Positions 1 through 52,201 of a DNA stretch of 52,201 nucleotides are shown in pieces. The notes beneath the pieces were generated by a model that was not told the origin of the DNA, did no database searches, and was given only the letters and a program-made list of their open reading frames with translations. Each line of letters begins with the position of its first letter. Within the stretch, counting starts at the first letter, position 1. A program made the position numbers and the translations under genes. Source of the stretch: a virus (Duplodnaviria > Caudoviricetes). Location: IMG/VR virus record IMGVR_UViG_3300045970_000109, positions 1 through 52,201 of that record. One strand, 5' to 3'.

Positions 1-198
1 AGTGCGGATGTTGCGGCCAGTGCGAGGAGCGGATTCCTTGACTTCAAAAGATCCGAAACCGCGAAGGGTAATGGTCTTATGCTCTTCAAGAAGTGCATCC
101 TTTAGTACGCCGATTAGTCCATCAACGGCGGCGGTGGCTTCCTTCTGCGTGATGTCTAGACGCTTGGCTAGTTCTACTGCTACTTCGTGCTTATTCAT
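1..198 (-). CDS. hup: HU/IHF family DNA-binding protein (3' end outside window)
   Basis: Own translation: MNKHEVAVELAKRLDITQKEATAAVDGLIGVLKDALLEEHKTITLRGFGSFEVKESAPRTGRNIRT; GFGxF and RxGRN HU motifs; GGAG RBS. Confidence 0.9.
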   Translation of the reverse strand, partial: MNKHEVAVELAKRLDITQKEATAAVDGLIGVLKDALLEEHKTITLRGFGSFEVKESAPRTGRNIRT

Positions 199-731
199 TG
201 TTTCTCCAAAAAGGAATGGTAACTATCATAAGATAGTTTTTGTTGGTAAACATTCGCTAGAATGTTTTCCCAGGTAGTAATAAGGTGTTCAATTACTTCT
301 ATTGGTATATGCTTTAACTCTAATCGTATAACACCGAGTAGGTCAGAGCTACTTCTAGAAGCAAATCTGTGACTTGTATATAGGTTTGTCAAAGATGGGT
401 TTGTTTCAATCCTGTTTCGTTCAGTTAGTCCTTGAACTAACATCTCTCGCACAGCTGCGTCTTGTTCGTGTTCAAAGTCATATCGAACAAAAAGCTCAAC
501 AACCGAAGAATTCTTTTGCCAAATCGCTGACCTTGATGGCAATACACGGATGCCAGCCCCCAAGGTTTCAGAGAACGTGTCTAAGTCTAATGTAAACTTA
601 TACTTAGCGGAGAGGTTGCTTCGTATCTTTAACCATGAGGAAGAGTCGGCTTTAAGGAGCATGCAAGCCTGATAGAGCTTGATTTTGACGAAATCCTCAT
701 GGTCTAAGATAATTTTGTTGATTGGTAGCAT
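195..731 (-). CDS. hypothetical protein
   Basis: 178 aa ORF packed between neighbours. Confidence 0.6.
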   Translation of the reverse strand: MLPINKIILDHEDFVKIKLYQACMLLKADSSSWLKIRSNLSAKYKFTLDLDTFSETLGAGIRVLPSRSAIWQKNSSVVELFVRYDFEHEQDAAVREMLVQGLTERNRIETNPSLTNLYTSHRFASRSSSDLLGVIRLELKHIPIEVIEHLITTWENILANVYQQKLSYDSYHSFLEKQ

Positions 732-743
732 GTCAGATCACCG

Positions 744-1562
744 TTATAGAGCACCTAGTAATGACTTCCATGGGTCATCAACCACATTGAAGACAGTATT
801 GTTATGCTCAGAATTATTTGCTAACTCTACGGCACCATCTGCCCACTTGCTAACCTTCTTAAGAAGGGTTAGAAGATCCTTAGGTAATGCCTCTTCTGGA
901 ATTGCTAGGATGTCTAGGAATCCAGATTCATATTTGATCACACAATCTAACATCATCCAGGTATCAAGACCCTTAACTGCTGTTAGATCCAGTTTCGAAT
1001 ACTCAAGTTCAGCAGGCTTCTTAACATAAAGAGTCTTACGAGCCTTCTGAACCCTAGTAGTGCCATCATCGGGAGTGTTAGAAATCACAGTCCCGACCTT
1101 ATAACCTTGCATGTAGAGCTTTAAAGCAAACACAGAGTCCTCGAAATACACTCGGGGAGAACCCAATGTCTCTTTGGTATGCTCAATAATTGTGTCGCAA
1201 GACATCTCGCTAAGCTGATCAAGCAGCTTCTTACGAGCTTTCTCTTCGATTGTAGCATCTTCTGCTTCGCTAGCAAATCGTGCTGTCCCTGCCTTACCTT
1301 TCTCTTCAACCAAAGCACCGTTCAGCAAAGCTGTAAAGTCTTCGGCTCGTAGAGAAGATAGCAACATAGAGGATTCCAAGGCTTTTGCATCCTCATTAAC
1401 GGTAATAAGGCCTGTCTGAATCAAGTAATGCTGTGTCAGATAGTCTCTTACCGCGCTGACGATGTACGCAGGATCGGACTTAGTTACTGCTGAAGTTACT
1501 AACACGTTGTCATTAATGACTTTGTTAACTTCATCAGTCGTTGGATACTTACGCTTAGCCAT
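744..1562 (-). CDS. hypothetical protein
   Basis: 272 aa ORF with GGAG RBS. Confidence 0.7.
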   Translation of the reverse strand: MAKRKYPTTDEVNKVINDNVLVTSAVTKSDPAYIVSAVRDYLTQHYLIQTGLITVNEDAKALESSMLLSSLRAEDFTALLNGALVEEKGKAGTARFASEAEDATIEEKARKKLLDQLSEMSCDTIIEHTKETLGSPRVYFEDSVFALKLYMQGYKVGTVISNTPDDGTTRVQKARKTLYVKKPAELEYSKLDLTAVKGLDTWMMLDCVIKYESGFLDILAIPEEALPKDLLTLLKKVSKWADGAVELANNSEHNNTVFNVVDDPWKSLLGAL

Positions 1563-1563
1563 G

Positions 1564-2013
1564 TTAACTCCTATGTCTGCCAGGCTTGGGAATGTTTAGA
1601 ACTTCGCTTACCTTGTTGTGTTTAAACGCATCAGCAAACTCAACTACATGTGCTGCTACGTATTTAATTCCCTCATAACTCAACTTACTGATGAAGCCAT
1701 GAAGTTTTGGATCGTCTGGTGTGTAGTAAATAGGATCAAGAGATACCACTTTACGCTTCACAAACATAGTCAACACCTGTTTCATTTCAACAGTAGCAAA
1801 CTCAGTAGGTGAAACATACTCTTGATAGTGAAGTAGCTTACCATGTTTCCAGAGAAGAGAAGTTAAGTATGTATCTCTGTTAGACTTATCTAGATACACA
1901 TCAACCAAAGTGTTTTCAGAAGCCTTACTGAGGTCTAACTTACCGACCTCAGTAAAGTCCAATGTAAACACACCACGCTCTGCAGTATTGCAAGAACAGT
2001 TACCCTCACACAT
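1564..2013 (-). CDS. hypothetical protein
   Basis: 149 aa ORF, operonic packing. Confidence 0.65.
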   Translation of the reverse strand: MCEGNCSCNTAERGVFTLDFTEVGKLDLSKASENTLVDVYLDKSNRDTYLTSLLWKHGKLLHYQEYVSPTEFATVEMKQVLTMFVKRKVVSLDPIYYTPDDPKLHGFISKLSYEGIKYVAAHVVEFADAFKHNKVSEVLNIPKPGRHRS

Positions 2014-2014
2014 A

Positions 2015-3337
2015 CTACACCTCGTCGATATAGAAAGTCTTTCCGGTTGTAGGTTCAGCTTGACTGCCAGAAATAATCCACTTCATCTTCTTTTGTGGGA
2101 ATGGAAGATCGTGAGGCATGAAGTCAACCTCACCATAGTAGTCAGTCAACCAGATAACAGTTGACATCTCAATATGCTCTTCTTTCTTAAGACGCCTAAT
2201 CTCTTCAATTACCGGCCAGAAAGCTGTGCCGCCACTCCAAGAGCTAATTGCCTCGTTATGCGTCTTGATATCCCCAGAGAACACAATATCACTAGTATGA
2301 ACGATGAAGTAGACAGGCTGTCTCGTATACTTCTCAATCAGTTCCTTAGCGATATTGGCAGCATCATTCAGCTGCTCAGGACCCATAGAACCAGAGCTAT
2401 CAAGCACAAAGCAGATCTTTTTGATGAGATCTGGATTGGTCTGAGTCACTACTGGAAGTCTAATGTTGCCTGGCATCATGTGATCCATGCGAGATCCACG
2501 ACTATCCCAACCCCAATCTTCAGAACACTCTCGGTCAGTGATATGCTTCAGAACCATACGCAGATTAACCTTAGGAGGTTCCAACATGAAGTTGAACTCT
2601 CGGAATCCCGTGCCATTACCGGGAAGCTTACTAGCATTCTTCTCAGCGTAGTTAGACAACTCAGACTGGACGATATCACGATCCATCTTGTCTTCATCAG
2701 ACAAGGCATCGTCCTCTTCCTGCTGCATATCTCCACCAAGAGACTTACCTTCACCACCACAACCACCACCAGAACGACTTACAGACACACGATAAAGATC
2801 ATCGTAAGTCCCTTCTGAAGTTAGCTTTTCGAACTTTGCTGGATCAAAGCAAAGGTTCTCATTGATAACTTTCAAGAAGGCAGTAAATGATTCCTTAGTC
2901 TGGAACATACCAGACTGCTCCATGATTTTAGCTACGAACTGATTGATCTGATAATCAGTTGCGATATTCCACATGCCAGGATCACGATGGCCTAAACGAC
3001 CAAACGAATCAAAGACGATATGACCAATCTCATGCAGTATAGTGAAGGCTACTCCCAGAATTGGAGTCGCAAACCAAGTCTTACCAGCCTCGACCACTTG
3101 CTTGCCGTGAACGGCATATAGACGAGGATTAATGTACACTCTGAAGCCGTTAGTCCAACCGAAGCTGGGATCTTTTGGCTTATCAGTTAGAATGATATCT
3201 ACACGCTGAAGTGCCTGGGTATAGAATGGCACTTTCTTGATGAGATAGTTTCTGAGAGCAGGAACGTCAATCTCGGGAACAGATGTCTCTTCCCAAAGCT
3301 TCTCAAAGGGTGTTACTTGTTTCGCTGGCGTAGCCAT
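2015..3337 (-). CDS. HExxH metallopeptidase + vWA domain protein (DUF2201-like), MoxR partner
   Basis: ILHEIGH, WNIATDYQIN, MIDAS LDSSGSM, GGT and LTD motifs. Confidence 0.85.
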   Translation of the reverse strand: MATPAKQVTPFEKLWEETSVPEIDVPALRNYLIKKVPFYTQALQRVDIILTDKPKDPSFGWTNGFRVYINPRLYAVHGKQVVEAGKTWFATPILGVAFTILHEIGHIVFDSFGRLGHRDPGMWNIATDYQINQFVAKIMEQSGMFQTKESFTAFLKVINENLCFDPAKFEKLTSEGTYDDLYRVSVSRSGGGCGGEGKSLGGDMQQEEDDALSDEDKMDRDIVQSELSNYAEKNASKLPGNGTGFREFNFMLEPPKVNLRMVLKHITDRECSEDWGWDSRGSRMDHMMPGNIRLPVVTQTNPDLIKKICFVLDSSGSMGPEQLNDAANIAKELIEKYTRQPVYFIVHTSDIVFSGDIKTHNEAISSWSGGTAFWPVIEEIRRLKKEEHIEMSTVIWLTDYYGEVDFMPHDLPFPQKKMKWIISGSQAEPTTGKTFYIDEV

Positions 3338-3362
3338 ATTAAACTCCTATGTTTGTTTGTTA

Positions 3363-3800
3363 CTAATCACGACCAAAGAAGAAGAGCCAATCGGCATGCT
3401 TCAACTTTAGCTTATCAGTTGCTAGCTGGGACTCAAGAACCTGGGTCCAACCATCATACTCACGAACAGCAGAACTATGCTTCTGGATGCGATCATGACA
3501 CTCCATCAGCTTAGTCTGAAGATCGGCACGGACCATAACCTGTGGGCCACGGCCAGCATTAGAAGTGTAGGAGTTAGCAAGGGACTCACTGACCTCTAGG
3601 CCAGTATCCTTTACTTCCGCCATTACTTCTTCCTTCTTCTTTTCCCACCACTCAACACGGCTCTGACGATAGTCGCGTTTGATAGCAGCGGCATTAGCCA
3701 GCTGTTCAGCAGTGTATTCAAATTCCCAGTCTTTTCGATTCACTTCTTCTCCTACTCTGTAGTTGTGATTTTGATTGTATTCAATTTCATCCCAGTCCAT
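3363..3800 (-). CDS. hypothetical protein
   Basis: 145 aa ORF. Confidence 0.65.
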   Translation of the reverse strand: MDWDEIEYNQNHNYRVGEEVNRKDWEFEYTAEQLANAAAIKRDYRQSRVEWWEKKKEEVMAEVKDTGLEVSESLANSYTSNAGRGPQVMVRADLQTKLMECHDRIQKHSSAVREYDGWTQVLESQLATDKLKLKHADWLFFFGRD

Positions 3801-4111
3801 TAGATTACCACCTTTGGCGGGTTTAGAACTCGCATTTTATTGGCTAGATACCAAGTCCCACCCTGAGACTCTGGTCTTTCCAATGCTACATAATCAAGAA
3901 TTTCGACCTTACGCCACACTCGACCTACCGGCGACAAATGTGGAGCGATTGGCTTAGCCGTTACATGCCAACCAGTTCTAACGGCAAAGCCCTTAGTAGG
4001 ATGACACTCTGCTTCATACCAAACGCCTGTTTCAAGTCTTAGGCGTTTATTGATAAAGAGCGGTGCAATAGACCCGTCCTTCATCAATCTAAACAATTTC
4101 CATGCAATCAT
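3800..4111 (-). CDS. hypothetical phage protein
   Basis: 103 aa ORF, coupled start/stop. Confidence 0.65.
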   Translation of the reverse strand: MIAWKLFRLMKDGSIAPLFINKRLRLETGVWYEAECHPTKGFAVRTGWHVTAKPIAPHLSPVGRVWRKVEILDYVALERPESQGGTWYLANKMRVLNPPKVVI

Positions 4112-4308
4112 TATAGTCCCCAGGTAGCTAGTGGGTGTTCGTCGTAATACTTACTCTTACTAACCCAAGCTTGAATAGGTCCACTAGACTGTAGTTCAGC
4201 CATATCCCATAGCTTACGGAGGTCCTTACCTTCTTTCTCGGTAAGGATACCTCCGTTAGTTTTGTAGGAAAACAGTTCTTTTAGCTTGCTAAACTGAGCT
4301 GATGTCAT
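4111..4308 (-). CDS. hypothetical protein
   Basis: 65 aa ORF, coupled start/stop. Confidence 0.55.
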   Translation of the reverse strand: MTSAQFSKLKELFSYKTNGGILTEKEGKDLRKLWDMAELQSSGPIQAWVSKSKYYDEHPLATWGL

Positions 4309-4312
4309 GGGA

Positions 4313-5617
4313 TTATCCGATTGAAGTCTGAATGGCGTTAGCGTTGTTAGAAACTGCAGTAGACAGCTTCTGGAAGGTCTTAACGCGAGTCAAGCCAGCA
4401 TCAACATCGGGATCGCCGTAGAGAGCAACACCGAAGCTTTCAGGCAGCACGTTAATACGATCAGTGATCGACTTAACAATCATCTGAGCCAGCTCAGGAG
4501 AGCAAGACTGAGTAACGAACTGGATGATGCGATGCAGACCAGCGATCAGGTGCCAAGCAGTAGTGCGCTTGTCATCCTTGGTCTTAGGCATGATGCACTT
4601 CACACCATCATGCTTAGCCTGATCAATCTGAGCGGCTGCGTAGCTGATGCAAGCGAATGCAGTCAGATACTCAACGGCTACTTCACCCTTGATCTTGATG
4701 TCCTTGGCAAGAAGCTTACCAGAGAAAGCCGCTTCGATATCAGGGAGGCGGTTCATGTAAGCGTAAGTAGTAGCGAACTGGCTGGCAGAGGTAACACCAA
4801 CACAGCCTTCAACGATGGGCTGAAGTAGAGAATACTCCACGCCACCGTTCTTTGCCATTGTATTCAGGAACTCGGAAGCCAAGCGCCATGAACGAGGGCA
4901 AGGATAAGGCTCGTTAGCAGAGGGCTCAGGAACCTGATATCCATGAGCGTTGTTCTTTAGAACGTCCCACTTAGCCTGAAGATACTGACCAGAGGTCTTC
5001 TTCATGAAGGTAACGATTGCAGGATGGATGTCACCAGAACTAATAGCGTAGTTCATGAAGTCATCCAGCGTGTAATCTAGAATCACGTTGATGCAACGTG
5101 AAATAGTGGGATGGTTGAGGTCGTTAGCAAGCGAGTTAGTAGAAGGAGGATTACAAGCAGCTACGATATAGACACCGCTATAATCGTCTCCACCAATCTT
5201 CTTAGCAGAAAGAAGATTCTGAAGAGCAGCCATCATGGATGGGCTAGAGTTATTTAGCTCGTCCAGGAAGAGGTTCTTACGACCACGACCGAAGATGTTA
5301 GTAGGAGTGAAGCGAGTTTCAGCACTGCTACCGATACCACCCTCAAGAGGAACATCCTCAATGTGAGGCAGACCGTTACTATCAAGAGCACCCAACTGCG
5401 AGCAAATCGCAGTAACTAGACCCTTCTCATGATTACCGAAGACCTTCTCAATGATAGCGGTCTTAGCGATGCCAGGCGTTCCCCAAATGATGATTGGAGG
5501 ACACACAGCGGGATCCATCTTTAGAACAACCTTCAGGAGGAAATCCTGAAGACGGGAAAGACTCATACGAGTCGCGGTAGCAAAGAAATCCTTGGAAATA
5601 GTCTCAGCCTTAGCCAT
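4313..5617 (-). CDS. MoxR-type AAA+ ATPase
   Basis: Walker A GTPGIAKT, Walker B LFLDELN, sensor AACN, PCPRSW motif. Confidence 0.85.
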   Translation of the reverse strand: MAKAETISKDFFATATRMSLSRLQDFLLKVVLKMDPAVCPPIIIWGTPGIAKTAIIEKVFGNHEKGLVTAICSQLGALDSNGLPHIEDVPLEGGIGSSAETRFTPTNIFGRGRKNLFLDELNNSSPSMMAALQNLLSAKKIGGDDYSGVYIVAACNPPSTNSLANDLNHPTISRCINVILDYTLDDFMNYAISSGDIHPAIVTFMKKTSGQYLQAKWDVLKNNAHGYQVPEPSANEPYPCPRSWRLASEFLNTMAKNGGVEYSLLQPIVEGCVGVTSASQFATTYAYMNRLPDIEAAFSGKLLAKDIKIKGEVAVEYLTAFACISYAAAQIDQAKHDGVKCIMPKTKDDKRTTAWHLIAGLHRIIQFVTQSCSPELAQMIVKSITDRINVLPESFGVALYGDPDVDAGLTRVKTFQKLSTAVSNNANAIQTSIG

Positions 5618-5686
5618 TTAGAACTCCGAAAATGATTTGCCTCATCGTTGAGGCGAGGTTAAAAGGTTTACTAATAAGTGTATTAA

Positions 5687-6322
5687 TTAGAGGCACTTAG
5701 ATACAAGCCCAAAGAAATGCTTGTAGGTATTGTATCGAGGATTCTCTGATAACAACTTGACAGCGGCTAGTGCGCCGTCTGGTGTCGTGAAATCAAGGAT
5801 TTCAGAGATAGTCTGTAGAGTAGTTGTGTCGAACACACCAAGCTCATAGATAGAAACAAGATCCACACCCTGTCTTGGATCAGGTTTATCTAGAAACTCA
5901 ATTGGTTCTGAGTCATCTACATAGGCAGAGAAGTAACTGTCATATAGACGCTTAACTACGAACTTGTCGAACAAATTCTCAACAGGTTTCTTCTCTTTCT
6001 TCCCAGGCTCGCTAGGATCCTCTTGATGATAAGCTGCACCCTGTTTCACAACAGCTGTAAGGATTGATTTCTTGAAATACATCGTACCTGATGCTTCAAT
6101 CTTGCGCTGTAGTGTGTCTAGTTCGCTCTCATTAGTGAAAGCAGTAAGCTGTTCTACGATGCGTAGACTGCTCATAAAGAACCCAGAATCTCTCTGAAGA
6201 GCGTTCAAACTCGTCAGATCAATCCCAGGATCTACTGCAACTACTGTTTCGAACAGATGGTTTGCAATATAGAAACAAGCAATCTTGTATCTAGAAGCAA
6301 ACACGGAGGCTGGAATTGCCAT
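5687..6322 (-). CDS. hypothetical protein
   Basis: 211 aa ORF with RBS. Confidence 0.7.
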   Translation of the reverse strand: MAIPASVFASRYKIACFYIANHLFETVVAVDPGIDLTSLNALQRDSGFFMSSLRIVEQLTAFTNESELDTLQRKIEASGTMYFKKSILTAVVKQGAAYHQEDPSEPGKKEKKPVENLFDKFVVKRLYDSYFSAYVDDSEPIEFLDKPDPRQGVDLVSIYELGVFDTTTLQTISEILDFTTPDGALAAVKLLSENPRYNTYKHFFGLVSKCL

Positions 6323-6323
6323 T

Positions 6324-8333
6324 TTAATCTCCTGTTTCGTCTGTGTTCAGCATTTTTACGCTGAAAGGTTCTGCCGCACTAAGGATTGTGAGGTAATACT
6401 CAATCCCGGTGTGAAATAGATCCGACAATCCTTCTGTCGTTCCTACTTTAGTGGGACCATACTTAGTGACAAGCAGTTGTGGAAGGGTAGTAGTGAAATA
6501 CTCCTTTGCTAGTTCAAGCCAAGAGATAATATCCGTTGGCGTGTTGAGGTTGGCAACTGAGTTAAAGATCATGAGAGCTTCTGGACTCAAATGAACCATA
6601 GTTCTGAGTAACTGACCATCTTTAAGAGCATCCTGGTATTTAAGATGCCAGAAAGGAGTCATTCTCATCTTAGTTCCGCCATAGGAGTCGTTACTTTTAA
6701 CTTTCTCCTCAATAGCATGCTCAGCCGCTGTAGATAGTATGAAATTAGTAGTCATGAAAGACACTAAATTCTGGCTTTGTGTGAAGAAGAGTCGTTGCCG
6801 ATCTTCATACATGCCGCTTGAGTTACCTCTAGCAAACAAGAGCATAATAGCTGGTAGATTAAGGTTCAAAGAGAACTTCTTGTTGAAGGAAATACACTCA
6901 CCATCGCTAGTACCAGAGTAGTATCGCATAATTCTACGAGGATCCGTATCATCGTAATGATACGAACCAGAACCGAACTGGCCGAAGAGGTTATTGAAGA
7001 TGCTACCGTCTGTATAAGGCGTAACACCTCCATCACTCTCTCCCATATATAGGGTTCTATACTCATCGTTAGCTAGATTATAGATGTCCTGCTTTTTATC
7101 AGCAAGAGCTTGTCTAGCCTTTGCTAACCACTTTGCTTGTGGGATCTGATAAAGAACTACTGGAGCGAATGTCTCATGCATCATAGCAGGATCTAGATCA
7201 GCAGCAAGCTGGAAGTAGAAGATCCAGTTCAAGAACTGAATGAAATCTTCTCTCAGAGACTTAGTAATACGAGTCTGCAGAGCAGTTGCCTTTAGCTTGT
7301 CGCTCTTACGGATATAAGAGAACATGCCATCAGGAGAAGTAACGATGTCATACCGAGGATTGTTAGTATACTTCTTGGTATCCTCCTCTGTCATCACCGA
7401 ATACTTCCTAGTGATAAGATCCTTATTTTCTACTGCAACCTTAGATTTCTGGAAGGTTGCGATAGCGTTGAAGCTGAAGCGTAGGTATTTCCTGTCGCTA
7501 ACAAAGTTGGATACATCCTTAATACCCATGAAGACACTATTATCACTGTCTCCATACCGGCTACCTTCACCGGTTAGAACCGCAGTGTTCTCTAGTAGAT
7601 CGCCATACTCTACTTGGGAGATTGATCTGATGAGTGCAGGTAAAGAGCTTCCATACGCATGGCCAGATGAGAAGTAGTTGCTGGACTGTTTTGGGTAAAG
7701 CAGAAAGTAAAGATCATCATTACCCTTTAGCTTCTCAATACTACCATGCCTGATATAGCCCTTAGCAATAGACAGAGACTTGTGAGAGTCTGCGTTATTA
7801 GGAACGATACCGTTTCTAGGTTGAAAGACGAACCAGGAAGTCTTAGGAAGCTTCATTAGTTCATCTTTGTCAACCTCTAGAAGTTCCTCGGCCGCTTTAC
7901 TATCAGGAGCAAATCCGAAAAAGTAAGAGCTGAACTCAAACTCACAGGCTTTCTTATCTTTCTCCTTAGGTCCAGTAATGAGGTGTGGCTTAGATCCAGC
8001 TAGCATAGACAGGATCTTACCATTCAACCACAGAAGACGAATCAAACCTCCTTGATTAACTAGCAGTGATGTAAACACTGAATAGGAAGCATCAGAATTA
8101 TCTTTATAGCGAGAAGTACAAACCTTCTTACCATAGAAGTCGGTAAGGAAGGTCTGCATCTCCTGGCTAAACTTGATAATCTCTGAATCCTTCTCAAAGG
8201 TGATTTCGTGTGTTGTTACGTATGCTCTATCTTCTAGACCTAAGAAGGTCCAATCGGAAGCAGAGCCTTTTACAATGTCTTGTATCAGTGCTCCTAACTC
8301 CTCTAGAGTTATATTACTCCTCAGTCTTGTCAT
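6324..8333 (-). CDS. large hypothetical protein
   Basis: 669 aa ORF, no motif recognised. Confidence 0.75.
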   Translation of the reverse strand: MTRLRSNITLEELGALIQDIVKGSASDWTFLGLEDRAYVTTHEITFEKDSEIIKFSQEMQTFLTDFYGKKVCTSRYKDNSDASYSVFTSLLVNQGGLIRLLWLNGKILSMLAGSKPHLITGPKEKDKKACEFEFSSYFFGFAPDSKAAEELLEVDKDELMKLPKTSWFVFQPRNGIVPNNADSHKSLSIAKGYIRHGSIEKLKGNDDLYFLLYPKQSSNYFSSGHAYGSSLPALIRSISQVEYGDLLENTAVLTGEGSRYGDSDNSVFMGIKDVSNFVSDRKYLRFSFNAIATFQKSKVAVENKDLITRKYSVMTEEDTKKYTNNPRYDIVTSPDGMFSYIRKSDKLKATALQTRITKSLREDFIQFLNWIFYFQLAADLDPAMMHETFAPVVLYQIPQAKWLAKARQALADKKQDIYNLANDEYRTLYMGESDGGVTPYTDGSIFNNLFGQFGSGSYHYDDTDPRRIMRYYSGTSDGECISFNKKFSLNLNLPAIMLLFARGNSSGMYEDRQRLFFTQSQNLVSFMTTNFILSTAAEHAIEEKVKSNDSYGGTKMRMTPFWHLKYQDALKDGQLLRTMVHLSPEALMIFNSVANLNTPTDIISWLELAKEYFTTTLPQLLVTKYGPTKVGTTEGLSDLFHTGIEYYLTILSAAEPFSVKMLNTDETGD

Positions 8334-10467
8334 AAGACTCCATCTCCTCAGAAATTGCTTTGGTTGTGTCCCAGAAATATAGGAACGTGGTATAAAGGTG
8401 ATCCTTCAGTTCTTGTGAATAGTCTAGCGTGTCTAGAATAGCCATACAAGCAGGCATACAGAAATCTAAGCAGGTTGCTAGGTCTTCGAATGACTGACAC
8501 TTATATAGTGCCTTGAGCATTGTTAGGCTTTCGTCAGACAGGAACAAGAGCTGGTTGATCTGGGCGATTTGATTCCCATAATCCATGAACCCGTAGGCTT
8601 TCATAGCATCCTCTACCGCATCTCTTGGGACAAAGTTGGCAGTATAGATGTCAAGCATAGCTGAAATACACTGTGCTTTCTTGCCCTCTTGTACGAACTG
8701 ACTTGGATCAGCAGAAGAATATTTGGTATGAATACCACTAAACTCTGGCAAGATGAAGACATGATTCATAATGGCTTTGATACCAAAAGTCTTTTCAGAC
8801 AAAAGGCCGCAATCCACATAGAACCTACCTCTAGAAGCAGAACTTCTTAGCAAATGTCCAGAAGCCATCTTGTAGTTCCAGGTAAGCTGTTCCTGATTAT
8901 CAATCTCATACATCCAGCCAAAGGGTGCTGCTGTTTTCAACTTAGAATAGTAGTTAGTATTCTTCTCAATGTATGGTTCAACAAAGTGCCTTGTGAAGAT
9001 ACTGCTTCTAGACTGAGTTGTTGAAACAAGTTCCATGCTCTTAAACCACTTGACAAATAGCTTGACCTGCTCTGGTTTAAGAGTAACAGCTGTGCTAAAG
9101 TCTGTGCACGGCATTACGAAAGCCGCATCAGCAGTAGGGTTTCTGAACATAGCACCGTAGTTTTCATCATAGGCTAACTTAGGCCTACCAGAATACTTGT
9201 ATTTGAAGTAGCATACCGATTCTAGGTTTACCATCTCGAACTTAAAAGAGTTCTTTAGGTATTCTGGTATGATGAATTCTTTCTGGAACAAGGGAATGCA
9301 TACTAGAGAGATAGCATGATTCAAGTAGTCTTTAAGGATCCTATTTCTATAGGCCGCTTCATCAGATAGTCTCTTCTTACTCTCTCGCACAACCACTTTT
9401 AAGCTTTTAGCAGCGTTATAGAGGTCAATTGTGCCTCTAGTAGTAGTTGCATCTTGTTCAGCCATAATTGTTTTGTGCTTGGAATAGACATCTGCAGGAT
9501 CAATTTCTCTGACTTTAGCCAAGAATTCAGCATCGTCGTTAGACAACTTAATGTCAAGGAATCCTGTTGACTCTGGGATAGTGAAGTCTCCCCAGGTATT
9601 AACTACCACGGGAAAGACCTGTTTAGTCAATCCAATGTTAGCACCAGAAGTCATATTTAGTAGATAACTCCCGATAACAGCTTTGCTTGCTGTTTGAGGA
9701 ATGGCCTCTGGGGTAACTAGTAAAGCTAGAAGGGTTGAAACACTCTCGCTTGACTTGAAAGATCCCTTAAACAAATTCCTAGTAGAGACTAGAGAAAATG
9801 CATTGTCCATAATCTCAAGAGCATTGATCCTAACATAACCATCTCTAATGAACATGTTAAGATTGGTGTTATTCGAATTTGGTCTACTGCTGTAATAAGA
9901 TCCATAACCAATATAACTAGTGTTGATATTGGTTTGAATTTCATTACTAGAAAAGAGACGCTTCAGATCTTCTAACATCCCTTTAGTTAGATTCTTTCGT
10001 CTAAGAGACGTTTTATCTATATACTCTTCGAAATAAGGGAAATAAGGGAAAGTAGACATACACTGTAATGTCCCACCATGAAAGGCAAACATCACTAACG
10101 TCTTCCTAGCAAAAAGACCAGAGAGTAACTCTGGAGTGATAGCCAGTGACAGCACTTCTTTATATGGCACTGGAATATAAGATTCCAGAAATGCAGTTAA
10201 CTCCTTAAAGTTTTCCTTAGTAGCTAAATCCTTAAACGCAGGAAGTTCAACTACAACATACTCTCTAAAGTCCTCATCTGCGCCACCGTGCATATAGCCA
10301 GTGGTGTCAAATCGCAAATCCTTATCGTAAAGGAAGTCCTCTCCTAAGGTAATAACTTTACCTTGGTAAAGATCAATCATTAACGAGAGAAAGCTATTGA
10401 CTGTATTTTCGTTAGCCTTGATTCCCAGCTTGTTGGTTAAAGCTGGATCAATTACTAGCTCAATCAT
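8314..10467 (-). CDS. large hypothetical protein
   Basis: 717 aa ORF, no motif recognised. Confidence 0.75.
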   Translation of the reverse strand: MIELVIDPALTNKLGIKANENTVNSFLSLMIDLYQGKVITLGEDFLYDKDLRFDTTGYMHGGADEDFREYVVVELPAFKDLATKENFKELTAFLESYIPVPYKEVLSLAITPELLSGLFARKTLVMFAFHGGTLQCMSTFPYFPYFEEYIDKTSLRRKNLTKGMLEDLKRLFSSNEIQTNINTSYIGYGSYYSSRPNSNNTNLNMFIRDGYVRINALEIMDNAFSLVSTRNLFKGSFKSSESVSTLLALLVTPEAIPQTASKAVIGSYLLNMTSGANIGLTKQVFPVVVNTWGDFTIPESTGFLDIKLSNDDAEFLAKVREIDPADVYSKHKTIMAEQDATTTRGTIDLYNAAKSLKVVVRESKKRLSDEAAYRNRILKDYLNHAISLVCIPLFQKEFIIPEYLKNSFKFEMVNLESVCYFKYKYSGRPKLAYDENYGAMFRNPTADAAFVMPCTDFSTAVTLKPEQVKLFVKWFKSMELVSTTQSRSSIFTRHFVEPYIEKNTNYYSKLKTAAPFGWMYEIDNQEQLTWNYKMASGHLLRSSASRGRFYVDCGLLSEKTFGIKAIMNHVFILPEFSGIHTKYSSADPSQFVQEGKKAQCISAMLDIYTANFVPRDAVEDAMKAYGFMDYGNQIAQINQLLFLSDESLTMLKALYKCQSFEDLATCLDFCMPACMAILDTLDYSQELKDHLYTTFLYFWDTTKAISEEMESYDKTEE

Positions 10468-10468
10468 G

Positions 10469-11035
10469 TTAACTCCTGGTTGTTACCTCTTGCTTAGCTG
10501 CCTTAGTGATAAAGGCCTGGAGGTCACGGAATACAAAGGTAGAAGAAAGTTCAGAAGATGTTGATTTCTTTGGATACAAGACTTCGATTGCGAAGCCATT
10601 CGTATGGAACGGGCTAATCACAGACATCCACAGAGCGGAGCCAGTAATAAAGACCAGATCAACGTTAGCAAAGTCATACTTAGGCTGATCATTCTCATCC
10701 ATAAGCATCTTGTACATTGATCGCCACACAGCCTGGAACACTGTGTCCATGTCTTTGGTAGCGGCATCGTATGGAACCTGTAAAGGAGTCCATCCTAGCG
10801 CCTGTAGTGAGAACAAGAACTTCTTATTCTTGTTTCTGTATTCGACTGACTTACCAGACATAAAGGCAAGGTCGTATTGGCTAACGCACAGGGCACCAAC
10901 GACTTCTCGGCCATTGGCAGCGTGATTGAGTAGTTCTTTGTAGTCTAAACGAACCTTTCTTCCTTCGACAGAGTTGTTAATAAACCCTGTAAGATTAGCA
11001 AGATGCGTTACAACAAGACATTGCCTGTTTGACAT
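10469..11035 (-). CDS. NYN/LabA (PIN-like) domain protein, degenerate
   Basis: Start MSNRQ after AGGAG; RLDYKELL, KDMD, DLVFITGS, GFAIEVL, SSELS...F.DL follow NYN layout. Confidence 0.55.
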   Translation of the reverse strand: MSNRQCLVVTHLANLTGFINNSVEGRKVRLDYKELLNHAANGREVVGALCVSQYDLAFMSGKSVEYRNKNKKFLFSLQALGWTPLQVPYDAATKDMDTVFQAVWRSMYKMLMDENDQPKYDFANVDLVFITGSALWMSVISPFHTNGFAIEVLYPKKSTSSELSSTFVFRDLQAFITKAAKQEVTTRS

Positions 11036-11045
11036 AGTAATTCTC

Positions 11046-11735
11046 CTATTGATTATCAGTAATATAGCGGAAGTCCCGCAGTTCGAAACTAGAGATAACA
11101 GCCAGACCAAATAATTCTGGTTTGTCTGCGTAAATGGATTGAATCCCAGAGGAGTTTGATCCTCTAGGTCGTATGGCATCGTTCACAGTAAAGTAATCAA
11201 ATAGGCTGTTTGTGATATCATGGCAGTCTATCTTATGCTTTACCTCAGCTCTACCTTTCGCGGTATAATCATTCGGTTGATCCGACGAATTATACTCGTA
11301 AACAGCGACTTTGCTTTCTAGTCGCTTAGATAGTTTGGTAGCTTGTGCTCGTCTGTATTGATCTAATGTGTAAGTCCCATGAGTGTCATTGGGATTGAAG
11401 ATGATCGGTGATGTGATGTGAGGTGAAGAAAACACAATCTCATCGTTCTCAGCTTGGAAGCAGAAATACACATGAGATAAAGGAATGTTGTAGTCTTCTA
11501 CTGAAACACTCTTTATCACAGCCTTTAGAACCTTGTTGTAGACAACAGATAAGAGTTTCTTTGATTCAAAGGGTATAGTACCTCTATAGAAGATAAAACT
11601 CCTAGGGTCTATAATACTCTCCTGAATCTGATCTTCAGTAAGTTGTGATTCAGACTGAACAACAATATACTGCTTTTTCTTTTTGTCATACAAGGATAGT
11701 TCGATAACTACTTTCTTGCACCTAGAGATCATCAT
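11046..11735 (-). CDS. hypothetical protein
   Basis: 229 aa ORF. Confidence 0.65.
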   Translation of the reverse strand: MMISRCKKVVIELSLYDKKKKQYIVVQSESQLTEDQIQESIIDPRSFIFYRGTIPFESKKLLSVVYNKVLKAVIKSVSVEDYNIPLSHVYFCFQAENDEIVFSSPHITSPIIFNPNDTHGTYTLDQYRRAQATKLSKRLESKVAVYEYNSSDQPNDYTAKGRAEVKHKIDCHDITNSLFDYFTVNDAIRPRGSNSSGIQSIYADKPELFGLAVISSFELRDFRYITDNQ

Positions 11736-12507
11736 TGTTGTAACTCATACTTAAGATATGAGGATTGGCCTTAACACGCTCATGCCAGGCCTGAAAGAAG
11801 GTTTCATCTGGAGTATAACCATACTTCAGATACTTATGGAATCTCTTAACACTACAAAGCTGTTGTGGGATAAGCATTGGCTCTGTTGAGAATGCCATCT
11901 TTCTCATAGCTACATGAGTTAAGAAGTGTGGAGGAAGTCTAACTTCAGACACGGCTAAAATATCTCCCAAGACTGTAAACTCAACACCAGCCTTGCAGAT
12001 AGTCATGTCAAAAGAACTTAACACTTCATCTAAAGAGGATGCATAAGTATCAGCAAACCTAGAGGTTTGATTGACATTTGCAGGCTCTCTGTTAGGGAAG
12101 TCATTATCATACTTCAGAGAGATTACTTGCACTTCTGAACCGCCATCATAAATCCTTTGGAGATTAGCCTTACCGATGCTAATACTTCCACCTATATGAG
12201 CGTAAGTCTCGGCTATGATTTTTTTGGTAATGTTCAATACCTTGAAGGTAGAAAAAGGATTCTCTAGCTCCATAATAAACTGGGCTGGAAACCTACCAAG
12301 TAACTCATCATGTTCATCTTCAGTCCCTAAGACATACAGATCAAGGTCCTTGACCTCAGTCTTATCAAAGAGACTACGAATTGCACCGCCAGCTAAACAA
12401 TACTTGCCATCTGATAGCAAGTCTAGAGCAGCTAAATAGTGCATATAGTTCTCTACACCGGAATCAAACTCAAAGATTCCAGTTCTTGCATTGTTTACAG
12501 CATACAT
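11722..12507 (-). CDS. nucleotidyltransferase (CCA-adding/poly(A) polymerase-like catalytic head)
   Basis: LAGGAIRS...KDLDLY, FDMTICK, RFHKYLKYGY. Confidence 0.75.
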   Translation of the reverse strand: MYAVNNARTGIFEFDSGVENYMHYLAALDLLSDGKYCLAGGAIRSLFDKTEVKDLDLYVLGTEDEHDELLGRFPAQFIMELENPFSTFKVLNITKKIIAETYAHIGGSISIGKANLQRIYDGGSEVQVISLKYDNDFPNREPANVNQTSRFADTYASSLDEVLSSFDMTICKAGVEFTVLGDILAVSEVRLPPHFLTHVAMRKMAFSTEPMLIPQQLCSVKRFHKYLKYGYTPDETFFQAWHERVKANPHILSMSYNNDDL

Positions 12508-13166
12508 TACAACTCCAGTAATGCTTTCGTAGATACAGGAAAGGCTTGTTCTACAATTTGTTTGAAGGCGAATCCGTAATCCTGAATTTCACGCTGAGCA
12601 TGGCTATCTGTGCGTAGTTTAACAAAGTGAACAAATGCCTGGAGACTACCAGACATAAAGAACTCTGTGTTCATACCCTGTGGTAGAATTGTTCTAGCCT
12701 GTTCGCGGCAAACACCTGATTCAATCAGGTCATTGTAAAGGTTAAGAGACTCTTGATAATGATGATTCATTTCTCCTAGTAAAAAGAACTCCTCATCTAC
12801 CGATTCATCCTTCGAACCCTGCTTAACATTATCAGCAGCTTTTCTAAGAGATGATGGAACATACCAATCATCAGCGGTTTGAACATAACGCCCCGAAATA
12901 GTGTTGATACTAATACCAACTTGATGTTTGTCGAACTGGCCCTTAACAAAGAGCGGACATTTTACATGAACACTGAGAAAGGCATGTCGAAAAGGGCTCG
13001 TATGTCCGTGTTTCGCAAGATAATAGATGAGTTTTTCATCTTCCGGCTCAAATACCGTCTTCCTTTTGCCCGTAGAGACTCTAGCAGCGTTCACAACAGA
13101 CAAGTCATTGCCCATTGTATCTACTAGCTCTACAAAACCGTTATTCCCTACTTGAATCGTTGTCAT
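12507..13166 (-). CDS. thyX: flavin-dependent thymidylate synthase
   Basis: VVNAARVS, HTSPF, KHQ-x7-SGRY, REQARTILP, LRTDSHAQREI. Confidence 0.93.
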   Translation of the reverse strand: MTTIQVGNNGFVELVDTMGNDLSVVNAARVSTGKRKTVFEPEDEKLIYYLAKHGHTSPFRHAFLSVHVKCPLFVKGQFDKHQVGISINTISGRYVQTADDWYVPSSLRKAADNVKQGSKDESVDEEFFLLGEMNHHYQESLNLYNDLIESGVCREQARTILPQGMNTEFFMSGSLQAFVHFVKLRTDSHAQREIQDYGFAFKQIVEQAFPVSTKALLEL

Positions 13167-13389
13167 CTTTAACCACCGTTAGAATACCCTTGACATTTGT
13201 GTGTGCCTTTTGAATGGCGATTGTTATAAGTAGTAGAATACCTACCTGTGGCCACTTAACAGGAGTCTCACACATGAGAAATACAGCGTAAACAATTGCT
13301 ACTAGCTGTGCAGGAGGAAGAAGTAAGCCTAAAACTTTAGACAAACTTACCTCCCAGACCCGTGGATAGGGTCGAGTTTTGAACTTCAT
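13141..13389 (-). CDS. small membrane protein
   Basis: two hydrophobic segments. Confidence 0.6.
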   Translation of the reverse strand: MKFKTRPYPRVWEVSLSKVLGLLLPPAQLVAIVYAVFLMCETPVKWPQVGILLLITIAIQKAHTNVKGILTVVKDDNDSSRE

Positions 13390-13397
13390 GAGTTCTC

Positions 13398-13712
13398 CTA
13401 GTGGTTAGTATTGATTCTCTTAGTCCACATTAAAGCATCAGCAAACTCAGCGTCTTCAGCGAGTAGTGCCTGGTGCTTCTCTGCTAGATTCTTGGCTTTG
13501 ACAAACTTCTCAATGGAGTTATTATTGAGCCAGCTTGTAATCACCTTGGTCTGAGACTTGGTAAAGGACTCTGGAGCCTGCTTATACATTGAAATTACTT
13601 TCAGTGTAGAGGCTACTTCAGAAAACTCTGGGACATGAGTATCGTCAATCCAGTCAACAAGATCGAATTCCATCTTAACTACGATGGTCTTTTTAGTCTG
13701 TTTCTTTCTCAT
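13398..13712 (-). CDS. hypothetical protein
   Basis: start MRKKQ after GGAGG. Confidence 0.6.
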   Translation of the reverse strand: MRKKQTKKTIVVKMEFDLVDWIDDTHVPEFSEVASTLKVISMYKQAPESFTKSQTKVITSWLNNNSIEKFVKAKNLAEKHQALLAEDAEFADALMWTKRINTNH

Positions 13713-13968
13713 TATCAAGTCCTCCAGGAGAGTTATTAACTGCGTCTGTCCATGCAAATAGAGCCCTAGTTCCAGATTGCTTAGTAGCAATGCCTACGAA
13801 GCGCATTAACTCTTCTAACTCTGGTGTAATCATAAGGTTTTCAACTTCTGCTACAGCATAGGGATCTTCAGCTCCTTTTAGGGCCTCAATCATAGCCATT
13901 ACAAAGTCATCTAAACCTTCAAGAGGCACCGGAGCAGTTGAACTCAGTTTCTTCTTACCCTTCATCAT
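13693..13968 (-). CDS. hypothetical protein
   Basis: 91 aa ORF after AGGAG. Confidence 0.6.
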   Translation of the reverse strand: MMKGKKKLSSTAPVPLEGLDDFVMAMIEALKGAEDPYAVAEVENLMITPELEELMRFVGIATKQSGTRALFAWTDAVNNSPGGLDNEKETD

Positions 13969-14143
13969 CGCATGCTCCTTAACTTAGTTGTATTTTTCAA
14001 GGCCCATTAGAAGAACAACAATAGCTCCTACTGCCATAAAGAGATTTAGCATCGCTTTAATAAATACTTTGCGTAGTGGCCTTTGTTTAGTCTTCTGAAA
14101 AACCTGGTCTAATTTTTTGTCATACTCAGATTTATCGTGCATG

Positions 14144-14602
14144 TCAGGTCACCTTCCACTCTTTATATTCGCCGTCCCGAGTGAAGAACCTAACTACAGA
14201 TATTTCTGACCTTTTAATAAGCGTCTGGCACAGCTCGCAAGGAGCAGAGGCAGCAGGCGTTCCATCAGCACCTTCTCTATAGATGTAGAGAATTAGCTTC
14301 TTCTTGGCGTAGTTGGGACTATACTTGATCTTGTCTAACGCACATTGTTCAGCGTGTGTAGCCTTGCTATACTCAACAATCTTGTTAGATATTACTTTGA
14401 TGAACTTGTTGTCTGGCCTACTTTTGTAATACTGATTGAAACCAATAGAAAGGAGTCTGCTGCCGGCAAAGATAGCAGCTCCCATTCGCTCTCTTTTCAG
14501 ATCGCCATCGGAATAAGATGAGGCCACTTTCGCGGCCTCAAATCCCTTTTGTAGTCTAGCTGGCAGTTCGTCTAACGAGTAAACCTTGTTATCTACCGCC
14601 AC
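14144..14602 (-). CDS. zinc-dependent deaminase (cytidine/dCMP/TadA-like fold)
   Basis: HAE and PCELC zinc motifs. Confidence 0.85.
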   Translation of the reverse strand: MAVDNKVYSLDELPARLQKGFEAAKVASSYSDGDLKRERMGAAIFAGSRLLSIGFNQYYKSRPDNKFIKVISNKIVEYSKATHAEQCALDKIKYSPNYAKKKLILYIYREGADGTPAASAPCELCQTLIKRSEISVVRFFTRDGEYKEWKVT

Positions 14603-14798
14603 ACCAACCTCCAGTTTTGTTCATAATAGCTTCTCGTTCATGTACTCTAGCATTGACGCGGTTGATGATGATATCCAGATCTTTTTCCATACTCTGGAGA
14701 ACATTAATAGTAGAAGGATTTGCATCCTCTTTAACACAGATGAGCTGTGTCTTATGTGTCTGTTCTTTCAACGCTACTAAAGCACCGAGAAAGCTCAT
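14589..14798 (-). CDS. hypothetical protein
   Basis: 69 aa ORF coupled to neighbours. Confidence 0.5.
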   Translation of the reverse strand: MSFLGALVALKEQTHKTQLICVKEDANPSTINVLQSMEKDLDIIINRVNARVHEREAIMNKTGGWCGGR

Positions 14799-15520
14799 TA
14801 GAACCCCATGTCTTTATACTGCTTTGCAGCAGTCATTACCCTTAAAGGATATGCGAAATTAGGAACATTAACTCTAGCATCCTTCTTACCAAGAAGTGTA
14901 GCAGAGTTATTTCCGCCCCAAAAATAGTTGTGCAGTGCAAAGGTATAGTTACTGGGTTCAGCAACTTCAAGTTCTACATACTGTGCTTGTAGATCAGCAA
15001 GGTAACTAATCCCAACAATAACAGCTGTAGTAGGATTGTACAGTTCATCAGAACTAGTAGATTTTCTCTCTACCCTAAGATATGGTTTGGCAGTTGCAGG
15101 CATAACCTGCATAAGGCCCTTAGCACCAACATTGGAAGTGGCTTTGTAATACCAACCACTCTCAACTTCAATCAATCCCATTGCAACATGCAAGGGAATT
15201 TCCTTGGCAGCACACATCATAAGCAGCGTGTTGCACATTTCAACCTTTGTTTCGGTTGGTAAGTGTGGCACCTTTTTAGCATCACAAGCTTCGTCTAACT
15301 TCTCGTTAACCACTTTAAGCAGTTTTCCAGGAAGCCCTTGTTTTTCTAAGGCAACTAAGACAAGAGCCTGATTATCCTTTGCAACGCGTAGTTCACTCAT
15401 TACGTGTTGGTAGCCCCACACGCCTGCTCCAGCAACCAGAATTGGTGCGAGAATAGCAGTTAGCGCGTTTAGGCGGATCATCGACCTTATCTTCTTTTCG
15501 AATAGTTCAAGAACACTCAT
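14798..15520 (-). CDS. lytic transglycosylase (SLT domain) with N-terminal membrane anchor
   Basis: IEVESG, GAKGLMQVMPAT, LYNP; hydrophobic N-terminal helix. Confidence 0.9.
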   Translation of the reverse strand: MSVLELFEKKIRSMIRLNALTAILAPILVAGAGVWGYQHVMSELRVAKDNQALVLVALEKQGLPGKLLKVVNEKLDEACDAKKVPHLPTETKVEMCNTLLMMCAAKEIPLHVAMGLIEVESGWYYKATSNVGAKGLMQVMPATAKPYLRVERKSTSSDELYNPTTAVIVGISYLADLQAQYVELEVAEPSNYTFALHNYFWGGNNSATLLGKKDARVNVPNFAYPLRVMTAAKQYKDMGF

Positions 15521-15613
15521 AAAACTCCTTAAAATAGTTTACGGCGGGATGAGTTAAAACTGAGGCCCATCCCGCCGTATGTCTATTTAATTCACTTCAA
15601 ACCCGCGTAGTTG

Positions 15614-16219
15614 TTACTCAGCGGTTTCTTCAGCGGCTTCGCCACGGAGACGAATGTGACCGTCAGCGTCAACACCACGACCTTCGGCAATCTTCATGGC
15701 AGCAGCGACAACGGTGTCGGTGTCGAGGTCCTTGAAGGTTTCGAGAGCGAGGTTGAAACCAGCGAGAAGCATTTCGTTGGTGATTTCACCATCTTCGCTA
15801 GCAGTAGCGAAGCGGCAAGCGAGCTTAGCAGCAGAGCTGATAGCGAACTTGGTCTGCTTGGTCTTGAAGCCATCGCCCTTCTTGGCACGAACAGTAGGCT
15901 CCTTGATCTTAGCGGTAGCAAGAGCAGCTACAGCGTTGTTAACGTAATCGGTAACGGTCACGCCATTGGTTTCGAGGTAAGCGAGAACTTCCTCACCCTT
16001 GGGGAAACCCTTGAGGCGAGAAGTGAGGCTCTCTTCTACCTTGTTGGCAGGAGCGTTGAAGTTCTTACCCATCTCAACCACACCACGAAGAGTTTCGATA
16101 CCCTTGCGAGAAACGGTGATCTGGCCATCGGCGTCAGTGTTGCCAGCGATAGCAACGCTCATGTTAACGCGCTCGGAACCAGTGTTGATAAGAGAAAGAG
16201 TGATGTTAGATGCGGTCAT
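15614..16219 (-). CDS. hypothetical protein
   Basis: start MTASN after AAGGAGG; strongly biased codons. Confidence 0.7.
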   Translation of the reverse strand: MTASNITLSLINTGSERVNMSVAIAGNTDADGQITVSRKGIETLRGVVEMGKNFNAPANKVEESLTSRLKGFPKGEEVLAYLETNGVTVTDYVNNAVAALATAKIKEPTVRAKKGDGFKTKQTKFAISSAAKLACRFATASEDGEITNEMLLAGFNLALETFKDLDTDTVVAAAMKIAEGRGVDADGHIRLRGEAAEETAE

Positions 16220-16283
16220 GGTGACCTCCTTAAAAGTTTGTATTCGGGAGTTACTAATAATACTCGTACTAATGAGTTTACTA

Positions 16284-16490
16284 CTACACGTTTCTTGAGC
16301 TGACAATCTGATAACTGTTCTTCATGTCGCGCACTTCAACGTGCCTTACTTCGTTCATAACATGAGGGCCGGCAAAGCCTCTCGCTAGTGCTTGCATGGC
16401 GGCTGTATCAGCTTCTGCAATAGAAGCAAAGACACCAACATTGGCACCGTTAATTGTAGCCATATAGCGTAGTTCGTTCGTATCTGACAT
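16284..16490 (-). CDS. hypothetical protein
   Basis: 68 aa ORF. Confidence 0.55.
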   Translation of the reverse strand: MSDTNELRYMATINGANVGVFASIAEADTAAMQALARGFAGPHVMNEVRHVEVRDMKNSYQIVSSRNV

Positions 16491-16491
16491 T

Positions 16492-17046
16492 TTAGATCCC
16501 TAAAGTAGCGATATTGGTTCCAGCGGGTTGTTCGGAAACATCAAAGTGCTCAAAGCAAAACTTTGGTAATCCGCTGGCAAGTCCCATAATAGCTACCATG
16601 TTACAGTAGGCTTTAAAACCAGATTTCCACAAATTGTGTTTCTTGAGATAACCACTCACTGTGATATGGTTAACTGGCTTGCATTCCTTGTTATCATTCA
16701 AGAACATCTCATATGCAATATGAGAATTCTCTTTAGATAACTCAGATATCAGAAGCATAACGATTAAGCTAGTCATTTTAGATGATCTAGACTTAAACAC
16801 GCTTCTGAACAGGAATTCGTATGCAGCGTCTTCAGTCTTAAAGGATGCTATCTCAGACTTATGTTTATGACCATAGTCATCGTCTGTTAGTGAACCTTTA
16901 AGTAGAGAAGTGTTTGCAAACTTACTAGACCAGGAATAGGAAGTATCCGTGCTGGTCCTAATGTAACAAGCTGTAGGCAAGTAAAGAATTGTCCAAAAAG
17001 GCTTCTTTGACGCCCTCTTTTTAACAGGCTTTTTCTTGGTAGCCAT
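16492..17046 (-). CDS. LYLPTG-family paralog
   Basis: ILYLPTACYI near N-terminus, EHFDV near C-terminus. Confidence 0.65.
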   Translation of the reverse strand: MATKKKPVKKRASKKPFWTILYLPTACYIRTSTDTSYSWSSKFANTSLLKGSLTDDDYGHKHKSEIASFKTEDAAYEFLFRSVFKSRSSKMTSLIVMLLISELSKENSHIAYEMFLNDNKECKPVNHITVSGYLKKHNLWKSGFKAYCNMVAIMGLASGLPKFCFEHFDVSEQPAGTNIATLGI

Positions 17047-17240
17047 TACTTAACCTTTGTTGATTTGACGAAAGGGTTAATAACCTCTTCAAATGTGAAA
17101 GTCACTGACCTGTCAACAGGTCTAACAGAAGTGAGTTCATAACCCTTGTCAATCTTTTCGTGGTACTTAGTGCGGACGAAATCTCTAACCGCCTGGCATA
17201 CCTCTTCTTGTGAAAGAACTACTGTTCTAGAAGATAACAT
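17046..17240 (-). CDS. hypothetical protein
   Basis: 64 aa ORF. Confidence 0.55.
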   Translation of the reverse strand: MLSSRTVVLSQEEVCQAVRDFVRTKYHEKIDKGYELTSVRPVDRSVTFTFEEVINPFVKSTKVK

Positions 17241-17763
17241 GTTGACCCTCCTTTACAATGGCCTCGACTACGCCCTCTAGGGCTTTATGTAAGTCTTCTA
17301 AGGAACCATCATTGGTAATAGTGAAATGGAAGTGGTAGTCATCAGGAAAACCATTCTCGGATGAGTGGGAATCAGTAATAGATTCGCCTGGGCGTCTTTC
17401 CTGTCTGACTTCGTTACCTGCTAGAAGATGAATGATGTAAAATCCGTCATCTTTACCAGCATTGAGTTCATTTTCATACCTACCATCTGTAACATAGACA
17501 TTAGCTTCTTTAGCAATGGCATACGCCTTGTCCATACAGACTTGAATGAAAATGTTTGGGTTGATTGCTCTAAAGTAATCACCCATTGTAGTAAGGAATA
17601 CCCTATCTTTGTAAGGTTCGATACCCATTGCCTTCTGACAGAAATACATCATGTCATATAACGGCTGAGCAAAGCTCATGGTATAACCACCGTACTGTTT
17701 TACTAAGAAAGAAGCTGCGGCATCTTTTCCGCTACCCTTCTTTCCGGCAAGCATTATTCTCAT
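17227..17763 (-). CDS. deoxynucleoside monophosphate kinase
   Basis: GKKGSGKD P-loop, SFAQPLY, TDGRYENE, HSSE, ITNDGS. Confidence 0.88.
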   Translation of the reverse strand: MRIMLAGKKGSGKDAAASFLVKQYGGYTMSFAQPLYDMMYFCQKAMGIEPYKDRVFLTTMGDYFRAINPNIFIQVCMDKAYAIAKEANVYVTDGRYENELNAGKDDGFYIIHLLAGNEVRQERRPGESITDSHSSENGFPDDYHFHFTITNDGSLEDLHKALEGVVEAIVKEGQHVIF

Positions 17764-17818
17764 CTAGCTCCTTTCTGAATTAACTGTATATTAGATACAG
17801 TTGGTGGAAGTTATAATT

Positions 17819-18250
17819 ATGAAGAAACAGGCAGTAAAACCAAAGACTAAGTTGTTAACTAACTCTCTAGTTACTACCGGAAGAAGTCAAGGTGAGGAAA
17901 TCATTATTGCCTTATTGAGGGTGGCGTTCCCAGGACTTAAGATCGAAAGAAACGATAAGTCTGTTTTAGGCAGGCAAGAAATTGATATTCACCTTGTGGA
18001 CTATAAGATTGCTATCGAATGCGATGGAATCACTCATTCCAAGCCTATTTATGGGCAAAAGCGGTTTGAGGAGTCTGTAGCAAGGGATATTAAAAAGGAA
18101 GCCCGTCTTGCTGAATTGGGCTTCCTATTATATCGGGTAGATATCGGTGAAGTGGAAAAGGAAAAGTTGTATTCTTTTATCAAGAACTATATGAATACCA
18201 ACCTAATACCACAATTGAAAGAAGTTATCGTAAAGCGAGTTCCTTCTTGA
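17819..18250 (+). CDS. PD-(D/E)xK DUF559/Vsr-like endonuclease (free-standing)
   Basis: EIDIHL..YKIAIECDGITH, RDIKK...LGF. Confidence 0.75.
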   Translation: MKKQAVKPKTKLLTNSLVTTGRSQGEEIIIALLRVAFPGLKIERNDKSVLGRQEIDIHLVDYKIAIECDGITHSKPIYGQKRFEESVARDIKKEARLAELGFLLYRVDIGEVEKEKLYSFIKNYMNTNLIPQLKEVIVKRVPS

Positions 18251-19211
18251 CATACGACATCTGAGTAGACTTATACCAGTTGTCTAGATAGTCCATGTCA
18301 ATGTTCTCCTGAAGAGTGCTATTTGGCATTGAGTTATCCATAAGAAGGTTATAACCCACTTCCAACAGCGTTTGGGCCATCTCAAACGTACAAGCCTCAT
18401 TGAATCTAATGTCTCGTAAGGCACTTCTTACTGGTTCAGGTCTTGGGAAAACTAATTCTCCTGTAGTTAACAGTTCGTTTGCTTCGTCAATAATACGAAG
18501 AGCGTTATACATAGCTTTGCGATCAAAAGCACCACCTTCGGCAGCTTTCTTAGCTCGCTCTCCATAACGACTAATCATCGTTTCTATACGACTCTTCCAC
18601 TCATTGAATGGAACTAAACACTCAAACTGTTTATCAAGAATCTTGTAATAAGTAACAGGCTGACCGCCACTGTTAATCTTTTCGCCCCTCGTTATCAGAG
18701 TTGGATACTGCTCACATATCTTAGGAAGACCTACTGATGCATATTTACCATCAGTATAATCTTCACCAGTAGTGTCAGTAGTGACTGAATGGTATTTAGC
18801 CCAATAAATCATATCATCTTTGATAGCTCGGAGCATATTAAGAGAATTACCCTTTTCAGAATAAACCCTTGCCTGGGTCTTTGCATAATCTGCAAAGGGA
18901 GTGATGTTCTTACTCACCAGACAGTGTTTATTCGCACGGAGTTCTTCCCATACTGGGGAAGTCTCTATGATAAACTCCTTTGGCGTAAATAACATCTCTA
19001 TAGCGTTGGTTTGCTGTTGACCTAACAACAAGGCAAACCTTTTCAAACTCATGTGTTCAGTATCAGGGTCATAGGTGCGGAAACAATCATCAGCACCCGT
19101 AATCAGCTCTGACAGAGAGTGTGCGAAGACAACTTTATAGTCCCGGTCCGATTTTTCATAGTTGGTTCCATATAAGTGTGAGCCATGCAATGTTTGTACT
19201 ACAACCTTCAC
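18225..19211 (-). CDS. Pol-beta superfamily nucleotidyltransferase (T4 NrdC.11/RlaP-like)
   Basis: HGSHLYGT...SDRDYK, NAIEMLF, KAMYNALR, TGELVFPRP. Confidence 0.8.
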   Translation of the reverse strand: MKVVVQTLHGSHLYGTNYEKSDRDYKVVFAHSLSELITGADDCFRTYDPDTEHMSLKRFALLLGQQQTNAIEMLFTPKEFIIETSPVWEELRANKHCLVSKNITPFADYAKTQARVYSEKGNSLNMLRAIKDDMIYWAKYHSVTTDTTGEDYTDGKYASVGLPKICEQYPTLITRGEKINSGGQPVTYYKILDKQFECLVPFNEWKSRIETMISRYGERAKKAAEGGAFDRKAMYNALRIIDEANELLTTGELVFPRPEPVRSALRDIRFNEACTFEMAQTLLEVGYNLLMDNSMPNSTLQENIDMDYLDNWYKSTQMSYVKKELALR

Positions 19212-19855
19212 GATTTCTCCTTTTTAGAATCAAAGTATGCTTTACGTGAAGCCCTCATCTTAGCTTTAGATTCTTCAGAAACTACTTTGGAGGTTGGTTT
19301 ACCTACCAAAGCTCTACTAATCTTTCTTCTAGTTTCTTTAGACTGAATCTTTCCTGTCATTGGTGAAGGCTTACCTTTATTGGCCCGACTTATTTTCTCT
19401 CTTGTCTCTTCGGAATTGAGTTTACCTCTCCTATGCGTGTTACCCAGCAACCTTGCGCTGGTTTGTTCCTTAACTTCTTTTGTACTTGGTATACCTTTTC
19501 TATATGTATTACCCATAAGAGAGTTGCTTATCTTTTCCTTCGCTTCTTTAGAATGAACAGAACCTAAAGTAGACCCAGCTGTTGGAGATATGTTATATTT
19601 TGGTTTGTAGTTGTCTATTGCTCGTTGTTCATACAGTAACAAATTAACTTTGCTACAATACAAAAGAATAACAAACGTAAAAGCATTTTCGCCATATTTA
19701 TACCAAGCATTTTGAAGTATAGGGGAATGGTGAGTTCCCTTATTTAATCTTCGTTTGTGTTCTTTCCAACGCTTGTTTAAGTTAACAGCACTACCAACAT
19801 ACAAGTCATTGGTAGTTGTATTTATTATTTTATATATTCCAGTAATTCTAATCAT
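19208..19855 (-). CDS. GIY-YIG homing endonuclease with NUMOD3 repeats
   Basis: GIYKI...YVGSA, repeated SEETREKIS-type units. Confidence 0.92.
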   Translation of the reverse strand: MIRITGIYKIINTTTNDLYVGSAVNLNKRWKEHKRRLNKGTHHSPILQNAWYKYGENAFTFVILLYCSKVNLLLYEQRAIDNYKPKYNISPTAGSTLGSVHSKEAKEKISNSLMGNTYRKGIPSTKEVKEQTSARLLGNTHRRGKLNSEETREKISRANKGKPSPMTGKIQSKETRRKISRALVGKPTSKVVSEESKAKMRASRKAYFDSKKEKS

Positions 19856-19903
19856 GTAGTTAATTCTGTTCTTCTACAGCCGGTTTAAATAGAGTTTTAA
19901 TAT

Positions 19904-20104
19904 CTATCCCAAGAGCCTCTTATCAAAGAAGTCCTTGTAGTATGGACTCTGGTCAATGAGATCCGCAGCGGCCCTGAGAAGGTCTTGCGGTGTAATTGCT
20001 TCTGTAACCCTAACCGTGTCATCATTCTGGTCTTCGCCAGTAACAATGACCTTGACATAGGAATGAAGACTACCTTCTTCACAATATTTAAACTCTACTG
20101 ACAT
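19904..20104 (-). CDS. hypothetical protein
   Basis: start MSVEF after AGGAG. Confidence 0.5.
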   Translation of the reverse strand: MSVEFKYCEEGSLHSYVKVIVTGEDQNDDTVRVTEAITPQDLLRAAADLIDQSPYYKDFFDKRLLG

Positions 20105-20333
20105 TTTTACTCCTATAATATCTTTTAGCCCAACTACGAGAACCTGCATGACGCCTACTTTTACCAGCTTCTAAGATTCTAAAATCTACAGCATGTTTTG
20201 CTTGTGCAATACAATCTTCTTCTGTTGGCATAGAAGTTGGGTCATACCAGATCTTACCTTTACGGTGAAGTTCCCACTCATACCAACCATATTTATCCAG
20301 TATTGTAATAATTTTCCAACCACGATATATCAT
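20088..20333 (-). CDS. hypothetical protein
   Basis: start MIYRG after AGGAG. Confidence 0.55.
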   Translation of the reverse strand: MIYRGWKIITILDKYGWYEWELHRKGKIWYDPTSMPTEEDCIAQAKHAVDFRILEAGKSRRHAGSRSWAKRYYRSKNVSRV

Positions 20334-20341
20334 GTAATCTC

Positions 20342-20656
20342 CTAACAAGGGATGATTTCAAACATGTGTTTCTTAGAAAAGTGAACATCGGCCATGTCCG
20401 AGGCTTCAAATACAGCGTTCATGAAGGTTAGCTTATCATAGTCTGTTCTCTTAGGATTATAAGAGAGTCTCCTACGAACAAACCAGCCAGCCTGTTCTTC
20501 TGTGTTAAAATAAATAATACCGCCCTGGATGGCGGTATCGTTGAAGTGTGCGATGTCATCTTGCACTTCTCTTGGTACTAATTTCTGACTGGGATACCTA
20601 TAGTTTCTAGGCCATCTAATGTCAGAGCCTGTCGTAAGACAGAGTATCTTGAACAT
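20342..20656 (-). CDS. LYLPTG-family paralog (divergent)
   Basis: FKILCLTTGSDI ... HMFEII. Confidence 0.6.
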   Translation of the reverse strand: MFKILCLTTGSDIRWPRNYRYPSQKLVPREVQDDIAHFNDTAIQGGIIYFNTEEQAGWFVRRRLSYNPKRTDYDKLTFMNAVFEASDMADVHFSKKHMFEIIPC

Positions 20657-20675
20657 ACTGTCTCCTTGTAAAGAT

Positions 20676-20758
20676 TGGTGCGTCTGGATGGACTCGAACC
20701 ACCGATACCGAAGTGGGGCGTTTACAGCGCCCTGCGATAGCCACTACGCGACAGACGC
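20676..20758 (-). tRNA. tRNA-Tyr(GTA)
   Basis: GGGCG-CTGTAAA-CGCCC arm, long variable arm, TTCGAG T-loop, CCA. Confidence 0.92.
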
Positions 20759-20777
20759 TTAGTGTGTTATTACAGTC

Positions 20778-21087
20778 TTATGTAAGAACTACTTGATGTG
20801 ATTGAATAATAACTATACTTTTATTCATTACCAGACTATTCCTGATAGTCACTTCGTCAATAGCTCTTACATAAAACTTGAAGTCCCGACCTCTAGCTTT
20901 GGCGATCTGGACTTCATCAGTTTTACTTGAAGCATTAGTCCTCGTTTAAATGAAGACAACTTGCCTCGTCAGTATACTTGTAGCTCTTGGGTTGCATTTT
21001 ATGCTTCAGTCCGAGCTTCGGCAGTATAAGATGCCTTGCAGTGTTTTGTTCGGCTTATAAGCTTACTAGAGCACTCCAGCATCAGCA
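20778..21087 (-). ncRNA. putative structured ncRNA(s) between tRNAs
   Basis: consecutive long stems TTATGTAAGA/TCTTACATAA, TGAAGTCC/GGACTTCA, TGAAGCAT/ATGCTTCA; no ORF. Confidence 0.5.
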
Positions 21088-21097
21088 TTTCAAAGAT

Positions 21098-21174
21098 TGG
21101 TCCGGGTAGCAAGATTTAAACTTGCGGTCTTCTGCTCCCAAAGCAGACGGATTATCAGGCTTTCCTATACCCGG
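21098..21174 (-). tRNA. tRNA-Pro(TGG)
   Basis: TCTGC-TTTGGGA-GCAGA arm, C1-G72, CCA; variant T-loop TTTAAAT. Confidence 0.88.
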
Positions 21175-21178
21175 GTTA

Positions 21179-21256
21179 TGGTTGGGATGCTAGGATTCGA
21201 ACCTAGGAAATAATGGAGTCAAAGTCCACCGCGATTGACCGCTACGCCACATCCCA
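21179..21256 (-). tRNA. tRNA-Gln(TTG)
   Basis: GTGGA-CTTTGAC-TCCAT arm, U1-A72, CCA. Confidence 0.92.
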
Positions 21257-21317
21257 ATTGATGCTTATACAATATTAAATAGGCCACAATAGGCCACAAT
21301 TAATTATTGAGGCTATT

Positions 21318-21731
21318 ATGACTACACGAATTTGTCAAAAATGCAACCAAGAAAAACAACTTAATGATTTTGCTAAAGATAAAAATAAACCGCTTGGTTA
21401 TGATTATAGATGTAAGTCATGTAAACTAAAACCCGGTGTATTAAAACGTAGGCCAAGAGGTTTAACAAGTGCATCTAAAAAAGAATCTTGGAGGCGTTAT
21501 AAGTTTCCAAAAGACGTGTGTGATAGACTAGAAACTAATAATTTTTGTGCTGTTTGTGGGAAAACCCCAGAACAGAATAAAAAAGCTTTAGCTGTAGATC
21601 ATAATCACACTACTGGTCTAATTAGAGAGCTTTTGTGTATCCAATGTAACTTAGTTTTAGGCCTTGTTAAAGAAGATTTAAACCTTTTAAGGAGTTTGAT
21701 TGTTTACCTCAATAAACATCATGGGCTCTAA
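21318..21731 (+). CDS. endonuclease VII-like HNH homing endonuclease
   Basis: CxxC pairs, LAVDHNHTTGLIRELLCIQCNLVLG. Confidence 0.9.
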   Translation: MTTRICQKCNQEKQLNDFAKDKNKPLGYDYRCKSCKLKPGVLKRRPRGLTSASKKESWRRYKFPKDVCDRLETNNFCAVCGKTPEQNKKALAVDHNHTTGLIRELLCIQCNLVLGLVKEDLNLLRSLIVYLNKHHGL

Positions 21732-21745
21732 TAATTAGAGCCCAT
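21721..21745. terminator. 10-bp perfect inverted repeat at end of endonuclease gene
   Basis: ATGGGCTCTA-ATAAT-TAGAGCCCAT between convergent units. Confidence 0.5.
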
Positions 21746-21879
21746 TAAAGTAGAACATGCAACTTAATCGGCCTATGTAGTAATAGGAGGATATTGCTGT
21801 GGTTGGGGTTGATTGCCGATGTGTCGCATACTCGTTCTCTATATTTAATTACATCGGACTATATGCGACCTAACCGAAA

Positions 21880-22173
21880 CTAATTTATTGCAATAACTCT
21901 ACCGTAGATGGTCTTTGTCCAACCATTCTCCCAGCCTTTGTTATTGGCAATCATATAGCCTTTGTTAGCATCAATCTTTGTAATCTTGTGGGCGTCAATG
22001 TATCTGCCCTTGACCTTACAGAACACAATGTCACCTATCTCGTAGCTATCAAAAGCCTTGAAAGTCAGCGTAGACCCACTCTTGAGGATAGGTAACATTG
22101 AATTTCCGAAACAGGTCATCTGGGCTTCCTTACCCTTAGCCAGTTCCGCCTTACAGTGTTCGTATTTACTCAT
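21880..22173 (-). CDS. S24/S26 peptidase-like protein
   Basis: GNSMLPIL, GDIVF, AHKI, IYGRV. Confidence 0.7.
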   Translation of the reverse strand: MSKYEHCKAELAKGKEAQMTCFGNSMLPILKSGSTLTFKAFDSYEIGDIVFCKVKGRYIDAHKITKIDANKGYMIANNKGWENGWTKTIYGRVIAIN

Positions 22174-22240
22174 TTAATAACCTTAGTAGAAACCCAACTG
22201 GCCCAACGAACTAACGTGTAGTAGACTACTTCATACCATT

Positions 22241-22618
22241 TCATAGCTCACTCCAATCTTCTTCGTTAATAACGCCGCCCATGCAGGCAGACTCATAGAG
22301 TTTATTATGTTTGTCTTTGATTTCTACACCTTCTGGACTTGTGTAAGTTCCAGAAGCCCACATAAGGTCATAACATAACTTATATGCTTTAAGGATATCA
22401 AGAAACTCCTCGGGAGTAAAGACAATATCACAACCTTTAGTAGGATGTTCCTTCCTATATGCCTCTTGTTCCTCTTCCCTCAATGCCTGATAAGCAGCAA
22501 ACACAATCTGGTAAAACTTACCCATGATATCAAGTCTAGTCTTTTCAGGAGTATTTAAATCAAACTCCGTCTCCAGGAATAACTTAACAAACTCCTCTTT
22601 AGTCAATATACTAGCCAT
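22241..22618 (-). CDS. hypothetical protein
   Basis: 125 aa ORF. Confidence 0.6.
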   Translation of the reverse strand: MASILTKEEFVKLFLETEFDLNTPEKTRLDIMGKFYQIVFAAYQALREEEQEAYRKEHPTKGCDIVFTPEEFLDILKAYKLCYDLMWASGTYTSPEGVEIKDKHNKLYESACMGGVINEEDWSEL

Positions 22619-22817
22619 TTGTAATCCTTATATGAGGGTTATTAGCAAATGGCGAATCTTTTACTAAGTTAGTAAATCGTTCCGCCTCTTCCTCTGTTAG
22701 AGGACCTTCTGCCTGAACAAAGACCTGAACTGCCTCAACTAAAGTGCTCTTATCTAAGAGTCCGTTCTCAGCAAGAGCCAACGGGATTTGAATATTACCT
22801 CTACCATTTACAGACAT
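22611..22817 (-). CDS. hypothetical protein
   Basis: 68 aa ORF. Confidence 0.55.
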   Translation of the reverse strand: MSVNGRGNIQIPLALAENGLLDKSTLVEAVQVFVQAEGPLTEEEAERFTNLVKDSPFANNPHIRITNG

Positions 22818-22985
22818 TTAGGATTGTCCTCATTCTCAAACTTACGGTTAAGGTCAATAAGTCTATGAACAGCCTCAACCATAAGATCCTCTCTCATGGC
22901 TATGCTAGCTATCCGTAACTTGTTAATTTGCTCTAGGTATAATGCTATCCTATCAGCCTTCTTAGTATAGCGTCTTCTAGCCATC

Positions 22986-23318
22986 TCACACCTTGCAGGG
23001 TTTGATGTCGAAGATTACCTCATGAAGTTTGATAGTCCTGACATATTCATCTTTCAACCAGATGGCGTCCTTATCCTGAAACCCAGTAAACCCGCCTTGT
23101 GTGTACAGATACATGCGAGGGCGATTATTTGGGTTAAAGTTATTAGGATCGTTTCCGCTTAAGATGTAGTTCTTAACTTCAGCTATCTTAGCCTTAGCCT
23201 TACCACTATACATCTTAGCGTCTTTAAGGTTATCAGTCCAGTAACATACTCCAGAGTCCATTCTGAAATACATTACACCGTCAACCTCAATTGAGACTAC
23301 AGTCTTGATCTTCCTCAT
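22986..23318 (-). CDS. hypothetical protein
   Basis: 110 aa ORF with GGAGG. Confidence 0.6.
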   Translation of the reverse strand: MRKIKTVVSIEVDGVMYFRMDSGVCYWTDNLKDAKMYSGKAKAKIAEVKNYILSGNDPNNFNPNNRPRMYLYTQGGFTGFQDKDAIWLKDEYVRTIKLHEVIFDIKPCKV

Positions 23319-23554
23319 GGTTCCTCCACTAAAGCTGATTGCAGCTTCTCGATTTCCTTGTTGATATAATGCACAGCAACTTGGTTGATTTGCTCAACTG
23401 TTGCAAAGGTGCCAAGATGCTTACCTGTAAAGGCATGTCCTATGAATAAGATCTTGTCATCATTACGCAGATCCCAGTAATACCAAAGGCCCGTATTGTT
23501 TACGGAATAGCCCTTACAACCGCACTCACAATATTCCCACTTAGGTTTTAACAT
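23315..23554 (-). CDS. hypothetical protein (CxCxC)
   Basis: 79 aa ORF with AGGAGG. Confidence 0.6.
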   Translation of the reverse strand: MLKPKWEYCECGCKGYSVNNTGLWYYWDLRNDDKILFIGHAFTGKHLGTFATVEQINQVAVHYINKEIEKLQSALVEEP

Positions 23555-23575
23555 AGTGCCTCCTATAACAACTAA

Positions 23576-23596
23576 AGCCCAGCGAGGTGCTGGGCT
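23576..23596 (-). terminator. intrinsic terminator after Hsp20
   Basis: AGCCCAGC/GCTGGGCT hairpin followed by T-rich tail. Confidence 0.55.
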
Positions 23597-23622
23597 AGTT
23601 GTAGACTCTGACGAAGTTGTTG

Positions 23623-24048
23623 TTAGCTGATCTGGATCTTCTTTGCTTTCTTTTCTTCAGGTAGGATTTCTTCCAACTCAATAGACAGAAGGCCGTCCTT
23701 AAAAGTAGCAGTCTTAACGATCACAGTCTCAGCTACAACAAACTGCTTAGAGAATGATTTTTTGGTGATACCGTGATGGAGATACTTAGGCTTCTCAGTG
23801 CCAGTAGCTTTTGGCTTCTGGTGAGAAACAGTAAGAACACCATCTTTGTGTTCGATGTCAATGTCCTGCTTGGCATAGCCAGCAAGAGCTAGTTCAATGA
23901 TCCAAGTAGAGTCAGTAGGCTTCAAGATATTATACTTAGGGAAGCCTGAATCATCTGATTCAATGAAGTTCTCAGCGAAATTGAAGAAATCATTCAATCC
24001 GATGGCGAGAGGTTTAATGGTAGTAAAGGTTTGTTTGTATGAATACAT
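23623..24048 (-). CDS. small heat-shock protein (Hsp20/IbpA-like)
   Basis: FPKYNI, IELALAGY, YLHHGI, FKDGLLSIEL, C-terminal IQI. Confidence 0.92.
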   Translation of the reverse strand: MYSYKQTFTTIKPLAIGLNDFFNFAENFIESDDSGFPKYNILKPTDSTWIIELALAGYAKQDIDIEHKDGVLTVSHQKPKATGTEKPKYLHHGITKKSFSKQFVVAETVIVKTATFKDGLLSIELEEILPEEKKAKKIQIS

Positions 24049-24050
24049 AT

Positions 24051-24110
24051 GAACTCCTGTTAAGCAAGTTATTCGTTGGGCCCTTGCGGCACCCTTTATT
24101 AATGAACTCG
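24051..24110 (-). promoter_or_regulatory. ROSE-like RNA thermometer in Hsp20 5' UTR
   Basis: AACUUGCU-UAAC-AGGAGUU: UUGCU opposite the SD; upstream GGGUGCC-GCAA-GGGCCC hairpin. Confidence 0.6.
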
Positions 24111-24118
24111 TCAAAGTC

Positions 24119-24454
24119 TCATCTATAATTTAATTCTACTTTTTCGTAATGCTGTGGTATGCTAGGTAACACAATTTCGTTACGCTGTATTACCTCGTAG
24201 GTAGAAGTAAACCTCCACTTCCCAGGGTCACTTGTTCGCAACTTATCGTTGACCCTATCAACCATTGCTTCTACTGTATAGTTCCTAGGGATTGTAATAT
24301 CAGTAGGATCATCTGACCACTGAATGTATTCTCCTGTAGGAAGATACAATAGAGCATATAGCCTTTTACCTTTACCCTTCAACTTCTTAAGGTTAGCTGG
24401 AACCTTACTACGAAGTCTTCTTTCTCTACAATCAGAACAGTGACAATGTATCAT
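24119..24454 (-). CDS. LYLPTG-family paralog
   Basis: YALLYLPTGEYIQWSD ... IPQHYEKV. Confidence 0.7.
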   Translation of the reverse strand: MIHCHCSDCRERRLRSKVPANLKKLKGKGKRLYALLYLPTGEYIQWSDDPTDITIPRNYTVEAMVDRVNDKLRTSDPGKWRFTSTYEVIQRNEIVLPSIPQHYEKVELNYR

Positions 24455-24723
24455 CGCTTAACCAAGTGAAAGTGGGCTGGTATTACTGGGAAGATGTAAT
24501 CTTGTTCTCCATCATCACCTAAGATCATAGAAAGAACATGACCGCTTGGAGCGCCTGCATTTAAGGTTTCGCAGAGCCTGTTGATACTGAAATCCTTAGA
24601 TACAGTTACAATCTCAAGGGTATCTGACCATTTAAGACATTCTCCAGTCGGTAGATACAGAACTGCATAAGGAAATCCATCGCTGTCAAAAGGATTAAAA
24701 TTGGACCTCGACATAGTTTTCAA
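24451..24723 (-). CDS. LYLPTG-family paralog
   Basis: YAVLYLPTGECLKWSD ... IPAHFHLV. Confidence 0.7.
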   Translation of the reverse strand: MKTMSRSNFNPFDSDGFPYAVLYLPTGECLKWSDTLEIVTVSKDFSINRLCETLNAGAPSGHVLSMILGDDGEQDYIFPVIPAHFHLVKR

Positions 24724-25894
24724 ACCTCATGAGGTCATCATACTTATCAAGAGCTTGGTGATAGGTAAGCTCAGCAATGCCTTCAAAAGGATTGATATCA
24801 CCTAGAACCAAGGTTTTTGCGCCAGCGTGTGGCAGAACATCCAAGATTCTTCGCTTAACAGAGAAGGCCTTCTTGACTGCGTTGAATCTAGTCTCACTAA
24901 AAGCCTCGTCAGGGCTTAGCTCGAAAAAGTTTCGGTAAACATTTTTCAGTTTTCCTATGTTGTCCTCGGTAGTAGAGGCGAAAAACATTGGGAGACAGCG
25001 TTCACCGATATAAACAGCTTCCCCGGCGCTGTAATAGGACAATCCACGCTTCTCGCGGATCTCATCGTACAGAGGAGCTTCAAGACCGCCGTTAATACAG
25101 CCAATCAAGAAACTCATTACCTGAATGTCCTTGACATCAGCTGGCATCTTACCAAGAAGACCTACTAGAGTCTTGCTGTCCTTTGGTACAACTTCCTGAA
25201 GAAGATCGTACTCACCGAACTTGATGTGATCAGGGTTCTTAGTAGCATACATCATGCCATCACTAGTTCCACTAACCATAGCACCTTCTACAAGGTTGCC
25301 ATGCATTGCGGTATTAGGGAAAGCAAAATCAGGCTTAATGAACTCTTCACCAACCTGACAGATGATAGAAGGTAGTGTGAATTCAGCAGCTCTTACCAAG
25401 GATTGTTCGTAAGTGAAAGACTCAATATCACTCTTGATGCCAATAGCGCCAGTATAATTATAATGCTTACGCATAAGGTTGTAGTAAAAACCCGACTCTT
25501 GACTGTTGAACATGTCTCCGTATTCCTGGAGGACGGTGCTCTTCTCAGACTCAAACGCTTCCTTCGTCCACGGTTCCAATCCAGGCTTCGTAATCTTCTC
25601 ATATAGCCTTTCAACAACAGTCTTAAGCTCTTCAGTAAGACCAGAGAAATAGAAAACTACCTGATTGTCAGAGGTGAAAGCGTTGTGGTCGATGCTAAGA
25701 GAAGTAAGTTCTTCGCGCATATCATCGAATGGTTTACACATTAGGTGTTCCATTAGATGACTAGTACCACGAATACCAGGAGTCTCAAAGAAACCACCAG
25801 TCTGTCTATAAGCTAGGCCGAATAGGCCCATCTCAATCTTATTCGGGATGAACACATTCTTCTTGAATGGTACTAGCTTCATTGGTTTCGTCAT
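24695..25894 (-). CDS. M16 (insulinase-family) zinc peptidase
   Basis: GTSHLMEHL (HxxEH), NAFTS, EIREKRGLSY. Confidence 0.9.
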   Translation of the reverse strand: MTKPMKLVPFKKNVFIPNKIEMGLFGLAYRQTGGFFETPGIRGTSHLMEHLMCKPFDDMREELTSLSIDHNAFTSDNQVVFYFSGLTEELKTVVERLYEKITKPGLEPWTKEAFESEKSTVLQEYGDMFNSQESGFYYNLMRKHYNYTGAIGIKSDIESFTYEQSLVRAAEFTLPSIICQVGEEFIKPDFAFPNTAMHGNLVEGAMVSGTSDGMMYATKNPDHIKFGEYDLLQEVVPKDSKTLVGLLGKMPADVKDIQVMSFLIGCINGGLEAPLYDEIREKRGLSYYSAGEAVYIGERCLPMFFASTTEDNIGKLKNVYRNFFELSPDEAFSETRFNAVKKAFSVKRRILDVLPHAGAKTLVLGDINPFEGIAELTYHQALDKYDDLMRFENYVEVQF

Positions 25895-26177
25895 TCTTAC
25901 TCTCCTTTAGGGGTGGATGTATCCGCTGGAATACAAAGTGACACGGTTTCGCCGTGTAGGGTGTAATCTCATTACGCTTGAAGAACTCCACAGGGAATTG
26001 TCCAGCGATAATGCGACTCAGAATGACCTTCAGGTCAGACCGATTCTTAGCTAATACATGCCATGTAAAAGGCACGTTCTGTGCAGTCTTGGGTGTAGGG
26101 TGCGCTGGCCCAAGCACTTCAATCAACTTCCCAGCAGGAAGATAGAGCAGATGATACTTCTTTCTCTTACTATTCAT
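25839..26177 (-). CDS. LYLPTG-family paralog
   Basis: start MNSK after GGAGG; YHLLYLPAGKLI ... RNEI..PCHFVF. Confidence 0.65.
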   Translation of the reverse strand: MNSKRKKYHLLYLPAGKLIEVLGPAHPTPKTAQNVPFTWHVLAKNRSDLKVILSRIIAGQFPVEFFKRNEITPYTAKPCHFVFQRIHPPLKESKNDETNEASTIQEECVHPE

Positions 26178-26351
26178 ACTACCTCCTAGTAGGGTTAGGA
26201 AATGTTCCGAATGGAACTGTTGGTTCCCACATATCACGAAGAAAGTCTTTATGGCACCAACCATAAAAGATAGGGTTGTTATTCCATTCTAACCAAAGCT
26301 CTCTTCTACTAAACTTTAGGTTATCGTAAAACCCAGGTGCCATACTATCTC

Positions 26352-26585
26352 CTAAGGTATGATCTTGGTAACGATTAGAAGGCGTCCAGGATAGTTAACA
26401 GGTTGTTTACTACCACCTACATATATTCTACCACAGTCAATTTTAGTTACTTCGACGATTTCGATACTGGAGGCTCTACCACTAGTACAAGCCCTAACAA
26501 CATTATCACCAATTTCGAATTCGTTACCTAACAGATCTACAGGATCTGTTGCATTCCACTTAGTTTGTACTACTCTCTGAACCAT
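26352..26585 (-). CDS. hypothetical protein (SH3/KOW-like pattern)
   Basis: DLLGNEFEIGDNVV. Confidence 0.55.
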   Translation of the reverse strand: MVQRVVQTKWNATDPVDLLGNEFEIGDNVVRACTSGRASSIEIVEVTKIDCGRIYVGGSKQPVNYPGRLLIVTKIIP

Positions 26586-26658
26586 AATGCTCCTTGTTGG
26601 GTTGTTAATAGCAATTAAAAATGCCCTCGAAAGGGCGAAGGGTAATAGAATTAAATAT

Positions 26659-27360
26659 ATGATTTATGATAATGAAACCCTTCGCCAACTTATAACCAAG
26701 TATAAGAGTAGAGAGCAAGTTCCTCTTATTTGCAGCTCCTGTGAAAGAACGTTTACAAAACAGAAGAATGAGATTCAGTGGGTATTAAAAAGAAAACCGA
26801 CAAGTGTTATAACTTGTTCTCCTGCTTGTGGATCACGGCTAAATAGAGTTGACAGAATTACTAAGTTCTGTGTAAACTGTAGTATTTCTATAGTAAGAAA
26901 AGCTTCTGAAGAGGTTGGTAATTCTTTTTGTTCTTCTAAATGCTCTGCTACTTATAGTAACACACACAAAACAACCGGAACTAGGCGCTCTAAATTAGAG
27001 ACTTGGTTAGAACAACAACTAATCTCACTATACCCTAACTTAGCCTTCCAGTTCAACATGAAGGATACCATTCAATCTGAGTTGGACATCTATATCCCAA
27101 CTCTTAAGTTAGCTTTTGAGCTAAATGGTATCTTTCATTATGAACCTATATATGGTGTTGAGAAACTTGCTTCTATATTAAACAATGATACACGAAAGTT
27201 TCAAGCTTGCTTAGAACATGGTATTGAACTATGTATTATTGATAGCAGCAAGCAAAAGTATTTTACTGAAAAAAGTAGCCAGCAGTTTTTGACTATCATA
27301 GAGACTATAATCAGTCAAAAACTACTGGCGATGCAGAGAGTATCCGATTCGAACGGATGA
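26659..27360 (+). CDS. Zn-finger + PD-(D/E)xK (DUF559-like) free-standing endonuclease
   Basis: CxxC...FCSSKC repeats; ELDIYIPTLKLAFELNGIFHY. Confidence 0.8.
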   Translation: MIYDNETLRQLITKYKSREQVPLICSSCERTFTKQKNEIQWVLKRKPTSVITCSPACGSRLNRVDRITKFCVNCSISIVRKASEEVGNSFCSSKCSATYSNTHKTTGTRRSKLETWLEQQLISLYPNLAFQFNMKDTIQSELDIYIPTLKLAFELNGIFHYEPIYGVEKLASILNNDTRKFQACLEHGIELCIIDSSKQKYFTEKSSQQFLTIIETIISQKLLAMQRVSDSNG

Positions 27361-27419
27361 ACCTTTTGGGTTAATAGTTTTCTAGACTATCGGATTAAGC
27401 CGGGCTCTCCCAACTCTCT
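27334..27419 (-). tRNA. tRNA-Ser(AGA), A34, no encoded CCA
   Basis: ATAGT-CTAGAAA-ACTAT arm, long variable arm, G73. Confidence 0.8.
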
Positions 27420-27432
27420 TAGATTTTATGTT

Positions 27433-27505
27433 CAAGACTCTTGTTAGGTGTTCTGTTCCTAACTTTACTGCTCTGGTAGAATAGATAGATGCTGGTAAGA
27501 GTCTT
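27433..27505 (-). ncRNA. CAGCAA-stem (Y-like) RNA copy
   Basis: AAGACTCTT-AC-CAGCATC ... AAGAGTCTTG. Confidence 0.65.
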
Positions 27506-27516
27506 AATTGTATTGC

Positions 27517-27578
27517 CAAGACTTCCATAGGCCGAAGCCATCTGTATAAGAGGGTGTTTGCTGAATTGACGAAGTCTT
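27517..27578 (-). ncRNA. CAGCAA-stem (Y-like) RNA copy
   Basis: AAGACTTC-GTCAATT-CAGCAAAC ... GAAGTCTTG. Confidence 0.65.
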
Positions 27579-27650
27579 CTTGCGATGAGGTCTTTAAGTG
27601 CTATGAAGCGTAGCCAAATACTAACGGCTGTGTTTAAAAGGTGACCTCAT

Positions 27651-28241
27651 TTATAACATTTTGATATTACGGTGATTGTTCATACTGAAATAATCATGCA
27701 TCACAGCAACTGCTGTAATACTGTTATTCATATCAGGCTCTCGCCAGTCAGTATGGTAATTCCAGTTATGAGAACCTTTGTAGTAGAACCTTCTAGTAAT
27801 TTCATCGAAGGACCTAGCATACTTATCAGGCTCTGTTTGTAAAAGAACTAAGGTTCCATTTGTCCAAGGTGCAAAGGGGTGTTCCTTTAAGAACTGTGCA
27901 GCTGCGTGTGCTGATTGGACAGCTTTCTGTGACTCTGATAGTTCGTGGTCACAAATGATATACAGCTTCTTCGCTCCTGGATTGTCAAAGTAGGTCTTCC
28001 ATGAATCAATGCGCTCCCTAAGTTGAGCATTCTTATCAGTCGATATTCTGCACTGAAGTTTGTTTGGATTCTTGGAAGGTGTTTCAATAGGACCCTTGTG
28101 CGTTCTATGCATACCTCTTAGCTCACTCATTGCAATGTGCAATGCTCTGTAACGAAGTGTATCATGTCCTGCAAGGGTCTTTAAAAGAAGCTTAGCTTTG
28201 TTCCAAGCTTCCTTTTGTTCGGGTGTAAAAGTAGTCGCCAT
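27651..28241 (-). CDS. protein with C-terminal peptidyl-tRNA hydrolase 2 (Pth2)-like domain
   Basis: KLYII...LS.SQKAVQSAHAAAQF, TLVLL, WREPDMNNSITAVA; start MATT after GGAG. Confidence 0.7.
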   Translation of the reverse strand: MATTFTPEQKEAWNKAKLLLKTLAGHDTLRYRALHIAMSELRGMHRTHKGPIETPSKNPNKLQCRISTDKNAQLRERIDSWKTYFDNPGAKKLYIICDHELSESQKAVQSAHAAAQFLKEHPFAPWTNGTLVLLQTEPDKYARSFDEITRRFYYKGSHNWNYHTDWREPDMNNSITAVAVMHDYFSMNNHRNIKML

Positions 28242-28286
28242 GTTATTCTCCATGAAATAGGCAGTTATTAATCAAGTCAATAACGG

Positions 28287-28328
28287 CTATTATCATGGTG
28301 GTCTAGTTGATACCTAGAGCTTCTTCAT
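28287..28328 (-). promoter_or_regulatory. amber-interrupted leader ORF MKKL*VSTRPP*** paired with downstream RBS
   Basis: AAGGAG RBS; ATG AAG AAG CTC TAG GTA TCA ACT AGA CCA CCA TGA TAA TAG; CCATGA pairs with TCATGG at the RBS. Confidence 0.7.
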
Positions 28329-28365
28329 AGGATACTCTCCTTATACATAATTGTTATATCGTGAG

Positions 28366-28441
28366 TGGTGGCTCTGGCGGTAGTCGAAACCGCGATAAAA
28401 GGTTTAGAGTCTCCTGCTTTGGGCCGCTAAGCTACAGAGCC
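28366..28441 (-). tRNA. amber suppressor tRNA (anticodon CTA)
   Basis: GGCTCTG/CAGAGCC-A-CCA acceptor, loop CTCTAAA, weak stem GGAGA/CCTTT. Confidence 0.8.
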
Positions 28442-28447
28442 AATATT

Positions 28448-28504
28448 CAAGACACAGTTTTGCTTTTTCCAATAAAAAGTTTTTTGAGTTGCTGGATGTG
28501 TCTT
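28448..28504 (-). ncRNA. CAGCAA-stem (Y-like) RNA copy
   Basis: AAGACACA-TC-CAGCAAC ... CTTTTT/AAAAAG hairpin ... TGTGTCTTG. Confidence 0.75.
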
Positions 28505-28513
28505 ACATTTTTT

Positions 28514-28570
28514 CAAGACGCCTCTTTTTTCTATTAACAGTAGAATGAGGTTGGTTGCTGATGGCATCTT
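28514..28570 (-). ncRNA. CAGCAA-stem (Y-like) RNA copy carrying an Asn anticodon arm
   Basis: AAGATGCC-AT-CAGCAAC ... TTCTA-CTGTTAA-TAGAA ... GGCGTCTTG. Confidence 0.75.
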
Positions 28571-28581
28571 CTTGATATATT

Positions 28582-28627
28582 CTAGATCCATTCTCTACAT
28601 GGGCGAGGAATATGCTGTGAGGATCTG
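28582..28627 (-). ncRNA. CAGCAA-stem (Y-like) RNA copy
   Basis: CAGATCC-TCA-CAGCATA ... GGATCTAG. Confidence 0.65.
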
Positions 28628-28632
28628 GTCGT

Positions 28633-28764
28633 TCAGTTGATAGTGATTACTTCATCATCGTCATCTTCAATTTCTTTGATGTGAGCTTCTTGCTCTTCGA
28701 TGACTTTCTTGCTGTTGTCGTTCCACTGTTCTTGATCAGTGGGCTTGGTTTCATTTGATTCCAT
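28633..28764 (-). CDS. small acidic protein (43 aa)
   Basis: own translation MESNETKPT...IEDDDDEVITIN; GGAGG RBS. Confidence 0.55.
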   Translation of the reverse strand: MESNETKPTDQEQWNDNSKKVIEEQEAHIKEIEDDDDEVITIN

Positions 28765-28788
28765 ATTGCCTCCGTGGGTTGTAAGATT

Positions 28789-28866
28789 TGGCTCCCGCTG
28801 TAAGATTCGAACTTACGATAGGCACATTAACAGTGTGCTGCTTTAACCGGGCTAAGCTAAGCGGGA
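28789..28866 (-). tRNA. tRNA-Asn(GTT)
   Basis: GCACA-CTGTTAA-TGTGC arm, G73, CCA. Confidence 0.93.
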
Positions 28867-28872
28867 ATAAAC

Positions 28873-29271
28873 TTACTGCTGGTCCCAGTTGGCTGGGAGT
28901 CCATTGGTATAAACTTCACAATCCTCGACCTTATCGGTCTGGAAGTACTTCATACCACGAAGAATGAACTCGGGCAGGAAGGCTTTGAAGATACCAGGGA
29001 AGGGAGTATTGGTACCAGCCATAAGACGGCCAAAGGCAATCTCACGGGCCAGCTGGGCATTGAACGCGTCATGGCTAGCACACTTGCTCCAGCCAATACG
29101 AATCACTCCAGTCTCATCCTTACCAGCCACGACATAGCCAATCTTACGGCGATGAGTCTCAGGCTGACCATTCTTCTTGTACTTCGGCTTGTTATAGACC
29201 CACTGGCAGATGGTATCGCCAGGGCAAAACAGGTTGGAACTAGTAGTGACGGAATCGGTGTTCTGGTTCAT
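28873..29271 (-). CDS. hypothetical phage protein
   Basis: 132 aa ORF with AGGAGG. Confidence 0.7.
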   Translation of the reverse strand: MNQNTDSVTTSSNLFCPGDTICQWVYNKPKYKKNGQPETHRRKIGYVVAGKDETGVIRIGWSKCASHDAFNAQLAREIAFGRLMAGTNTPFPGIFKAFLPEFILRGMKYFQTDKVEDCEVYTNGLPANWDQQ

Positions 29272-29313
29272 GATGAACCTCCTAAGTAGAATTAGGGTTA
29301 AAGGAAGGTTGTA

Positions 29314-29799
29314 TTACAGAGTAACGTTGTACTTCGTAGGGTTCTTAGCAAGCTTGCGTCGAACACTCTTGTTATTGAGGTTCGGATTGCTAACAACTTT
29401 CTTCTCGTTGCGTGTCCACATACCCTGATGAGGATGAGCCTGGACAGTGAATGTTACATCACTATACTTGAACTCCTTACCAGGAACGTGATTAGCCTTA
29501 GATGCTAGGTAGTTAGCCATAACATCTTCAAGCTTCTTAGCCTGAGCCTTATGCTCGTAGTCTTCAGGAGACATAGCAGGGAGATCAACTCCATCTGCTT
29601 CAAGAGCATCAAAAGTCTCAGCAACCTGACTGAGTTCAGAACTCATTTCTGTATTGATCTTGTGGGCTTCGATTTCATCGTCAATGATATGAGCAGTAAT
29701 CTCATCATTGACAATATGGGCCTCATGCTCGGCAGTCATTACTTCTGCAAGCTGTTCTGCTTCTTCGATAGTGATGTTGCTGTTGATCTTGGTATCCAT
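29314..29799 (-). CDS. hypothetical protein with three 9-aa repeats
   Basis: AHIVNDEIT-AHIIDDEIE-AHKINTEMS. Confidence 0.65.
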   Translation of the reverse strand: MDTKINSNITIEEAEQLAEVMTAEHEAHIVNDEITAHIIDDEIEAHKINTEMSSELSQVAETFDALEADGVDLPAMSPEDYEHKAQAKKLEDVMANYLASKANHVPGKEFKYSDVTFTVQAHPHQGMWTRNEKKVVSNPNLNNKSVRRKLAKNPTKYNVTL

Positions 29800-29825
29800 G
29801 ATACCTCCAGAAAGGTTGTGGTGGT

Positions 29826-29903
29826 TGGTAGCGGGTGAGGGAGTTGAACCCTCGAATCTTCAGTTTATGAGACTGACGCACTCCCGGCTGTGCCATACCC
29901 GCG
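29826..29903 (-). tRNA. tRNA-Met(CAT), initiator-like C1:U72 mismatch
   Basis: TCAGT-CTCATAA-ACTGA arm, CGCGGGT/ACCCGCT-A-CCA. Confidence 0.85.
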
Positions 29904-29927
29904 CTAGATTAATTATATCGGAAGAAG

Positions 29928-30335
29928 TTACTGACTATCCAGTGTTACTGGAAATTCAGGAAGTTTTCTTTCAATAGGTGGTTCCCAAGCTACTTTAACC
30001 TGTTCAACATTAGCAGGTTTGATGGCTTGATTGCGACTCTCAATATTAAACCAAGTGCCGCGATTGTAGAAGAACTGCTTGTAATCACCGTTCTTGTACT
30101 TAAGATAGATGTCCAAGACCTCAGTCTTACGACTGACACTATACTTGTATGCGACAAGATCACCAAAAAGCACAGGCTCTCTACTAGTGCCTGGGTAGAA
30201 GGTAAGAATCAACTCGTAGAGTTGAGGCTCTGTGGGAACTACCTCCTTGGCAGCAGCCTCACAAGAATGACAATCCCCACAAGTACAAGGACCCTGTGGC
30301 TGGGGTTTAAAGAAATTTTTGAGACCTTCGAACAT
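29928..30335 (-). CDS. hypothetical protein
   Basis: start MFEG after AGGAG. Confidence 0.6.
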   Translation of the reverse strand: MFEGLKNFFKPQPQGPCTCGDCHSCEAAAKEVVPTEPQLYELILTFYPGTSREPVLFGDLVAYKYSVSRKTEVLDIYLKYKNGDYKQFFYNRGTWFNIESRNQAIKPANVEQVKVAWEPPIERKLPEFPVTLDSQ

Positions 30336-30343
30336 TCTTGCTC

Positions 30344-30607
30344 CTATTCGTTGATGTAAACACTCATGAAGCCTTCGCTCCAACAGAGGTTAGTTGTGTA
30401 CTTACCATCCGCATCATCTGCGTTCTTGGCTTTCGGGTAAGGATTAGAGGAGAGAGGAAGGCGTTTTTTACGGGCCTCTGTGCCCTCCTGATAGGCCTTT
30501 AAGAGATTCTCTTCCGTATCGGCAAAGAACATGCCTCGGGTGGCTTCCGATTCATTCTCAAGCGTCTTTAGAAGAAGCTGGAACATCGGTTGTTGAGTTT
30601 GTGACAT
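30344..30607 (-). CDS. Rmf/CrpP-fold-like small protein
   Basis: AYQEG..A......SNPY...W.EGF. Confidence 0.55.
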   Translation of the reverse strand: MSQTQQPMFQLLLKTLENESEATRGMFFADTEENLLKAYQEGTEARKKRLPLSSNPYPKAKNADDADGKYTTNLCWSEGFMSVYINE

Positions 30608-30609
30608 TA

Positions 30610-30849
30610 TTAATACCTCGATCCTGAGAGGTAACCTTCTAACCAGCAGTCATAACGACTCCAGATAGCGTTACCACCTTCTGTGTTGTAGGGATTCTCA
30701 TTGGGACCAGCACCACTGAACCACGCTGTTCTGCCTTCTTCGAAGGCTTCAGAGTAATTATCCGCAATAAGCTTCTTAGTAGGCGTATAAAGATACGGAT
30801 TGCTGTAAAACTTAACTACCTGACTTTCTAGTACCTTGGACGAATCCAT
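30610..30849 (-). CDS. Rmf/CrpP-fold-like small protein
   Basis: AFEEG..A...G.....NPY...WLEGY. Confidence 0.6.
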   Translation of the reverse strand: MDSSKVLESQVVKFYSNPYLYTPTKKLIADNYSEAFEEGRTAWFSGAGPNENPYNTEGGNAIWSRYDCWLEGYLSGSRY

Positions 30850-30950
30850 GTTTTCTCCAGTGTAAGAATCGTCAAAATGACGAAATTAACGCTTCGGTTG
30901 GTGTCTCGAAAATACGACTATGTATATGAGCCCGTGTGACAGGAGGGTTA

Positions 30951-31202
30951 CTATATATTACTAGATATAGATAATATATAGACCTGACTTCTAGGATCAT
31001 CCTGCTCTTCTAATCCCTCAACTGCCTCATACAAGCAAAGGCCTTTGAGTAATTGAAGTTCAGTCATACCAAGCACCGTTGCTTTAGGATGATCTTGACC
31101 TAGTTTGGTATCCCTCAAGTATTCTTCTACATACTCGACGCTTAGGTCATATTCTCTTGCAAAGTCAGCGTGAGTCTTGTAGAATAGGGTTTGGAGAATC
31201 AT
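30951..31202 (-). CDS. hypothetical protein
   Basis: 83 aa ORF. Confidence 0.5.
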   Translation of the reverse strand: MILQTLFYKTHADFAREYDLSVEYVEEYLRDTKLGQDHPKATVLGMTELQLLKGLCLYEAVEGLEEQDDPRSQVYILSISSNI

Positions 31203-31347
31203 CTGAATATACCTCTAAGAAGTACTAATGCGAGGTTGGCAAGAAACAAACTGCCAGCCAATGGTATGTAATCAGGTCTAGTATGATTGAACAGTCTAAA
31301 GAACAACCACTGACCTAACCCAACTAATGCGGACATCAAAATGAGTC

Positions 31348-31959
31348 CTAAGAATACTCCTGCAGACATAAATCCTCCGTATTTATGATTTGGTAAGGAC
31401 CTCTTACACCAGCATTGTATTTAGCAGCCGTTCTAAACGCTGTTATCAAGTGCTGGTCTGGGAGCATCGTTTCGTTGAGGTTAGTGGTAGCTTCAAGAGA
31501 ACCTATCGCATACTCGCCTCCTCCACCTATTGCCAAGAATGGCATGTCTATCTCTGCTACATCGAAATCTTCGCCCACCTGAAACATCTTGTCTCGGATG
31601 CTAATAAGGAAGGAAGCCGGTGATAATGATGGCTCAGCCTCAGTGTTCTTTCTTTCAGGATCTTCTACTAGCATACCTTCTGTGTGCAGGACTTTAAAAA
31701 GTTTCCCGCAGAATACGGTGGAGATATATTCTAGTAGTTGATCATTCCTCAACTTCTTCGTTGTAGGAAGCTTCAATTTGAATTGAATTATCTGAAAGAT
31801 GCGGCAACCCACTGTGGTCATGCCGATTATCATTTCTTCTTTCACTATTAGTTTGCTAGAGGCTCGTTTAATCATTTGATATGAGCCAGTATCCAGGAAG
31901 ATACTGTCACACCCCATGTAAATCTTGCCATCTGCTTTCAATGCAGCAATTACAGTCAT
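31348..31959 (-). CDS. HslV/proteasome-beta-like Ntn protease
   Basis: N-terminal Thr2, MGCDS, SKL, AIGGGGEYAIGSL, VRGPY. Confidence 0.8.
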   Translation of the reverse strand: MTVIAALKADGKIYMGCDSIFLDTGSYQMIKRASSKLIVKEEMIIGMTTVGCRIFQIIQFKLKLPTTKKLRNDQLLEYISTVFCGKLFKVLHTEGMLVEDPERKNTEAEPSLSPASFLISIRDKMFQVGEDFDVAEIDMPFLAIGGGGEYAIGSLEATTNLNETMLPDQHLITAFRTAAKYNAGVRGPYQIINTEDLCLQEYS

Positions 31960-31992
31960 ATTACCCTCAAGTAGTCCACAAGTATATATCGA

Positions 31993-32277
31993 CTATTGGG
32001 TATCAACCTCTACTTTGTATTCATGCATCTCACATTCACCATGCTCTGTCCAACCAGAATAAGCTCGTTTACCACCTTGAGCTATCTCGCCCATACAAAT
32101 CCACCCTTTAGGCTCATTGCAATGGCATTTCTGCCTAGGGTCTTTTGCTGGTAACTTTACTGTTGTACAGTGGTGAAAGTCCTGAATGTGGTGTTTGCAG
32201 TTACAGCAGCAGTTATGAGGTCTGGTATTAAGATCTTCGATACAACGATGTGCCTCTACAATCTCACACGGTTTCAT
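31993..32277 (-). CDS. Cys/His-rich small protein
   Basis: CCCNCKHH ... HGECEMH. Confidence 0.55.
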   Translation of the reverse strand: MKPCEIVEAHRCIEDLNTRPHNCCCNCKHHIQDFHHCTTVKLPAKDPRQKCHCNEPKGWICMGEIAQGGKRAYSGWTEHGECEMHEYKVEVDTQ

Positions 32278-33631
32278 GATCGGTATCTACCTCTTCTTCA
32301 TCTGCCAAGCTCTGTTCAGATTCCAAGTCAACTAGACCCTTATCCAGATCCTTGGTTTCCTTATCCAAGAAGGCAAAGTTCTTCAGTTTATAAGCAGGGC
32401 ACTCAAAAAGGCCGTCTACTCTTACGACGATACCTTCTTCCCAAACATCACCACTATTCAGCGGACATTTTCTATCACGCATGTAATCGGCTTCCAACTT
32501 AGCCAAGAAGTTTTGATTCCAATGCTGCTCAAGAGGAATGTCAGGGCAGTAATCCTTAGCTTTACCATAGTAGAACTCCGTTACATGTTTGATTCCGTAT
32601 TTATTGCAATATTCCTTGATCTGCGGCCAGGAGAACTCAATCACCTGTCCCGCAGCATTAGTAGAGGTAATGCGATAAACGTAAACCTCATGTTCGTTAG
32701 GGCGTGTGCCATAGTGGTAGCCTTTTTGGATCCAAGCTCCTGTTGGAAGCTGACCTACAGCTTCGCCGTATAGAGTGATACCATCCTGAATGCTACTCTT
32801 AAGGTAATCTGCGATCACGCCCCACAAGTCAAAGTTGTAAAAGCCGCTATTAACAGTTGTGTTAATATACTTGTTCTTAACAACAGTACGACTTGAATAG
32901 ATGACATCGTATTTGGTATTATTAAAAGCTGTTGGAACGAACTTGGTAAAGATGGACTTCCACCAGGGGAGTGGCTCCTTAGTAAGAACCTTACCAACAA
33001 CCCAAGAAGTACCATGAATCTTGTTAGTAATGCTGATCATGTCCTCTGGATTGAGCTTGTGTGCATTGCGGCGAAGGTTTTCGGTGTCAATGTGCAGTCT
33101 GAACTGATTCTCCACCAGACGATCAAACTTATTGACCTTCTTCTTATCCTTCTGCTTCTGTGTGCCAGACTCTTTTACGCGAATGACATACTTGCAGCAG
33201 ATTTCATGCCCGAGGATCTTATCGAAGTCAACACCCTTAACGATGTAGGGTTCAAGTTCCTTAGCGCGGGTGATATCAATCATGATGTAATTGAGACAGG
33301 CAATAGGCATGAACAAGCCTTCCGACTTATGACCACGGAACTTCATGGTCTTAATGCGCCTGTTTTCTTCAAAGTAACCCTTCTTGGTTACATCCCTATT
33401 GAGTTCAGCCTTACGATAAAGGTTGTTCTCGCCAACAAAATCATGACTAAGCTGTGTCTCAGCAGGGAAGAACAAACCAAGATCACCAACCTTGGTATCT
33501 TTCCCAACAATTACGCTGTTACCAAAGATAATAGCAGCGACAACATTGTCACAATTTTCCAGCTCAACTAGCTTTTCAATCTCAACCAGTGTGGCGCAGT
33601 AGTTAGGATTGATTGGTTTTTCAAGGCTCAT
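32264..33631 (-). CDS. ATP-dependent RNA ligase (Rnl2/DRB0094-like) with N-terminal OB fold
   Basis: KIHGTS, LYGE, EEGIVVR, YKLK; N-terminal KFRGHKSEGLFMP. Confidence 0.85.
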   Translation of the reverse strand: MSLEKPINPNYCATLVEIEKLVELENCDNVVAAIIFGNSVIVGKDTKVGDLGLFFPAETQLSHDFVGENNLYRKAELNRDVTKKGYFEENRRIKTMKFRGHKSEGLFMPIACLNYIMIDITRAKELEPYIVKGVDFDKILGHEICCKYVIRVKESGTQKQKDKKKVNKFDRLVENQFRLHIDTENLRRNAHKLNPEDMISITNKIHGTSWVVGKVLTKEPLPWWKSIFTKFVPTAFNNTKYDVIYSSRTVVKNKYINTTVNSGFYNFDLWGVIADYLKSSIQDGITLYGEAVGQLPTGAWIQKGYHYGTRPNEHEVYVYRITSTNAAGQVIEFSWPQIKEYCNKYGIKHVTEFYYGKAKDYCPDIPLEQHWNQNFLAKLEADYMRDRKCPLNSGDVWEEGIVVRVDGLFECPAYKLKNFAFLDKETKDLDKGLVDLESEQSLADEEEVDTDHETV

Positions 33632-33864
33632 GTTGCCCCCTTTTGGGAATTAAATGTATGGATAATGATAGACGGAACCCACCAGATGATAGAAGGAGAA
33701 CCACCAATGGGCAGGGCTCTTTCTTTATCTTGCAGCTTTTGAGTGTTGTAAGACGGTATAAGATGGAACACTTAAAAGCCTCAAGCCAGCGCACTTGTTC
33801 ATGTGCAATCTGTGCTGAGGCTGACAAGTTATTAGGTGAAGCTAGTAAACCCAAGTGGGGTTAA

Positions 33865-33939
33865 TGGAGCGGGTAGCCGAACTTGAATCGGTCTTCTTCA
33901 GCTTGGAAGGCTGAGGCACAACCTATATACCATACCCGC
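33865..33939 (-). tRNA. tRNA-Gly(TCC)
   Basis: TCAGC-CTTCCAA-GCTGA arm, U73, CCA. Confidence 0.92.
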
Positions 33940-33942
33940 AAG

Positions 33943-34019
33943 TGGAGCCGCCTCCCGGATTCCAACCGGGGACCTGAGGTTTACAAAACCACTGCTCTAA
34001 GCAACTGAGCTAAGGCGGC
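33943..34019 (-). tRNA. tRNA-Thr(TGT)
   Basis: GTGGT-TTTGTAA-ACCTC arm, CCA. Confidence 0.9.
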
Positions 34020-34038
34020 ACAACATTTGTATCGGACA

Positions 34039-34791
34039 CTAAAGTCTAATCTCTAGTATCTTTACATCCTGTGGGTTATTGGTTTTTAGTTCGCTTGGAT
34101 AACCGATAGGGTTGCGAACAATCCTAGTGTTACCAAACATAATGTCCTGTCTGTCATGGCTATGTCCGTGGAACCAGATCTTAGGTTTCAGATCTAGGAT
34201 TATGTCTCCTACATTAGCCACATAAAGACAATTGTAACTGTCTGCCTGAAACTGCTCACTAACACATTCCCACACTGGAAGCATGTGGCTAACAACAATA
34301 TCACCTTCATTTATATTCTCACAAAGGTGTTTTCGTTCTTCTACATTGAAGTCTTCCCACCACTTCATAAAGCCTCTGATGTAAGCAGTATCGCTCCAGT
34401 TCATCAGCTTCTTTCTAACTAGTGGGTTATCTGGATACCAGCAAGTAGTTCCAACAAACCGCATACCCTCATACTCAAAGGCTTTGTAATAGTTAGGTCC
34501 AAGAACTCTAAGGCCTTCTTTGTTAAGAGCATCAAGCATGTCTAATCCGTTGGTCTTTGGGCTAGTCCCATACCACTCATGATTACCTGGGACATACACA
34601 ATCTCTATAGCCCACTTCCTGAACTCATCTAGGTAAATCAGGCAAATATCATTGTGTAATGACCAAATATCCCCAGCTAATACCAAGACATCAGCTATCT
34701 CAACTGGTCTGATATACTCAAGGAACTTGATTGCAGCATTTACATCCCTGTAATGTTCCAGGTGGATATCGCTTAACTCGTAGAGTAGCAT
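34039..34791 (-). CDS. calcineurin-like metallophosphoesterase
   Basis: SDIHLE, LAGD, GNHE, SHMLP, HGHSH. Confidence 0.9.
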   Translation of the reverse strand: MLLYELSDIHLEHYRDVNAAIKFLEYIRPVEIADVLVLAGDIWSLHNDICLIYLDEFRKWAIEIVYVPGNHEWYGTSPKTNGLDMLDALNKEGLRVLGPNYYKAFEYEGMRFVGTTCWYPDNPLVRKKLMNWSDTAYIRGFMKWWEDFNVEERKHLCENINEGDIVVSHMLPVWECVSEQFQADSYNCLYVANVGDIILDLKPKIWFHGHSHDRQDIMFGNTRIVRNPIGYPSELKTNNPQDVKILEIRL

Positions 34792-34850
34792 AGAGTTATC
34801 CTTTATTTTAGATTTACACAATTAATTATTAGATACACAAGGTGAACATT

Positions 34851-35486
34851 ATGGGTAGACCAAGTCGGGGAACATTAAAACCATTATTAGAAGAAACACC
34901 AGAAGCTTATTATTGGATGGGTTTCTTATTAGCAGATGGGCATTTTTCAGAGAAGCGTTTAGCAGTATGCTTAGCTAAACACGATGAAGAACACCTTATT
35001 AAATTAAGTCAGTTTTTAGCTAATTCTAATGGTTTATTCCCAGCTGTCAATACATATGACAAAGGCACTAATAGTAGACTCGGTGTTTGGGATATAGATA
35101 ATATGAAACTACTCAAACAACGCTGGGGTATTGTTAATAATAAAACCATATCTCCACCAGACATTAGTTGGGTTAGTTCAGACAATCTTATTCCTGTTTT
35201 AATTGGATTTATTGATGGTGATGGCTGTATTCAGAAGCAATCAAAGAGAACTAACTCCAAGATCTCAATTAAAAATCATATTTCTTGGGTGTCTTTTCTC
35301 CAACAACTATCTGATAATATCCACCAACGATTTGATGCAGTCTCACCAAAAGCCCACATAAACAACTCTGGGTATGTTATTCTTAATATATGTAGATACT
35401 CTATTGTTAATCAGCTTAAGCTCTATTCTAACTCTCTCCCAGTAATGTCTCGAAAATGGGATATAATAGATGAGTTTAGCTCCTAA
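34851..35486 (+). CDS. LAGLIDADG homing endonuclease
   Basis: YWMGFLLADG and LIGFIDGDG. Confidence 0.88.
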   Translation: MGRPSRGTLKPLLEETPEAYYWMGFLLADGHFSEKRLAVCLAKHDEEHLIKLSQFLANSNGLFPAVNTYDKGTNSRLGVWDIDNMKLLKQRWGIVNNKTISPPDISWVSSDNLIPVLIGFIDGDGCIQKQSKRTNSKISIKNHISWVSFLQQLSDNIHQRFDAVSPKAHINNSGYVILNICRYSIVNQLKLYSNSLPVMSRKWDIIDEFSS

Positions 35487-35779
35487 TTGCTTGCGACATA
35501 CAGTCTTTTGACTGAAAATGTAGTCCCGGCGCACAATCTCGCCATAGATGCGGCTAACGACTCCCAATTATTGCTTGTGGGCCATCCGTCTTTACTTCCA
35601 GTCGGCATTAGAGCGAATTGAGTTAGCCCATTAGTGCCAGTGATTACAGGCTTAGTTAGTAGGTGTCCTAACTCAAGCTGATTGGCATATTCAGATACCT
35701 TCTTGTGAAGCTCTTCTGTCTCTTCGGCTGTAGCTCTAAAGCTACCAACCCATAGTAATTCTACTGTTATCTGTCCCAT
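35483..35779 (-). CDS. hypothetical protein
   Basis: 98 aa ORF. Confidence 0.55.
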   Translation of the reverse strand: MGQITVELLWVGSFRATAEETEELHKKVSEYANQLELGHLLTKPVITGTNGLTQFALMPTGSKDGWPTSNNWESLAASMARLCAGTTFSVKRLYVASN

Positions 35780-35788
35780 GGTATCCCC

Positions 35789-36034
35789 TCAACGCACTCT
35801 GCGTAATTGTCGTGGCCTTAAATGATTACACCCTACATAAAGCATTGCTCGTCCACTTGGTGAGCGTTTCCAACCCCTACGAAGTTGGGATAGCTTCTGC
35901 CAGCGTCTATAAGGTTTCGGATAATTTGCCATATGTCCTCCAATGACTAAATGCCCACCTATGTATGAAGTCCAGCCTCTTTCCACGTTTGAAGTGTGGT
36001 GATTGCAAGGACCATCTTCAACATAGATGGGCAT
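35789..36034 (-). CDS. hypothetical basic protein
   Basis: 81 aa ORF, no clear RBS. Confidence 0.4.
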   Translation of the reverse strand: MPIYVEDGPCNHHTSNVERGWTSYIGGHLVIGGHMANYPKPYRRWQKLSQLRRGWKRSPSGRAMLYVGCNHLRPRQLRRVR

Positions 36035-36039
36035 TTACT

Positions 36040-36350
36040 AGTCTTGCTTGAAGCCTTTCCAGAAGCTCCCGATTCGTAGTCGGGCGGTCTAGCTTACACT
36101 TGATATGTGCTTACATCAGCATGACTTGCTATTTGTAGTCTGTGTCATACTCCAATCAAGTAGGAGGGACGTTCGGTTGTTAGATGCGGATCTAATGCTC
36201 ACCCGAAGACTTACGTCAACAGCGTAACCACTTGAAGTATCATTGGTGGGCCAGTCTTGAGAACTAGATCAAGGTCAACTTCTTCAGTGGTATTGGTTCG
36301 CCTGAAGTATCAGATATCTACTCCCAGCTACAATGCCGGGCAATGTCTCA
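36040..36350 (-). ncRNA. putative structured ncRNA
   Basis: dense run of hairpins, no ORF. Confidence 0.45.
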
Positions 36351-36357
36351 ACTATCA

Positions 36358-36534
36358 TCAGCGATTTGTGTGCCTGTACTTGGTAGTAACAGGTTGTGGT
36401 TTCTCTATAAGAGCATTACAGTCTGGGTGATTGTATTCACCATCTAAGGCTTGTGCCTGTTCGATAAGACTAAGCTCTTCTAGATCTATTTCTTTTTTGC
36501 AATTAGCGCAAAGAGGATTCTTTTCCTTTGCCAC
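36358..36534 (-). CDS. small zinc-finger protein (58 aa)
   Basis: own translation (GTG start) MAKEKNPLCANCKK...YNHPDC. Confidence 0.55.
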   Translation of the reverse strand: MAKEKNPLCANCKKEIDLEELSLIEQAQALDGEYNHPDCNALIEKPQPVTTKYRHTNR

Positions 36535-36574
36535 TTACATTCCTACTCGGATCATCATTTCTCCAGGTTATATA

Positions 36575-36619
36575 CTAGACTCGTTTTAGCGATTGGGTTG
36601 GATGCAGTTGTAGAGTCTA
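36575..36619 (-). ncRNA. CAGCAA-stem (Y-like) RNA copy
   Basis: TAGACTC-TACAA-CTGCATC ... GAGTCTAG. Confidence 0.65.
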
Positions 36620-36629
36620 TAACTTAATT

Positions 36630-36679
36630 CTAGGCCCATCTTCATCAGCATAAGATTGGGTGTTTGCAGTAAGGGCCTA
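36630..36679 (-). ncRNA. CAGCAA-stem (Y-like) RNA copy
   Basis: TAGGCCC-TTA-CTGCAAAC ... GGGCCTAG. Confidence 0.7.
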
Positions 36680-36684
36680 ATGTA

Positions 36685-38166
36685 TTACAGTGAAAAGGGC
36701 GCTACAGCTTCCTTCACAGGAGCGTAGCGTGGGTTGTCAAGGACTTCCATCAGCATCTCAATTGGAGATACTGAGGTGGCGTTAACCGCCTTCTGGAAGA
36801 TAGAAGGAGAGCATCCTGAAACAAGATACACACCCTTCTCGTCCTTGGTAACTGGAGCTTGCTGGCCTCGGCTAGCAACATTCCAGAACACCACCTTAGG
36901 CAGCTCGTAACCAGCATCTGCAAACTTACGCTTAGCGGATTCAAAGTTAGTCAAGCTGCTGTCTCGCATACAACGATCAAACTCCATGTCGGAGATGATG
37001 AAGATGCTGTCAGGCAGTTCGGACTGAGGAACCTTATTGGAAACTGCAGCGTTCAACACAAGGTCAAACACAGCTTCCATGTTAGTGTTCATGTCCCAAT
37101 TAGCCTGAGAAAGATTATTGATACGCTCACGAAGAGTAGTATCAACAAGGTTCTGAAGCTGAGGACGCTCAGAGAAGGTAATGAACTGATCCTTGAAGCA
37201 ACCCTTATTGCGCTCGGCAATGTAGATAGCAAGAGAGATACAGACCTCCATAGGAGTTCCGCTCATGCTACCAGACACGTCAGCAACAACAAGAGCATTC
37301 TTGTCGGTATCAGCATAGTTAGGCAACTGCTTCCACAGAGCCTCAAGAGTCAGGTCGACTCCACTGGAAGCTCCCCAACCACCATGAATACCATACTTGT
37401 GCAGGATGTCATAGGGATAGAGAACTGCAGAGTTGATCTTCACTTCACCCTTAACAGCGGCTTCAATAAACTGCTGATACCGTGTGGCATCATGCTTAGC
37501 GAAAGCCTGCTTGTAGATGAGAGAAGCCCTGGAAGGAACAGAAGAGTAGTTCACCTTAACCCACTCGTTAGCAGACATCTTACGCTCAACGATGTCAATG
37601 TGCTTACGAAGAGCAGACAACTTCTGCCTGTATTCCTTTTCAGTCAGGCCGAGAATCTTAGCCCACTTACGACCAAGAGCCTGAGTCTCCTTAGAGGAAG
37701 TGTTGATAGAAGGCATCCACTTGGCAAGCAAGGAGATAGACTCGCTATCCTTCATGTGGTCGGAGTCAATGTTCAGCTGAGCCTTGATAAGCTCTCTGAC
37801 AATAGGACTATCGGTATATTCGAGAATGTCATCCCAACGACCATACTCAGATACCATGTTAACCACGGTATCGAAGATCAAAGGGCGTTCATTCTTCAGG
37901 ATAGTTAGGCAATTACGGAAACTATCCCGTTCTCCCTGCCCACCGCGAGGATCACGCAAGTAGAAAAGAACTCGCGTGGCCAGTCCTGCGTCAGAGGACA
38001 ATGCCTTATGGAAAAGGTTATCAATCTCAGTCTTCTGACCGCGCTTGGCAGGAGCGTGATAGAAGAAGTCCAGGATGTTATCCATCGTGGAGCTGTGAGT
38101 TACAGCATCATTCTCTGTACGAGTCATGTTGCTGGTCTGTGCGAGAGCCTGTTGGAAGAGATTCAT
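36685..38166 (-). CDS. DUF2828 family protein (TROVE/Ro60-like helical domain + vWA)
   Basis: TEN, LDFF, FYLRDPRGGQGER, YGRWDD, LLAKWMPS, ADVSGSM, ISDMEFD, VFWNV; start MNLF after AAAGGA. Confidence 0.85.
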   Translation of the reverse strand: MNLFQQALAQTSNMTRTENDAVTHSSTMDNILDFFYHAPAKRGQKTEIDNLFHKALSSDAGLATRVLFYLRDPRGGQGERDSFRNCLTILKNERPLIFDTVVNMVSEYGRWDDILEYTDSPIVRELIKAQLNIDSDHMKDSESISLLAKWMPSINTSSKETQALGRKWAKILGLTEKEYRQKLSALRKHIDIVERKMSANEWVKVNYSSVPSRASLIYKQAFAKHDATRYQQFIEAAVKGEVKINSAVLYPYDILHKYGIHGGWGASSGVDLTLEALWKQLPNYADTDKNALVVADVSGSMSGTPMEVCISLAIYIAERNKGCFKDQFITFSERPQLQNLVDTTLRERINNLSQANWDMNTNMEAVFDLVLNAAVSNKVPQSELPDSIFIISDMEFDRCMRDSSLTNFESAKRKFADAGYELPKVVFWNVASRGQQAPVTKDEKGVYLVSGCSPSIFQKAVNATSVSPIEMLMEVLDNPRYAPVKEAVAPFSL

Positions 38167-38178
38167 GGTATTTCCTTT

Positions 38179-38225
38179 CAAGATACGGTTTAACCGTGTG
38201 ATGGTGGGATTGCTGTTAGTATCTT
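38179..38225 (-). ncRNA. CAGCAA-stem (Y-like) RNA copy abutting DUF2828 RBS
   Basis: AAGATAC-TAA-CAGCAAT ... GTATCTTG. Confidence 0.75.
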
Positions 38226-38236
38226 AGTAATGAAAT

Positions 38237-38281
38237 CTAGAGGCCTTCGGGCTTTAACCGTTGAGTTGCTGCATGCCTCTA
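38237..38281 (-). ncRNA. CAGCAA-stem (Y-like) RNA copy
   Basis: TAGAGGC-ATG-CAGCAAC ... GCCTCTAG. Confidence 0.75.
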
Positions 38282-38292
38282 TAAATGAATGA

Positions 38293-38405
38293 CAAGGGAT
38301 GTTATTTAGTCGGACGCTCTACCAGCTGAGCTACAGTGGGTATGAACCACCAGTGAGATTCGAACTCACGACACTCTGATTATTTTTAGTTGCTGTTAAT
38401 CCCTT
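38293..38405 (-). ncRNA. YrlA-like RNA: CAGCAA stem + circularly permuted tRNA domain
   Basis: AAGGGAT-TAA-CAGCAAC, T-arm GTGAG-TTCGAAT-CTCAC, looped acceptor, D-arm GCTC-AGCTGGTA-GAGC, ATCCCTTG. Confidence 0.85.
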
Positions 38406-38428
38406 TGAATAGCTGTAATGTTTGTAAC

Positions 38429-38483
38429 CAAGAGAACTTTACCGAGTAAAAGGAGGTTGGTTTGTAGTTGCTGCTGTTCTCTT
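38429..38483 (-). ncRNA. CAGCAA-stem (Y-like) RNA copy
   Basis: AAGAGAAC-AG-CAGCAAC ... GTTCTCTTG. Confidence 0.75.
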
Positions 38484-38504
38484 TCTGTTACATTGGGTTT
38501 GTAT

Positions 38505-38590
38505 CAAGACACAAATTGGTTGGGCCAATCACTCCTGGTAACAAGGATGCCCGAAGGCTAGCTTTGTTGGTTGGTTGCGGTGTATGTCTT
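38505..38590 (-). ncRNA. CAGCAA-stem (Y-like) RNA copy, three-hairpin cargo
   Basis: AAGACATA-CA-CCGCAAC ... TGTGTCTTG. Confidence 0.75.
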
Positions 38591-38599
38591 TGGTAATGC

Positions 38600-38700
38600 C
38601 TAGGCGCAGCTTGGTAAGTTCAAGCAGACTAGCGATTCGGGGCTCGCCACACCTTGCATAGCTCTTTCGAGCAAGACAGTTTTGTTGCAGTACACGCCTT
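38600..38700 (-). ncRNA. CAGCAA-stem (Y-like) RNA copy, multibranch cargo
   Basis: AAGGCGT-GTA-CTGCAAC ... GCGCCTAG. Confidence 0.75.
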
Positions 38701-38741
38701 TGGACTAGTCATATCGGATCGACAGGGTTAAAACCGAAATG

Positions 38742-39179
38742 TTAATTTAGTTTTATTCCCATCTTGCCCAGGATGTTGGCGTCCTCATCTGACATAACAA
38801 GGTCAGCCTCCTGTGGCACAAGGTCTTTGATGTATTCTCTACGCTCTTCTGGAGAGATGAACAAGCCTAACTCTCTGGAGTCTAGGACATCGTTCATGCT
38901 GCTGTGATCTTCTAACACTTCCCCAAGGCGCTCAATCATTACCTTAGGATGATCCATAGGCATACTATCCAGGTCAACCTTTTTGAAGTCATTGAGTAGG
39001 GTGAGAAGCATGTCAGTAGTCATTCTAAGAGATGGAAACTCTTGCCCACCCTTGTCTGCTGTGTATTCGTGGATGAAGGTATCCAAGTAATCCATGAGGA
39101 TTGCATAGGTGATATACCCTTGAATTTTGTGTAGAGGCTTATCGAAGTCCACACTACTCTCCCTTAGAAGGTTTGACAT
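38742..39179 (-). CDS. hypothetical protein
   Basis: ORF from MSNLL. Confidence 0.6.
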   Translation of the reverse strand: MSNLLRESSVDFDKPLHKIQGYITYAILMDYLDTFIHEYTADKGGQEFPSLRMTTDMLLTLLNDFKKVDLDSMPMDHPKVMIERLGEVLEDHSSMNDVLDSRELGLFISPEERREYIKDLVPQEADLVMSDEDANILGKMGIKLN

Positions 39180-39294
39180 CTTTCTTTTTGTTTTTGGCGA
39201 CTCTCGTAACCCTATTAAGCTTACCAAGAGATAGCTCTCTGTTGGCTGTCTTATAGGGCTTAGCCTTTGGATTCTTAATTGTAGGCTTCTTCAT
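39154..39294 (-). CDS. small Lys-rich protein (46 aa)
   Basis: own translation MKKPTIKNPKAKPY...KKKDVKPSKGE. Confidence 0.4.
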   Translation of the reverse strand: MKKPTIKNPKAKPYKTANRELSLGKLNRVTRVAKNKKKDVKPSKGE

Positions 39295-39331
39295 ACAACC
39301 ACATTTCTTCAGAATTAATTATGAGGATGAA

Positions 39332-39802
39332 ATGACTAAACAATGTATTAAGTGTAAAGAAGTTAAAGAGATTACAGCCTTTGGTAAATGTTCTGCAAAC
39401 AAAAGCGGCATCAGCAATTGGTGTAAACCATGTAGAGTCGAGTCAACCAAACAATCTAGATTGTCTCATCCAAGAAAGGTTTACAAGGATAGAAAAGCTG
39501 AAAGTAAACGCTATCGTCAGAAGTATCCAGACAAAGTAAAAGCTAGTCTTCTTAAATCTAGATACGGCATTACTGTAGAAAACTATAACCAAATGTTAGT
39601 TAGTCAAGATGGTGTGTGTTCTATATGCAAAGGTATAAATAGTAATGGAAAGCCTTTATTTATAGACCATAATCATGAAACTGGCAAAGTTAGAGAGTTG
39701 TTATGCACTACTTGCAACTCTGCTATTGGTTTGCTAAAAGAAAATCCCTTTCTAGCATTAGAAGTAGCTAGGTATTTAGAGAGGCATTCACTTATTGTCT
39801 AG
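39332..39802 (+). CDS. endonuclease VII-like HNH homing endonuclease
   Basis: RYGIT..Y..ML..Q.G.CSIC, IDHNHETGKVRELLCTTCNSAIG. Confidence 0.92.
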   Translation: MTKQCIKCKEVKEITAFGKCSANKSGISNWCKPCRVESTKQSRLSHPRKVYKDRKAESKRYRQKYPDKVKASLLKSRYGITVENYNQMLVSQDGVCSICKGINSNGKPLFIDHNHETGKVRELLCTTCNSAIGLLKENPFLALEVARYLERHSLIV

Positions 39803-40576
39803 TTTATGCTTTCTAAAACTCCAAGAGTTAAATCCATGAGCGGCAATCTTATCCTTATCGGCCATCTCAGGAATAACTTCTGTATTTCCTAAAACTCCTC
39901 CTATCCATTGTTCGAGTTCCTGATAGGCTGTGAACGGATCAAGCACCTTCTGGAAGTTAAGTTCCTTGAGATTAGGATCAACAACAAACCAATCACCACG
40001 CTCTCTGGTATGAAAGAACCCACAGGCGATAGCAATAGATAGTTTGTTCTCAATGGCCCAATCAGATAAGACTTCGTCACCTTTAACAGTTAGAAGCCTA
40101 AGGATCTCATCCATTTCAGTGCTTTTATTCTTACCATAGTAGGCTTTGTTATCACCAGTATAACCAATCTCAGCAGCCTTAGCTAGCCAAGAATCAGCAT
40201 CCCAGTAATAACTAAAGTCACCAAAGGTTGGACCAGTTCTCATATCCTTGAGAGCAATACCACCATACAACTTACCAGCAAATAGAACATAGAGATACTC
40301 TATGTCATAAGTCTGTGTGCTGTATCTACCACGGCCTTCGTGGTAAGCTTTCTCGCTAATCCTAGGATACAAGACATTACTCTCTAGTCTCCAGGAACGT
40401 TTCTCATCCCATTCAGGGAGAGGGAAATTGCCTTTGAACTCTGTTGTATTACGAGTGAAGACCCTAGTAAGATCAACACCTTGACCAGCTACCACGTCAT
40501 AATAATCTTTAAAACGACTAATTATTCGGATAACCACCTCCAGGTAATTTATATCCTTTATGTTGAGTTCTTCCAC
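39788..40576 (-). CDS. hypothetical phage protein (start uncertain)
   Basis: RIISRFKDYYD ... AYQELEQWIGG ... KIAAHGF...SFR. Confidence 0.7.
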   Translation of the reverse strand: MEELNIKDINYLEVVIRIISRFKDYYDVVAGQGVDLTRVFTRNTTEFKGNFPLPEWDEKRSWRLESNVLYPRISEKAYHEGRGRYSTQTYDIEYLYVLFAGKLYGGIALKDMRTGPTFGDFSYYWDADSWLAKAAEIGYTGDNKAYYGKNKSTEMDEILRLLTVKGDEVLSDWAIENKLSIAIACGFFHTRERGDWFVVDPNLKELNFQKVLDPFTAYQELEQWIGGVLGNTEVIPEMADKDKIAAHGFNSWSFRKHKLDNK

Positions 40577-41249
40577 TTTTTTTAGTTAATACTTCGTGCA
40601 GTGTTCCCATACTTAATCCATTGTCTAAACAAAACTGTTTAAGTTCTTTTGTTATTACAATACTGCCATCTGGACATTGTATTGTCCATTCCATAGCCAT
40701 CACTTCTTTGCGTCTTTGTTTACATAATACTCTTGTTTTTTCTAACTGCTCTCTTGCTTTGGCAGCATGTTCTGGCGATAAAATCTTACCTTTATTAGAA
40801 GCAGAAATTTTCTGTTTAGTTTCTTCTGACAGAGGCCCATGACTTACACCAGCCTGTCGTTTAGAACACTTATCTTTATATTTCTGTCCATACTTCCTAC
40901 CCTTGTTAGCAGCAGATATTTTATGCTTTGTTTCTTCTGACCGCTTAATACCAAGGTGAGATCGTTTGGCTGGTAAAATATTATAAAGTGGTATATCTAA
41001 CCTTTTATAATAATCCATCCAGTTTTGCTCTTCTTTAGTAAGTTCATTGGTTAGTGTTTCAGACAGTTGGACAAAATAAAAACTTGCTTGTGTATGTTTA
41101 TCCCAACTTCTTTGCAAGTGTGAACAGTGGTGTCTGTTATTATTGAGTTCGTATTGATGTCTAATCCATCGCTTATCTACATCATACGCTTGCCCCACAT
41201 AAACCCAACCAGTGATTTTATTAAATATAGCATAAATCCCGCAACTCAT
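40518..41249 (-). CDS. GIY-YIG homing endonuclease with NUMOD3 repeats
   Basis: GIYAI...YVGQA, SEETKHKIS repeated. Confidence 0.92.
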   Translation of the reverse strand: MSCGIYAIFNKITGWVYVGQAYDVDKRWIRHQYELNNNRHHCSHLQRSWDKHTQASFYFVQLSETLTNELTKEEQNWMDYYKRLDIPLYNILPAKRSHLGIKRSEETKHKISAANKGRKYGQKYKDKCSKRQAGVSHGPLSEETKQKISASNKGKILSPEHAAKAREQLEKTRVLCKQRRKEVMAMEWTIQCPDGSIVITKELKQFCLDNGLSMGTLHEVLTKKSGRTQHKGYKLPGGGYPNN

Positions 41250-41294
41250 TCAAACCTCGACATATAACTTAATTGTTAAAGTTTGAAATGATTC

Positions 41295-41519
41295 TCATGG
41301 AACCTCTATAATCTCAAAATGTTCTCTAAGGACGGGAATACTTATATTATTTTGTTCTGTCCATCCTCGAAAAGAAAATCTAAAATCAATTTGATTATCT
41401 TTTACTCTATCTAAAAAATTAATAAGGTCTTCTTTTTTATAATACTTAAGACCTTCTGGCTTAAGAACATATTCTCCAGTTGGAAGATATAAAAGTTCAT
41501 GATTTATAACTTTTCCCAT
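41295..41519 (-). CDS. LYLPTG-family paralog
   Basis: HELLYLPTGEYV ... REHFEIIEV. Confidence 0.7.
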   Translation of the reverse strand: MGKVINHELLYLPTGEYVLKPEGLKYYKKEDLINFLDRVKDNQIDFRFSFRGWTEQNNISIPVLREHFEIIEVP

Positions 41520-41881
41520 CGGTCCCTCATCTTCTTGATGTGTTCCTCAGAAACACCATGAATGTTGGGATAGTTACCAGTCATCTCAATGACCTTAATA
41601 GGAATGTTAAGTTCCTTGGCCATATCAAAGTAGGCTTGCATCTCCCACTTCTTCGTGAAGGTATTACTGACAGCAACAGAGTTGCCAGCAAGGAGGTTCT
41701 TCCTAACCTCATCCTGGCACCACTTGTGAGCCTTACCAAGCAGTGAGCCATCCCACTTATACTCTCCGCTCAGGCTGAAATACATATCAGTCTCCAAGTG
41801 AGTGTATTCGGTGAGGGTCTTAGCAAAGGTAGACTTGCCACTACCAGGAAGACCACGAATAAGAAGGATGTTGACAGCCAT
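41504..41881 (-). CDS. P-loop polynucleotide-kinase-like protein (AAA_33)
   Basis: IRGLPGSGKST, AHKWCQ, VSNTF, IHGV. Confidence 0.85.
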   Translation of the reverse strand: MAVNILLIRGLPGSGKSTFAKTLTEYTHLETDMYFSLSGEYKWDGSLLGKAHKWCQDEVRKNLLAGNSVAVSNTFTKKWEMQAYFDMAKELNIPIKVIEMTGNYPNIHGVSEEHIKKMRDRWEKL

Positions 41882-41889
41882 GTTGGCTC

Positions 41890-42516
41890 CTAAGAAATAG
41901 GACGGAATTTGAGGATCTTAGCTACTTCAAGCAGGCTGACTGGTTTCATGTCCCAGGCATCAACACCGATATGAAGGATGTTTTCTGCTGTAAGTTTGTT
42001 TTCAGAGTGTGTATGCCCATGGAGAAGATACTCATCATCGGCAACGATGGGCCGCAAATGGCTATACCGCTGGTCGTATTCATTTGAACGTGGATCATCA
42101 GTATTGGCTGGCGGAAAATGACAGAGGTTCACCTTAGAGTCATAGACAGACTCACAGGTAATATCAGACAGCTTGATGCATCCATGATAGATAGCAGCCA
42201 TACCATATTTGAGGTATAGATCTGTCATCTGCTGGAACTTATCACCCTTGCATTCTTCAGCAAGCCAGTCATGGTTACCAGCAACAAGGATCTTGATACC
42301 ATTCAGCCTAGGTAAGAACTTAGGAACGTTCTCAAACTTCTTACCCATGACAACATCACCAAGGAAGATACAGATATCCATTGGTGCTACAACCTTGTTG
42401 TAGTTGTTGATAAGGCCTTCATTCATGTCATCCACGGTAGTCCAAGGACGATTAGGCATAATCTCTAATGCCCTGAGATGACCGAGATGTAGATCTGAAG
42501 TGAGGTAGAGAGCCAT
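41890..42516 (-). CDS. calcineurin-like metallophosphoesterase
   Basis: TSDLHLGH, LGD, GNHD, CHFP, HGHTH, GVDAW. Confidence 0.9.
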   Translation of the reverse strand: MALYLTSDLHLGHLRALEIMPNRPWTTVDDMNEGLINNYNKVVAPMDICIFLGDVVMGKKFENVPKFLPRLNGIKILVAGNHDWLAEECKGDKFQQMTDLYLKYGMAAIYHGCIKLSDITCESVYDSKVNLCHFPPANTDDPRSNEYDQRYSHLRPIVADDEYLLHGHTHSENKLTAENILHIGVDAWDMKPVSLLEVAKILKFRPIS

Positions 42517-42517
42517 A

Positions 42518-42640
42518 TTAACCGATCCCGAAGAAAGCTTGGACTATTGTTGCCAAGGTTGAGCAGAGGATAACAAAGGCGATAAGTAACCCGCAACCTC
42601 CAAAGTCACCATCGTAGATCTTTTCAAGAAACTTCCACAT
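42518..42640 (-). CDS. small membrane protein
   Basis: MWKFL... single hydrophobic helix. Confidence 0.45.
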   Translation of the reverse strand: MWKFLEKIYDGDFGGCGLLIAFVILCSTLATIVQAFFGIG

Positions 42641-42641
42641 G

Positions 42642-42848
42642 TTATCCCTTTCTAGGTCCAAGCCAAGCAATTTCAAAGAAGAAGATGCAGCAGGTAAAGA
42701 GAATGATACCAAAGAAGAAGCTCTTATCCTTGGGTGTAGGTAGGTTAAGCTCAAGCCCAACAACTACCTTCTCAGCCTTGACAAAGAGTGCGCCTTCAAA
42801 GTACCAGTTCTCTGTTCTTTTAGTATGGTACTTGTTAAAGATTTTCAT
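42642..42848 (-). CDS. hypothetical protein
   Basis: 68 aa ORF. Confidence 0.5.
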   Translation of the reverse strand: MKIFNKYHTKRTENWYFEGALFVKAEKVVVGLELNLPTPKDKSFFFGIILFTCCIFFFEIAWLGPRKG

Positions 42849-43002
42849 CTTCTTCAGCCTGTTTGATAGCTACCGTGAAAGAGTTGCCAACATAGTTACG
42901 CATGTCCTGTTCGCTCTCTTGCTCATTGTAATGAGCACGAATAGCTTTGCAGGCATTGTTCTTCTTGGGCTGTTTGTTGGCATCTTTATAAGACTTACTC
43001 AT
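42835..43002 (-). CDS. hypothetical protein
   Basis: start MSKSY. Confidence 0.5.
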   Translation of the reverse strand: MSKSYKDANKQPKKNNACKAIRAHYNEQESEQDMRNYVGNSFTVAIKQAEEDENL

Positions 43003-43003
43003 A

Positions 43004-43261
43004 TTAATACCTTCCTTCTTTGGTTTGATATTGAGGCCAGTAAACGATGTAACCAAGTCCCATGCTATCACGAACACCACCGCGAATACCATGAGCAGCT
43101 GCTTCTTTTAAGCACTGAGTGTCATCGTCACAATCAATGCCAAGACACTGGGCACCATACATACAGCGACCAGAGTAAGTAGTTCTGAGCCTACCACCAA
43201 TGATATCTGCAACCTCTTGCAGAATAGCCTTGGCTTCTTCAACTGTAAAGGTCTTAGTCAT
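43004..43261 (-). CDS. hypothetical phage protein
   Basis: YSGRCMYG..CLGI ... DSMGLGYIVYWP. Confidence 0.65.
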   Translation of the reverse strand: MTKTFTVEEAKAILQEVADIIGGRLRTTYSGRCMYGAQCLGIDCDDDTQCLKEAAAHGIRGGVRDSMGLGYIVYWPQYQTKEGRY

Positions 43262-43417
43262 ATTATTAATCCTCAGGAACAAAGGGTCCAATAACGAGCT
43301 TATTAGCTTCGTCACTGAAAAAGAAGTCTTCGAAAGTCCTATACCCATCTACTTTGACAACAACTTGGGCATCAAGATCAGGTGCGTTAGATAGTTCAGC
43401 AATCAACTGACCGATAG

Positions 43418-43786
43418 TCATCGTTTGATTCCTTTGATAAGGTCATGAAGTTGATCCCAGGTATACCGTGGGTAATCAAACATCCTCATGAGGTTAGAGA
43501 CAGGCTCATTGACATCATAGTCAACCTTGCCGTAACAAATGCGTTGCCAAGCATGTTCAAGCGTTTCGTCAGGAGTCTTACCTTGTGCCTCCAGTTCGTT
43601 GAGTTTACGGGCAAAGTTCATTGCATCCTGAGATGCGTTAAGGTATTCAGTTAACCACTTCTGCCTGTCTTCAAGTAGCTTGTCAAGAATGGTTAAAGCT
43701 TCCTTGGCTTGGTCTTGTTGCCAATAAACTATACCAAGATCCTCTAAAGCTTCTCTTAGTTTGGTAATCTCTTCAGGTGTTAGCAT
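43418..43786 (-). CDS. hypothetical protein
   Basis: start MLTPE. Confidence 0.55.
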   Translation of the reverse strand: MLTPEEITKLREALEDLGIVYWQQDQAKEALTILDKLLEDRQKWLTEYLNASQDAMNFARKLNELEAQGKTPDETLEHAWQRICYGKVDYDVNEPVSNLMRMFDYPRYTWDQLHDLIKGIKR

Positions 43787-43787
43787 G

Positions 43788-44060
43788 CTATTCCTTTCGA
43801 GTAACTGTGATGGGAACAACTATAAGGGAATAAGTAAGGTTTGGTGTCACCTTACTCTGAGCATAATTTGGGTGATTCATTATGTTCATGATAGATGTAA
43901 TGAATCCTTTAGCAGCTGGTACGCTATTCCAAAGGTGTGCTAGGTCAATATCTTGCGTGAATAACTGATTGTTAAGCGCATGATAGCCGCTAGTGGTTTG
44001 AACGTAATTACGTTCATTCGTTATATCCTTAACTACATACTTCTCAATGGGCATATCCAT
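43788..44060 (-). CDS. hypothetical protein
   Basis: start after AGGAGG. Confidence 0.5.
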   Translation of the reverse strand: MDMPIEKYVVKDITNERNYVQTTSGYHALNNQLFTQDIDLAHLWNSVPAAKGFITSIMNIMNHPNYAQSKVTPNLTYSLIVVPITVTRKE

Positions 44061-44128
44061 GCCTCCTATTAAACAAAGGAAAAGAGCCAACGCTATCAAG
44101 CTATTGGCTCTAACTAACTATCTTACAG

Positions 44129-44542
44129 CTATTTAGCGGGCTTTTTAAAACCCGGTGCGTTAATCTCAGCCCATTCAGCCCACATTTTATCATATATTGC
44201 CATGTGAGTAACAAACTCTTTCCTTATTTCAATGATGTTATCTTTGTTGAAGGTAACTTTATAGTCATCTATCAACCTCTTAACTTTTATTCCAATCCTT
44301 CTATGCTCCATGATATGTGCATGTGACTCATCGAATGGATAGTTCTGTCTAGCCATATAGAGTTCTTCATGTTCAAAATGATGGGTGCAGTAATCTAAGA
44401 ACGCCTGTGTAAGCTTTAACGGATCGGCATCAATGTGTCCATCTGATCCTACCGATAGCTGTACAAGGAATATCGTTAGATCTCTATGTTCAGCATCAAT
44501 CTTTTTGATACCAAGTAACGGGATGTTGGAGTAAATGCTCAT
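44129..44542 (-). CDS. bacteriohemerythrin
   Basis: GIKKIDAEH, HFEHEE, HIMEH, H....D iron ligands. Confidence 0.88.
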   Translation of the reverse strand: MSIYSNIPLLGIKKIDAEHRDLTIFLVQLSVGSDGHIDADPLKLTQAFLDYCTHHFEHEELYMARQNYPFDESHAHIMEHRRIGIKVKRLIDDYKVTFNKDNIIEIRKEFVTHMAIYDKMWAEWAEINAPGFKKPAK

Positions 44543-44551
44543 GAACTTAAT

Positions 44552-44669
44552 TGGTAAGCCCTGCTAGATTCGAACTAGCTTGAAGTGTATGAAATTATCG
44601 GCCGCTTCTGTCCTGGAGATAACCTGTGATTAAACACTAGAGTGCCCGTGAACTCAGTTATCAAGGCTC
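44552..44669 (-). ncRNA. tRNA-like RNA: acceptor + T-arm + CCA, non-tRNA interior
   Basis: GAGCCTT/AGGGCTT-A-CCA; GCTAG-TTCGAAT-CTAGC. Confidence 0.65.
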
Positions 44670-44675
44670 GTTTTA

Positions 44676-44879
44676 TTACTTGGGGATTAGGTGTAGTCTC
44701 TGGCACTCAGGGAAGGTAACCCGAATCTCATGGTTACACTGTGGGCAGTTGATAGTTACTTGTTTCCCATCAGGGATAGTAACTACCGTGGGCCTGATAG
44801 GTGTTGGAGCAGGTTTACTGCAACCAAACTCTATCCATACTAATACTGCAATGAAGATAATAGCTAGAAGCTTATTCAT
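44676..44879 (-). CDS. small putative lipoprotein with CxxC
   Basis: signal-like N-terminus, FGC, CPQC. Confidence 0.5.
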   Translation of the reverse strand: MNKLLAIIFIAVLVWIEFGCSKPAPTPIRPTVVTIPDGKQVTINCPQCNHEIRVTFPECQRLHLIPK

Positions 44880-44897
44880 GTTGGTTCCTTTGAAAAG

Positions 44898-44990
44898 TGG
44901 TAGGCGCGTAGGGAATCGAACCCTAACAAGGGGCTAATCTGGCCCAGTGGAGTTTATAAGTCTCCCTATGCTACCATACATCACACGCCT
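44898..44990 (-). tRNA. tRNA with anticodon TAT (Ile) and long variable arm
   Basis: GGAGA-CTTATAA-ACTCC, V-arm GGGC..GCCC, CCA. Confidence 0.8.
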
Positions 44991-45034
44991 GTAAAGTATG
45001 TATCGTATTGGCTCACCATGCCTCTACGATTGAT

Positions 45035-45111
45035 TGGTCCTCCCGCAGAGATTCGAACTCTGGACCCGAAAATTATGAGTTTTCCGCTCTAGACCGCTGA
45101 GCTACAGGAGG
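45035..45111 (-). tRNA. tRNA(CAT), elongator Met or Ile2
   Basis: GAAAA-CTCATAA-TTTTC arm, CCA. Confidence 0.88.
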
Positions 45112-45140
45112 ATAGGGTTGTTTTCAATGGCCCCACTCTG

Positions 45141-45320
45141 TTACTTACTTCTTTGTTCTCCTGTGCTCTTACAAGATGGGCATATACCATGACTAATGTT
45201 CTTATCTTTGATGTCCTCATGGTTAGGCATAACCCAGATCTTGTTGTCTTGCAGATACTTCTTACACCAAGCACAGACTACAACAAACTGCCTTTTTGAA
45301 TAGTCAGGAATGTGCCACAT
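45141..45320 (-). CDS. small CAWCKK...SHGICPxC zinc-binding protein (59 aa)
   Basis: own translation ...VVVCAWCKKY...ISHGICPSC. Confidence 0.7.
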   Translation of the reverse strand: MWHIPDYSKRQFVVVCAWCKKYLQDNKIWVMPNHEDIKDKNISHGICPSCKSTGEQRSK

Positions 45321-45321
45321 G

Positions 45322-45678
45322 TTACTTCACCGTTTTAGTTTCAGTGAGGTCGTTGCCAAAGAACTTAGCCTGTAATGCCTTCTTAGCATAGAAGCGTTTC
45401 ATGTTGGCGTTATGCACATGGAGAGCATCATAGTAATCATCTTCTGGTTTAGCAGAAACTACCTCATCAATTAACTCAAACACACGCCTATTAGCCTGTA
45501 TGAGTTCAAGATACTCAGAAGAAGCCATGATCTTGAGATAGGTATGAGTATCTATCTGTTCTTCAATAACTTTGAGGAAGCTATTGTAGGCTGTCCAATC
45601 ATTACTAAGATGTGCCTTAAGTTGGAGAATAGCAAGCATATCAAATGCCGCCGCTTCATCTACATATACTCTAAGCAT
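45322..45678 (-). CDS. hypothetical protein
   Basis: 118 aa ORF coupled to upstream gene. Confidence 0.65.
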   Translation of the reverse strand: MLRVYVDEAAAFDMLAILQLKAHLSNDWTAYNSFLKVIEEQIDTHTYLKIMASSEYLELIQANRRVFELIDEVVSAKPEDDYYDALHVHNANMKRFYAKKALQAKFFGNDLTETKTVK

Positions 45679-46358
45679 TATGGCTCCTTGTAGTCAATGA
45701 GGTATTTGTTGTAGTTAATCCATGTTCCAAGATCAAGATAAGAACCACCTTTAACTTTAGCAGTATTGTAGCCATTTAGAATGCTACCTACTTCTTTGTC
45801 TGGGTTTGGTAAGTTTAAGTTATACGAGTATATCAATCTTAAAAACTCACCGGTAAACTTCAACACACCCCAAAACCATTCTTGGTTGTTGATGTTCTTT
45901 GTACTCTTTACCTGGAAATACTTACTGTCAAGTCCAAGTCTGTCAACTCTTGTATCATCAGATGTAGTAAACAAGCCACAAATAATACCAGGCTCATTTA
46001 CCATTTCTTTAAAAGGATTACCTTCATAAACAGAATCAGGCAATCCGAATAAGACTTGATCATTTTTCTTAAGATCACATGCATTGTAGAAGTCTCCTAA
46101 TACAGCAGCAAAACCTGGAGTTGTTTGAAGGACATGGATATATTTGGCAGAGTCAGAGTAGTAATCAACAATGCCTTGTTTGAGTTCAGTGCCGTGTATG
46201 AAGTAGATAACTCTAGCACCAGCTTCTTCCATCTTATCTGTGGTATGTGCTATGAGCGGCTTGTATTCTAAGAAACCCTTTTGTGGTAATAACTCCTTAG
46301 GGAAGGGTAACCCTAAGCGTAATCCTTTACCGCCTACTGGAACTAAACCATAGATCAT
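45678..46358 (-). CDS. sugar-phosphate nucleotidyltransferase (NTP_transferase family)
   Basis: VPVGGKGLRLG.P.PKELLP, GLPD, YLDLGT. Confidence 0.85.
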   Translation of the reverse strand: MIYGLVPVGGKGLRLGLPFPKELLPQKGFLEYKPLIAHTTDKMEEAGARVIYFIHGTELKQGIVDYYSDSAKYIHVLQTTPGFAAVLGDFYNACDLKKNDQVLFGLPDSVYEGNPFKEMVNEPGIICGLFTTSDDTRVDRLGLDSKYFQVKSTKNINNQEWFWGVLKFTGEFLRLIYSYNLNLPNPDKEVGSILNGYNTAKVKGGSYLDLGTWINYNKYLIDYKEP

Positions 46359-47029
46359 TAGATAATACCATGTTCTTTCATCATACTAATCATTTCCTCA
46401 GAGCTGTTTGTATACATACCATCTCCATGATAGTTCAAAGCATCTCTTGTAGAAAGCTTGTGCAACCTATCCTCAGGTATGTGCTGTAGTATAAAGGCAC
46501 CAACCTGATCTTCAATACTTCCAACTACCTCTGGGATAGGGAATATGTTACTTACTTTACTTGGAACAATGCAAAGAATAGAACCGTTAGCCCGTGGATG
46601 TTCAGGCCAACTATCCCAATCCCCATAAGCCACATCGTAGTCTGAGTTCGCCAACTCATGTAATGTCTCACCTGTTGTAAAGAAATGATCCTCACCAAGA
46701 ATCAGAACAGGTTGATCGTAACCTTCCCAAGTTTCATAGATAAGATTGTAGCCCTCACAGAAATACATCCCATTACAGGGATTAGCAAAGCCGCTAGTAG
46801 TTCCATATTGATTGCTATCATGCACATCAATAGGACTAACGTATTTCGTAGGTGCGTGTAGTTCCTTGATGTAACTGTGAAGTGGTTCTTGACTGCTATA
46901 CTCTGCATCGTAGTCGTGCTTATACAGAGTATAGCAGTAGATCTCAACCTCTGGTAGGAAATGCCTAATGCTAGTTGCTGTTAGGTTCACCATCTTGTTT
47001 CGTTTAAAGTTCTTAAAGCAAACTATCAC
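46358..47029 (-). CDS. putative GT-A glycosyltransferase-like protein
   Basis: SIRHFLP..EI, VLILGEDHFF (DxD-like); coupled to NTP transferase. Confidence 0.45.
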   Translation of the reverse strand: MIVCFKNFKRNKMVNLTATSIRHFLPEVEIYCYTLYKHDYDAEYSSQEPLHSYIKELHAPTKYVSPIDVHDSNQYGTTSGFANPCNGMYFCEGYNLIYETWEGYDQPVLILGEDHFFTTGETLHELANSDYDVAYGDWDSWPEHPRANGSILCIVPSKVSNIFPIPEVVGSIEDQVGAFILQHIPEDRLHKLSTRDALNYHGDGMYTNSSEEMISMMKEHGII

Positions 47030-47191
47030 TTACATCTCCGTGCTATGTACTTAATTTAGAACTCTTTGAAACTATTGATTGCTGCGTCCTCAGCCCTGCG
47101 AATAAGCTCAGCAAGGCATTTTGCTTTCCACTCTTTACCACCATAGTCAGCAGTGAGTAATTGAGTCCTAAGCTCTTCCTTACTCATTGTT

Positions 47192-47431
47192 TCAGGAGTC
47201 TTGTGTGCTTGTATGTTCTGTGCCATGCTCTTCTCTCCACTTTGCCATCATAATTTCAGCACCTTCCATGATGGTCTTAAGAAGGGCATCCTCTAATGAG
47301 ATATGCTCCGCAACCATGCGGTCTTGGAGCATTGCGTGTGTTTTGTTGCCAAGCTTCATGAACCAGGAGCCTTGTGCCTTGTAAGGGAACTTGGTATCTC
47401 TTGGTCCCATCATGTGAACTTTAAGTGCCAC
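47192..47431 (-). CDS. hypothetical protein
   Basis: 79 aa ORF after AGGAG. Confidence 0.55.
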   Translation of the reverse strand: MALKVHMMGPRDTKFPYKAQGSWFMKLGNKTHAMLQDRMVAEHISLEDALLKTIMEGAEIMMAKWREEHGTEHTSTQDS

Positions 47432-47634
47432 AATGTCTCCTATATGTGAAACGAGTTCTTGGGAACATAAGCATTACCTCTTGCTTCGTAGGCAACATCT
47501 TGAACTGCTTCAGGATAGTCTCCACCACCTGAATACACTTCTAAGTCACCATGCTGAGCAATCTTATCCTTGAGGATTTGAATCAAGGCAGAGGCTTTGA
47601 TACCGTGCATGAACATGTGAACCTCGAAAAGAAA

Positions 47635-47750
47635 CTAGACCCCAATTTCATTTTTGTATTTCGGAAACAATAAACCGACTCGGGATAGTCAATACTAGCG
47701 GCTACCCGAGAATTCACTGGTCATTGGGAGTTGGTAGCTGTATGGGTCTA
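47635..47750 (-). ncRNA. CAGCAA-stem (Y-like) RNA copy, variant motif CAGCUAC
   Basis: TAGACCC-ATA-CAGCTAC ... CTCGGG/CCCGAG ... GGGTCTAG. Confidence 0.6.
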
Positions 47751-47766
47751 AAAGGGTTAAAAGAAC

Positions 47767-47892
47767 TGGTGCGCCTACCCGGACTCGAACCGGGACGGAT
47801 TACTCCGACAGATTTTGAACAGGCTTTTGACAATCCACCGAACACCATCTCAGCGATAAGTCTGTTGTGTCTACCAATTCCACCATAGGCGC
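47767..47892 (-). tRNA. tRNA-Leu (TAA or CAA) with 41-nt insertion in anticodon loop
   Basis: Leu-type D-arm GTGGAATTGGTAGACAC, ACAGA..TCTGT stem with 48-nt loop, V-arm, CCA. Confidence 0.85.
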
Positions 47893-47960
47893 AGGGTTGA
47901 CTCTGATAATATGTATATCGCTTCGTCTGCCGTTTACTCCAATTAAATATAGGAGTAATT

Positions 47961-48425
47961 ATGAGCAACCAACGCGGCTATACTGATCAAGATGTTATTA
48001 ATGCTGTCGCATCTTCAACCTCCAAGAGACAGGTATTAGCTAAGTTAGGGTTAGTAGAGGCTGGAGGCAATTATAAATGCTTACAGCTTACTTTTGAAAG
48101 ACTTAAAGTAGATACTAGCCATTTTACAGGTAAGTTGTGGAACAAAGGGAAAATATTACCATCGAAACGACAAGTTAGTGAATACCTTTCAAATACTAAG
48201 TCTATACAGTCACACAAACTAAGGATTAGACTTATTAAAGAGGGCATATTTGAAGCTAAATGTTATAGCTGTCAAAATGTATTCTGGTTAGATAAACCTA
48301 TCGCATTAGAGTTGGAGCATATCAATGGTGATCACTCTGATAATACCTTGAGCAATCTAACACTGTTATGCCCCAACTGCCATGCACAGACTAAGACTTA
48401 TCGCGGAAAGAACAAGAAGTCTTAA
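47961..48425 (+). CDS. HNH homing endonuclease
   Basis: CYSC, LELEHINGDHSDN..NL.LLCPNCH. Confidence 0.92.
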   Translation: MSNQRGYTDQDVINAVASSTSKRQVLAKLGLVEAGGNYKCLQLTFERLKVDTSHFTGKLWNKGKILPSKRQVSEYLSNTKSIQSHKLRIRLIKEGIFEAKCYSCQNVFWLDKPIALELEHINGDHSDNTLSNLTLLCPNCHAQTKTYRGKNKKS

Positions 48426-49024
48426 TCTACCAAACTTTTCTTGAGTGCTTGCACCCAATCAGTCCGGCTCTTGGCTCTGGAAATCTCTGCAAGCCTTTCC
48501 TTTTCATGGTATTCGATGCTCCACTTAGTTGACTCAATCTGCTTGTGATACCAGTAGTCAACTGTGATATCAGTAGGAGCGCCTTTCTTGGAGTAATGAG
48601 TGCAGTCGTAGTCGATGCTACTAACAAGCTGTTCGATCATGAACTCTTTGAACTTGTCATGATCGTGAGTTGGAGGAATCCACTCTCTAACCTTGTTTAG
48701 CATAGCCTGATAACGCTCTCTGATTTCAAGCTCTTTTCTAGCCTGCTCAATGTATTCACGCTGAGCCTGGATGTTGAAAGAATCACAGCCTGAAATCTTT
48801 TCCTTATCAGACATGTGTTCAAGGTCAAAGAGAAGAGCCTTGCTATCAATCAGAGCCTTATCATGATAGGCCACATCAGCTGGAAATTCATCAGGGATAG
48901 GAGTATCAGTTGGGTCATCACGCATCAAGATACAGGCACCAAAGGCTCTGGCACACTGCAATGCGAACTCCTTGAACTCTGTTACCTGCCCACTGTTTAC
49001 ATCAGCAGTATATCCGGTAGGCAT
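48422..49024 (-). CDS. hypothetical phage protein
   Basis: MPTGYT...FALQCARAFGA...W.PPT.DH. Confidence 0.75.
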   Translation of the reverse strand: MPTGYTADVNSGQVTEFKEFALQCARAFGACILMRDDPTDTPIPDEFPADVAYHDKALIDSKALLFDLEHMSDKEKISGCDSFNIQAQREYIEQARKELEIRERYQAMLNKVREWIPPTHDHDKFKEFMIEQLVSSIDYDCTHYSKKGAPTDITVDYWYHKQIESTKWSIEYHEKERLAEISRAKSRTDWVQALKKSLVD

Positions 49025-49251
49025 TACTTCACCCGATTCTTCTTAGCAGTTGCCTGCTTGCGCTTGTCAGCCTTACGCTTGATTTCCTGCTTCTGTTCGT
49101 CCGTATGAACGACAGCAACAACAGGAGCCACACGCAGAGCCTTCCACTCGCTCTTAGGGCAGTAAGAGTAAGACCCTGTGAGCATCAGAAGCTCAGCAGT
49201 ATGGTCAGAAACTCGTTTGACCTTGCCTTCAGATGATTTGACACACTTCAT
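49024..49251 (-). CDS. small basic protein
   Basis: start MKCVK after GGAGG. Confidence 0.6.
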   Translation of the reverse strand: MKCVKSSEGKVKRVSDHTAELLMLTGSYSYCPKSEWKALRVAPVVAVVHTDEQKQEIKRKADKRKQATAKKNRVK

Positions 49252-49444
49252 AGGTGGTACCTCCGTGTTGACTCTGATCGCAGAGTCGGGTTGAATTAAT
49301 AGCCGTAAACGATACAAGCTTCGCCATATATGCGAAGAAGATCGTGATCTGACATTGCTTGGTATTCTTCTAGTGTGGCAAAGGTAAAATGCTGATTGTT
49401 TTCGTTGTTACAATCACCATCTTCCCATTCCAACAAGCGGTCAA

Positions 49445-49789
49445 TTATGAGTTGTCGCATTTGACATATCGCTCAAAGATGAGCGGAACAGCCTTTTCGA
49501 CAGTAGGCTCATAGAACAGTTCAGCATCAGTTACCTTATCCATTCCCTGATTCCTGAAGTAATAGAAAAAGGCCTGACCGAAGCGAAGCCACTTGTATTC
49601 TGGATCTTGCCTATTACCAAAATAGAAGTGAGTAAAGGACTGATAGTCTTCCTGACTGATACTAACTTTCGGGTTGGTCACCTTGTCTCCTTTGTTATAA
49701 CCCATCATCTTGATGTGATATGAAAGATGTTCTGAGGCTATTGCTCTTGCATCCTTGACAGCTTGACACTCGTTGAAGTTTATCGCCAT
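49445..49789 (-). CDS. hypothetical protein
   Basis: LRFGQAF motif; ORF packing. Confidence 0.55.
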   Translation of the reverse strand: MAINFNECQAVKDARAIASEHLSYHIKMMGYNKGDKVTNPKVSISQEDYQSFTHFYFGNRQDPEYKWLRFGQAFFYYFRNQGMDKVTDAELFYEPTVEKAVPLIFERYVKCDNS

Positions 49790-49926
49790 AGCCCATCCCA
49801 CCAAAAGGCTAGACGCCTATACCAAGGCACAACAGGCTTAGGCTCTTCTTTACGAATAGCCTTTCTTGGTGCCTTAGGACTTGTAGCTATGATTGTTGCT
49901 GCTATAACAACTAGCGGGTTGCTCAT
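49780..49926 (-). CDS. small hypothetical protein
   Basis: start MSNPL after AGGAG. Confidence 0.45.
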   Translation of the reverse strand: MSNPLVVIAATIIATSPKAPRKAIRKEEPKPVVPWYRRLAFWWDGLWR

Positions 49927-49927
49927 G

Positions 49928-50119
49928 CTATCTCCTAATTCGCGGAATTGAAACGGGGTTCTGCACAGTTGGCATAGGACGCATACGAGCTTCATATGCT
50001 GCGAGCTGTTTCTCTAACAACTCAATGTATTCTGCCGCTGACACCATGAGATTGTTTCTCTGATCAGGACCCTGAGGTGGATGAGAAGCAGCATATCTAA
50101 GGTCTTGTACTAAACCCAT
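49928..50119 (-). CDS. hypothetical protein
   Basis: 63 aa ORF after AAGGAG. Confidence 0.55.
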   Translation of the reverse strand: MGLVQDLRYAASHPPQGPDQRNNLMVSAAEYIELLEKQLAAYEARMRPMPTVQNPVSIPRIRR

Positions 50120-50232
50120 ATAGTCTCCTTATAAATGGTTGTGGTTGAATTATGTCCAGACTACACGCCTCTCTGGACTCGCTAGGATTTCGCGGCGTAA
50201 CGAGTGAGTAAAACCAAACCCTCTGATCCCGC

Positions 50233-50402
50233 TGGTCGGAATATAGGAGTCGAACCTATAGGATTTTTAAACACTCTTTAAGAAGGTAGTAAACTCAACA
50301 AACTCCACTTGTCATAAGACTTGGCGATTGTCCCGAGTATGACCCTTCTTAGGTAGCACCTAGCTTCAAGCACTTGAAGTCGTAGTCATAGTGTCAACTC
50401 CG
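50233..50402 (-). ncRNA. tRNA-like RNA with Pro-type acceptor end and large structured interior
   Basis: CGGAGT/ATTCCG-A-CCA; ATAGG-TTCGACT-CCTAT; TAAGAAGG/CCTTCTTA and GTCATA/TATGAC stems. Confidence 0.6.
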
Positions 50403-50419
50403 TCAGTGCAGGTATTGAT

Positions 50420-50494
50420 TGGTCCACCCGGCAGGATTTGAACCTGCGTATTCGCTTTAGAAGAGCGATGCTAAATCCCCTCAGCTACGGGTGG
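50420..50494 (-). tRNA. tRNA-Arg(TCT)
   Basis: TCGCT-CTTCTAA-AGCGA arm, CCA. Confidence 0.92.
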
Positions 50495-50667
50495 TTAAGT
50501 TATATATCGTATGAATTAAGGCTTAAGGAACCTTAAATGAGCGGCTGATATGTTACCTACAGTGGGAGTATCTCCACCAGTCATTCGTCAGCTACATCCA
50601 CCACCATTTATATACCGAGTGTGGCTCAGCGGTCAGCTTGGGCACTCCTGATGACAAACCAGGGCCC

Positions 50668-51054
50668 TTACCATCTAATACGAACACCCCAATTGATGTT
50701 GTTACCTACAGCATAGGCTTCAATGATAATAGTAGCGGTTTGAAAAGCTATCCTGTCTTTATGTTCCATCGAATTGCTTAGAAAGAAGTGTCCAATAGCG
50801 GTTAGTAGGCAGGCAACATTAATAATTGCCTGTTTAGGGTGTGAACCTAAGAACATATTACGCTCACCAATAGAATGTTCAACCCCATTAGCATCGACAT
50901 AGGTCATGTTATGGAAGTTAGATGTTTGCTTCCAATCAAGGAATAGCAAGGTCTGAAAGGTAACTTCCAGGGCAACCTCAGTCTTAGTCCACGGATCGCC
51001 TGCTCTTAGTGAACTTAAAACCAAGAGAGACAGTAATAAAGCTCGTTTTAACAT
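50668..51054 (-). CDS. secreted/membrane protein
   Basis: signal peptide, DW.QT, E.N.FLG.HP. Confidence 0.65.
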   Translation of the reverse strand: MLKRALLLSLLVLSSLRAGDPWTKTEVALEVTFQTLLFLDWKQTSNFHNMTYVDANGVEHSIGERNMFLGSHPKQAIINVACLLTAIGHFFLSNSMEHKDRIAFQTATIIIEAYAVGNNINWGVRIRW

Positions 51055-51133
51055 GTTATACCTTTCCACAATAACAAGGTTAAGTTTGCTATAGCTGTTG
51101 AAAAAGCTATCGAAGATGCTAAGAAGTTAAAGG

Positions 51134-51379
51134 CTAAGATCTAACTTTCTTCGAAGCACCACAGTATTTGCATCGTTCTTCTCCCTCTTTCATACCATTA
51201 TGGCAATAAGCACAGTGGTAATGATTAGAGGGAGAACTCTTTTCTGCTGCAATAACAGCCAGCACTCGTTGTTCGATAGAAGCTTGATCGTCTGCCACAG
51301 TACCTCCAAAGGTGATAACTTGTGTTATCACACCAAGAATGACTAGCGAGGCTAGTAAGATTTCAAGTAGGGCAACCAT
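51134..51379 (-). CDS. membrane-anchored zinc-ribbon protein
   Basis: N-terminal TM, CAYC...CKYCGA. Confidence 0.6.
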   Translation of the reverse strand: MVALLEILLASLVILGVITQVITFGGTVADDQASIEQRVLAVIAAEKSSPSNHYHCAYCHNGMKEGEERCKYCGASKKVRS

Positions 51380-51411
51380 ATGCCTCCTTAAGAAGTGGGT
51401 GACAAATAAAG

Positions 51412-51442
51412 GGCTCCTACCCAATTTCTATGAGTAGGAGCC
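51412..51442 (-). terminator. intrinsic terminator-like hairpin
   Basis: GGCTCCTAC/GTAGGAGCC followed by CTTTATTT. Confidence 0.55.
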
Positions 51443-51521
51443 ACATCCAACAGCGAGGTTACAGTACCGCCCCATTAAGCTACAATGTACCCGGAATAAA
51501 GTAGCACTGTTGGAATGTTAG

Positions 51522-52136
51522 TTACAGAAGAACCACATGGCCCTTCAGTTCTTTGATACCAATGGAACGAATGAAGGCTTCAATCTCTTCCACGGTAGCA
51601 GGACGAACTACCTCAGCGTTCGGGAAGTAATAGCTATCGTAGCCAACAGTGTTACCCTGCTTTTCAAGGTAAGTATTCTCGTCTGAGTTGGTCATAAGAA
51701 CAGTATCCTTGCCATAGATGACAAAGACACAACCAGCCCGAGTGTTCCCATAGAAGGCTTCCAGGAAAGGCTGATCATCTTCCTCGCTGAAATCACTAGC
51801 AGGACGATCAGCACCAAGCATGTCAAGGATAGGCTCACCAGTAAGAACGGTGAGAAGCTTGACTACATCGCTGCGATGGCAACCAAATGCATTGGTATTG
51901 GCCTTCAAGAGAGTAACAACTCCCTTGGCAACAGCACCTTTGGCCTTCGGCTCAGCAACTTTCTTCACAGCATTCTGTTTAAGAAAGAACTTTGCAACAG
52001 GCTTCATTGCATCAGCAGTGAGCTTGTGAAGCTTCTTAGCAAGCACAAGCACTTCATCAACCTTCTTGACAGGTGCTTTCTTCGGTGCAGCCTTCTTTGC
52101 ATCAGTCTTCTTTACTACAACCTTCTTGGTAGCCAT
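51522..52136 (-). CDS. hypothetical protein with Lys/Ala-rich histone-like N-terminus
   Basis: MATKKVVVKKTDAKKAAPKKAPVKK; GAGGA RBS. Confidence 0.7.
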   Translation of the reverse strand: MATKKVVVKKTDAKKAAPKKAPVKKVDEVLVLAKKLHKLTADAMKPVAKFFLKQNAVKKVAEPKAKGAVAKGVVTLLKANTNAFGCHRSDVVKLLTVLTGEPILDMLGADRPASDFSEEDDQPFLEAFYGNTRAGCVFVIYGKDTVLMTNSDENTYLEKQGNTVGYDSYYFPNAEVVRPATVEEIEAFIRSIGIKELKGHVVLL

Positions 52137-52174
52137 GATATCCTCCTATGGAAATGGCTTGGTTGAAAGAAACT

Positions 52175-52201
52175 TGGTGCGCCCAGAGGGATTTGAACCC
52201 C
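52175..52201 (-). tRNA. tRNA 3' end (truncated by window)
   Basis: GGGGTTCAAATCCCTCTGGGCGCACCA. Confidence 0.8.

Follow-up and report, generated by a model that had tools for sequence, protein, structure and literature searches.

A putative amber-suppression-gated leader of a gene for a predicted Pth2-like protein in a jumbo phage

Translational attenuation by leader peptides probably works, in the erm and cat leaders as in SecM-secA and MifM-yidC2, through a short Shine-Dalgarno (SD)-led ORF, in which the position of a slow ribosome near the end decides whether a helix hiding the SD site or start codon of the next gene is open. In the TnaC leader of the tna operon, which ends R23-P24-UGA, peptidyl-tRNA(Pro) at the stop codon resists release, and the stalled ribosome controls the downstream genes; terminal prolines have been noted to be common in arrest peptides (PMC8450073). 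Arrest peptides of the RAPP/RxPP type (ApdA, ApdP and SecM-like; PMC10951233, PMC12992588) carry R-x-P-P and stall between the two prolines during elongation, with x = G, A, S or P inducing arrest (PMC12992588). An in-frame stop codon may also serve as a sensor: in the autoregulation of release factor 2, an early in-frame UGA of prfB appears to measure the balance between termination and a +1 frameshift. Moreover, engineered leader peptides with an inserted TAG, built on trp/tna leaders and acting on transcription through a rut site, read out amber suppression (PMC6412442). Phage-encoded suppressor tRNAs with dedicated accessory elements next to them have been described in the code-change modules of stop-codon-recoded phages (preprint 10.1101/2021.08.26.457843) and beside theta ribozymes (PMC10879173). 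Those modules hold aminoacyl-tRNA synthetases, release factors or ribozymes (a hydrolase is mentioned 0 times) and serve genomes with many in-frame stops. Suppressor tRNAs are common in large phages, yet their targets are often unknown; in the case of XacN1, none could be named for two tRNA(CUA) genes (PMC5852040).

In the present study we analysed a 52,201-nt stretch of phage DNA (IMGVR_UViG_3300045970_000109, positions 1 to 52,201; hereafter the window), which represents only about 23% of its genome. A sequence-only reading of this window had proposed that only ribosomes reading through a UAG codon reach the Pro-stop end of a short leader, where they free the ribosome-binding site (RBS) of a Pth2-like gene. 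We confirmed the underlying observation, and the comparative evidence described below supports this core inference. The locus, located on the minus strand, comprises the following features:

28366..28441 (-), amber suppressor tRNA, anticodon CUA, 76 nt, with anticodon loop CTCTAAA and an encoded CCA end
28329..28365 (-), 37-nt spacer between the tRNA 3' end and the leader ATG, holding the SD sequence of the leader, AAGGAG (28342-28337)
28293..28328 (-), leader ORF MKKL-TAG-VSTRPP-TGA, with ATG at 28328-28326, the UAG sensor codon at 28316-28314, Arg at -3 at 28304-28302, the terminal Pro at 28298-28296 and the final stop TGA at 28295-28293
28287..28298 (-), 5' arm of the anti-RBS helix (CCATGA then TAATAG), covering the last Pro codon, the TGA and the two following stop triplets
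28264..28284 (-), inner hairpin (GTTATTGA ... TTAATAAC) that closes the loop of the anti-RBS helix
28239..28262 (-), 3' arm of the helix and RBS of the gene: CTATT and TCATGG (28255-28250), GGAG (28251-28248) and start codon ATG 28241-28239
27978..28241 (-), N-terminal four-helix domain (about residues 1-88) of the 196-aa protein, basic, with no clear structural match
27651..27977 (-), C-terminal predicted Pth2-like alpha/beta domain (about residues 89-196) and the TAA stop, with invariant Q..AVQ..H and E-P-D..N..T-A motifs

The tRNA was identified with ARAGORN and scored 55.7 bits as tRNA in Rfam, against a gathering score of 29. Comparison with 83 other tRNAs of the loci gave no clear isotype. 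The start of the gene at 28241 is supported by the aligned N-termini of homologues. Scans for promoters and terminators gave counts at shuffle level, and no sigma-70-like promoter or terminator-like site was detected on this strand between tRNA and gene, which is compatible with co-transcription but does not show it. There is no expression evidence, and the regulatory model presented below rests on sequence comparison and thermodynamic calculations alone.

In order to test whether the leader recurs, we searched for the pattern ATG, 1-7 codons, TAG, 3-5 codons, CCN, stop, which was found in 11 of 12 distinct tRNA-to-gene spacers of homologues, against a mean of 0.016 of 12 and a maximum of 1 in 2000 rounds of dinucleotide shuffles. 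It should be noted that the pattern was defined after it had been seen, and that the loci are related to one another, so that these and the following counts are not independent events. In total, 26 distinct leaders were identified upstream of homologues down to about 30% identity, each with an in-frame TAG, then 4-6 codons, then a terminal Pro. The invariant TAG is preceded by 2-8 codons, is followed by a purine in 25 of 26 cases, and lies only 15, 18 or 21 nt from the final stop. The terminal Pro is written as CCC (11), CCA (10), CCT (4) or CCG (1), while Lys or Arg at -3, present in 20 of 26 leaders, is written as AGA, CGT, CGC, AAG or AAA. When a terminal Pro was not required, the only SD-led TAG-uORF at -79 to -109 of each gene still ended in Pro. 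These data indicate that the frame after the UAG is under selection at the peptide level. However, one close relative, locus L004 (the handles with L denote individual homologous loci), which lies on the same contig as L014, keeps the tRNA and the gene but has no leader, and two remote relatives, L040 and L065, also lack it. The triple in-frame stop, from which the sequence-only reading had inferred translation beyond the UAG, is peculiar to this window and is not conserved.

In 11 of 26 leaders the tail is R-x-P with x = P, S, A or G, i.e. the same set of x residues as reported for RxPP, and 9 of 26 tails are K-P-P, but a stop codon stands where the second Pro would be and no fourth residue exists. 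In comparison with TnaC, which is 24 residues long, needs free tryptophan and acts by blocking Rho, Arg is at -3 rather than -2, no ligand is implied, the target is an RBS helix, and an internal UAG gates access to the stall site. The nascent chain is only 7-15 residues, whereas known arrest peptides of the RAPP and TnaC types are longer, and thus a true arrest is uncertain.

In the minimum-free-energy fold, CCATGA (28298-28293) pairs with TCATGG (28255-28250), which overlaps the GGAG ahead of the start codon. The 121-nt stretch folds at -30.9 kcal/mol (z = -3.95; 0 of 200 shuffles fold as well), and the centroid fold also shows the helix. The same inner hairpin occurs in L005 and L006. The duplex with the RBS is -10.2 kcal/mol in the window, against -5.6 for shuffles. 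In all 23 leaders tested, the 25 nt around the leader stop pair with the RBS more strongly than shuffles (mean -11.4 against -6.1 kcal/mol), and in 18 of them fewer than 5% of shuffles do as well. Different SD contexts have matching partners, e.g. CCATAA with TTATGG in L013, where the other loci have CCATGA with TCATGG. RNAalifold applied to a MAFFT alignment of 11 leaders gave no consensus structure, because the anti-SD segments are misaligned by indels, and the pairing evidence therefore rests on sequence-by-sequence duplex calculations and constraint folding.

We next modelled the effect of ribosome position, assuming a 30-nt ribosome footprint. The energy required to open the RBS is 7-13 kcal/mol with a ribosome at the UAG, and falls by at least 3.4 kcal/mol with a ribosome at the final stop in 16 of 20 leaders (in the window, from 9.9 to 6.5 kcal/mol). 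In the remaining 4 leaders the model shows little or no opening: L002 and L017 drop by about 1.5 kcal/mol, L015 rises, and L011 rises when its Pth2-like gene is scored, because an extra ORF lies between leader and gene.

An alternative possibility is that the leader is translated only up to the UAG, as a minigene of 2-8 codons, and that the conserved part downstream is an anti-RBS RNA element and not peptide, in which case control would depend on release factor 1 availability, on peptidyl-tRNA drop-off, or on nothing at all (a constitutive structure). Indeed, 14 of 26 leaders have only two codons before the TAG, which resembles minigenes, and in the subgroups where the final codons read CCATGA this hexamer is also the complement of the start-codon region, so that RNA pairing alone would keep it there. 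The gene product is Pth-like and Pth probably deals with drop-off products, although nothing in our data supports the drop-off idea, which was also part of the sequence-only reading. We consider this explanation unlikely, since the terminal Pro and the -3 Lys/Arg are kept with four and five different codons, respectively, the Pro codons in the subgroups ending CCC TAA or CCT TAA are not part of the start-codon complement, the final stop is always in frame with the ATG and the TAG, and a ribosome at the UAG does not open the RBS in the model.

A second, independent design was observed in single-domain relatives, which carry the in-frame stop inside the gene itself, at codons 3-9. In 10 distinct genes of this type, ATG is followed by 1-8 codons, TAG and then the domain, with no other start codon between, so that read-through must happen there, which also argues against the minigene. 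Intriguingly, L038 has TGA at that place and a tRNA(UCA) beside it, i.e. the stop type follows the neighbouring anticodon, and L075 has both devices. The single-domain design needs no helix at all, so gating itself is the conserved trait, and it is conceivable that read-through gates expression without ribosome stalling and helix melting. The read-through ribosome could instead protect the mRNA from an endonuclease or from Rho, as in tna, or the module could be a timer, in which the gene switches on only after the tRNA has accumulated and the protein has no action on suppression; stop-codon recoding has been proposed as a timer of late genes (preprint 10.1101/2021.08.26.457843). The 4 leaders with weak opening would agree with such a view, but we regard it as improbable in the light of the pairing observed in all 23 leaders tested, the absence of a terminator-like site on this strand between leader and gene, and the very tight linkage to the tRNA, which suggests a functional tie beyond timing.

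Analysis of the gene neighbourhoods revealed a suppressor tRNA within 1.5 kb, always on the same strand, in 39 of 55 distinct loci (32 of 39 among loci with at least 700 nt on both sides). Nine of the 16 loci without a suppressor tRNA within this distance have short flanks.

We also considered whether the phage reads TAG as a sense codon throughout, as in a code-15 genome, in which case the leader would be an ordinary short arrest or attenuator peptide sensing something else, such as proline supply, EF-P or release factor 2; its Pro-stop end could respond to release factor 2 or EF-P. Lak megaphages, reported to be TAG-recoded (preprint 10.1101/2021.08.26.457843), carry a homologue of the domain (15 of 15 records), which lies about 650 nt downstream of a tRNA(UUA), although its start could not be defined. 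However, in the window 20 of 70 minus-strand ORFs of at least 80 aa end in TAG, and the read-through extensions of TAG-ended genes do not differ from those of TAA- or TGA-ended genes. Only 1 adjacent in-frame pair on the coding strand is separated by TAG, the same number as for TGA and for TAA, and the one candidate split pair, 31348-32286, looks like two genes. Open-frame totals under codes with one stop read as sense were not informative, either in the window or in 28 loci. In five related jumbo genomes, 18 of 18 terminase and AAA matches have no in-frame stop. Furthermore, a sense codon would drift to synonyms, yet TAG is invariant in 26 of 26 leaders while the neighbouring codons vary. Genome-wide recoding is therefore unlikely, and the genomes sampled otherwise appear to use the standard code, although recoded late genes could lie outside the 23% of this genome that was seen.

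Archaeal and eukaryotic Pth2 proteins (PF01981; PDB 1wn2, 2zv3, 3erj, 1xty, 1q7s) have an alpha/beta fold described as four strands and four helices (PMC11202043). The AlphaFold2 model of the 196-aa protein (mean pLDDT 90.5) gave Z 10.2 to 1wn2_A (102 residues aligned, rmsd 2.8, 21% identity) and Z 9.0 to 2gax_B, with the next hit at 4.9, which is also the best Z for the N-terminal domain. Foldseek ranks 1-7 were Pth2 chains (probabilities 0.93-1.00, E from 4e-3). In contrast, the protein matched 0 Pfam families at E <= 0.1, a six-frame search of the window found none, a sequence search of the PDB gave only chance hits, and a 49-sequence full-length profile gave 0 hits in the PDB. A domain-only profile hit only Pth2 chains in the PDB (E 1e-3 to 2e-3), with a match running end to end. 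Of 49 close relatives, 5 matched PF01981 weakly (best E 0.043), while 9 of 10 single-domain relatives matched at E 2e-6 to 0.012, 2 of these 10 being over the 23-bit cut-off. The domain is therefore a remote homologue of Pth2 and not a member by the curated rule. In the alignments to 24bt_A, 1rzw_A and 2zv3_A the His and the second Gln of the first motif and the T-A of the last strand are shared, but the Lys that immediately precedes the conserved Q..H stretch aligns with an invariant Gln (Q18 of the alignment) and the Asp of the second motif with an invariant Glu (E81). This Lys and Asp are probably the catalytic residues of the Sulfolobus enzyme, and hence hydrolase activity is not assured. 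An extra N-terminal helical domain is present, and the family, with 3838 representative relatives, is phage-borne.

Taken together, the most probable explanation is that the stretch is a three-part module of a standard-code jumbo phage, in which expression of a divergent Pth2-like protein is gated by nonsense suppression. In the proposed mechanism, ribosomes start at the strong SD site of the leader. If release factor 1 wins at the UAG, they leave after 4 codons, the helix stays closed and the gene is off. If the suppressor tRNA decodes the UAG, they translate six more codons and arrive at Arg-Pro-Pro-UGA, where a ribosome covers the 5' arm of the helix, running from the last Pro codon to about 10 nt past the stop, and thus frees the GGAG and the start codon. 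A C-terminal R/K-x-Pro before a stop is the kind of end that terminates slowly, which would presumably lengthen the open time. The fixed spacing of 15-21 nt from UAG to the final stop keeps a ribosome waiting at the UAG from opening the helix. Production of the protein would thus be proportional to suppression efficiency. The stalling and the direction of the switch in vivo are inferred, as is the role of the protein: by analogy with other in-frame-stop sensors we suppose that it acts on the same balance, most likely by hydrolysing an ester (aminoacyl or peptidyl) on the suppressor tRNA or on tRNAs stranded by suppression, giving feedback or clean-up.

Compared with the erm, cat, SecM and MifM leaders, the input here is whether an in-frame UAG is read through, and not an antibiotic or secretion activity, the leader is far shorter, and the proposed pause is at a stop codon. 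In prfB the product itself is probably sensed, whereas here the alternative event is suppression by a tRNA encoded next door. The element appears to be a natural version of the engineered TAG switches, acting on translation initiation, and it would give orphan suppressor tRNAs a concrete, conserved target and a partner protein family; the short leaders are compact reporters of suppression efficiency. Our literature searches, which did not include supplementary files, found no description of this module. A bolder possibility, which we put forward only tentatively, is that the module is a self-contained homeostat of the genetic-code state, in which the sensor sets the level of a Pth2-derived enzyme that acts back on the ester of the suppressor tRNA, deacylating it or releasing it from peptidyl-tRNA. 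This would be the first natural nonsense-suppression sensor and the first dedicated protein partner of suppressor tRNAs, and would also explain why standard-code jumbo phages such as XacN1 carry amber suppressors with no known targets.

Finally, we investigated the distribution of the module. A blastn search with 3 kb of the window found only tRNA-sized matches in 10 phage records. Two large window proteins were sought in four related records, with no match for the first and one match for the second, and the module therefore travels between otherwise different phages. A natural variant of the leader found in another metagenome (one contig of depth 4.5) keeps TAG, Arg, Pro (CCA to CCG) and TGA. 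Cultured carriers exist, e.g. Serratia phage BF, in which the homologue lies in an unannotated gap, annotation pipelines missing the single-domain genes because of the in-frame stop.

The IMG/VR virus record (52,201 bases) was estimated to be 23% complete and is therefore a fragment of a jumbo phage. It carries 12 tRNA genes. One of these, a tRNA-Ile with anticodon TAT (window 44898-44990, minus strand), is 93 nt long, which is unusual for a class I tRNA and may reflect an intron or an odd variable arm. Genes of the RNA-repair and tRNA-maintenance kind lie among the tRNA genes, namely those for an RNA ligase (phrog_968, E 1e-74), a nucleotidyltransferase (phrog_388, E 8e-57) and an "RNA-binding protein" (phrog_850, E 3e-145), at window 32264-33631(-), 18225-19211(-) and 36685-38181(-). 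The last of them has a 59% identical homologue in a related 313-kb jumbo phage genome (G003). Two HNH or homing-endonuclease-like genes were also noted, at 26587-27360(+) and 2015-3337(-). The first is on the opposite strand, wedged between the region of the Pth2-like gene and tRNA-Ser (27333-27419), which it overlaps by 28 nt, and one of the homologous loci collected in this study (L002) has a similar gene at the matching place (3542-4291, minus strand).

The module of interest comprises, in order on the minus strand:

28366-28441 (-), tRNA with anticodon CTA (Rfam tRNA, 55.7 bits)
28328-28287 (-), leader MKKL-TAG-VSTRPP followed by TGA TAA TAG, preceded by AAGGAG and starting 37 nt after the tRNA
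28241-27651 (-), ORF of 196 aa, starting 51 nt after the TGA of the leader

The hairpin proposed in the sequence-only reading is present in both the minimum-free-energy and the centroid folds: CCATGA (28298-28293) pairs with TCATGG (28255-28250), which overlaps the GGAG of the gene. The helix is extended by pairing of TAATAG with CTATT and is closed by an inner hairpin. The stretch folds at -30.9 kcal/mol (z = -3.95), and 0 of 200 shuffles fold as well. The observation is confirmed. Between the 3' end of the tRNA and the SD of the leader (28343-28365, minus strand) lies an A/T-rich block (ACGATATA..AATTAT.TATA), conserved at the same place in the loci L005 and L006, which could be a phage promoter or a processing site, although the sigma-70 scan did not flag it on this strand. 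Interestingly, a 31-kb contig of a lake metagenome matches the window on both sides of the tRNA(CUA), but in place of the 72-nt tRNA body (28371-28442) it contains about 533 nt that did not match at the 80% likeness setting. This could represent a replaced, interrupted or intron-bearing tRNA in a sister strain.

The 196-aa protein matched no Pfam family and gave a weak PHROG match to a "hydrolase" family (phrog_3668, E 6.7e-7). An AlphaFold2 model built on 49 relatives (mean pLDDT 90.5) shows four helices (residues 7-86) and an alpha/beta domain (residues 92-195). For the latter, Foldseek ranked Pth2 structures first (1xty, 3erj, 2zv3, 1rlk, then 1q7s and 1wn2, with E from 4e-3), and a search that does not depend on Foldseek gave Z 10.2 to 1wn2 (102 residues, rmsd 2.8) and Z 9.0 to 2gax, with nothing else above 4.9. 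A profile of the domain constructed from 26 loci hit four PDB sequences at E <= 10, all of them Pth2 (24bt, 1e-3; 1rzw, 1.8e-3; 2zv3, 2e-3; 1q7s, 0.69). Against 1.84 billion representatives the same profile found 3838 proteins at E <= 1e-3, most of them 95-110 residues long, and 9 of 10 sampled proteins matched PF01981 at E 2e-6 to 0.012. In addition, a protein-language-model atlas placed the protein nearest to viral clusters in which about 30% of members carry PTH2. The designation "Pth2-like", used in the sequence-only reading, is therefore right as remote homology. However, the Lys that immediately precedes the conserved Q..H stretch of the Pth2 chains aligns with an invariant Gln, and the Asp of the second motif aligns with an invariant Glu. 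Since this Lys and Asp probably constitute the catalytic pair of the Sulfolobus enzyme, the activity of the phage protein is uncertain.

Relatives of the protein were collected from IMG/VR and from metagenomes. Together with the window itself and two Lak phage records this gave 81 loci. The two Lak loci lack the exact motif used for counting, and the remaining 79 fall into 55 distinct loci. In the close relatives the tRNA(CUA) sits directly upstream, and an SD-led small ORF with an in-frame TAG lies between it and the gene (e.g. MKY-TAG-QRPP-stop, MTGRSHL-TAG-VLARSP-stop, MKTL-TAG-VSPRAP-stop and MS-TAG-TRPP-stop). In relatives of about 30-35% identity the tRNA(CUA) lies downstream of the gene, yet the leader is still in front of it (e.g. 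MT-TAG-VSKPP-stop, MK-TAG-ICKPP-stop, MS-TAG-ITGPP-stop and MR-TAG-ILRPP-stop). Intriguingly, in the remote two-domain relatives the leader is preceded by a tRNA-like element (L019:2552-2628, L021:2686-2764, L023:676-742, L024:2598-2676, L025:2545-2625, L026:359-442, L027:145-223, L029:253-335, and L062 upstream of its leader; Rfam tRNA 38-49 bits). Its acceptor, D and T arms and its CCA end are conserved, whereas the "anticodon arm" is extended and variable, and in L023 is reduced to a tetraloop hairpin, so that the element cannot decode. It occupies the place of the real tRNA(CUA) of the close relatives and may be a degenerate copy kept as a processing signal.

In the 26 distinct leaders TAG is invariant, with 2-8 codons preceding it and exactly 4-6 codons following it; the distance to the final stop is 15 nt in 3 leaders, 18 nt in 13 and 21 nt in 10. 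The last residue is Pro in 26 of 26, written with all four codons (CCC 11, CCA 10, CCT 4, CCG 1), and position -3 is Lys or Arg in 20 of 26, written with five different codons. The base after TAG is a purine in 25 of 26, and the final stop is TAA in 17, TGA in 8 and TAG in 1. When the requirement for a terminal Pro was dropped, the same ORFs and no other SD-led ones appeared at this position. The pattern was found in 11 of 12 distinct spacers, against a mean of 0.016 of 12 in 2000 rounds of dinucleotide shuffles, although it was defined after the fact and the loci are related, so this is a lower bar than it looks. A variant of the leader of the window, identified in a contig of another freshwater metagenome (one contig of depth 4.5), changes six positions of the post-TAG peptide region yet keeps TAG, Arg, Pro (CCA to CCG) and TGA. 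The synonymous variation at Pro and at Lys/Arg, together with the strict frame, shows that the part after the UAG is selected as a peptide, and it must therefore be translated at least some of the time. In contrast, the triple in-frame stop, from which the sequence-only reading had deduced translation of this frame, is not conserved. The leader is absent from one close relative, L004 (the same contig as L014), and from two remote relatives, L040 and L065.

In every subgroup the stretch from the last Pro codon to about 15 nt past the stop is complementary to the Shine-Dalgarno site of the gene, its start codon, or both. In the subgroup of the window CCATGA pairs with TCATGG at the SD. In a second subgroup the same hexamer pairs with the start-codon region and the next CCT(T) pairs with the SD; L013 has CCATAA with TTATGG where the others have CCATGA with TCATGG. 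In the remote subgroup an anti-SD located 1-4 nt after the stop changes together with the SD context (...TCTTCTAG with CTAGGAGA, CTCCG with CGGAG, AATCCT with AGGATT). Over 23 leaders the duplex energy averages -11.4 kcal/mol, against -6.1 for shuffled 5' segments, and in 18 of 23 fewer than 5% of shuffles do as well (the worst case is 15%).

We then forced a 30-nt footprint to be unpaired. With the A site of the ribosome on the UAG, the energy needed to open the ribosome-binding site is 7-13 kcal/mol. With the A site on the final stop it falls by at least 3.4 kcal/mol in 16 of 20 leaders (from 9.9 to 6.5 kcal/mol in the window), and the transition lies 3-12 nt before the stop. A consensus fold by RNAalifold failed on the MAFFT alignment, so this evidence is sequence by sequence and purely thermodynamic. 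Of the four exceptions, L002 and L017 show small drops and L015 shows a rise, while in L011 an extra ORF of 58 aa (L011:354-530) lies between the leader and the Pth2-like gene, and the leader-proximal hairpin covers the ribosome-binding site of that ORF instead.

Many single-domain relatives have no leader. Instead, they start with ATG, 1-8 codons and TAG, and then run straight into the conserved domain with no ATG, GTG or TTG between. We identified 10 distinct cases (e.g. MT-TAG-INNQKLRV..., MKKH-TAG-VHKLRV..., MTFM-TAG-NKNYIYV... and MTTLIPDT-TAG-VQHLY...), several of them behind a clear SD. The locus L038 has TGA at that place (MTH-TGA-IQRL...) and the tRNA beside it has anticodon TCA, but this is a single case, and a TTG three codons after the TGA could be an alternative start. 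The locus L075 splits the two domains into two ORFs and uses both devices. Seven further cases are ambiguous because another start follows the stop, and seven have ordinary starts. The existence of two unrelated ways of making the same protein family depend on read-through of a stop codon is the strongest argument that gating by suppression is the selected trait.

A tRNA with anticodon CTA (37 loci), TCA (1) or TTA (1) lies within 1.5 kb in 39 of the 55 distinct loci, always on the same strand; among loci with at least 700 nt on both sides the count is 32 of 39. Lak megaphages carry the domain about 650 nt downstream of a tRNA(TTA), an ochre suppressor (L043:2237-3303 and L044, Prevotella phages Lak-A2 and Lak-B5). 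In Lak-A2 the frame of the domain opens right after TAA TAA in an A-rich stretch with no ATG, GTG or TTG, and directly follows a 128-aa helical ORF in another frame. TAG is nevertheless an ordinary stop in the window. It ends 20 of 70 minus-strand ORFs of at least 80 aa, and their read-through extensions do not differ from those of other ORFs. Only one adjacent in-frame ORF pair on the coding strand is split by TAG, the same number as for TGA and for TAA, and it looks like two genes. In five related jumbo genomes, four of them 95-100% complete, 18 of 18 terminase and AAA matches have no in-frame stop. These are therefore standard-code phages in which the leader, or the N-terminus of the gene itself, is so far the only visible target of the suppressor. 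It is noteworthy that related jumbo phage genomes encode short proteins with an RF-1 (GGQ) domain (L082, i.e. G003:212903-213223, and L083 and L084 in the genome G004), with open frames of 195, 173 and 108 aa, which by size look like ArfB-type rescue factors; one of them lies about 10 kb from the Pth2-like module of G003.

Comparison of the loci thus reveals a translated post-UAG frame with a conserved R/K-x-Pro end, a fixed UAG-to-stop distance, pairing of the stop-proximal segment with the ribosome-binding site, linkage to the tRNA and a predicted Pth2 fold. From this we infer that ribosomes released at the UAG leave the helix closed, whereas ribosomes that read through sit on its 5' arm at the Pro-stop and open the site. 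The tail resembles ends that terminate slowly: TnaC ends R23-P24-UGA and stalls at termination, and terminal prolines were noted to be common in arrest peptides (PMC8450073). Here 11 of 26 tails are R-x-P with x = P, S, A or G, but a stop codon replaces the second Pro and the chains are very short, and a real arrest is therefore not assured. The mechanism put forward in the sequence-only reading, in which only ribosomes reading through the UAG open the hairpin, is supported by this independent comparative evidence, and suppression-gated expression seems probable, albeit without experimental data.

The role of the protein is more tentative. Sensors built from an in-frame stop, of which prfB appears to be an example, usually control a factor that acts on the same decoding balance. 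A Pth2-derived protein made in proportion to suppression would fit an enzyme that removes the acyl or peptidyl group from the suppressor tRNA, which would be negative feedback, but also one that clears tRNA esters produced as a by-product of suppression. There is no direct evidence for this step, and a feedback role is possible rather than likely.

The element works like a leader-peptide translational attenuator and like TnaC, but with a new input. An engineered equivalent exists, in which a TAG was inserted into trp/tna-type leaders (PMC6412442), whereas we found no natural one in our literature searches, in which amber codons in leader peptides appeared only in engineering work and reviews. 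The partnership between suppressor tRNAs and a phage Pth2-like family likewise seems to be previously unremarked: the two phage papers examined that mention a suppressor tRNA and a peptidyl-tRNA hydrolase merely list them side by side, no paper combining suppressor tRNA with Pth2 was retrieved, and neither "peptidyl-tRNA hydrolase" in the retrieved papers on recoded phages nor "hydrolase" in the recoding preprint (10.1101/2021.08.26.457843) occurs.

A single-domain query revealed the family in 36 phage records of the RaK2/XacN1 kind. In Serratia phage BF the homologue lies in an unannotated gap and reads, behind GAGGA, M-T-H-TAG-N-D-K-T-W-I-Y-V-F-V-R-T-D-L..., with a tRNA(CUA) 3.3 kb downstream on the same strand. 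The homologue of RaK2 has an ordinary start. In Xanthomonas phage XacN1, for which two tRNA(CUA) genes without identifiable targets were reported (PMC5852040), ORF364 (L085:~955-1812) has AGAGGA and ATG AAG TAG four codons before its annotated start, which itself has no SD. This ORF, as well as the loci L042 and L077, represents a longer form of the family (279 aa), whose N-terminal part appears to carry H..HD-like motifs typical of HD phosphohydrolases.
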